Positions 1 through 37,402 of a DNA stretch of 37,402 nt are shown one piece after another. The notes under the pieces are model-generated. The model worked only from the letters and a program-made list of their open reading frames with translations, ran no database searches and was not told where the DNA came from. This stretch comes from an uncultured Nitrospina sp. (GTDB lineage Bacteria > Nitrospinota > Nitrospinia > Nitrospinales > VA-1). The stretch spans positions 1 through 37,402 of the forward strand of contig CAZEBI010000003.1 of assembly GCA_964510355.1 (NCBI GenBank), read 5' to 3'. How positions within the stretch are numbered: the first letter of the stretch is position 1; each line of letters opens with the position of its first letter. Made by a program: the position numbers and the translations under genes.

Positions 1-1
1 G

Positions 2-676
2 GAACCTTTGGGCAACATGAAGCCAATAAAAGACCTGGTGGTCGACTTCACCCCGTTCTGGGACAAGGTCAACAAGGTCAAACCTTATCTACAAGCCAAA
101 GAAGCCCCGCCGGAAAAAGAACGGCACCAATCCCAGGAAGCCTTCCTGGTGATTGATGATGCGAGCACCTGTATCATGTGCGGTGCCTGTTACTCCGACT
201 GCAATACCCTGGAGGTGGATGACAACTTCCTCGGTCCTGCGGCCCTTGCCAAGGCCCAGAGGTTTGTCGGCGATTCCCGCGATTCGCAAACCCTCGAACG
301 GGTCAAAGAACTCAGTGAACCAGGTGGCATCTGGGACTGTACCCATTGCGGCGAATGTAGTGAGCGTTGCCCGAAACCGGCCCGTCCGTTTGAGCGCATC
401 AAGGAAATCATGACCGTGGCGCTGGAGCAAGGCGTGCACAACAATACCGGAGCCCGGCACGCGCTGTCTTTTTTTAATTCCGTTAAAAGAAGCGGTAACC
501 TGAATGAAAACCGGATACCCGTTGAGTCAATGGGAATTTTCAATATTCCCGGACTGCTTAGTCTGCTTCCGATAGGAGTCAGAATGTTTCTCAAAGGCAA
601 GGTTCCCCCGGTCATTCATCATTCTATTGAAGAAGTGGATGACGTTAAACGAATTTTCAAGGAGTTGGATCAATGA
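2..676 (+). CDS. sdhB: succinate dehydrogenase/fumarate reductase iron-sulfur subunit, C-terminal part (5' end lies outside the window)
   Basis: The frame is open to the window edge. Cluster motifs [11 protein letters not shown] and [12 protein letters not shown] are present. A 4-nt ATGA overlap joins it to the next gene. Confidence 0.8.
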
Positions 677-1554
677 AGTTTGCCCTGTTTACCGGATGTG
701 TTGCCAAAGGGGCGACTCGTGAACTGATGCTTTCCACCACCAAAGCTGCCGAGGGCCTTGGTTTTGAATTCATAGAAATGAAAAGTGCGTCCTGCTGTGG
801 TGCCGGGGTGGTTTCCGAAAAAAGCCCTTTATTGGCCGATGCGCTCAACGCCCGTTCGTTTGCTATCGCTGAAAAACAAGGGCTGGACATCGTCACCATT
901 TGTTCGACTTGTCAGGGCACCTTAAAAAAGACCGAAGCGCATCTCAAAGAAGACGACGAATATAAAAAGAAGGTCAACGAGGTTTTAGAAGGCGGCGGAC
1001 ATCAGTATAACGGTACGACCCGTATCAAACATTTTGCCAACATCCTCGCTACGAAAAAGGGCATGGCAAGATTAAAAGAACGCATCAAACGGCCTTTGAC
1101 CGGGCTGAAAGTTGCGGCGTTTTATGGCTGTTATGTCCTGCGCCCTTCAGGTCTCTCTGACTTTGACAACCCGGATGATCCGACCGGCATGGAAGATATC
1201 TTTGCCGCCCTGGGCGCGACACCGGTTTATTATCCCAGCCGTGTCAAATGTTGCGGTTTCCCCATTGTCATGATGAATAAAAATGCTTCGCTGGATATGT
1301 CGGGCAACGCTTTGCTCGATGCCATTGAGCATGGTGCCGATGTCGTGGCAACCGGCTGTCCACTTTGTCATCTGAGCCTGGACTCCTACCAACCCGAAAT
1401 TGAAGTTCTGCAAAAAAACGACAACTCCATCCCCATTTTGCACCTGCCGCAATTAGTCGCCCTGGCACTGGGTTATTCCCCGGAAGAACTGGGCATGAAC
1501 AAACACATCGTCTCCACCCTGAAAATAAACGAAATCCTCTCCGCTAACGCATAG
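673..1554 (+). CDS. HdrB-like subunit with two CCG domains, of a non-classical (type E) succinate:quinone oxidoreductase/fumarate reductase
   Basis: Two cysteine-rich CCG motifs ([15 protein letters not shown]) plus CSTCQG and CPLCH. Translationally coupled to the Fe-S subunit gene. Confidence 0.7.
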
Positions 1555-1645
1555 TTTTTAGCACCCTTCAAAAGCGGATTTAACCACAGATAAATACAGA
1601 TGAACACCGATTCCTGAATGAATGGATAGGGCTTTGCCTGATTCT

Positions 1646-1755
1646 CTCCCTTCATAGGCGAGGGAGCAAAAAGTTCCTTCTCCCCTGGAGGGAGAAGGTT
1701 AGGATGAGGGGGATAAATTAATTTCCCCCTTCTACGAAGGGGGCCGGGGGGATTT
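1646..1755. repeat. cluster of three GC-tract hairpin modules (hairpin/TIR repeat family, partial copy)
   Basis: Hairpins: CTCCCT-N9-AGGGAG (1646-1666), CCTTCTCCC-CTGGA-GGGAGAAGG (1676-1698) and CCCCCTTC-TAC-GAAGGGGG (1725-1743). They are followed by GGGGCCGGGGGGATTT, the same end as the elements at 22320 and 26035. Confidence 0.7.
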
Positions 1756-1886
1756 AGAACCTCTCAGCCAATATCCGGCTAGCCGTTCAGACAACCCAGC
1801 ATCCACGTATAGTTTCTGCTGTGCTATATTCCCTTAAGGGAAGCCAATTAGTCAGCATCTCCAAATAAAAATTTCCGGGAAGTTGT

Positions 1887-1906
1887 GGTCAAGTAGCGGC
1901 TTGACC
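1887..1906. repeat. REP-like hairpin GGTCAAG-TAGCGG-CTTGACC
   Basis: A 7-bp perfect stem containing the CTTGACCCC core, 27 nt upstream of the 1933 ORF. Confidence 0.6.
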
Positions 1907-1932
1907 CCTTGATTATTCAAACGAAAGACTAG

Positions 1933-2472
1933 ATGATGGTTATTATTAAATCGAAGGGAGTAACGCCGACAGAACGTCAACTGGCCGACCTATGTGAACG
2001 CTCATTCCTAAAGCTGTGGAGTTACCCAAACCCGTTTAAAGACGACGGAAAAGAATTATGCGATCTTCTCGCTGTTTTTGAAAATCACGTATTCATCTTT
2101 TTTGATCGTGAAAATCGGCAGTTACACAATCCAGCTAAAGACCCTATGGTCAACTGGAAACGCTGGAAGAAAAAGGTGATTGATGCGCAAATTTGTACTG
2201 CGCATGGAACTGAACGATATATCAAGAGTGGACAATGTATTTTTTTGGATAACCAGCTCAATGTTCCATTTCCTATTGATATTGATGTCGATAAAATGAT
2301 AATCCACAAAATCATTATCGCGCATGGTGCCAAAGAAGCTTGTGAACAATTTTCTGGTGACAACGTATACGGCAGTCTTGCTATTTCTTATGGAAAGCAG
2401 GGGTCAAGAAGCAGGGGTCAAGAGCAGGGGTCAAGAGCAGGGGTCAAGAGCAGGGGTCAAGTCTTGAATTAA
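1933..2472 (+). CDS. hypothetical protein whose C-terminal ~25 codons are translated from the tandem motif array (probably truncated or fused)
   Basis: 179-aa ORF. The last residues, GSRSRGQEQGSRAGVKSRGQVLN, are encoded by the CAGGGGTCAAGAG repeats. No family recognised. Confidence 0.45.
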   Translation: MMVIIKSKGVTPTERQLADLCERSFLKLWSYPNPFKDDGKELCDLLAVFENHVFIFFDRENRQLHNPAKDPMVNWKRWKKKVIDAQICTAHGTERYIKSGQCIFLDNQLNVPFPIDIDVDKMIIHKIIIAHGAKEACEQFSGDNVYGSLAISYGKQGSRSRGQEQGSRAGVKSRGQVLN

Positions 2473-2497
2473 CAGCAGGGGTCAAGTCTTGAATTAA
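2398..2497 (+). repeat. tandem array of six CAGGGGTCAAG units (iteron-like, 13-bp period)
   Basis: Units start at 2398, 2412, 2425, 2438, 2451 and 2476. The last two are extended to CAGGGGTCAAGTCTTGAATTAA, and the final one overlaps the transposase stop codon. Confidence 0.9.
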
Positions 2498-3483
2498 CAA
2501 TTAAAGCTCTTAGCCTTTGTGATTTTGATCAATTTTTTAAGGTGCCTCACATTTTTTTTATCAGACTTTAAGGTCAGTTCCAGTCTTGCAATAGCTTTGG
2601 AGACTCCAGAATAGCTCATTTTATCAAAATGATTGGCAATTTCTGATAAGTTGTATCGGCCTGCTTTTCTGCTCAAATATATCGCCATGTCCCGCGGGGG
2701 GTTGGGTATCCTATGCCGACTCCGAACGAAATCTTTCATGGCCACTCCAAAATAAGCTGCGCAAATTTCCTGTATATCTTTAATGTATGGGGCGCTACGA
2801 ATTTCAAGCGCGCCCGAAATTTCAGGATTCAGTTGCTGGTCCTGAATATATCTTTCAATACTGTCCAAAAATTTTTTATTTCCCAGAACAGGAGGTAGGC
2901 GTTTTCTGGAATAAAACCGGGTTACCTCATCATCTTCTACCGCTTCAACATACTTGCGATAGAGAGACCGAGGGTTTCGACCTCCAATAATTTTTAGCAG
3001 ATAGGATGTTTCAAGCCAGCTGCATACTTTAGCTCGACCTGTATAAAACGGGTAACTGGAATAATCAAGGTCAGCCATCCAAGGGTCTTGGTCTGCTTGT
3101 ATTGGATTACGATGAATATACCGACTCACCTGTAGCAAATAACTATCAGCATCTACCAGAATCGCCTTATAACGCCCACGGAAGAGAGGTCCATCCACTC
3201 CAATGCTACGGTTGAAACGCTGTGTGTAGACGCCGTTCAAATGGCGCATGACCCGCCCCAGATTGCCCAAGGGGGTATGGATCAATAAGTGATAATGATT
3301 GGCCATCAGACAATAGGCATGGACCTCGCATTGAAACAGGGAGGAAACCTGCCCAAGCAGGTCACGAAATTGTTTGCGGTGCTCCGGTTTCCGGAAAATG
3401 TTCTTTCGTCCGGCACCCCGATTCATGACATGATACCATGCACCTGGAAATTCAATCCTTAGCGGTCTTGACATATAAGACAA
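2494..3483 (-). CDS. IS200-like Y1 (REP-associated tyrosine transposase-type) protein with a C-terminal DnaA-domain-IV-like helix-turn-helix
   Basis: Motifs PGAWYHVMNRG, HUH as HYHLLIH, and the Tyr region YIHRNP. The C-terminal ~95 aa (PRDMAIYLSRKAGRYNLSEIANHF..YSGVSKAI) resembles the DnaA C-terminal domain. The track start is TTG; ATG at 3474 is more likely. Confidence 0.85.
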   Translation of the reverse strand: MSYMSRPLRIEFPGAWYHVMNRGAGRKNIFRKPEHRKQFRDLLGQVSSLFQCEVHAYCLMANHYHLLIHTPLGNLGRVMRHLNGVYTQRFNRSIGVDGPLFRGRYKAILVDADSYLLQVSRYIHRNPIQADQDPWMADLDYSSYPFYTGRAKVCSWLETSYLLKIIGGRNPRSLYRKYVEAVEDDEVTRFYSRKRLPPVLGNKKFLDSIERYIQDQQLNPEISGALEIRSAPYIKDIQEICAAYFGVAMKDFVRSRHRIPNPPRDMAIYLSRKAGRYNLSEIANHFDKMSYSGVSKAIARLELTLKSDKKNVRHLKKLIKITKAKSFNC

Positions 3484-3502
3484 CCATACTATAGTTTATT
3501 TA

Positions 3503-3547
3503 TTAATTCAAGACTTGACCCCTTTACTTGACCCCTTTACCCCTTTA
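3503..3547 (-). repeat. inverted-orientation motif array (TTAATTCAAGACTTGACCCCT, then CTTGACCCCTTTA x2 and a partial unit)
   Basis: 13-nt units at 3514-3526 and 3527-3539, plus a partial unit at 3540-3547. This is the reverse complement of the core in the 2398-2497 array. Confidence 0.85.
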
Positions 3548-4252
3548 TTAATGTATGGGGGCGCTACGAATTTCAAGCGCGCCCGAAATTTCAGGATTCA
3601 GTTGCTGGTCCTGAATATATCTTTCAATACTGTCCAAAAATTTTTTATTTCCCAGAACAGGAGGTAGGCGTTTTCTGGAATAAAACCGGGTTACCTCATC
3701 ATCTTCTACCGCTTCAACATACTTGCGATAGAGAGACCGAGGGTTTCGACCTCCAATAATTTTTAGCAGATAGGATGTTTCAAGCCAGCTGCATACTTTA
3801 GCTCGACCTGTATAAAACGGGTAACTGGAATAATCAAGGTCAGCCATCCAAGGGTCTTGGTCTGCTTGTATTGGATTACGATGAATATACCGACTCACCT
3901 GTAGCAAATAACTATCAGCATCTACCAGAATCGCCTTATAACGCCCACGGAAGAGAGGTCCATCCACTCCAATGCTACGGTTGAAACGCTGTGTGTAGAC
4001 GCCGTTCAAATGGCGCATGACCCGCCCCAGATTGCCCAAGGGGGTATGGATCAATAAGTGATAATGATTGGCCATCAGACAATAGGCATGGACCTCGCAT
4101 TGAAACAGGGAGGAAACCTGCCCAAGCAGGTCACGAAATTGTTTGCGGTGCTCCGGTTTCCGGAAAATGTTCTTTCGTCCGGCACCCCGATTCATGACAT
4201 GATACCATGCACCTGGAAATTCAATCCTTAGCGGTCTTGACATATAAGACAA
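3548..4252 (-). CDS. 3'-truncated tandem duplicate of the Y1 transposase (Y1 domain only, lacks the HTH); possibly a pseudogene
   Basis: The first 231 aa are identical to the 2494..3483 product. Homology ends at 3548. One extra G sits in a G-run (5 G at 3557-3561 versus 4 G at 2789-2792). Confidence 0.7.
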   Translation of the reverse strand: MSYMSRPLRIEFPGAWYHVMNRGAGRKNIFRKPEHRKQFRDLLGQVSSLFQCEVHAYCLMANHYHLLIHTPLGNLGRVMRHLNGVYTQRFNRSIGVDGPLFRGRYKAILVDADSYLLQVSRYIHRNPIQADQDPWMADLDYSSYPFYTGRAKVCSWLETSYLLKIIGGRNPRSLYRKYVEAVEDDEVTRFYSRKRLPPVLGNKKFLDSIERYIQDQQLNPEISGALEIRSAPIH

Positions 4253-4271
4253 CCATACTATAGTTTATTTA

Positions 4272-4292
4272 TTAATTCAAGACTTGACCCCT
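4272..4292 (-). repeat. single terminal copy of TTAATTCAAGACTTGACCCCT
   Basis: Identical to 3503-3523 and part of the duplicated segment. Confidence 0.85.
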
Positions 4293-4478
4293 TTATTTAT
4301 TCCATATTTTTTCATTACGCTTTCTCCTAAACCTGAACTCGTACGATCAGATTTTTTCAATTAGATGAAAATATAGTCAGGGCATCGAGTTGTTTCCGCA
4401 GGCAAGCAGAAAACAACACAAACTTCGCGCAGAGCGACGGCGCGGCCTGACAATTATTTTGTAACTATTAGGAGTTGA

Positions 4479-4883
4479 TCAGCTAAAACGAGGAGGAGGG
4501 TCCAGGAGGTCGAACAGATGAAAATCGTAGGAAGATAAAATATTTTTCATATTTCCTACGACTATGAAAACAGGGGTTGCCGGGGTTTCGAACCATACGG
4601 TCAGGTTTTTGCTGGCTGAACTATGAGACGGCAAAGTTCCCGGGGTTTTACCGCCACAATCTGCGGCAATCAGGAACTCGGCTGTCTTGTCTTTTGACGG
4701 CAAGCTATGCGGGCAAAATCCAAAATGAGTATGGCTTTTGAGGATACAATGAGCCGAGGGTGCGCCTTGTTTTTTATCAAAGGGAGAAACCTGTTCTCCA
4801 TTGTGATGGTGCGGTGAGGCCATAGCCCCTGGAGCCCAGGCCATCAACACGAACAGGATTAAAGTCACAGTTTTTATGCGCAT
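4479..4883 (-). CDS. secreted His/Cys-rich hypothetical protein
   Basis: The internal Met gives a signal peptide, MRIKTVTLILFVLMAWAPGAMA, followed by SPHHHNGE. Also has HCILKSHTHFGFCPH. No family recognised. Confidence 0.55.
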   Translation of the reverse strand: MRIKTVTLILFVLMAWAPGAMASPHHHNGEQVSPFDKKQGAPSAHCILKSHTHFGFCPHSLPSKDKTAEFLIAADCGGKTPGTLPSHSSASKNLTVWFETPATPVFIVVGNMKNILSSYDFHLFDLLDPPPRFS

Positions 4884-5108
4884 CGTTCTTTCACAAAGCT
4901 GATTTTGAATGCCCGAGTCTAACCGATAAACCCCAAACACTCAAGAGGGCACTTGAAAAAAAATGCGTTAACGGACGATTTTTTAACACTTTTGGTGGGC
5001 TGATGGCGTTGCTTGCTTCACGGGCAATGTCGTATCGGCCCCATGCCCAGTGGCTGGTTGTGAAGTATCGTTATACGGGTTAATATCGTTGAGATTTTAA
5101 TGTGGAGG

Positions 5109-5139
5109 CGATTATTTGGCAACTTCATTCAAAAGGCAG
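5109..5139 (+). repeat. left copy of a 31-bp direct repeat (ghost of the DASS gene 5' end)
   Basis: CGATTATTTGGCAACTTCATTCAAAAGGCAG matches 6637-6667 at 30/31. Weaker similarity extends about 30 nt upstream (GTTAATATC at 5079 and 6606). Confidence 0.85.
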
Positions 5140-5225
5140 GTGATCGTTCTGGGTGTTCCAATTAAAAATAAAAATCAATAATTAATATACACAACGGGAG
5201 ATGAAAAATTTCCTCTCAGCCTTCA

Positions 5226-5699
5226 TTATCTATAATCCGGGAAATTTTCATGCCTCTCGGTTAGAGGGGGGGACGGCATTTGAACCGTCTCAAACCAGAA
5301 TTTACTTAAGGTGTCTAAAGTGTGGGCGAATTGATTTTGCTCTGATAATTTTTGAATAAAAGCATTTGCCCCGAGGTTGTATGACCGAGAAACATCCTCC
5401 TGTGTTTTTGAGGAGCTCAGGATAATAACCGGAATATACCGGAACACCTGACTTGACCTGATCTCATGCAATACTTCAAAGCCATTTTTCCTTGGCATGT
5501 TGAGATCAAGAAAAATCATATATGGTAAAAAAGAATTTTCTCCTGCTCGGTTCGATATTTGTTTAAGTAGAAAATCCATACATCCTTCACCGTCCTTAAC
5601 CCAGCGGACCTCATAGTTGATGCCCAAAGCTTTAAATAATTCAACGAAAACTTGAAAGTCATCCTCATCGTCCTCAACAACCAAAATGTAAGGTTTCAT
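5226..5699 (-). CDS. single-domain response regulator (CheY-like receiver)
   Basis: Acidic pocket VVEDDEDD, phospho-acceptor context IFLDLNMP, and SSS..GANAFIQK. Confidence 0.85.
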   Translation of the reverse strand: MKPYILVVEDDEDDFQVFVELFKALGINYEVRWVKDGEGCMDFLLKQISNRAGENSFLPYMIFLDLNMPRKNGFEVLHEIRSSQVFRYIPVIILSSSKTQEDVSRSYNLGANAFIQKLSEQNQFAHTLDTLSKFWFETVQMPSPPLTERHENFPDYR

Positions 5700-6183
5700 T
5701 TCACTCTCCTAACAGTTTTTTTGTCACATTCGAATCAGTTACAAGGAATCTCCTACAGCCTCCCAAAAATGTGTTATTCCAACAGTCATATTTCTTTTTA
5801 CAGCTCAAAGCCAAACGGTCTTCACCGCTATCGTACCGTGGTAGTAATTTTTCATATTTAAGAGCCAATAACTGAACCCTTAGACAACCTCAAATTTCAG
5901 GTGAAATAAATAAAGCAAATGTTTTTAACAAGTCATGGTTTTCCTCTTAGTTGTATTTGTAGCTGAGATGTCACAATTTTGTATAAAAGTCGACATATAA
6001 AACTGCACAGTAAAACTGATGGTCGTGCTTATACCGGCTCAAGCTTCAGAAAGCTAATGAAATTTTAATTTTAGCCATATCAAATTAATTTGTCAATAAA
6101 TTATATTTATCAATATATTAGTTCCTTTTATATTGCCTTGTTTTTTCTATTCTGGTCTCATGGATGATAATTATTGAGCGAAT

Positions 6184-6540
6184 ATGGCTAAAAAAAACTC
6201 GGCTATCGAAAAACGAATAGGGGCACGGATTACTGAAGTTAGAATATCCAGGGGGCTCACTCAATCCCAGCTTGCGGAAAGAGTTAATGTCAGTAACGAA
6301 ACTATATCGCGGTTGGAGCGGGGAGTTTCCATGCCCTCGTTGAAAACGCTGGAAAAAATGGCCAGATGCCTGAAAATACCTTTGAGTACCTTTTTTACAT
6401 TTGAGAACAGGCCTCCTCAAAACCCTGCTTTCGAAAGAGAGCTTGGAAAGCTTATTGCCTTCATGCGAAAGAGAAGCTATAAGGAACTTTCTATTGTGCA
6501 TGCAATCTTAAAGGTTGTGTTTAGAATGATAAAAATCTGA
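6184..6540 (+). CDS. XRE-family helix-turn-helix transcriptional regulator
   Basis: LTQSQLAERVNVSNETISRLERG is a typical HTH_3 motif. The upstream region is AT-rich, with TTGTCA (6090) -N18- TATATT (6114). Confidence 0.8.
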   Translation: MAKKNSAIEKRIGARITEVRISRGLTQSQLAERVNVSNETISRLERGVSMPSLKTLEKMARCLKIPLSTFFTFENRPPQNPAFERELGKLIAFMRKRSYKELSIVHAILKVVFRMIKI

Positions 6541-6628
6541 TTTGTCCAATTCTTAAGTTTAATAAAGAGAAAGCAAAAAAATATTTCCTACCTGTTGCCT
6601 AGCGAGTTAATATCATTTCGTTAATATT

Positions 6629-8188
6629 TTGCGAGACGATTATTTGGCAACTTCATTTAAAAGGCAGATTTCTGTGTTGGCTACGGGCATCGTGGTTTTT
6701 CTGGCGATACTCATCATGCCGACTCCCACAGGTTTAACGCCTGATGGACAACGTATGTTAGCGGTCACTGCGCTCATGGCCATCTGGTGGATCGGGGAGG
6801 GTGCGGCACTTGCTGTGACTGCTTTGTTGCCGTTGGTTTTATTCCCCTTGCTCGGCATCCTGCCCAGCAAATTGGTTGCCCCAAATTACGGCAACCATCT
6901 CATATTTTTGTTTCTCGGCGGGTTCATGATTGCTCTCGCCTTGGAGAAATGGAATTTTCACAAACGTCTGGCATTATGGATTATTTTAGCCATCGGCACT
7001 GAGCCCCAGCGTATTGTTTTAGGATTCATGGCCGCCACGGCTTTTATGTCGATGTGGATATCCAACACCGCCTCAACGATGATGATGCTCCCGGTTGCCA
7101 TGGCGGTGGTGCGTCAAATCGCACTGGACGCGTCTTTGAACGGAGAAAAAAACTCTGCCACCCGCCAAACCATTGAGAGCGGATTAGGGTTGGTGCTCAT
7201 GCTGGCCTTGGCTTATTCTGCCAGCATCGGTGGGGTGGGCACTCTCATTGGCACTGCGCCCAATATTGTTTTTGCCGGTTTTTATAAAAAACTATTTCCT
7301 GAAAACCCGGAAATCACTTTTTTTTCGTGGATGATGCTGGCGATTCCGGTAGTGATGGTTTTTATTCCACTGGTATGGGTGTATTTATGCCGCTTTGTGT
7401 CCCCCATTCGGCTCGGAAATATTTCCGGCGGAAGTCATGCCATCATTCAACGGGAACTTGATGATCTGGGTTCCATGAATCGTGGTGAAAAAATCGTTGC
7501 GGCGGTGTTCTGCCTCACGGCGTTTTTATGGATATTTCGTAAATCCATTGTGTTTGGGGAATTTGTGATCCCCGGTTGGTCGGGGTTGTTTGGGCATCCA
7601 AAATTCCTGCACGATTCTACTGTGGCTATGGCAATGGGCATTTTGCTCATGCTCATTCCTGTTAAGGGGGGGCTGATTGTAAATGGCAAAAGGGAGTGGT
7701 TTATCCTGGACTGGCACACGGTGCAGGCAAAAATTCCCTGGGGGATTTTAATTTTGTTTGGCGGCGGTTTTGCATTGGCAAGCGGTTTTGGTGCGTCCGG
7801 GCTGGATAAATGGATCGGCGACAAACTCACTGGTATTGCGGGTTGGCCTTTGTGGGCGGTGGTGCTCACCATTTGTCTTGCTGTTACTTTTTTGACTGAG
7901 TTGACGTCTAATACCGCAACCACAACGATGATTCTGCCTATCCTCGGCATGGCGGCGGTTGCGGCGGCGGTGCATCCTTTGTTTTTTATGGTGCCGGCAA
8001 CGCTTGCCGCTTCCTTTGCGTTCATGTTGCCGGTGGCGACTCCACCGAATGCGATTGTGTTTGGTAGCGGTTGGGTGAGTGTGCCGCAAATGTCGCGCGC
8101 CGGCCTTGTCCTCAACTTTATTGGCGCAGGCATTGTGACCGTCGCTGTTTTGCTTTTAGTGGGTTCGCTATTTCTTACCCTGCAATAA
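6629..8188 (+). CDS. DASS-family (SLC13-like) sodium:anion symporter
   Basis: Polytopic membrane protein with two SNT hairpin motifs (SNTASTMMMLP, SNTATTTMILP). The start is uncertain: TTG at 6629 with no upstream ATG. Confidence 0.8.
   Translation: MRDDYLATSFKRQISVLATGIVVFLAILIMPTPTGLTPDGQRMLAVTALMAIWWIGEGAALAVTALLPLVLFPLLGILPSKLVAPNYGNHLIFLFLGGFMIALALEKWNFHKRLALWIILAIGTEPQRIVLGFMAATAFMSMWISNTASTMMMLPVAMAVVRQIALDASLNGEKNSATRQTIESGLGLVLMLALAYSASIGGVGTLIGTAPNIVFAGFYKKLFPENPEITFFSWMMLAIPVVMVFIPLVWVYLCRFVSPIRLGNISGGSHAIIQRELDDLGSMNRGEKIVAAVFCLTAFLWIFRKSIVFGEFVIPGWSGLFGHPKFLHDSTVAMAMGILLMLIPVKGGLIVNGKREWFILDWHTVQAKIPWGILILFGGGFALASGFGASGLDKWIGDKLTGIAGWPLWAVVLTICLAVTFLTELTSNTATTTMILPILGMAAVAAAVHPLFFMVPATLAASFAFMLPVATPPNAIVFGSGWVSVPQMSRAGLVLNFIGAGIVTVAVLLLVGSLFLTLQ
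6637..6667 (+). repeat. right copy of the 31-bp direct repeat, inside the start of the DASS gene
   Basis: CGATTATTTGGCAACTTCATTTAAAAGGCAG; see 5109-5139. Confidence 0.85.
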
Positions 8189-8196
8189 CTCAGGTT

Positions 8197-10365
8197 TCAA
8201 ATGGGTAGAGCGGGTTGTTTTTGAGGAAGGGATATTTTAAATGTGCTTCCCTTTTGCGGTGCGCTTGATACGTTGATGGACCCATGATGGCGCTCGACGA
8301 TTTTTTTGCAGATCGCAAGGCCTATGCCGGTTCCTTCAAAAGTGTTCCGGCCATGCAGTCTTTCAAACGGTTTAAAAATTCGTTCAAAATATTTTTTTTC
8401 AATTCCAATGCCATTGTCGGCAAGTTCAATCTCCCATGTTTTCGTTTCACTGAAATATGAACTGGTCAGCTTGAGGATGGGGTCAACGCCATCCTGATGG
8501 TATTTGAGGGAATTGGAAATCAGGTTTTGAAATAATATCTGGAGTTGGTCGGGGTCTCCTTCCAGAGTCGGCATGTTTCCTATCTGCAATGTCCCGTTGC
8601 ATTGCCTGATTTTATACTCTAAATCCTCTTTTATATTTGCAATGATTAAACCTATATCTATCATTTTACTTTGCTTGCGAATTTTAGAGATTTTTGAGTA
8701 TTCCAAAAGAGCCTCAATGAAGTCTCGCATCCGTACTGCAGCCTTTTGCATCCGAACCACGTACTCCCGGCTCCTGATATCCATGCTGAATTGAGTGTCA
8801 ACCAGACGGTCGCCGAAGGTTGTGATCTTGCGTAAAGGCTCCAGAAGATCATGGGAAGCCAGATAAGCAAAATCCTCCAAATCCTTGTTGCTTCGCTCTA
8901 ACTCATCCGTATAAAACTTTAAACGCTTGTCAGAATGTTTACTCTTTGTAATATCGGCTCCGTAAATATTTACATGCTTGCCACCCTCGATATATGCCAT
9001 CATCATCAAATAATGTCGCTCGTTTACCATCACCTCGACCGCCTTGCTCGATTGCGATGTGATCACCTCGGTAACCAGATGGTGCCAGGATATGGGCACG
9101 GTTTGACCCATATTAATGTTCCAGGTTTCCAATAATTGAGAGCTGGATTTATTTGCATACAATAATTCACCGGTATCTGAAATCCGCAAAACAGGTTGCG
9201 GGTTCTCATCGGGAAATTTTGACAGGGCTTTGATTTTTTCTTCCGTCCGCTTGCGCTCGGTGATGTCGTTGGAAATACCGCATATGGCAATAATATTTTC
9301 TGCATGATCTTTTATGGGAAATTTCACAGACAGATAAGTATGATATCTGTCTCCATGAGGTGCGTCTTCTTCCGACTCTAAAGGATGCCCGGCCGCGATC
9401 ACTTTTCGATCGTTTTCAATATGTTGCCTTGCCACGTCTTCCTGGAATATGTCGAGGGGGGTTTTTCCTGTGATATCTTGATTTTTGATACCGAATATTT
9501 TTTCGAATTGACGATTGATCATCAGGAACCGGCTTTGTGAGTCCTTGAGATAGATGACGGATGGGGTATTGTCAAAAATACTTCGCAGACTCGCTTCGCT
9601 CTCCTGCAGTTTTTTTTCTGTGCCCAGGTAAGAGGAAACGACCAGGGCCAATCCTGTGCCGTAAGCCATCAGGCGAAGAAGATGCCACCACCAGGCGGCA
9701 TCCCATAATTGAGAAAGCTCAAACAACACCCCCGCGGCACCAAACAAGGCGCAATGGAGGGCAAAAAGGTAATGGTTCCGCACTTTATCAGATTGATACC
9801 GAACGACAAAAAAACCGGAGGCAACTAAAAAACCGATTCCGCCAAGAATATTGAGCCCCCTCGCCAAAGGTGAAAACTTCCCCTGTACCACCATTTCAGG
9901 GATAGACTCGACAAAGAGTATAGATAAAACTCCCAAGGTGATTATTGTGAAAAACAGGGGCCAAGGCAGGCGTTCCGCCAGCGGAGAATCGCTGATTTTC
10001 CTTGGCAAACAAACCAGGGCGAAAAATATTCCCCCTGCAAACTGGGCTGTACTGTGCAGCCATACGAAGAGGTTTCCGGGAGAAACTACGGCATGAAAAA
10101 TATCCAGAGTTCCCATGCTGATTAAGGCGCATGCCATCCACACATGATGAGCTTTTTCGGGTTGGCGCGTTTTTTCAGTCAGAAGGATTCCCGCCAAGGT
10201 GAGAGCAATGAAACCGCCCAGACTTTCTATAACCGAATGCAGGGGCTCGTGCGGCAAACGCCAGTCATGAGCAAAAGAAACGGCAGCTAAACTCCCCAGA
10301 ACGGGTAGAGCAATGCCTGCGGCAAGAACGATCAGAATATGTGAAGTAAATTTTTGCGGACTCAT
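8197..10365 (-). CDS. multi-TM PAS-domain sensor histidine kinase
   Basis: About 250 aa of N-terminal hydrophobic region, PAS-like segments, H-box LASHDLLEPLRKI, and an ATPase region with DNGIGI and GTGIGLAICKKIV. ATG at 10365 is preferred over TTG at 10380. Confidence 0.85.
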   Translation of the reverse strand: MSPQKFTSHILIVLAAGIALPVLGSLAAVSFAHDWRLPHEPLHSVIESLGGFIALTLAGILLTEKTRQPEKAHHVWMACALISMGTLDIFHAVVSPGNLFVWLHSTAQFAGGIFFALVCLPRKISDSPLAERLPWPLFFTIITLGVLSILFVESIPEMVVQGKFSPLARGLNILGGIGFLVASGFFVVRYQSDKVRNHYLFALHCALFGAAGVLFELSQLWDAAWWWHLLRLMAYGTGLALVVSSYLGTEKKLQESEASLRSIFDNTPSVIYLKDSQSRFLMINRQFEKIFGIKNQDITGKTPLDIFQEDVARQHIENDRKVIAAGHPLESEEDAPHGDRYHTYLSVKFPIKDHAENIIAICGISNDITERKRTEEKIKALSKFPDENPQPVLRISDTGELLYANKSSSQLLETWNINMGQTVPISWHHLVTEVITSQSSKAVEVMVNERHYLMMMAYIEGGKHVNIYGADITKSKHSDKRLKFYTDELERSNKDLEDFAYLASHDLLEPLRKITTFGDRLVDTQFSMDIRSREYVVRMQKAAVRMRDFIEALLEYSKISKIRKQSKMIDIGLIIANIKEDLEYKIRQCNGTLQIGNMPTLEGDPDQLQILFQNLISNSLKYHQDGVDPILKLTSSYFSETKTWEIELADNGIGIEKKYFERIFKPFERLHGRNTFEGTGIGLAICKKIVERHHGSINVSSAPQKGSTFKISLPQKQPALPI

Positions 10366-10558
10366 GAGGCAACCTTTCAATTTTTCCGAAAATTTGCCCT
10401 AAAACAAGTCACTATTGGTCTTAATCTACTACTTGAAACTAACATTAATTGTAGCACTAGCCTGTTTTTTTGTAAATAGAGGGGATTTTTGAGCCGAGAT
10501 TTTTGTTCTCTTTATCGGTAGTTGCTTTAAGGCGGGCAAACTGGTATTTACTGGTGGT

Positions 10559-13500
10559 ATGGACCCAGCCAATTTTGTACATCTTCACCTGCACACATCC
10601 TATAGTTTGTTGGATTCTTCCATCCGACATTCTGCCTTGTTTAAAAAGGCGGAAGAGTTTGGTATGCCCGCAGTTGCAATGACCGACCATGGCAATATGT
10701 TCGGGGCGGTGGAATTTTATAATGCCGCCCGAAAACATGGCATCAAACCGATTATCGGATGCGAAGTGTATGTCGCACCTGAGAGCCGCCATGAGAAAAC
10801 TTCCAAGGATAACCTTAGGGATGCGTCGTATCACCTCATCCTTCTTTCTGAAAGCGAGAAGGGTTATAAAAACCTGTTAAAACTGGTGACCAAGGGATAT
10901 CTGGAGGGGTTCTATTACAAGCCGCGCATCGACAAGGAATTGTTGGCGGAATATTCGGAAGGGTTGATTGCCCTGAGTTCCTGTGTCCGTGGAGAAGTCG
11001 CCCACAACGTCAATAGGGAGAATGTTCCGCGTGCAACCAAGGTAGCGGCCCAGTATGCGGAGATCATGGGCAAGGGTAACTTTTTTCTTGAACTGCAGAA
11101 TCATCAACTGGAAAACCAGGACCGGATCAACAAGGAAATCATTGGCATCGGTGAAAAGCTGGAGCTTCCGGTGGTGGCTACCAATAATTGCCACTATATT
11201 GACAAGCAGGACTACAGGGCGCATGAAATTCTGCTGTGCCTGCAGACGGGAAAAACCATCAGCGATCCTTATCGTATGCAGTATCCTGCAGACGAATTCT
11301 ATTTTAAATCGCCGCAAGAAATGATCGCCCTGTTCAAGGAAACCCCTGAGGCGATCGAGAACACTTTGAAAATTGCCGAGCGTTGTGAACTGGAGTTGGA
11401 GTTCGGCAAGCTCAACTTACCCGAATACCCCATCCCGGAATCTTATACCCTCGAAACTTATCTTGCTGAACGCTCGCGTGAGGGTTTGGAAAAGAGATTC
11501 GTCGAGTTGGCGGGGCGGAAGATTAAATTTGATCGGGAAAATTATTTGAAAAGGTTGGACCGGGAACTGGGGATCATCGACAAGATGGGGTATCCCGGCT
11601 ATTTTCTCATCGTGTGGGATTTTATCCACTACGCCAAGAAAAACGGCATCCCGGTTGGTCCCGGTCGGGGTTCTGCGGCGGGCAGTATCGTGGCCTACGC
11701 CCTGGAAATTACGGACATTGATCCCTTGCAATACGATTTGCTGTTTGAGCGCTTCCTGAACCCTGAAAGGGTCAGTATGCCGGATATTGATATCGATTTT
11801 TGCATGAATGGGCGCGACGAGGTGATCAAATATGTGACCGAGAAATATGGCGGCAACCAGAACGTCACCCAGATCATCACATTTGGCAGCATGAATGCAA
11901 AGGGGGTTATCCGTGATGTCGGTCGGGTTCTGGATATGCCCTATGGTGAAGTTGATAAGCTGGCAAAACTGGTTCCCAATAAGCTGAATGTCACTCTCGA
12001 TGACGCGTTCAAGGAAGAGAAACAATTTGGCATATTGCGCAAGGAAAATACAAACGTCGATGAACTGCTCAATATCGCCAAAAACCTGGAAGGCTTACAG
12101 CGCCATTGCTCGACTCATGCGGCGGGTGTGGTCATTTCATCCAAGGCCCTGACGGAGTTTTGTCCGCTTTATAAAGGCGGTAACGATGATGTGGTGACTC
12201 AGTATGCCATGGGCAGTGTGGAAATGCTGGGCCTGCTGAAGATGGATTTTCTGGGTTTGAGAACTCTGACGGTGATTGACAATGCTTTGAAGATGATCAA
12301 GCAGTCGAAAGGTGTCGAGTTGGATATTGCGGCTATTGTCCTGGATGACCCTGCTACCTTCAAGCTCCTTTGCGATGCAAAAACGCTGGGAGTTTTCCAG
12401 TTGGAAAGTTCGGGCATGCGCGATCTGCTTAAAAAATTAAAGCCGGACGATTTTGAAGACATCATCGCGCTTTTGGCTATGTACCGACCGGGTCCTTTGG
12501 AAAGCGGCATGGTCGATGATTATGTCAAGCGCAAGCACGGAACGATGGAGGAAAAATATGACCTGCCGCAATTGGAAGTCATTCTTAAAGAAACGCATGG
12601 GGTCATTTTGTATCAGGAACAAGTGATGAAAATCGCCAGTGTGCTGGCTGGGTTCACCATGGGCGATGCAGACTTGCTACGTAGAGCTATGGGTAAGAAA
12701 AAAGTCGAAGAGATGGCCGCCCAACGCGAAAAGTTTATGAACGGGTCGCATGAAAAAAAAATCGATGCAAAAAAGTCTGAAAAGATTTTTGACCTGATGG
12801 AAAAGTTTGCCGGATATGGATTCAATAAATCGCATAGCGCGGCGTATGCACAGATTTCTTATCAGACGGCGTATCTGAAAGCGCATTATCCTCTGGAATT
12901 TTTTGGTGCTCTGATCACCAGTGATATGGATAACACCGACAAGGTATTGCGCTATATCCATGATTGCCGGGAAATGAAAATTACCGTGCAACCCCCGGAT
13001 GTGAATTTGAGCCAACGGAGTTTCTCCGTATCCGAAAATAAACTGGTCTTTGGTCTTGGCGCGATTAAAAATGTCGGAGGTAAGGCCATCGATAATATCA
13101 TCGAGGCCCGGCAAGGGCTGGGGCGGTTCACGACACTGGAGCATTTATGTGAAAATGTGGATATGCAGTTGGTCAACAAACGGGTTTTTGAAGGTTTGAT
13201 TAAAAGTGGTGCCTGCGACTGTCTCGGGCAAAGCCGGGCAGGGATGATGAAGGCGTTGCCGGCCTGTATGGAGCGAGGCCAAGGTAAACAAAGAGATCAG
13301 CAATTGGGGCAGTCGAGTATGTTCGATTCGTTCGATGTCGAGGAGGATAAACAACCGGATGTCATCGTAGAAGAATGGAGTGATGCCGACCGGCTCAAGT
13401 TGGAAAGGGAAAGCATTGGGTTTTATATCACCGGTCATCCTCTGGATGGATTTAGCCGAGAGTTATCCTGGTTCACAGATGCGACTTCAGCTTCGATAGC

Positions 13501-14014
13501 AGAAGCCGGGAACGGAAAATCCGTCAGTTTGGCGGGAATCCCAATCAAGCATCTTCCTAAAACTACCCGTAAGGGCGACAAGATGGGCATCATCACCCTG
13601 GAAGATTTGCAGGGCTCTGTTGAGGTGATCCTCTGGCCCGAAATTTATAGTACGGTGCTGGATCTTTTGTTGGCAGAAGAGCCGCTTCTTATAAAAGGGG
13701 AAGTGGATGCTGAAGGCAATATGCCAAAAGTTATTGCGAAATCGGTTTTTCCGCTTGCTCAGGCGAAACAGCATCATCAGGGCCGGGTCTTGATTCATTT
13801 CAGGACACCGGGGTTAGAGCGCGAAACCTTGATGGCGGTGAAGGAAATTCTTGCCTCCAATAAAGGTACCAACGACACGCGCTTGCATTTTGTTTTCCCG
13901 GATGATAAGGAGCGCGTGGTCACGGTGGCACCGGAACTGCGCATTCAACCCTGTGATGCAGTGATTGAACAGATTCAGGCCTTACTGGGAGAAGATGCTA
14001 TTTTGTTTGAATAG
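10559..14014 (+). CDS. dnaE: DNA polymerase III alpha subunit
   Basis: 1151 aa. PHP domain start FVHLHLHTSYSLLDS, plus GSAAGS, PDIDIDF and KSHSAAYA motifs. Confidence 0.95.
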   Translation: MDPANFVHLHLHTSYSLLDSSIRHSALFKKAEEFGMPAVAMTDHGNMFGAVEFYNAARKHGIKPIIGCEVYVAPESRHEKTSKDNLRDASYHLILLSESEKGYKNLLKLVTKGYLEGFYYKPRIDKELLAEYSEGLIALSSCVRGEVAHNVNRENVPRATKVAAQYAEIMGKGNFFLELQNHQLENQDRINKEIIGIGEKLELPVVATNNCHYIDKQDYRAHEILLCLQTGKTISDPYRMQYPADEFYFKSPQEMIALFKETPEAIENTLKIAERCELELEFGKLNLPEYPIPESYTLETYLAERSREGLEKRFVELAGRKIKFDRENYLKRLDRELGIIDKMGYPGYFLIVWDFIHYAKKNGIPVGPGRGSAAGSIVAYALEITDIDPLQYDLLFERFLNPERVSMPDIDIDFCMNGRDEVIKYVTEKYGGNQNVTQIITFGSMNAKGVIRDVGRVLDMPYGEVDKLAKLVPNKLNVTLDDAFKEEKQFGILRKENTNVDELLNIAKNLEGLQRHCSTHAAGVVISSKALTEFCPLYKGGNDDVVTQYAMGSVEMLGLLKMDFLGLRTLTVIDNALKMIKQSKGVELDIAAIVLDDPATFKLLCDAKTLGVFQLESSGMRDLLKKLKPDDFEDIIALLAMYRPGPLESGMVDDYVKRKHGTMEEKYDLPQLEVILKETHGVILYQEQVMKIASVLAGFTMGDADLLRRAMGKKKVEEMAAQREKFMNGSHEKKIDAKKSEKIFDLMEKFAGYGFNKSHSAAYAQISYQTAYLKAHYPLEFFGALITSDMDNTDKVLRYIHDCREMKITVQPPDVNLSQRSFSVSENKLVFGLGAIKNVGGKAIDNIIEARQGLGRFTTLEHLCENVDMQLVNKRVFEGLIKSGACDCLGQSRAGMMKALPACMERGQGKQRDQQLGQSSMFDSFDVEEDKQPDVIVEEWSDADRLKLERESIGFYITGHPLDGFSRELSWFTDATSASIAEAGNGKSVSLAGIPIKHLPKTTRKGDKMGIITLEDLQGSVEVILWPEIYSTVLDLLLAEEPLLIKGEVDAEGNMPKVIAKSVFPLAQAKQHHQGRVLIHFRTPGLERETLMAVKEILASNKGTNDTRLHFVFPDDKERVVTVAPELRIQPCDAVIEQIQALLGEDAILFE

Positions 14015-14067
14015 TGGGAAGCGTGAAAAATTTAATTTTTTCTGTTGCTTTTATCCCGTATCGATAT

Positions 14068-14105
14068 CCCCTCCCTATGAAAGGAGGGAGGCAAGTATTT
14101 CTTTT
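14068..14105 (+). terminator. possible intrinsic terminator after dnaE (also a hairpin-family module)
   Basis: CCTCCCT (14070-14076) pairs with AGGGAGG (14085-14091) and is followed by a T-rich tract, TATTTCTTTT. Confidence 0.4.
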
Positions 14106-14144
14106 CGGGTATCCAAGGGAAAAACTCATTAACCATGCAGGGTA

Positions 14145-14780
14145 CTATACAGATATCCCCGACTGGGACTGGGTTTTTCTGCCAATCTCTTCGATGATGG
14201 ATTCCGCGTTTTTTGTGTGAAAAGGAATTTTTACGCGCTCGCCATTTTTAGCGATGATTTCAAAGACTGTGATTTGCCAGATTGCCACAAGCAGGCCGGG
14301 AAGAAACAGGGGTCTGGTTACCCGCATGGATTCCACATCGTTCCAGGCGATGGCGGTTTTAGGTTGGAGCGGGAAATGCCAGCGGGAAAAATGCATGGCC
14401 ACGCCTTTTTTTCCCAGGGTCGTGAAAAATTTTCTCTCGAAAAGATCACGCACCGCAAATAAAACCTGCAAAACCTTTCCCAGCCCCCATAGCATAAAAA
14501 GGCACCCGCCAATGACCATGAAAAGTGTTGTCGCTGTTCCATAGCCGGAAAACAGAAAAGCGACCAGGAAATAGGCTACGCTCAGCATGAACAGGGGAAT
14601 TGGAGCCAGAATGAATGCACTGTAGAGCCCCATTCCGTATAGTGGCAGGCCGGTGGGAAGGGCCACAGTCACCCCTGAGCCTGCGTCCAGGAAGGTCGAA
14701 ATTTTTGCCTCTTCCTCGTTTTCCTTGATAAAGTCGAGCCCGATGGTGTAATCGGACCGGGACCAGTCTGAACGGTTCAT
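14145..14780 (-). CDS. hypothetical membrane protein
   Basis: From MNRSDWS. Contains two to three hydrophobic helices (LYSAFILAPIPLFMLSVAYFLVAFLF, LFMVIGGCLFMLWGLG). The remainder of the 498-aa track ORF is antisense to the peptidase gene. Confidence 0.6.
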   Translation of the reverse strand: MNRSDWSRSDYTIGLDFIKENEEEAKISTFLDAGSGVTVALPTGLPLYGMGLYSAFILAPIPLFMLSVAYFLVAFLFSGYGTATTLFMVIGGCLFMLWGLGKVLQVLFAVRDLFERKFFTTLGKKGVAMHFSRWHFPLQPKTAIAWNDVESMRVTRPLFLPGLLVAIWQITVFEIIAKNGERVKIPFHTKNAESIIEEIGRKTQSQSGISV

Positions 14781-14810
14781 ATCTTTCGTTGGTTCCGGGT
14801 TTATGCAATA

Positions 14811-16157
14811 ATGCTTTCCATTATAAATTTTTATACTACAGGAAATATGGACGTTACGGAATTTTCGTTGAGATATATTAAAGATGTTCTGCCCAACGGG
14901 TTGATGGTGGTGACGGTGGAAATGCCGCATATTCATACCTTGGAAGTGGCGATGTTTGTGCGGGCTGGTTTGCGATTTGAAACGGTGAAGAACAATGGCA
15001 TCTCTCATTTTCTCGAGCATATGATGTTCAGGGGCAACGGGAAATACCCCGATTCGATCTCCCTGAATATGGAATTTGAGAATATCGGGCGAGATCTTCG
15101 TGCCTCCACCCTTGGGGAGTACACGCAATACGGGTTCAGTCCACATGTTTCGCAACTGGAAAAAGGCATGGAAATTTTCGCGGAGTTTTTTGCTTCGCCA
15201 ACATTCCCGGAGATTGAGCTGGAGCGCGAGATCATTCTTGAAGAGTATTATGAAGAACTCAACGAAGAGGGTGTGAATGTAGACATAAACAATCAGGCGT
15301 GCAAACTGCTTTACCCCGGAACATCTATTTCCTGGCCTACGATTGGGACGGAAGAGACGATCAAAGCGATTACTGTGGAAATGTTGCAGGATTATTACAA
15401 CACGCATTATATTCCCGGAAACATGGTGCTGGCGGTAGCCGGGCCGGTTGAGCATGAACAGAGCCTGCAATGGGTGGAAAAATATTTTTCTGCGTTCTCT
15501 AATAATAGGGCTTCGATTTCTAAGAACCATTTTATCGGGAGTATTTCCGAGGAGCAGGCACGACCGCAGTTTCTCTTCCAGCATGATTCCGACAGCCAGA
15601 TTGAACTGCAAATATGCTTTCGCTCCTGCTCCTATAATCATGAGGATTTTTTAACCCAGGGGCTGATCAGCCGGATATTCGATGACGGTTTTACCTCGCG
15701 GCTACAGCGGGTGCTTCGAGAGGAGCGCGGCCTGGTGTATTCGGTGGAATGCCGGGCAACCAGTATGTCGGATATAGGCACGATGGATTTTGATGTGACA
15801 GTGCGACCAGAAAAACTCATTGAGGTTGCAAAAGTGCTACTTGAGGAAATTGACATCTTTGCCAGTGAAGGGCCTACGGACCATGAAGTGGCGCATGTGA
15901 AAAAACGCTATATGTTTGACCTGGATTCGGAGTTGGATGATCCTTACAAGCAGGTGGTCCGCTATGCCTTCCCGCATCTTTATTCGTACGAACTTTCACT
16001 GGAAGAAGAACAGAACCGGATCATGGCGATCTCGAAAGAAAAAATTATCGATGTTGCCAGAAGGACGTTTGTTGCGGAAAAAATGAGCCTGATTCTGGTT
16101 GGTCCTCATACCCCCGAACTAAAAGAAGAACTCACAAAACTGATCGAAAATTATTGA
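14811..16157 (+). CDS. M16 (pitrilysin/insulinase) family zinc peptidase
   Basis: HxxEH zinc motif HFLEHMMFRG. An alternative start is ATG at 14847. Confidence 0.85.
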   Translation: MLSIINFYTTGNMDVTEFSLRYIKDVLPNGLMVVTVEMPHIHTLEVAMFVRAGLRFETVKNNGISHFLEHMMFRGNGKYPDSISLNMEFENIGRDLRASTLGEYTQYGFSPHVSQLEKGMEIFAEFFASPTFPEIELEREIILEEYYEELNEEGVNVDINNQACKLLYPGTSISWPTIGTEETIKAITVEMLQDYYNTHYIPGNMVLAVAGPVEHEQSLQWVEKYFSAFSNNRASISKNHFIGSISEEQARPQFLFQHDSDSQIELQICFRSCSYNHEDFLTQGLISRIFDDGFTSRLQRVLREERGLVYSVECRATSMSDIGTMDFDVTVRPEKLIEVAKVLLEEIDIFASEGPTDHEVAHVKKRYMFDLDSELDDPYKQVVRYAFPHLYSYELSLEEEQNRIMAISKEKIIDVARRTFVAEKMSLILVGPHTPELKEELTKLIENY

Positions 16158-16167
16158 TCCCTTTTTC

Positions 16168-16947
16168 ATGAACAAAAAAAGCGTGAAGCCATTTGGCTTG
16201 AGAGTGATAGCCGTATTGTGGGCACTGTTCATCTCAGCCTGTGGCGCGAATGTTGTCGAAAATTGTTTGCAGGATGAAAGTTGTGGTCCTGCCATATCCG
16301 TGGTCAGCCATGATGGAGCCCTGCCGGTGAATCCGTATGATCCTTTTTGGGATGGCGTTGCTCAGGTCAAGGTGGAACTCGGTCCACAAATGATCACGAA
16401 CCCGAAATGGCCGAATCCTTCCACGCGAGAGGTGGGGGTGCGTGCCGCGAAAAATGCTTCGAGCATGGCCATCATGCTGGAATGGAATGACCCGACTCGC
16501 GACAGCAACTTTGACCATTCGGCGTTATATGTTGATAGGGCGGCGGTGATGTTTCCCGTTACGGCTGACGATGAGGTTCCCTTGATCACCATGGGTGAGC
16601 TTGAAAAACCCGTCAATATCTGGCAGTGGAAGGCGATAGGCGGAGAAAGAGGGCAACCGGGAGTGAGAGACAATCCGAACTCCCCGCTGGTTTATCAGAC
16701 CCTTGAAGATTTAAACGCGGAGGGTTTCAGCACCCTGACCGACCAGCGTCAGCAGAATGTAAAAGGCACGGCGGTGTGGAAAAATAATAAATGGCGTCTG
16801 ATTTTCAACCGCTCTTTGACCAACGCCAATGCCAATGACGTTCAGTTTGAACAATCGGTTTTGATGGCCATCGCAGTCTGGAACGGTTCCAATAAAGAAT
16901 TGAACGGACAAAAAGGCATTTCCGGCTGGCTTCTTTTAAAACTTTAA
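16168..16947 (+). CDS. lipoprotein with an ethylbenzene-dehydrogenase-type (EB_dh/DOMON-like) haem-binding domain
   Basis: Signal peptide plus lipobox (LFISAC). Pattern DPFWD..VKVEL, MLEWNDPTRD, AAVMFPV and NIWQWKA, as in the haem b subunits of type II DMSO-reductase-family enzymes. Confidence 0.55.
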   Translation: MNKKSVKPFGLRVIAVLWALFISACGANVVENCLQDESCGPAISVVSHDGALPVNPYDPFWDGVAQVKVELGPQMITNPKWPNPSTREVGVRAAKNASSMAIMLEWNDPTRDSNFDHSALYVDRAAVMFPVTADDEVPLITMGELEKPVNIWQWKAIGGERGQPGVRDNPNSPLVYQTLEDLNAEGFSTLTDQRQQNVKGTAVWKNNKWRLIFNRSLTNANANDVQFEQSVLMAIAVWNGSNKELNGQKGISGWLLLKL

Positions 16948-16965
16948 TATTTCTCTTCTGAGTGT

Positions 16966-17733
16966 ATGAAACCAAGTTTTGACATTGGCTCTTATTTCAA
17001 ACGCATTCAGTTTGACCTCTGTGCGAAGACAGATCTTGCCACCCTGCGTGAACTTCACAAACAACATGTGTTTTCTATTCCCTTTGAGAACCTGGATATC
17101 CATTATGGGAACCCCATTTCGTTAGAGCCTGAAAAATTATTTCAAAAAATTATTATAAACAAGCGTGGCGGCTATTGTTTTGAACTCAATGGTTTGTTCC
17201 AGTTATTGTTGGAACATTTGGGGTTTCAAGTTTATTCTGCCTCAGCCAGAGTCTTATTTGATTCGGAGGGGGTGCCACCGAGAAGCCATAGGCTGTTGAT
17301 TGTCGATTTAGAGAAAGATCAATGGCTGGTCGATGTCGGGTTTGGGGCTAATGGCTTGGTCGAACCGATTCCTTTAAAGGTTGGGGTTGAACACCATCAA
17401 TTCAAGGCGACTTACAAGTTAGAGCCCGATCAGGAACTGGGCTTTATTTTCAAAGCAAAGGAGAGCCAAGGCTGGGTCAGCCAATATGCGTTCAGCCTGG
17501 AGCGTCATCTCCCCATTGATTTTGTGTTCCCCAATTATTATCATTCCCACTGTGCCGATTCTATGTTTACAAAAAAGAAGATATGCCAACTGCGGACACG
17601 GCAAGGAAAAAAGAGACTAATAGATAGGAAACTGTCAATCTCAAGCAATGGTCAGGTGCATGATACTATTGCAAAGGATGAAGATGAATATTTAAAGATG
17701 TTAGAAAAACACTTTAATATAGAAATTGCATAG
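16966..17733 (+). CDS. arylamine N-acetyltransferase
   Basis: FENLDIH and RGGYCFELN (catalytic Cys), plus SHRLLIV and WLVDVGFG (His/Asp of the triad). Confidence 0.85.
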   Translation: MKPSFDIGSYFKRIQFDLCAKTDLATLRELHKQHVFSIPFENLDIHYGNPISLEPEKLFQKIIINKRGGYCFELNGLFQLLLEHLGFQVYSASARVLFDSEGVPPRSHRLLIVDLEKDQWLVDVGFGANGLVEPIPLKVGVEHHQFKATYKLEPDQELGFIFKAKESQGWVSQYAFSLERHLPIDFVFPNYYHSHCADSMFTKKKICQLRTRQGKKRLIDRKLSISSNGQVHDTIAKDEDEYLKMLEKHFNIEIA

Positions 17734-17743
17734 GGCGGGACTA

Positions 17744-18691
17744 TCAGGGGCTGGTGACTTCGGTGCCATACTTTTTTTCAAGATTGCTTTGGAACTTCTT
17801 CCAGGGGGCCTGTAAGGCGGGAACGAGTTTTTCTTTCAATTCATCCGGGACGTAGTTGATTTTATCTACGGGCCAGTCTTCCACCGCTTTCACATTCAGG
17901 TTTTCTTTTCCGTAAGGGATTTCCAGGGCTTCTTCAAAGCCATATACCAAAGCGCTTGAATAAACTTTGTGGTATTGCTCTTCGATGGTTTCTTCCGAAT
18001 GCATTCCGTTCACAAACTGTTTGAACAGGTCTTTGATGATGGGTTCTGCGTGCTCAACAAAATCGGGAGTCAGAGCGGAGTGCAGGGTGAAGTAGGTGAT
18101 GAGAACATCCTGTAATAAAAACTTAAGTTCGGCGCTTTCTTTTTTTGGTGGTCGGATGTTGATATTCAGAAGTTCCTTGAGGACTTTGACATTGCGGATC
18201 ATGTCGTAAATGATCGACTCTTCCCAACTTGCCTCATTCCATACAAAAAAGGCGCGTACGAAACTGGCTTTTCCCGCAGTGTCCCACATTTGCAGGGCGG
18301 TGGTGGGCCGCGTTTTGTTGGAATAGGGGATGGCTTCTCCCCAACGCGGGTCCATCAGATTCAATCCATAACGTGCAAACGTGGTGCAAAATGTTTGCTG
18401 ATAGATATTCATCAAGTGCTCAAAATTTTCTTTTTCATCGAGAGGACTGTCCTGCGGCAGGTTGACGATGGAATACAGGCGAGCGACATGGGTCTTGGCT
18501 TGTCCGTCATCCAGGCCGACCATATAGGAGCCGCCCCACATTCCGGCAGTAATGGGAACGCTGATATCATGCTGCTGTTGCATTTGCGCAGAAACGGATT
18601 CTCCAATGACCTTAAAAAGGTTGTGGAGATAATAAAGGTTTATTCGGTTGCCTTCGGGATAAAGATTCCCCGGTAGAATTTTGTATTGCAT
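17744..18691 (-). CDS. hypothetical protein (about 315 aa, no recognised family)
   Basis: Long ORF with ATG at 18691. The TTG start at 18724 in the track lies inside a hairpin repeat. Confidence 0.6.
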   Translation of the reverse strand: MQYKILPGNLYPEGNRINLYYLHNLFKVIGESVSAQMQQQHDISVPITAGMWGGSYMVGLDDGQAKTHVARLYSIVNLPQDSPLDEKENFEHLMNIYQQTFCTTFARYGLNLMDPRWGEAIPYSNKTRPTTALQMWDTAGKASFVRAFFVWNEASWEESIIYDMIRNVKVLKELLNINIRPPKKESAELKFLLQDVLITYFTLHSALTPDFVEHAEPIIKDLFKQFVNGMHSEETIEEQYHKVYSSALVYGFEEALEIPYGKENLNVKAVEDWPVDKINYVPDELKEKLVPALQAPWKKFQSNLEKKYGTEVTSP

Positions 18692-18721
18692 ATTGTCCGA
18701 GAGATTGTAAATCAACCCCCT

Positions 18722-18779
18722 CAATCCCCCTTATCAGGGGGAGGCACAGTTCCCCCCTGACAAGGGGGGCTTAGGGGGG
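18722..18779. repeat. two C/G-tract hairpin modules (hairpin family)
   Basis: CCCCCT-TATC-AGGGGG (18726-18741) and CCCCCCT-GACA-AGGGGGG (18752-18769), between the ilvD stop and the neighbouring gene start. Confidence 0.7.
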
Positions 18780-20462
18780 TTAATCTGTGACCGCACCTTT
18801 GCTGGCAGAGCCTACCAGTTTGGCGTATTTCGCTAATACTCCTGTTGTATATTTTATTTTAGGAGCTGTGAAACTCTTTTTTCTTTGTTCAAGTTCTGCA
18901 TCGGATAATTTCACGTTAAGCTGGTTGTGGTCTATATCAATGGAAATGATATCGTTATCTTCGATGAGAGCCAGTGTTCCACCCACTTGTGCTTCCGGTG
19001 CGATATGGCCGACTACGATTCCATAGGTTCCTCCCGAGAACCGACCATCGGTGATGAGAGCGACTTTATCTCCCAGACCTTTACCCACGATGGCGGCGGT
19101 GGGGGCCAGCATTTCCCGCATTCCCGGCCCGCCTTGTGGGCCTTCAAAACGGATGACCACGATATCGCCTGCCTGAATGCGGTCATCGAGAATAGCATCC
19201 AGACACTCTTCTTCTGAATCGAAGACACGTGCAGGGCCTGTGATGTTGCGGGTTTTGACACCCGAAACTTTTGCAACGGCTCCTTCCTCGCAGAGATTGC
19301 CGCGCAGAATAACCAAATGCCCTTCGGTGGCCTTGGGTCGGTCCAGAGGCAGAATGACATCCTGATCTTTTCGGGGCTGGTCGGGAACATCCTGTAGATT
19401 TTCTGCAATGGTTTTTCCGGTTGCGGTCATGCAGTCGCCATGCAGGAGCCCGGCGTTCAGCATCATTTTCATTACTTGTGGAATGCCACCGGCATGGTGC
19501 AAGTCGATGGCAACATATCTGCCGGATGGTTTTAAATCGCAAAATAGAGGAATTTTTTTACGGATGACTTCAAAATCATCCATCAACAAGGGTACTCCTG
19601 TGGAGTGGGCTATGGCCAGCAGATGCAAAACAGCATTGGTCGAGCCGCCAACAGCCATGATCACTGCGATGGCATTTTCGAAAGCCTTGCGTGTCATGAT
19701 GTCGCGTGGAAGGATATTTTTTTCTATCATATTTAAAAGGGCTTTGGCGCTTTGCCCGGCGCTGATTTCCTTGTCGTTATCTTCATTGGCCATGGTGGAG
19801 CTGTAGGGCAGGCTCATGCCCATCACTTCAAAGGCGGAGGACATGGTATTGGCGGTGAACATACCGCCACAGGAACCCAAACCCGGGCAGGCATTTTTTT
19901 CAATTTCAACAAGTTCATCCTGATCAATGGTGCCGGCACCAAATTGTCCTACTGCTTCAAATACACTGACAACAGTGAGGTCTTTGCCACCCAGGTGACC
20001 GGGTTTGATGGTGCCGCCATAAACAAAGATTCCGGGAATATTTAATCGGGCCATGGCGATCATGGCTCCCGGCATATTTTTATCGCAACCGCCTATGCAA
20101 AGAACCGCATCCATGCTGGCTCCACGGCAAACGGTTTCGATGGAGTCGGCGATCACTTCGCGGCTGACCAGGGAACATTTCATGCCTTCTGTTCCCATAG
20201 AGATGCCGTCACTGATTGTGATGGTTCCGAACATTTGCGGCATACCGCCATTTTTTCGCAGTTCTGCTGTAGCGATATCAGCCAGTTTGCCCAGCCCTGC
20301 GTTGCAGGGGGTGATATCACTTTGTCCATTGGCGACACCTATGATGGGTTTTTCGAAATCGTCATCGGTGAACCCGACCGCCCTGAGCATGGCGCGGTTG
20401 GGGGCGCGTCGATCCCCCTGGGTGATAGCTCGACTTTTGCTGTTGAGAGGTTGTGATTTCAT
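18780..20462 (-). CDS. ilvD: dihydroxy-acid dehydratase
   Basis: 560 aa. N-terminus [27 protein letters not shown], and full-length colinearity with IlvD. Confidence 0.95.
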
Positions 20463-20551
20463 CTTTTTTCCTTTTGGTTCTATCTGTTAGAGGTCTAACA
20501 GTGTCATTTTATTCAATTCGGGTTTTTCAATAGTTTTGTCGGAAAGCGAGC

Positions 20552-22183
20552 TCAGGCTTCCGATATGACATTGACGGTGGGGCGGCGAAAATATCCGTCT
20601 CCATTCGGCGAATGTGCGATGGCGTAGTATACAGGATGTTTGCTCTCTTTTAAAAGGGCCTGGGACCCGGATATTGCAATTTCATGGTCGAAGGAAATAA
20701 TCGGTGTTTTGCGGTCTTTCTTCCATGTTTTAATCGGAGGGTCGGACTTTACCGACAAAATACCCGGAAGCCGGAAGGATCGTTGCGAATACAGATAGTC
20801 CAGTTTCAGCAGATCCCGTTCCATTGGGGTGGGGTTCGGGTAAAACGTGTCTCGGAAAATACGGTAATACTCATCGAGAGACAGAGGGTTCATCAATAAT
20901 GCGTGCGAATCATGATATTTGAGCAGGCGGTCAAATAGGGTCACCGGGTCCATTTTTTTGAGCAGGCTGCTGATGGAAAAGCGCAAGCGCTTGGAATTGT
21001 AGTAGCGGTCAAAAATATCGGTGAACTGTTTTAAATACAAAACCTCCACTGCGGATAAATCCTGATGCGAGATCATTTCATAAGGCGGCGTGGACTGATA
21101 AAGATACCGGTGTTTTTCGACCAAGTCGTTGATGGGGGCTCCTGGAAGAAATTTGAGAAAACCCAGTTGCAGTTCATGCGGCCTGAGTGCCATCACCTGG
21201 GAGAAAGATTCCTTGATATGTTCCAGTGTTTCTCCTGGCAGGCCGAAAATCAGGTCGCAATGAAAATGAATACGGTCCTGTTCCACCAATTGCCGAATCG
21301 TAGTAAAAAGTTTTTGGTTGTTCTGTTTTCTTTGGATGGTTTCCTGAACCGATTGCGTGGTGGTTTGAATGCCAATCTCAAACTGAAACATTCCCGCTGG
21401 CACCGTTTTCAAAAAGTCCAGAATGTCCGGTGTTAAAATATCTCCCACCACTTCAAAATGAAATTCAGTGCCTTTAAACTGGGTCAACCATTGCATCAGT
21501 TTTTGCATGCGACCCGGCTTGAGGTTGAAAGTGCGGTCCACGAATTTAATTTTTTCAATACCGGCAGTGATGAGTGTTTTTATCTGGCTCTGGATGGTTT
21601 TTTCATCAAAATAGCGCACCGTTTTATCCAGCGCGGATAAACAGAACGTGCAAAGGTAAGGGCACCCTCTGGATGTTTCAAAATAAACGATGCGGTTTTT
21701 GAGTTGAACAACGTCCTCTTCCAGATAAGCGGGGATGAGTTCCGGCAGGTCGGTTCCATAAGTTTGCCAGCGTTTAATAGTTTCCTCAGAGGGGGTCTCA
21801 TTTTTACGGGAGCATTCCAAAAACTCCAGCCACTTTTTTTCGCCCTCGCCGGAAATTACCGGGCAGGAGAGAGGACCCTCTTTTTCAAACGAGACTTCCG
21901 GGCCGCCCACGACAATTTTAAGATGCGGCATCTGTTTTTGCAGGCGTTCGATCAACTCCAGGCTCTGGCTCCGGTTCCAGATATAGATGCCAATCCCTAA
22001 AACCTCAGGCTGAAGTTTTTGTATCTGGGCGGCAATTTTCCAGACCGGTTGGTTGATGACAAACTCTCGTATCCACACGTTCTGATAGCCTGCATTTCGA
22101 CTGGCGTTGCGCAGATACCTCAAAGCCAGTGAGGAATGAATGAATTTAGCGTTGAGCGTGATGAGCCCGATAGAGCGTTGCAT
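20552..22183 (-). CDS. radical SAM protein with a B12-binding domain and a DUF4080-like C-terminus
   Basis: N-terminal cobalamin-binding-type region (IGLITLNAKFIHSSLALRYL) and CxxxCxxC as RGCPYLCTFC. The start is taken at MQRSIG, because the 71 upstream codons of the track ORF translate a repeat element. Confidence 0.8.
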   Translation of the reverse strand: MQRSIGLITLNAKFIHSSLALRYLRNASRNAGYQNVWIREFVINQPVWKIAAQIQKLQPEVLGIGIYIWNRSQSLELIERLQKQMPHLKIVVGGPEVSFEKEGPLSCPVISGEGEKKWLEFLECSRKNETPSEETIKRWQTYGTDLPELIPAYLEEDVVQLKNRIVYFETSRGCPYLCTFCLSALDKTVRYFDEKTIQSQIKTLITAGIEKIKFVDRTFNLKPGRMQKLMQWLTQFKGTEFHFEVVGDILTPDILDFLKTVPAGMFQFEIGIQTTTQSVQETIQRKQNNQKLFTTIRQLVEQDRIHFHCDLIFGLPGETLEHIKESFSQVMALRPHELQLGFLKFLPGAPINDLVEKHRYLYQSTPPYEMISHQDLSAVEVLYLKQFTDIFDRYYNSKRLRFSISSLLKKMDPVTLFDRLLKYHDSHALLMNPLSLDEYYRIFRDTFYPNPTPMERDLLKLDYLYSQRSFRLPGILSVKSDPPIKTWKKDRKTPIISFDHEIAISGSQALLKESKHPVYYAIAHSPNGDGYFRRPTVNVISEA

Positions 22184-22319
22184 CGATACCTCAAGATTTT
22201 GACGATTAAGAGGTATTTTCACCAAAAAGCAGGGGAATAGATAGTTTAAATATTTCAAGAGCCTTCCACCGAGAAAGGAGATAGCAATAGTTAGCCCGTA
22301 GACGGCATGAGTAAAAAAC

Positions 22320-22435
22320 AAATCCCCCCAACCCCCTTCGTAGAAGGGGGAGCTTTCAATGGACCCCTCTTTTACAAAGTACCCACTTCGGGGCACGAGG
22401 CAAGTGAAAAAATATCACGGGGGCTGGGGTGATTT
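22320..22435 (-). repeat. 116-bp MITE-like element with 16-bp imperfect terminal inverted repeats and C5/G5 hairpins
   Basis: Ends are AAATCCCCCCAACCCC and GGGGCTGGGGTGATTT. It is near-identical, in reverse orientation, to both ends of 26035-26109. Confidence 0.75.
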
Positions 22436-22451
22436 AAAACCGATCATTGTG

Positions 22452-22511
22452 CCGAGATAACTTTTCGTCAGCCGACTGATCTATTGCAAGCTGAGTCCAG
22501 CGTCACGCTGG
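22452..22511 (+). repeat. copy C of the 60-nt dispersed repeat (ends in the CCAGCG-TCA-CGCTGG hairpin)
   Basis: CTATTGCAAGCTGAGTCCAGCGTCACGCTGG is shared with 32505-32565 and 33204-33262. It overlaps the last codons and the stop of mutM. Confidence 0.75.
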
Positions 22512-23321
22512 TTGGCAGGTTTTGCAGAAGAAGGTGGATCGGCCGGAATGGATCGTGCGGGATATTAGGGTTTTGCATTTTCGACACGGCTGCCCCTCTT
22601 TGCCGTAGACGGATAGCTGTATGGCATAGTATCCGGCGGAGCCATCGGGATTAAAGAAATCACGCAAGGTGGTTCCTCCGGCCAGGATACTGTTTTCCAG
22701 GGTGGTGCGCACGCAAGCAAGAAGGCGGTTCCACTCAGCAAGCGTGACTCTTTGGGCTTTGCGTTTAGGGTTGATGCCTGCCTCAAACAGGGATTCGCAG
22801 GCGTAGATATTGCCGATTCCCGTGATGCGTCGGGCATCCATGATGAACGTCTTGATGGGAGAGCGGCAGTTTTTTGCCCGGTCTTTCATGACTTTTGCGT
22901 TCGCATCCGGGGAAAAAGGGTCCGGCCCCATTTTGTCCAGCAAAGGGTGTTTCCCATTTTGTGGAACCCAGAGTATGCAACCAAAGCGCCTGGGATCGAC
23001 AAAGTGCAGGCAGGTTTTGGTGCCAAACTGGAGTACAGCGTGTGTATGTTTTTCAAGCGGGGTCATGGATGTTTGCAGGGCAATATGTCCACTCATACCC
23101 AGATGCAAAAGCAGAGCGCCACTCGGAACCTGAAAAAGCAGGTATTTGCCTTTGCGTTGGATTTGGGAAACCACTTGGCCTGCGAATTGTTTGCGCAAAG
23201 TTGCCTGAGGAATGGGAAAGCGGATGTCCTTGCGATAGAACTTGAGTTTGGTGCAGGTTTTGTCGACGACTAAAGGAAGAAGGGCCCGCCTGAGAGTTTC
23301 GACTTCAGGCAGTTCAGGCAT
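22503..23321 (-). CDS. mutM: formamidopyrimidine-DNA glycosylase
   Basis: N-terminal MPELPEVE and a C-terminal zinc finger, CRKC..N16..CKTC. Confidence 0.93.
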   Translation of the reverse strand: MPELPEVETLRRALLPLVVDKTCTKLKFYRKDIRFPIPQATLRKQFAGQVVSQIQRKGKYLLFQVPSGALLLHLGMSGHIALQTSMTPLEKHTHAVLQFGTKTCLHFVDPRRFGCILWVPQNGKHPLLDKMGPDPFSPDANAKVMKDRAKNCRSPIKTFIMDARRITGIGNIYACESLFEAGINPKRKAQRVTLAEWNRLLACVRTTLENSILAGGTTLRDFFNPDGSAGYYAIQLSVYGKEGQPCRKCKTLISRTIHSGRSTFFCKTCQPA

Positions 23322-23383
23322 GGCTGCAATAAAAAATTTTACGGACTATGGCTATCCTGTTGCGATGGAGCCGGGCGAAATTA

Positions 23384-24001
23384 TTATTTTTCCTCTTCAA
23401 CATTTTCTTCCTCTTTTTTCTTTTCTTTCTTGGCGGGTTTTTTTGCGGTCACCACTTTAGCGGGGTGAAGAATGCGTCCATTCAGGGTATAACCTTTGGA
23501 GTATTCCTGAATGACGGTGTTTTCGTCATGTTCTTCAGATTCTAGCTGGGTCATGACTTCATGCAGGCTGGGGTCAAAGGGTTTGCCCAGAGCTTCAATC
23601 GGTTCGACCTTCTGGTTTTTGAGAAAGGCGGCGAATTGTTTCTGGATCATTTCAATGCCCTCTTTGAGGTTCTCCAGAGAGCTATTGTCTGCACCCATGG
23701 CGCGATCCAGGTTGTCATTGATCTGCACCAGTTCTTTTAAGAGTCGTTGGTTGGCAAATTGAACGGCATCTTCCTTGTCTTTGACCAATCGTTTACGAAA
23801 ATTATCAAGGTCGGCTTTTTCTCTGAGGAAATCGCCTTTTTGTTCGGCCAGCTCCTGATCTTTTTTTTCTAATTGTTGCTCAAGTGCTTCGATGGGGTCG
23901 AGTTCTTTTTCCTCTTCGACAACGGCATCTTCATCCTGAACTTTCTGTTCGTCTTTTTGTTCTTCTTCCGGTTCTTTTGTTGCGTTTTCCTTGGATGTCA
24001 C
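23384..24001 (-). CDS. grpE: nucleotide exchange factor GrpE (with a Lys/Glu-rich C-terminal tail)
   Basis: Acidic N-terminus, coiled coil, FRKR.. motif, and NGRILHPAKV near the C-terminus. GTG start 4 nt after the hrcA stop. Confidence 0.88.
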   Translation of the reverse strand: MTSKENATKEPEEEQKDEQKVQDEDAVVEEEKELDPIEALEQQLEKKDQELAEQKGDFLREKADLDNFRKRLVKDKEDAVQFANQRLLKELVQINDNLDRAMGADNSSLENLKEGIEMIQKQFAAFLKNQKVEPIEALGKPFDPSLHEVMTQLESEEHDENTVIQEYSKGYTLNGRILHPAKVVTAKKPAKKEKKKEEENVEEEK

Positions 24002-24005
24002 CTTT

Positions 24006-25061
24006 TCAAACTCCCTGATTTTCAGAAATTAATTTAGAAACTATTTTCGCAGTGTGATTCACAATGGAGATGATGCGTTTATAATCCATTCTTTTAGACC
24101 CGAAAACAGCCAGTGTGCCAACATTTTTATTTCCCAGTTGATAATTTTGTGCGATCAGGCTGCAGTTCCCCATTTCTTCCTGGAGATTCTCCTCGCCGAT
24201 CAATATGGTCATTCCGTCATGGTGCAAGCAAAGGTCGAGCAGGTTGATCAATTTGGTTTTCTCTTCGAGAGTAGCCAAAAGAGCCTTGATCTTGCTGATA
24301 TCCTCGGTGAACTCAGGCTGGTCGAGAAAATTCAAAGCGCCTTCCACAATCAGTTCGCTACTTTCTTTTTCTTCGGCAAACAGGGCGGCTGAAAGAGCGT
24401 GGGCCTTGCTTGCAAGCTGGTTGTAATGTTCCTTTTCGAGCCGCAACCGTTTCAGCAATTCCTGCAAGATCCATTTGATGGGTTTTCCACTGAACTCGTC
24501 ATTCAGGTAATTTGAAATAGAGGTCAGTTGATCCTGGGTCATGCCCGCATCTATGGGAAGCACTTTGTTTTGCAGGATGCCTTGTTCAGAAAAGAAGACA
24601 GCCAGTGCCGCTTGCGGAGCCACTTTGGTGAATTCAATATGTTTGAAGCAGGCGCTCGAAAAACTGGGAAGCATCACCAGCCCGGTTTGCTGGGAAACCT
24701 TGGAAAGGTTTTCGCAGGCCTGCTCAAGCAGTCCCTGAAGATCCTGTTTTGGGTATTCCAGCGCAGGGGCTTCTGCCAGCACTTCGGCTTTCATTAAAAA
24801 ACTTTGTGGACGTAAAAGATGATCCACATAAAACCGATAGCCTTTATCGGTGGGAATGCGGCCCGCCGACTTATGCGGTTGATTCAAAAACTCCTTTTCC
24901 TCCAAATCTGCCATCACATTCCTGAGTGTGGCGGAACTGAGGTGTTCGGGGTGAATCTTGGCCACCGTGCGTGAGCCTACGGGTTCAGCGGTCTCTATAT
25001 ATTTGTCGATGACTGCTAAGAGAACCGCTTTGCTTCTTTCATCTAATAGTGGTGAATTCAT
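24006..25061 (-). CDS. hrcA: heat-inducible transcription repressor HrcA
   Basis: N-terminus LDERSKAVLLAVIDKYIETAEPVGSRTV, typical length of 351 aa, and position directly upstream of grpE. Confidence 0.9.
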   Translation of the reverse strand: MNSPLLDERSKAVLLAVIDKYIETAEPVGSRTVAKIHPEHLSSATLRNVMADLEEKEFLNQPHKSAGRIPTDKGYRFYVDHLLRPQSFLMKAEVLAEAPALEYPKQDLQGLLEQACENLSKVSQQTGLVMLPSFSSACFKHIEFTKVAPQAALAVFFSEQGILQNKVLPIDAGMTQDQLTSISNYLNDEFSGKPIKWILQELLKRLRLEKEHYNQLASKAHALSAALFAEEKESSELIVEGALNFLDQPEFTEDISKIKALLATLEEKTKLINLLDLCLHHDGMTILIGEENLQEEMGNCSLIAQNYQLGNKNVGTLAVFGSKRMDYKRIISIVNHTAKIVSKLISENQGV

Positions 25062-25095
25062 TGCAGGGGATGTTTGTTAATTGTTGGCATTGGGC

Positions 25096-26004
25096 TCAGC
25101 CATTATTGATCAGGTCTTTTGCTTTTTCCACGATCTGCGTTCCAATGCCCTTTGCGGTAAAAATTTCCAGCAACAAAGCGTGCCGGACACGACCATCAAT
25201 GATATGGGTTTTACGCACTCCAGCCTTGAGGGCATCCAGGCAACAATTGACCTTGGGTAGCATACCGTCGCGAATGACCTTGCTCTTGATCATGTCGGAA
25301 GCCTGTTTTCGAGTCAAGCCGGATTGCAGTTTTCCGGCTTTATTTTGTACACCTTCAGTGTCTGTCATCAAAACCAGTTTTTCGGCTTTCAGGGCTGAGG
25401 CGATTTTTTCTGCCACAAAGTCGGCGTTGATATTGAGTGTTTCCCCTTTTTCCCCTTTGGCAATCGGAGCGATAACGGGAATGAATTCGTTTTGGTCCAG
25501 AGTTTCCAGAATGCGCGGGTTCACTTTAGTGATCTCGCCGACCAGCCCCAGATCGATGATTTCTGGTCGATCCATCTCCGGCGAAAGTTTCACCTTTTTA
25601 TGGCGTTTAGCAAAAATCATATCCCCATCTTTGCCGGTGATGCCCACTGCATTGCCTCCCTGATTGTTGATCAGGGAAACGATTTCCTTGTTTACTTTTC
25701 CGCCAAGAACCATTTCCACCACGTCGATCGTTTCTTTGCTGGTCACGCGTTGCCCCTCAATAAAGCGAGACTTGATCCCCAGGGCTTTGAGGGTTTTGTC
25801 GATTTGCGGACCGCCCCCGTGAACGATGACCGGATTGATGCCGATGTATTTCATCATGACAATATCGAGGGCAAAGTTTTCCTTGAGGTCATCCGAAACC
25901 ATGGCACTGCCGCCGTATTTGATGACGATGGTTTTGCCGTAGAAGTTCTTGATGTATGGAAGAGCTTCTAGAAGGATTTCAGCTTTATGAATGAGTTTTT
26001 TCAT
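25096..26004 (-). CDS. argB: acetylglutamate kinase
   Basis: IVIKYGGSAM, VHGGGPQI and INADFVA motifs; 302 aa. Confidence 0.93.
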   Translation of the reverse strand: MKKLIHKAEILLEALPYIKNFYGKTIVIKYGGSAMVSDDLKENFALDIVMMKYIGINPVIVHGGGPQIDKTLKALGIKSRFIEGQRVTSKETIDVVEMVLGGKVNKEIVSLINNQGGNAVGITGKDGDMIFAKRHKKVKLSPEMDRPEIIDLGLVGEITKVNPRILETLDQNEFIPVIAPIAKGEKGETLNINADFVAEKIASALKAEKLVLMTDTEGVQNKAGKLQSGLTRKQASDMIKSKVIRDGMLPKVNCCLDALKAGVRKTHIIDGRVRHALLLEIFTAKGIGTQIVEKAKDLINNG

Positions 26005-26034
26005 AGTGTATTTGCATATCGCATAAGAGTTTTT

Positions 26035-26109
26035 AAATCACCCCAGCCCCTCTTTAAAAAGAGGGGTCCATTGAAGCTCCCCCTTCTACGAAGGGGGTTG
26101 GGGGGATTT
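26035..26109 (+). repeat. 75-bp MITE-like element (same family as 22320-22435)
   Basis: TIRs AAATCACCCCAGCCCC and GGGGTTGGGGGGATTT match at 14/16 as inverted repeats. Internal hairpins are CCCCTCTT-TAAA-AAGAGGGG and CCCCCTTC-TAC-GAAGGGGG. Confidence 0.75.
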
Positions 26110-26134
26110 GATTTTTATTTATGCAATATACAGA

Positions 26135-27550
26135 TCAAAGAATGTAACGGCTCAGGTCTTCGTCCTGAATAATATCTTTGAGTTTATTGCGGATATATTC
26201 AGCATCAATGGTGATATCGGTATCTTCCAGATCCGGCGCATTAAAAGAGATATCTTCGAGAAACTTTTCCATAATAGTTTGCAGTCGCCGGGCGCCAATG
26301 TTTTCCATGCGCTGGTTGACGAGCGCGGACATTTCAGCGATCTCGTCGATGGCATCGTCCAGAAAAGTCAGGTTCACCTGCTCAGTTTTTAGTAAGGCGG
26401 TGTATTGTTTGACCAAAGCGTTGTCGGGCTCCGTAAGAATGCGGACGAAATCATTTTTGGTCAAAGAATCCAGTTCAACGCGAATGGGGAAACGGCCTTG
26501 AAATTCCGGGATCAGGTCAGACGGTTTGGCTGAATGAAACGCCCCAGCCGCAATAAAAAGGATGTGGTCGGTTTTCACGATGCCGTATTTGGTGTTGACC
26601 GATGAGCCTTCAACAATGGGCAACAAGTCACGTTGTACCCCTTCGCGGGAGACATCGGGGCCGCTGGTTGAGCCTGCTTGTCGGCCTATGATTTTGTCTA
26701 CTTCGTCAATGAAAATGATGCCGTTTTGTTCGACCCGCTTCAAGGTTTCCTGCATTATTGTGTCTTGATCGAGTAATTTTTCGGCTTCTTCCTGACAGAG
26801 AACCTTGAATGCGTCTGGGACTTTCAGTTTTTTGCTTTTGGTTTTTTGTGGCATGATCGAACCGAGCATATCCTTGATGTTGTTGCCCATCTCTTCCATC
26901 CCGGCTCCGCCGGAGCCCAGGTCAATGATGGACGGCATTTTTTCGAGCACCTGGATATCCACTTCGCGCTCATCGAGCTTGCCTTCTTTTAGCATCTGGG
27001 CAAACTTTTCGCGGGTTTGCTGATAATGCAATTTGCCGTTTGAGTCCAGGCCCGAATCGAGTTTCCCTTGCATGCCTGGGGGAGGAGGGAGAAGCAGGTC
27101 CAGAAGCTTTTCAATGGCCTGTTCACGGGCCTGCACACGAACACTGGCTTCCATTTCCTCTTTAACCATATTTTTCGACAATTCGACCAGATCCCGGATC
27201 ATGGATTCCACATCGCGCCCGACATAACCCACCTAGGTATATTTTGAAGCTTCAACTTTGATGAAGGGGGATTTAGAAAGTTTCGCCAGCCGCCGGGCGA
27301 TTTCTGTTTTGCCCACTCCTGTCGGGCCAATCATAAGAATATTCTTAGGCCCCACTTCGTCGCGAAGAGAATCTGGCAGTTGTTGTCGCCGCCAGCGATT
27401 ACGCAGGGCAATGCCCACCGCCCGCTTGGCATTGGTTTGTCCAACGATAAATTTGTCCAGCTCCGCTACAATTTGTTTTGGAGTTAATGATGCCATTAAA
27501 ACATCCGTGGCATCCTGAGGTGTGGGCTGGGTCAATACGGATTCTGTCAT
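26135..27550 (-). pseudogene. hslU: hslU (ATP-dependent protease ATPase subunit) interrupted by one in-frame TAG at 27233-27235
   Basis: Two contiguous same-frame ORFs together are colinear with HslU. Walker A GPTGVGKT lies in the 5' part and Walker [10 protein letters not shown] in the 3' part. The junction reads KYT-TAG-VGYVGRD. Confidence 0.85.
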
Positions 27551-27553
27551 GAA

Positions 27554-28081
27554 CTACAATTCCTCAATCGTTATATTAGAGTTGGTATAAATACAGATCG
27601 ACTCGGTGATCTTCATGGCTTCTTCCACGATTTCCCGTGCCGAAAGATTGCTGTGCCCGACCAGTGCTTTGGCGGCGGCGGAAGCGAACATCCCGCCGGA
27701 ACCGATAGCCAAAATGCCATCATCCGGCTCGATCACATCCCCCGTGCCCGAAAGCAGGAGAGAGTGTTCTTTATCGACCACGATCAGCATGGCCTCCAGT
27801 CGCCTCAGCATTTTATCGGTGCGCCAGTCTTTGGCCAGTTCGACCGCTGAGCGCGGCAGGTTCCCTTGAAATTTTTCAAGTTTTTCTTCAAACCGGGCAA
27901 ACAGAGCAAATGCGTCTGCGGTGGACCCGGCGAACCCCCCGACTACTTTGTCGTGGTGCATACGCCGGACCTTGCTGGCTGAGTGTTTCATTATTGTACT
28001 GCCCAGGGTGACTTGCCCGTCACCGCCTATGACGACCTGGCCCTTGTGACGGACAGCGAGTATTGTGGTTGCTTGCATCAT
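27554..28081 (-). CDS. hslV: ATP-dependent protease subunit HslV
   Basis: ATTILAV..GGDGQVT N-terminal nucleophile region with a short MMQA extension before TT; 175 aa. Lies 3 nt upstream of hslU. Confidence 0.92.
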
Positions 28082-28129
28082 ATCGAGTATTGTACTGGTA
28101 AGAGGGGAAAAAAGGAAACCTGATTAATA

Positions 28130-29053
28130 TTATTTTGTTGCGGGTTTTTCTTTGGCGCGAGGGTGGGCCTTGTCATAGGTTTCGGACAACCTGTCCAGCG
28201 TCAAATGGGTGTATTTCTGCGTGGTGGACAGACTCGAATGCCCTAATAGTTCCTGAATCGAGCGCAAGTCTGCCCCGCTTTCCAAAAGGTGAGTGGCAAA
28301 AGAATGCCGGATCGAATGCGGAGAAACCCCGCCGGCAAAATTCCCCTGCTTGATATATTTTTCGACAACTTTACGCACGCCCCGGGTGGAGATTCCTGTC
28401 CCGCGATAGTTCAGGAACAGTTTTTCCGGGGCAGAGCTAAACTTCCGGGTTTTGTCCATCCTGGCACCCAAATAGGTTTTTAAAGCTTCAACACAAGGGC
28501 GGCCCATGGGCAGAAGGCGTTCCTTGCCTCCTTTTCCCAGTACTTTGATCATGCGCGAATCAAGGTCGATGTCCTCCTGGGTCAGTCCAACCAGTTCACT
28601 GATGCGCAGTCCGCAGCTGTAAAACAGTTCCAACACAGCCCGGTCGCGGATGGGCAGGAACTTTTTACCCTGAGGCAACTCCAAAAGACGGAACATTTCA
28701 TCGATGGAAAAATAAGCAGGCAGTTTATTCTGCATCCGGGGTGCGGGAACAGTCTTGGCAACATTGGTTTTCAGACGGCCTTCCCGACACAGGAAGCGGA
28801 AAAACGAGCTCAATGTCGAAAGTTTGCGCCGCATGGTGGCACCCGAAAAACCTTTCTCATAGAGATAGCCCATGAATGAACGCACCGCCAACCGGTCTAT
28901 TTTTTCAAGTTGAATGGGGGAGACGGCATGACCGGAGTGGATTAGAAAATCCTGGAATTGGGCGATATCATTGAGATAACCTTCCAGCGTATGCGAAGAA
29001 GCATTTTTCTCCACCTGCAGGTAGTTTTTGAACTCCTGTATGGCCTTTTTCAT
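28130..29053 (-). CDS. xerC: tyrosine recombinase XerC/XerD family
   Basis: RHSFATHLLESGADLRSIQELLGHSSLSTTQKYTH. The xerC-hslV-hslU order matches the Bacillus codV-clpQ-clpY arrangement. Confidence 0.88.
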   Translation of the reverse strand: MKKAIQEFKNYLQVEKNASSHTLEGYLNDIAQFQDFLIHSGHAVSPIQLEKIDRLAVRSFMGYLYEKGFSGATMRRKLSTLSSFFRFLCREGRLKTNVAKTVPAPRMQNKLPAYFSIDEMFRLLELPQGKKFLPIRDRAVLELFYSCGLRISELVGLTQEDIDLDSRMIKVLGKGGKERLLPMGRPCVEALKTYLGARMDKTRKFSSAPEKLFLNYRGTGISTRGVRKVVEKYIKQGNFAGGVSPHSIRHSFATHLLESGADLRSIQELLGHSSLSTTQKYTHLTLDRLSETYDKAHPRAKEKPATK

Positions 29054-29325
29054 TGAATAACCCTTTATTTATCAACAATATCAAAATACCTGACCCGAAA
29101 GGGTAAGTCAAGGAACCTGCAAGCTGGGTACTGTGAGTTATATCCACTATGTCTTTTTTCGAAAATTTGATCAGAAAAGCAAGGCCTGTTTTTTGGACCC
29201 TCTATTTATTCGGTAATTTTGCACGGGGTATAAGCAAAGCATTTTGTTTTTGGACAGAAAATATGGGATCATTCAACTAACAAAAGCATCTAAATGAACA
29301 GGCTTTAAACTTCCCGGGAAGGATA

Positions 29326-29883
29326 ATGATGACCGATTCAACAAACCCTGAATTTGAAAAAGAACAACGACAGTCCGGTGAAGGGTTCCGCACGGTATCC
29401 GAAATTCGCCAAAGGCTGGACGTTCTCGCAGAACATGTGGAGTCCAGAAAAGAGGCGCTGGAAGAAGAAATTCAGGAACATTTGCATGAGTCATTAGCCA
29501 ATGCGCGCGACTCGATGGAACGGATCGAAGAAAACATCGCGCCGAAAGTGGAAAAGGCCATCCGCACGAAGATGGAAGAAATCGACCGCAAGATGGTGCG
29601 CATGAACGAAGATGGGCTCGAAGCGGTGCGGCAAGAGCTGGTAAAAGCCACCCCTGAACTTACAAAAAAAATATTGGAAGATCTAGATAAGTTGGTGGCG
29701 GAAAACACCCGCTTTGTGAAAATGGAAATTTTACATGAGATCAAGGAAGAACTCGACAAATCAATTCAGTCGGCAATAGAGCCCGTCAACGATAAACTGA
29801 CCGCATCCAAGACCTTGGTCGTTTCTGCGTTGAGTCTGGCTGGTCTGGCTTTATTGGCAACGATTTGGCTTGTTATCAGGTAA
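29326..29883 (+). CDS. hypothetical coiled-coil protein with a C-terminal transmembrane anchor
   Basis: Glu/Lys-rich heptad-like sequence that ends in LVVSALSLAGLALLATIWLVI. Confidence 0.6.
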   Translation: MMTDSTNPEFEKEQRQSGEGFRTVSEIRQRLDVLAEHVESRKEALEEEIQEHLHESLANARDSMERIEENIAPKVEKAIRTKMEEIDRKMVRMNEDGLEAVRQELVKATPELTKKILEDLDKLVAENTRFVKMEILHEIKEELDKSIQSAIEPVNDKLTASKTLVVSALSLAGLALLATIWLVIR

Positions 29884-30043
29884 TCAGCCAGAACAGGAAA
29901 AAGAAAAGGACGCTGGAAAGGACCACCTGCCAGACGAAGCTGAACCCCGGTCCGGTAAAAAGGATCAAGACCGAACTGGCGCAGAGGATGAGGAATGCCA
30001 GAATATGGCGGGTGCGTTTTTTTAGGATCGGCTCCGGTTCCAT
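29876..30043 (-). CDS. 55-aa two-TM small membrane protein (below the ORF-track cutoff)
   Basis: Hand translation: MEPEPILKKRTRHILAFLILCASSVLILFTGPGFSFVWQVVLSSVLFFFLFWLIT. The ATG is 5 nt after the stop of the upstream gene. No clear SD. Confidence 0.4.
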   Translation of the reverse strand: MEPEPILKKRTRHILAFLILCASSVLILFTGPGFSFVWQVVLSSVLFFFLFWLIT

Positions 30044-30048
30044 AAATT

Positions 30049-30576
30049 TTAACCGTTTTTTTCCTGAACAAGCAGTTTTTTGATATCTTCAAGTGCCAGA
30101 ATTTCTTCCGCCTCCAAGATCAGGTTATCGACCGAAAACTCATCGGCTTCTACTTCGGAAGGGTCAGGGCGAAGGCCCAGACTGGGTGAAGAATCAAGAT
30201 AGTTTTTGATATCCTCCTGACTGAATGTGCTGAGAATAGCATGTGCGAAATTAGTCAGAAGGGATTCCAAATGTTTGACTTGCTCCAAAGGTATGCTGTA
30301 ATGCTCCTGAACCGTCAAGGCATAGCTCATCTTCAATGCACGTCCCCCCAGGTTCAGAGGATGGTTTTCTGGCATGTCGTTGCTGGGATACAGAAATTGT
30401 AGCTTTTGCCGGGCTTTTCTGTGCAGACGAAAATTCAATCCGAATTTTTCTCCTATCAGAAAAGAAAGACCCGCGTGGGTTCCCTCGCGCTCGGCGAGTT
30501 GTAATGCGTCTTGACAATATTCCTGAACTTGTTCGATTTCCATACCTCGGGTCTTTTCAGTTGTGAAGGGTGACAA
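30049..30576 (-). CDS. hypothetical protein (soluble, acidic C-terminus)
   Basis: ORF only, no family recognised. The track start is TTG at 30576; an alternative is ATG at 30543 (MEIEQV). Confidence 0.55.
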   Translation of the reverse strand: MSPFTTEKTRGMEIEQVQEYCQDALQLAEREGTHAGLSFLIGEKFGLNFRLHRKARQKLQFLYPSNDMPENHPLNLGGRALKMSYALTVQEHYSIPLEQVKHLESLLTNFAHAILSTFSQEDIKNYLDSSPSLGLRPDPSEVEADEFSVDNLILEAEEILALEDIKKLLVQEKNG

Positions 30577-30665
30577 CGATATTGTATGCGTAAATGCTAC
30601 CCATTATTCTTGTAATGGGGACAGAAGTAAACCTTTTATATAATCTCACAAGTGTTTTTTGTTGT

Positions 30666-31235
30666 TTACCGGTTATACAATTTGGCGCATAGATAGGCAA
30701 AGAACCGGGTTGCCGAATGAAGGAAGGGTTCCTTCCCTTTTATGGGTTGCACATGGATAAAGTGCATGCCTGCATCGATGGCCCCACCATCGGTCACATA
30801 ATTATCTCCAATCATGCATACTTTGGCAGGGTCCTGCAATTGCAGGAAATCAGTCATGGCAGTCTGGAATCCATGTGGATCGGGCTTGGCGGGCACGTTG
30901 GTGACAACGGTCACGCCCATTTTCTGGAACGCTTGAAACCGGTCTTCCCAGGCATTGGTATAGATGGCTATTTTTAATCCTTTTTCCAGCATAGCGCGAA
31001 TATGGTGGGTCACCGTGAGGCTATATTCTCTGGCGTGATGGGGCCCCAATGTGCCATCGGCATCGAGGAGAACTCCTGCAATGCCTTTTGCGAGGAGCTT
31101 GTCGATGGAAATTTCCTCAAACCGTTTTACCTGCATAAAAGTATCCAGCCTCGAAGGGCTGAAGGGCAGGGCAAGGAGACGGGAGGCTTTGGCCCAGGTA
31201 AGTCCTTCTCTTGTAGCGTTGTTTGTGTTTGACAT
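30666..31235 (-). CDS. HAD-IIIA phosphatase, YqeG-like
   Basis: Motif I LLDADGTL, AKPDP, and motif IV MIGDNYVTDGGAIDAGM. Confidence 0.75.
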   Translation of the reverse strand: MSNTNNATREGLTWAKASRLLALPFSPSRLDTFMQVKRFEEISIDKLLAKGIAGVLLDADGTLGPHHAREYSLTVTHHIRAMLEKGLKIAIYTNAWEDRFQAFQKMGVTVVTNVPAKPDPHGFQTAMTDFLQLQDPAKVCMIGDNYVTDGGAIDAGMHFIHVQPIKGKEPFLHSATRFFAYLCAKLYNR

Positions 31236-31256
31236 ATGATTTTATTTAGCAAGCGT

Positions 31257-31296
31257 GAGGCCAGATAGCAATAAAAAATTATTGTTATCTGGCCTC
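31257..31296. other. long intergenic hairpin / inverted repeat (17-bp arms, 1 mismatch, 6-nt loop)
   Basis: GAGGCCAGATAGCAATA-AAAAAT-TATTGTTATCTGGCCTC, between the stop of the DUF2231-like gene and the start of the HAD gene. No adjoining U-tract. Confidence 0.6.
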
Positions 31297-31301
31297 CACG
31301 G

Positions 31302-31823
31302 CTAGTCGTGGTCGTTGTCTTTATCAGAGTCATCGTGCTCGATGTTTCCTGTGTCAAGCATGGCCTGCCGGTTTGCAGGCAGGTGCGCGTTCGCCGCGCC
31401 ATACTGGTACACCAGTTCTCCGCCAGTGTGGCCTGTTTCGACCAATGGGATGAGAGCGACGAGACTCAACACTGCCAGCCCCAAACGCAGGGAATGCGAA
31501 TTTTTTCTGACCAGCCCGGCAAGTGAAACCAGAAACAAAGAGCCCGCCACCCAGGGGATCATCTCCCCCGCTTCTTCATGTTCCTCAATCACCCTTTCAG
31601 AAACGATTTCTTCTACCTTGTCTTCGTCTTTTTCGCCGAGTTCTACGGCAACGATGGCCGAGGCTCCATAAGCCAGAGCCATGACAGTTACAAGTACCCA
31701 GACCTTTTGTTGTAGAAACTCCCTTTTGATGGCCCACCAAAGCATCAATGCCAGAAAAGGAAGTAAAGAGCCCAAAACGATAGGAAAATGAACCACAACG
31801 GGGTGCAACGGCAAATCAAACAT
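31302..31823 (-). CDS. DUF2231-like membrane protein with an acidic, His-containing C-terminal tail
   Basis: N-terminal LHPVVVHFPIVL signature, four hydrophobic helices, and GGAG 7 nt upstream of the ATG at 31823. Confidence 0.6.
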   Translation of the reverse strand: MFDLPLHPVVVHFPIVLGSLLPFLALMLWWAIKREFLQQKVWVLVTVMALAYGASAIVAVELGEKDEDKVEEIVSERVIEEHEEAGEMIPWVAGSLFLVSLAGLVRKNSHSLRLGLAVLSLVALIPLVETGHTGGELVYQYGAANAHLPANRQAMLDTGNIEHDDSDKDNDHD

Positions 31824-31954
31824 GATAATCTCCTGAGAAAAGTTCATAAACTAATTTGCAACTAGTTTTGGGCAGAAAGTGGAAAACATCCATCCGCACT
31901 ATGGAGCATAGAATTTATGAGTGAACTCAATGAGTTACAGGAGGCATAGGGCAA

Positions 31955-32473
31955 ATGGCGGATGTCCGTGAAGCCAATTTGCTGGTTCTTATGCTGTCGG
32001 GAACCTTCGTGGTGCTGGTGGGGCTCGACCTTGCCAACGATTATTCAGGCGGGGGCACGGGAGCCCATCTGGTTCTGGAGGGACTTCTGTTTGCCATCAG
32101 CGGTGCGGTGTTCATTAGAGGAATCAAACAGTTAGCTAAAGCCCGGCAGAAAATCGAATTACTAAAAGGCGATGTAGAAAAACTGAATGAAGAAAAAGAA
32201 AAATGGAAGGGTGAGACGCATCAACTTCTTGCGGGGCTGTCGGTCAAGATCGAAAATCAGTTTGCCCATTGGCAACTCACCCCGGCTGAAATGGAGGTGG
32301 GGTTTTTATTGCTCAAAGGTATCTCGCTCAAAGAAATCGCTGATATGCGCAATACAAAACTGAAAACCGTGCAACAGCAGTCGCAATCCATTTATCAGAA
32401 AACCAGCCTGGGCAGCCGTTCCGAACTCGCCGCGTTTTTCCTCGAAGACCTGCTTCCTCCAGCGGCCCCTTAG
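31955..32473 (+). CDS. membrane-anchored LuxR/GerE-family HTH regulator
   Basis: Two N-terminal hydrophobic helices, a coiled-coil linker, and LTPAEMEVGFLLLKGISLKEIADMRNTKLKTVQQQSQSIYQK. AGGAGG lies 10 nt upstream of the ATG. Confidence 0.75.
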   Translation: MADVREANLLVLMLSGTFVVLVGLDLANDYSGGGTGAHLVLEGLLFAISGAVFIRGIKQLAKARQKIELLKGDVEKLNEEKEKWKGETHQLLAGLSVKIENQFAHWQLTPAEMEVGFLLLKGISLKEIADMRNTKLKTVQQQSQSIYQKTSLGSRSELAAFFLEDLLPPAAP

Positions 32474-32504
32474 CAGGGGAGGCAGATAGCAATGACTCGT
32501 TGAG

Positions 32505-32565
32505 CCGAGAATACCGGCTGCCCGCGATAAAAAGCTATTGCAAGTGGAGTCCAGCGTCACGCTGG
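32505..32565 (+). repeat. copy A of the 60-nt dispersed repeat
   Basis: CCGAGAATACCGGCTGCCCGCGATAAAAAGCTATTGCAAGTGGAGTCCAGCGTCACGCTGG. Confidence 0.75.
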
Positions 32566-32664
32566 GCATATTTATGACCACAGTCTTTTTGGTTGGAAAT
32601 GGTGACCATGCCATCGCGCCTGTCTTTCAAGGCTTCGGTTTCGGCTATATCGGCCATATGGGAA

Positions 32665-32934
32665 TCAGACACCCATCAATACGGCGTTCAATATCAGCAG
32701 AGGAGGAAAGGCAAACCGGGCCGCCCCAAGGACCAGATCCCTCAGGTTCTGCAAGGTGTGATCTGTGTTTTCCAAAGTTTCTATTTTTACTTGCGCGGTT
32801 TCCAGTTCTTTATCAAGCATCCAGCAAGAGGCCTGGTTATCCTCAGACTGGGCGACATAAACCTTTCCTGCGGCACAACCCGAAACCCAAAAACAAAAAA
32901 TACCAAAAACGAACAAACGCAACCCCTTCTTCAT
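32665..32934 (-). CDS. small lipoprotein, hypothetical
   Basis: MKKGLRLFVFGIFCFWVSGC lipobox, with GGAG 6 nt upstream of the ATG at 32934. A downstream alternative frame stays open (see findings). Confidence 0.55.
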   Translation of the reverse strand: MKKGLRLFVFGIFCFWVSGCAAGKVYVAQSEDNQASCWMLDKELETAQVKIETLENTDHTLQNLRDLVLGAARFAFPPLLILNAVLMGV

Positions 32935-33203
32935 TTCCACTCCAAACAGACGAACTTTATTAAAGAATTTGCCCTGATAGGCAAATCACTCAAAAGCTTT
33001 AGGATTGTGATTTAGGGCCCAAAAAACGCACAGGAGTGAAAATAACGGGGAGGGGTGTTTAAATAACCAGTCCTAGCAGATGTATATAACTCATTTTCTC
33101 GGGATTTGAAACTAAAATAGCAAAAAATGGAGAACCCCTTGATAGTTGGCTCACGCCTAGTGCGGGTGAGCCACCGGAGGCACTTGGTAAGAGCTTGATT
33201 GGA

Positions 33204-33262
33204 CCGAGAATACGGCTGTTCGCTGATAAAGCTATTGCAGGTAGAGTCCAGCGTCACGCTGG
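33204..33262 (+). repeat. copy B of the 60-nt dispersed repeat
   Basis: CCGAGAATACGGCTGTTCGCTGATAAAGCTATTGCAGGTAGAGTCCAGCGTCACGCTGG; about 85 percent identical to copy A. Confidence 0.75.
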
Positions 33263-33411
33263 CGCCTAGTGGCCCGTATAGTTGAAAATTGCCCCGTAAA
33301 TACCTATATTTAACTTAGTCCACTTTCCCCTTTTAGGCCTTTTTTTACAGGGCGATAAATGCGAACAGGGGGGAGTTCACCCTCAACCTTATTTCTAAAC
33401 AGGGGGTCATC

Positions 33412-34107
33412 ATGCCTACCACATTGCCGGAGTCTATTACCGACCAAATCATCGCCGATAAAATTAAGGAATGGGAACAAAAAAAACAAGATCGGCAAGC
33501 GAAAAAAGAGGTTCGGGAAATAAAGATCCATCCGTTTTTGACCATTGCCCGGGATTTCGGGTGCCGGGAAGAAGAAATTATTCCCGGCCTGGAAAAGTCT
33601 CTGGGATGGAAAGTATATGGGCGTAATATGCTCGACCACCTGGCACGAAGAGAGCAACTCAGTCGCAGTTTCATTGAAACCCTGGATGAACACCGGCAAA
33701 ACCTCATTGAGAACTGGGTCAATTTTTTAATCCATTCCGGGTCCATCATGCAACACGATTATGTGGTGAAGATCTCCCGCTTGATCAAAGTAATCGTTGC
33801 CCAGGAGAACGCCATTTTTCTGGGCCGGGGCATCAACTACATCCTCGAAGACAAAAGGGAAGGTCTGCGCATCCGGCTGACTGCCCCGCTCACACAGAGG
33901 ATCAAAAATATTTCCCAGCTCAGAAACATCCCGGAGAAAGAGGCGGAGGATCTTATTGTAGAAACGGACCAGGAGCGGCGGGATTTTATCAAACAAAATT
34001 TCAAAAAAGATTTTGATTCTTGCGAAGATTATGACCTGGTGCTCAATACAATGAACTTTTCCAACGAGACAATATTTAAAACCATTTCCCTGTTTCTCAA
34101 TGCCTGA
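33412..34107 (+). CDS. cytidylate-kinase-like family protein with a degenerate P-loop
   Basis: Layout ..LTIARDFGCREEEI.. (where family members carry ISREYGSGG), then IFLGRGINYIL, RIRLTAPL..RI, and DYDLVLNT. Confidence 0.55.
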   Translation: MPTTLPESITDQIIADKIKEWEQKKQDRQAKKEVREIKIHPFLTIARDFGCREEEIIPGLEKSLGWKVYGRNMLDHLARREQLSRSFIETLDEHRQNLIENWVNFLIHSGSIMQHDYVVKISRLIKVIVAQENAIFLGRGINYILEDKREGLRIRLTAPLTQRIKNISQLRNIPEKEAEDLIVETDQERRDFIKQNFKKDFDSCEDYDLVLNTMNFSNETIFKTISLFLNA

Positions 34108-34125
34108 TAAAAGGAGGTGAACAAC

Positions 34126-34254
34126 ATGACGCTCTGTCCCGTTGCCCTTGCGGTCGGATGCGAGAAATGCCCCATGTTCGAATTCTGTCCGCTTACCACC
34201 GTCCTCGGCGACCAGAAAAAAGAACCAGAAGATAAAAAAGAAGAAAAAGAATGA
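34126..34254 (+). CDS. 42-aa Cys-rich peptide (below the ORF-track cutoff)
   Basis: AAGGAGGTGA (34111-34120) sits 5 nt before the ATG. Hand translation: MTLCPVALAVGCEKCPMFEFCPLTTVLGDQKKEPEDKKEEKE. Confidence 0.5.
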   Translation: MTLCPVALAVGCEKCPMFEFCPLTTVLGDQKKEPEDKKEEKE

Positions 34255-34341
34255 CCGCAGGCAAAGCGCAGATTTTCATCCAGAAACAAACCTGGTTTGC
34301 TCCACAAAGGTTCTACCCACTGGCCTCCGGCGACCCACCGG

Positions 34342-35865
34342 TCAAAACCAGCTTTCGCGGTCCAACGACCGGTATTGAATGGCTTCGGCGATGTGTTCTG
34401 ATTGTAGCGATTCGCAATCGGCAAGATCGGCGATGGTGCGGGAGACTTTTAGTATGCGGTCGTGCGCCCGGGCGCTCAAGCCGAGCTTGTCTATTGCCAG
34501 GGCCATGATTTTTTTCGAGGCCTCGTCGAGTTGGCAGAAGGTTTTAAGTTGCTGCGGATTCATGTTGGCGTTGAAAGTATTTTCGTTATCCGGGTCGAAA
34601 CGGTTTAACTGGATACTGCGCGCTTTTTCGACCCTGGAGGCAATGGCCTGGGAACATTCGCCGCCGGATTCTGATGAGAGGTCTTTATAGTCCAGGGCAG
34701 GTACTTCGATATGCAGATCGATGCGGTCGAGCAATGGGCCGGATATTTTGCCGATATATTTTTTGATCGTCATGGGTGTGCATCCGCATTCGCGTTTCGG
34801 GTCGAAGCGGTAACCGCAGGGGCAGGGGTTCATCGCGGCCACCATCATGAAATTTGCCGGATAGGTGATAGAACCTGCGGCGCGTGAAATCGAGACTTCC
34901 CCGTCTTCCAGGGGCTGGCGTAATACTTCCAGAACATTTCTTTTGAACTCGGGAAGTTCATCGAGAAACAACACGCCGTTATGCGCCATCGACACCTCTC
35001 CCGGCATGGGCACGCGCCCGCCACCGATCAGGCCAGCATCGGAGATGGTGTGATGTGGGGACCGAAAGGGGCGCGATTGCAATAGCCCATTTTTCAACCG
35101 ACCGAGCACACTATGGATTTTTGTGCTGGTGATGGCTTCCTTCTGTGTCATGGAAGGCAGGATAGTCGGGATGCGTTTTGCCAGCATGGATTTACCCGAA
35201 CCGGGTGGGCCGATAAGCAGGATATTGTGCCCGCCTGAGGCGGCGATTTCCAGTGCCCGCTTGACATGGTGCTGGCCCTTGACATCGGTGAAATCCAGCT
35301 CATGCGGGTTGATGTTTTCGGTTTTGGTCGCGGGAGTTACGGGTTGGATATCGAGGTTGCCGCATAAAAATTCCACAGCCTGGGGCAGGGTTTCTATCGG
35401 ATAAACGGGGATGCCTTCTATCACCGAAACTTCTGCCGCATTTTGTGCTGGCAGGAGAACTCCTTCCATGCCATTTTCCTGTGCCATGGCGGTGATGGAG
35501 AGCCCGCCGCGAATGGGTTTGACCCGACCATCGAGAGAGAGTTCACCCAGAACCACCAATTTTTTCAAGCGTTCACTATCAATCATGCCGCTGGCGACAA
35601 GAATGCCGAGAGCGATGGGCAGATCAAACGCCGAACCTTCTTTGCGGATGTCGGCGGGAGCCAGATTGATCGTGATTCTTCGTACCGGCAGGGCCAACTG
35701 GGTGTTGCGAATAGCGGCAGAGACGCGGTCACTGCTTTCCTTGACGGCGGCATCGGGAAGACCCACGATGGACATTCCCGGCAAACCTTGTGAAAGGTTG
35801 ACCTCCACTTCCACCGGGTACCCGTCTATGCCTAAAACCGCTCCACTGTGAACAAGTGCGACCAA
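34342..35865 (-). CDS. comM: YifB/ComM-family Mg-chelatase-like AAA+ ATPase
   Basis: N-terminal Lon-protease-like domain (GLPGMSIVGLPDAAVKES), Walker A GPPGSGKS, and VLFLDELPEF. Confidence 0.9.
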   Translation of the reverse strand: MVALVHSGAVLGIDGYPVEVEVNLSQGLPGMSIVGLPDAAVKESSDRVSAAIRNTQLALPVRRITINLAPADIRKEGSAFDLPIALGILVASGMIDSERLKKLVVLGELSLDGRVKPIRGGLSITAMAQENGMEGVLLPAQNAAEVSVIEGIPVYPIETLPQAVEFLCGNLDIQPVTPATKTENINPHELDFTDVKGQHHVKRALEIAASGGHNILLIGPPGSGKSMLAKRIPTILPSMTQKEAITSTKIHSVLGRLKNGLLQSRPFRSPHHTISDAGLIGGGRVPMPGEVSMAHNGVLFLDELPEFKRNVLEVLRQPLEDGEVSISRAAGSITYPANFMMVAAMNPCPCGYRFDPKRECGCTPMTIKKYIGKISGPLLDRIDLHIEVPALDYKDLSSESGGECSQAIASRVEKARSIQLNRFDPDNENTFNANMNPQQLKTFCQLDEASKKIMALAIDKLGLSARAHDRILKVSRTIADLADCESLQSEHIAEAIQYRSLDRESWF

Positions 35866-36081
35866 TATTTCTTTCCCTTCTCCAAAAATTATCTGCTGAG
35901 AGTTCTTTTCTTCTATGGGTATGCCGATTGCTGAGTCAACCTACACGAGAGGGCTATGCAGGTCAAGCCTGCAAGTTGTGAGGGATTTTTAGGAGGTGAA
36001 TGCGTGGGGGTGTTGCAAAAAAAACCAGTCGATGAGAGCTGCTTTTAAATTTCTTCTGTTTTTAAGCTCGGAGAGGGACAA

Positions 36082-36474
36082 TCACACAGCAGGTCGCGCA
36101 AAAGTTGCGGTTGGGAATGATTTTAATTTTCTCTCGCTGACTAAACCAATATAGAACCCATTTTCCTCAACAACCAAATGTTTGATTCTACATTTTTTCA
36201 TAACTCGTAATGCTTGAGAAGATGTAACCGACTCATTGATCGTCAATAGCCTGAGGTTCATGAACATTCCTACGCTGCAGGAGTCGATATCCAACCCAAC
36301 ATCAATGATTTTGGTATGAATGTCAAAACGAGTGATGATCCCTATATAGTCACCAAACTGCTTTATCAATAAAGCATCACAGTTTTTGGAGTCCATTAAG
36401 GTGAGTGCTTTTCTGACGGGTGTGGAAACGGCTACCTCTTGTTTCACAGCACGCATTAATGTTTTTAGGCTCAT
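36082..36474 (-). CDS. CBS-domain protein
   Basis: 130 aa with two CBS-like repeats (ALLIKQFGDYIGIITRFDI; HLVVEENGFYIGLVSERKL). Confidence 0.7.
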   Translation of the reverse strand: MSLKTLMRAVKQEVAVSTPVRKALTLMDSKNCDALLIKQFGDYIGIITRFDIHTKIIDVGLDIDSCSVGMFMNLRLLTINESVTSSQALRVMKKCRIKHLVVEENGFYIGLVSERKLKSFPTATFARPAV

Positions 36475-36624
36475 ATCCGGGTCTCAAAAAATTGTCCTGA
36501 TCGTAAAAGCACAGGATGACTTTTACATGAAGGTAGGATAAATCCTATACGGTGTCAAGTTTAAAGCCATGACTTTGTCTGACAGTGAGTTCTGATTAAA
36601 AGTTTGCCCAACCAGGAGTTGTTT

Positions 36625-37401
36625 TTAAGGGATAGGTTCTTCCACTTGCTTTAACAGTGCCTGCAAAACCCGGAGTTGTTCAGCGCTGGGGTTGAGCGTG
36701 AGCCCAGCTTGCAGATGAGTCTTGGCTTTCTCTGGATCGTTTTTGAATTCCAACAACAGTTTTGCCAGGTTGAACCGGGCTGACAGGAGTTTTGGGTTTT
36801 GCTGAACCGATTTTTCAAATTGGATGAGAGCTTCTGCAAACTTTTCCGATTGTATCAATTCGATTCCGGCCTGATTATGGGCCCGAGCCTTGTCAAAAGA
36901 AAGTTGTCGGGGTGGATATTGGCCTGTGCTTTTGTAAAGCACTGAGGCGCGCTCAAATTCTGCGCTTGCCGGGACGAATTGCCCTAGATTTGCATACAGG
37001 CTGGCGAGATTGAAATGGGAACTGGGGTCTGTCGGTTCAATGCGTATCGCTTCTTTAAAATGGTTTTCGGCTCGCGCAAAGTTTTTGAGATTTTTGTAGG
37101 CGATACCGAGGTTCTGATGCACGTCATAGAGATTAGGGTTGATCTGCAATAATGCCTGTAGCGGTGCCACCGCATGGGCATAATTGCCTTCCATTAAATA
37201 ATGGATGCTCAGGGTTTTCCCGACGCTTAATTTGTTGGGAGATTTTTTGAAGGTGTCGGCCCAGAGGGTTGCAGGCGATAGATAAACCTGATTTCTCTTG
37301 ACGACCATAACCGCGGCAAATATTAATAACAGGAGAATTCCCGCCATCAGGCCACGTTTTTTTATCAGGCTCTTGTTGTCGTTGTTATTGAAAACTACAA
37401 G
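36625..37401 (-). CDS. TPR-repeat protein with a TM segment; the frame stays open to the window edge, so it may be 5'-partial
   Basis: Repeated A..YA.A...L...L.L.P TPR units. The frame upstream of the ATG at 37347 has no stop through 37401. Confidence 0.7.
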   Translation of the reverse strand, partial: LVVFNNNDNKSLIKKRGLMAGILLLLIFAAVMVVKRNQVYLSPATLWADTFKKSPNKLSVGKTLSIHYLMEGNYAHAVAPLQALLQINPNLYDVHQNLGIAYKNLKNFARAENHFKEAIRIEPTDPSSHFNLASLYANLGQFVPASAEFERASVLYKSTGQYPPRQLSFDKARAHNQAGIELIQSEKFAEALIQFEKSVQQNPKLLSARFNLAKLLLEFKNDPEKAKTHLQAGLTLNPSAEQLRVLQALLKQVEEPIP

Positions 37402-37402
37402 A

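Follow-up and report, generated by a model that had tools for sequence, protein, structure and literature searches.

A TIRYT gene with a DnaA-domain-IV-like C-terminus in a putative TIRtron, flanked by apparent partial copies of the element's own ends

The HUH/Tyr active sites of the RAYT/REP and IS200/IS605 systems nick and rejoin single-stranded DNA. The first of these is represented by structure 4er8, in which the Escherichia coli REP-associated tyrosine transposase is bound to a REP hairpin. RAYT-like Y1 genes bounded by terminal inverted repeats (TIR), not by REPs, were named TIRYT and TIRtron by Di Nocera, De Gregorio and Rocco (2013, BMC Genomics 14:522; PMC3733652), with a repeat consensus of GGGGWSAS. 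In that paper the repeats have a more or less fixed spacing from the gene, which they sometimes overlap, both being properties shared by the locus described here, and TIR copies are also found singly, as dimers or in groups elsewhere in the genomes. Quentin et al. (2018, BMC Genomics 19:475; PMC6006769) subsequently equated subclass 2.1 of TnpA_REP with the TIRYTs; in subclass 2.1.2, the protein is long and its C-terminal region resembles Bac_DnaA_C, raising the question of whether this domain reads the GGGG[AT][CG]A[CG] repeat, a motif that these authors found to be unlike a DnaA box. Literature searches returned nothing on the subfamily beyond the 2013 and 2018 papers and no experimental study of it, in keeping with the initial annotation's description of the fusion as experimentally uncharacterised.

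The locus lies in a 37,402-nt window, the whole stretch of DNA that was analysed, in which positions 2494..3474 of the minus strand encode a 326-aa protein with a Y1/HUH domain and a DnaA-domain-IV-like C-terminus. The start of this TIRYT gene is placed, from the ORF list and family alignments, at the ATG at 3474 (MSRPLRIE), which is conserved in the family; the span of 2494..3483 given initially follows the mechanically called ORF, which begins at a TTG at 3483. The protein contains the motifs PGAWYHVMNRG, NHYHLLIH and RYIHRNP, with the HUH corresponding to H60-Y61-H62 and the catalytic tyrosine to Y119 in RYIHRNP; across 99 family sequences, H60-Y61-H62 and Y119 show little or no variation, Y61, H62 and Y119 being invariant in the alignments. 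Pfam identifies both domains above threshold: Y1_Tnp (HUH tyrosine transposase, PF01797; 7e-15) at aa 15-126 (3097..3432, minus strand) and Bac_DnaA_C (PF08299; 2e-9, with 37.8 bits where the cut-off is 31.5) at aa 234-299 (2578..2775, minus strand), a helix-turn-helix (HTH). When the AlphaFold model of the protein (pLDDT 90) was compared with known structures using Foldseek, the top match of the N-terminal part was 4er8_A (E 1.3e-6, TM 0.72), followed by the TnpA proteins of ISDra2 and IS608, while the C-terminal part matched 1j1v_A and 3pvp_A (TM 0.88, rmsd 1.7 A). Both the RAYT-type Y1 domain and the DnaA-like C-terminus proposed from the sequence at the outset are therefore borne out by profile and structural matches.

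The resemblance to DnaA extends to the C-terminal part of TIGR00362 (7e-11) and to PDB DnaA chains, which phmmer aligns with the TIRYT C-terminus, and is confined to the C-terminal ~90 residues in the DnaA models; neither an AAA+ nor any further DnaA domain was found in the TIRYT protein. The HTH retains the basic loop (RSRHRIPNPPR), and its recognition helix reads SYSGVSKAI, as against DHTTVxHA in DnaA. Base contacts in the DnaA of 1j1v are reportedly made by P423, D433, H434, T435 and H439 (E. coli numbering), and all five positions are replaced in the TIRYT protein in the phmmer alignment. The NCBIfam model REP_Tyr_transpos (NF047646) scores 55.4 bits, below its equivalog cut-off of 80, and the model for IS200-type TnpA (NF033573) scores 18 bits, below its cut-off of 55. 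As judged from its sequence, the locus (2396-4295) is a TIRtron with a TIRYT gene, equivalent to the architecture of TnpA_REP subclass 2.1.2, an assignment based on this architecture and on homologues named RayT or REP-associated tyrosine transposase.

The gene is bounded by a perfect 21-nt inverted repeat (2477-2497 and 3503-3523) that appears again at 4272-4292. At the 3' end of the gene, the repeat AGGGGTCAAGTCTTGAATTAA (2477..2497, plus strand), evident from both the inverted-repeat list and the family consensus, has its GGGG outward and overlaps the stop codon at 2494-2496; the last unit of the adjoining array, previously said to overlap the stop codon itself, is a 10-mer at 2477-2486 that ends before it. 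At the 5' end, the inverted-repeat list gives the partner at 3503..3523 (minus strand), the core of which starts 47 nt before the ATG. These flanks are GGGG-tagged inverted repeats, not GTAG-tagged REP palindromes, with an outer core of AGGGGTCAAG(TCT) and, as a rule, a short dyad after it (GTCAA..TTGAC). The element measures ~1.05 kb from repeat to repeat, has the TIRYT as its sole gene and is present as one full copy in the 37 kb. On folding, its own inverted repeat forms a poor hairpin (-0.9 kcal/mol, z -0.1 to -1.6).

This organisation is a property of the family, which bears out the inverted flanking motif described at the outset. The family amounts to 1,235 or more 50%-identity clusters, and nearly all of the 7,966 homologues have both Pfam domains. 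In 65 relatives belonging to many different phyla, there is next to no variation in the core (A)GGGGTCA[AG][GA]TCT; GGGTCA occupies the conserved position upstream of the gene in 56 of the 65 and downstream of it in 47, and the ends conform to the consensus aaAGGGGTCAAGTCT....TTGAC, with relatives carrying GGGGTCAA or GGGGTCAG. The upstream core mostly lies 44-57 nt before the ATG and the downstream core overlaps the stop codon; in ~20 loci, it is a TGA within TTGACCCC that serves as the stop. Of 107 repeats, 44 contain the dyad GTCA..TGAC (5.4 in shuffles), its loops ranging from 3 to 14 nt, a variability in spacing that fits an intrastrand hairpin better than a fixed-spacing dimer site; many relatives have a good hairpin in the repeat, that of this element being weak. 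Flanking motifs that co-vary among orthologues, which the initial annotation proposed looking for, were not what was seen, as the core is almost invariant across phyla at ~40% protein identity. When the basic loop and recognition helix were compared with both repeats at 66 loci, the core was again invariant and the inner repeat tracked clades, a pattern confounded by phylogeny. Furthermore, a sub-clade with a shorter HTH that lacks the basic loop retains the GGGTCAGG core, and the DnaA-type version of the domain is therefore unnecessary for the association with this core.

Copies of the repeat are also found away from the gene. The exact 20-mer of the element's repeat occurs in 36 metagenome contigs, with the gene nearby in only 2-3; in ~12 of the 36, it forms a short gene-less doublet with an inverted partner 62-260 nt away, and one such doublet is present in at least three different flanking contexts. 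Gene-less copies in so many contexts can be read as repeats mobilised in trans. They also bear on the very unlikely alternative of a domesticated host gene, single-copy and immobile, with its repeats acting as operators for autoregulation through the HTH and any extra copies being neutral debris. Such a status would accord with the general view of RAYTs as domesticated single-copy genes, with the 5' repeat's location 20-50 nt before the ATG, in the position of a promoter or operator, and with the rarity of the family on plasmids, there being just one full-length tblastn match in 72,556 PLSDB records. An operator, however, does not call for a further copy of the repeat across the stop codon, nor does domestication account for doublets and solo copies of the exact repeat in many unrelated contexts, or for the interruption of a conserved gene by the element in the window. 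In addition, no sigma-70-like promoter for the TIRYT gene was detected in the 5' repeat region, the only consensus match there facing outward.

In the window itself, the ends of the element are accompanied by short arrays. Exact AGGGGTCAAG occurs ten times, on the plus strand at 2399, 2413, 2426, 2439, 2452 and 2477 and on the minus strand at 1900, 3514, 3527 and 4283; all copies fall within 1900-4292, the motif scan thereby agreeing with the ten exact cores originally placed within 1900-4291. With one mismatch allowed there are 12 matches, against 2.1 expected, a number reached by 0 of 100 shuffles. Around the gene the motif is inverted, six copies lying 3' of it and two complete copies and one partial copy lying 5' of it; successive 3' copies start 14, 13, 13, 13 and 25 nt apart, so four units are spaced at exactly 13 bp, again as first described. 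Tandem Repeats Finder detected a period of 13 bp at 2396-2461 (5.0 copies, 98% match) and again at 3513-3540, and one of 25 bp at 2449-2499.

The arrays resolve into nested partial copies of the two ends. On the 3' side, repeat analysis and the contig described below delimit units of 14, 13, 13, 13 and 25 nt (2396..2473, plus strand), each beginning with AGCA followed by GGGGTCAAG, and three identical 13-mers are consecutive; on the 5' side (3527..3547, minus strand), TAAAGGGGTCAAG (13 nt, 3527-3539) is followed by TAAAGGGG (8 nt, 3540-3547). The units share an outer boundary 4 nt outside the GGGG, which is preceded by TAAA on the 5' side and by AGCA on the 3' side, and have a variable inner end, most often directly after GGGGTCA(AG); a 1-nt microhomology (T) is possible at the 5'-side junctions. 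A second metagenome contig (L001) exhibits the same junctions and has five 3' units where the window has six, a difference of one 13-nt unit between two strains otherwise identical over ~3 kb. As L001 was assembled independently, an assembly artefact is ruled out as the source of the arrays.

A much longer partial copy lies in tandem with the element on its 5' side. This 748-nt segment (3548..4295, minus strand) consists of the 5' TIR (4272-4292), the leader and the first ~230 codons, and includes the AGGGGTCAAG copy at 4283; 738 nt of it are identical to the full element, with direct repeat detection and tblastn equating 2789-3526 and 3558-4295. Its inner end is joined to the 8-nt unit TAAAGGGG, a junction also found in L001. 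The ORF that it contains (3548..4252) encodes a truncated protein of 234 aa without the HTH, for which Pfam gives Y1_Tnp only, and differs by 1 nt in a homopolymer close to its end. Nested self-insertion was considered as an origin of the partial copies and rejected, as the lengths of the left (748, 8 and 13 nt) and right (14, 13, 13, 13 and 25 nt) fragments do not sum to split elements; no displaced 3' part of the gene was found after the full copy.

Beyond the 3' array is the N-terminal portion (~155 aa) of a conserved hypothetical protein, identified by homology at 1933..2398 on the plus strand. Full-length members of this protein family are ~240-300 aa, and the homology ends at the start of the array, into which the listed 179-aa ORF continues. 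The C-terminal half was found neither across the element nor elsewhere in the window, so that the element cannot merely have inserted into the gene: some deletion or rearrangement must have been part of the event, and a target-site duplication is not definable. A single solo end-like unit, AGGGGTCAAG-CCGCTA-CTTGACC (1886..1909, minus strand, with its motif at 1900), lies 24 nt upstream of the truncated gene and is the only one in the 37-kb window; as single-stranded DNA it forms a hairpin of 7-8 bp (-6.6 kcal/mol, z -3.9), and it is also present in L001. The partial second copy, the solo hairpin unit and the truncated host gene did not feature in the initial annotation. Searches of 1600-4600 against Rfam gave no structured RNA match at E <= 1, and PADLOC found no match to a defence system; a plasmid-borne element was likewise rejected, on the strength of the lone full-length PLSDB match.

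Across the family, arrays are the exception. A single core is found at 75 of 101 ends, nearest orthologues included: L004 and L005 have one core per end on both sides, and L002 and L003, the contigs of which end at the stop codon, have one core on the upstream side. The other 26 ends carry 43 extra cores in direct orientation within 250 nt outward, with only five inverted, whereas a same-size window inside genes contains five direct and three inverted cores. In L051 the units are 11, 11, 25 and 41 nt long with a common outer boundary, and boundary-anchored units of unequal length recur in L017, L043, L045, L053 and L064, as well as in the gene-less L092, L115 and L118. Some units lack most of the core (TAAAGGGG in the window and GAAGATAAGG in L118), and the distance of the outer boundary from the GGGG differs between loci, lying at ~3-10 nt.

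These distributions are hard to reconcile with the function first ascribed to the arrays, that of iteron-like sites the size of a DnaA box, which the HTH would read in order to load and target the HUH nuclease and the multiplicity of which would be functional. A 9-12-nt core with so little variation between phyla would suit a protein-read site, the C-terminal domain has the fold of DnaA domain IV and retains its basic loop, and extra copies do recur in the family; yet most ends, those of the nearest orthologues among them, have one core, the units are partial, unequal and truncated at variable points that can remove most of the core, and copy number is polymorphic between near-identical strains. 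The replacement of all the base-contacting residues of DnaA, the persistence of the core in the short-HTH sub-clade and the dissimilarity to a DnaA box noted by Quentin et al. (PMC6006769) likewise make this function quite improbable. Iterons are regular repeats conserved among relatives, and the sequences at this locus are neither. It had also been held at the outset that orthologues without motif arrays would reduce this one to a local microsatellite: the arrays are indeed unconserved, but single cores are conserved and extra ones occur at 26 of 101 ends.

A microsatellite-type expansion of merely repeat-prone ends by replication slippage alone, unrelated to the transposase, would account for the three identical consecutive 13-mers, the difference of exactly one unit between L001 and the window and the possible 1-nt microhomology at the 5'-side junctions. 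It does not predict that independent loci in many phyla should duplicate the same part of the element in direct orientation (43 copies, against 5 inverted ones, outward of the ends, and 5 direct copies in a same-size stretch inside genes), nor that units of such unequal length (8, 13 and 748 nt here; 11, 11, 25 and 41 nt in L051) should share a boundary, and is accordingly considered unlikely. On the sequence comparisons, the 13-bp arrays appear to be locally expanded partial copies of the ends, not conserved binding sites. The joint reading that we regard as likely is that of a TIRtron with a TIRYT, the arrays being nested end copies generated through the transposase and through slippage, beside a host gene that has been truncated.

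By analogy with the related enzymes, the HUH/Tyr site of the TIRYT would nick and rejoin single-stranded DNA at or beside the core, and the HTH would probably help to anchor the protein sequence-specifically, possibly to the duplex form of the core. The arrays would then most likely be by-products of end processing by this nick-and-join chemistry, in which a 3'-OH lying at some variable distance within another copy would accept a 5' end held at the fixed outer boundary; the 3'-OH could be supplied by a second cut after GGGGTCAAG or by a nascent strand. Identical 13-mers would thereafter be amplified or lost by slippage, and the 748-nt partial gene copy may represent a long version of the same joining event. 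A stronger proposal, that the nested end copies, in the window as well as at roughly a quarter of family ends and at gene-less doublets, are in vivo footprints of TIRYT cleavage and joining, with cuts 4-7 nt outside the GGGG and after GGGGTCA(AG), is tentative and on balance doubtful. Against an enzymatic origin of the arrays in general, a strictly site-specific cut predicts a fixed boundary, such that a distance varying between ~3 and 10 nt would need a guide-type mechanism, and the three identical 13-mers with their one-unit polymorphism are what plain replication slippage would be expected to produce. The poor hairpin formed by the element's own repeat and the single full copy in 37 kb also weigh against the joint reading. 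Were the stronger proposal correct, a side reaction of the enzyme would duplicate ends, and now and then much of the gene, through joining into a sister copy or nascent strand; this would constitute a new way for HUH enzymes to make tandem repeats and give a first foothold for studying mechanism in an uncharacterised HUH transposase family of more than 1,000 50%-identity clusters.

For genome annotation the locus has little consequence, being one more copy of a very common, described and experimentally untouched element family. The end motif is far more conserved across phyla than the earlier consensus suggests, as AGGGGTCAAGTCT plus the dyad, and as the gene occupies the whole element between its repeats, a precise substrate is available for the first biochemistry of a TIRYT and of its DnaA-like domain. 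The nested end duplications, partial gene copy and truncated neighbour show that TIRYT elements remodel their surroundings, and the duplications may record the positions at which the enzyme cuts.

Set against other systems, the locus combines familiar features in a particular way. The C-terminal ~95 aa have the fold of DnaA domain IV, which has a site of comparable size (~9 bp), but the flanking motif is unrelated to TTATNCACA, and the arrays, unlike plasmid iterons or DnaA boxes, are irregular, unconserved and not at a replication origin. HUH/Y1 chemistry and fold are common to the TnpA proteins of the IS200/IS605 family (IS608, ISDra2), the subterminal hairpins and offset cleavage sites of which offer a mechanistic analogy; the ends of those elements are not inverted repeats and their TnpA lacks an HTH, the opposite of the TIRYT on both counts, and the low NF033573 score and inverted ends argue against membership of that family. 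The RAYT/REP system, exemplified by E. coli TnpA_REP (4er8), has the same catalytic fold, and in it and in REPINs the gene likewise sits between inverted short elements made up of a 4-nt tag and a palindrome, with gene-less doublets dispersed in genomes as they are for TIRYT repeats. There the tag is GTAG and here GGGG, and compared with a classical RAYT the TIRYT protein is twice as long and has an added HTH, and the palindrome is short and not always present. The 2018 study reported that it found no REP-like sequences near subclass 2.1.2 genes (PMC6006769), whereas most loci here have inverted repeats, many with a dyad. The published TIRYT consensus, GGGGWSAS, agrees with GGGGTCAA at the locus in 7 of 8 positions; the available text of that paper (PMC3733652) does not name the host of this locus, an uncultured and probably Nitrospinota-like organism, and describes neither nested boundary-anchored end copies nor a partial tandem gene copy. 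The fusion is preceded by the TIRYT/TIRtron in the 2013 paper (PMC3733652) and by subclass 2.1.2 in that of 2018 (PMC6006769); both it and the GGGG-type inverted flanks have already been described there, and the locus is a further member of this group.

The two domains that the initial annotation had assigned to the TIRYT gene, which encodes a RAYT-like Y1/HUH transposase, were correctly called, and its observation as a whole is confirmed. The gene was listed as a mechanical ORF with a TTG start (2494..3483, minus strand), but the N-terminus MSRPLRIE, conserved in all relatives, places the start at the ATG at 3474, giving a product of 326 aa. Profile searches against Pfam matched both Y1_Tnp (7e-15, aa 15-126) and Bac_DnaA_C (2e-9, aa 234-299; 37.8 bits, with the gathering score at 31.5). 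Among NCBIfam models, those for REP-associated tyrosine transposases (55 bits) and IS200 transposases (18 bits) fell under their respective cut-offs of 80 and 55 bits, and DnaA models matched over their last ~90 positions; DnaA chains were the only PDB matches found by phmmer, with the whole of domain IV aligned. An AlphaFold2 model built from 99 input sequences was confident (mean pLDDT 90). When it was compared with the PDB using Foldseek, the N-terminal part best matched 4er8 (TM 0.72), in which the E. coli REP-associated tyrosine transposase is bound to a REP hairpin, followed by the ISDra2, IS608 and IS200 transposases, and the C-terminal part superposed on 1j1v, DnaA domain IV in complex with a DnaA box (TM 0.88, rmsd 1.7 A), and also on 3pvp.

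In the phmmer alignment to DnaA, the basic loop and the arginine ahead of the first helix of the helix-turn-helix (HTH) are retained, and SYSGVSKAI stands where DnaA has DHTTVxHA. The positions replaced are those reportedly making the base contacts in the DnaA box in the 1j1v study, so the alignment leads to the expectation that the specificity of the HTH differs from that of DnaA. Candidate roles for the domain are anchoring on the duplex core, autoregulation or, as suggested by Quentin et al. 2018 (PMC6006769), targeting of replication-related DNA.

The element is a member of an already described kind. TnpA_REP subclass 2.1.2 has a C-terminal region resembling Bac_DnaA_C, and subclass 2.1 is equated with TIRYTs (Quentin et al. 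2018, PMC6006769). The names TIRYT, for the gene, and TIRtron, for the gene with its repeats, were coined by Di Nocera et al. 2013 (PMC3733652); that paper describes repeats that have a GGGGWSAS motif, overlap the gene ends and, in some genomes, are found elsewhere singly, as dimers or in groups. The family is very large, with 7,966 of 8,000 scored candidates being homologous, nearly all carrying both domains, and at least 1,235 clusters (50% identity) matching at E ≤ 1e-30, and is rare on plasmids (tblastn against PLSDB). No experimental studies of the TIRYT subfamily were found in a literature search.

Ten exact copies of the 10-mer AGGGGTCAAG are present in the window, all between 1900 and 4292, in agreement with the count previously made for its core; allowing one mismatch, there are 12 copies against 2.1 expected, and none of 100 shuffles had as many as 12. 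Six are downstream of the gene on the plus strand (2399, 2413, 2426, 2439, 2452 and 2477), and the inverted 5' flank is likewise as first described, with minus-strand copies at 3514 and 3527 followed by the partial unit CCCCTTTA (3540-3547); further inverted copies are at 4283 and 1900 (minus). Tandem Repeats Finder detected a 13-bp period on both sides and, on the 3' side, an additional 25-bp period. The two innermost copies are held within a perfect 21-nt terminal inverted repeat, AGGGGTCAAGTCTTGAATTAA (2477-2497 and 3503-3523), and it is this repeat, rather than the 10-mer copy at 2477 itself, that overlaps the stop codon (2494-2496). Hairpin folding of the element's own repeats in the window is weak, and that of a solo unit at 1886-1909 is good. 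No Rfam match at E ≤ 1 was found in window 1600-4600, nor any PADLOC match. A second, unrelated REP-like repeat, with a ~60-nt unit comprising the perfect palindrome CCCCCTTC-TAC-GAAGGGGG and then GGGGGGATTT, has three copies in 37 kb (1709-1755 and 26063-26109, plus; 22320-22351, minus) against 0.01 expected, one of them only ~130 nt away from the solo GGGGTCAAG hairpin.

Overlooked in the initial annotation was a 748-nt partial tandem copy of the element (3548-4295), of which 738 nt are identical to 2789-3526; it contains the 5' repeat, the leader and ~230 codons, encoding a 234-aa protein that lacks the C-terminal domain. Both this copy and the full element carry a sigma-70-type near-consensus match (TTGACA-16-TATAGT, 11/12; 3468-3495 and 4237-4264, plus), which overlaps the transposase start codon on the opposite strand, faces outward through the 5' inverted repeat and derives its TTGACA from the conserved ATG-TCA-AGA codons. 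On the other side, similarity to a truncated host gene (1933-2398, within the plus-strand ORF 1933..2472), from a conserved hypothetical family without a Pfam domain, ends exactly at the array start. The ORF represents the N-terminal ~155 aa of proteins that are ~240-300 aa when intact, and the C-terminal half is absent throughout the window; hence the element lies where the host gene has been truncated and partly deleted, and is linked to deletion or rearrangement rather than clean insertion.

A second assembly of the locus, from another sample (L001), is the same as the window from ~700 to 3796 apart from two indels: its array has one 13-nt unit fewer, and a 15-nt in-frame deletion within the TIRYT gene (window 2908-2922, minus) removes five aa, in the TRFYS region, from the Y1-HTH linker. 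The junctions of the duplications are therefore genuine, and the array varies in length; likewise, the linker accepts length change within the population. Over window 1-3796, all mismatches (90 by MAFFT alignment, 83 by BLAST) lie within 1-~650, in an iron-sulfur subunit gene, a distribution suggestive of a recombination boundary or of mixed strains in one of the assemblies.

For a comparison of the ends, 80 loci were collected, with one genome per species, from Nitrospinota, Gamma- and Deltaproteobacteria/Desulfobacterota, Nitrospirota, Planctomycetota, Acidimicrobiales and others. The layout is compact, the gene filling the element between conserved inverted ends: among 65 intact genes with sufficient flank, GGGTCA is upstream in 56, mostly 44-57 nt ahead of the ATG, and an inverted copy is at the gene 3' end in 47, the TGA inside TTGACCCC being the stop codon in ~20 loci. 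The consensus is aaAGGGGTCAAGTCT....TTGAC. Co-variation of the flanking motif among relatives, raised earlier as a possibility, was not seen, since the motif is nearly invariant among proteins sharing ~40% identity; the inner part of the repeat tracks clades, so that phylogeny confounds its comparison with the recognition helix of the HTH. GGGTCAGG is retained in a sub-clade with a shorter HTH lacking the basic loop. In this sub-clade (L061, L067, L070, L073, L080 and L081), which has a GIGE-SAVSQ helix, GGGTCAGGTCTACAC...TTGAC repeats flank the genes of the first four loci, and in L080 and L081 the repeat is a related one, GTGTCAGGCCT, from which the GGGTCA core is absent.

The arrays had been read as iteron-like and possibly recognised by the HTH, an interpretation that is not supported: the units are truncated, their copy number is polymorphic, and the nearest orthologues carry single cores, so the arrays are not conserved. 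One core per end was found in L002 and L003 (80% identity), on the upstream side only as these contigs stop at the stop codon, and at both ends of L004 (60%) and L005 (51%). Nor are the arrays peculiar to this locus: extra direct-orientation cores lie ≤250 nt outward of 26 of 101 family ends (43 copies), against only five inverted cores in the same flanks and five direct and three inverted in a same-size window within genes.

When the GGGG strand is read, the units of one locus have a common outer boundary and differing stop points. On the window's 5' side they start at TAAA/GGGG and extend for 8, 13 and 748 nt, then the full end; on its 3' side they start at AGCA/GGGG (14, 13, 13, 13 and 25 nt, then the full end), and in L051 at TAAAGGGG (11, 11, 25 and 41 nt). 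Upstream partial copies in L017, L043 and L064 comprise the inverted repeat, leader and up to the first eight codons before a new end, and are small-scale counterparts of the 748-nt partial gene copy. Boundary-anchored nested units are also present on the 3' side of L045 and L053 and in the gene-less repeats of L092, L102, L106, L115 and L118. Units most commonly stop right after GGGGTCA, GGGGTCAA or GGGGTCAAG, generating 11-15-nt periods, the window's 13-bp period being N4 + GGGGTCAAG. TGACCC/GGGGTCA cores also cluster at a 6-7-nt period well away from any TIRYT gene (L006, ~1,764-1,804 nt past the stop codon; L091, 7570-7577; L093, 8263-8270; L100, 3155-3176); these clusters may represent another short tandem repeat, one that contains the core by chance.

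Pure slippage accounts for the expansion of arrays, but leaves boundary-anchored series at many independent loci unexplained. Nested self-insertion as the origin of the partial copies is excluded by the fragment sizes. The anatomy of the units points instead to joining of a fixed 5' end. By analogy with RAYT and IS200/IS605 systems (structures 4er8, 2vjv and 2xm3), the HUH/Tyr centre would nick single-stranded DNA close to the GGGG-tagged dyad and remain linked to the 5' end, which would be joined to a 3'-OH at a variable distance inside another copy, producing partial copies; the 3'-OH might be created by a second cut after GGGGTCA(AG) or supplied by a nascent strand, and slippage could afterwards alter the number of identical 13-mers. 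These nested end duplications across the family may be the one new and useful aspect of an otherwise known kind of element.

The ends are also dispersed. The exact 20-mer of the window's repeat was found in 36 metagenome contigs, only 2-3 of which have a TIRYT gene nearby. Around 12 contain short gene-less doublets with an inverted partner 62-260 nt away, the doublets being 60-260 nt long and bounded by this element's exact inverted repeat in L087, L088, L091, L093, L099, L100, L106, L108, L114 and L115, with a ~116-nt version in several distinct flanking contexts (soil metagenomes); the remainder have solo copies adjoining unrelated genes. The pattern is consistent with MITE- or REPIN-like non-autonomous derivatives moved in trans, as REPINs are. 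In 44 of 107 repeats, against 5.4 in shuffles, the core is followed by the dyad GTCA..TGAC, whose loop ranges from 3 to 14 nt; such variable spacing agrees better with an intrastrand hairpin, of the type known from REPs and the ends of IS200/IS605, than with a dimer site on duplex DNA.
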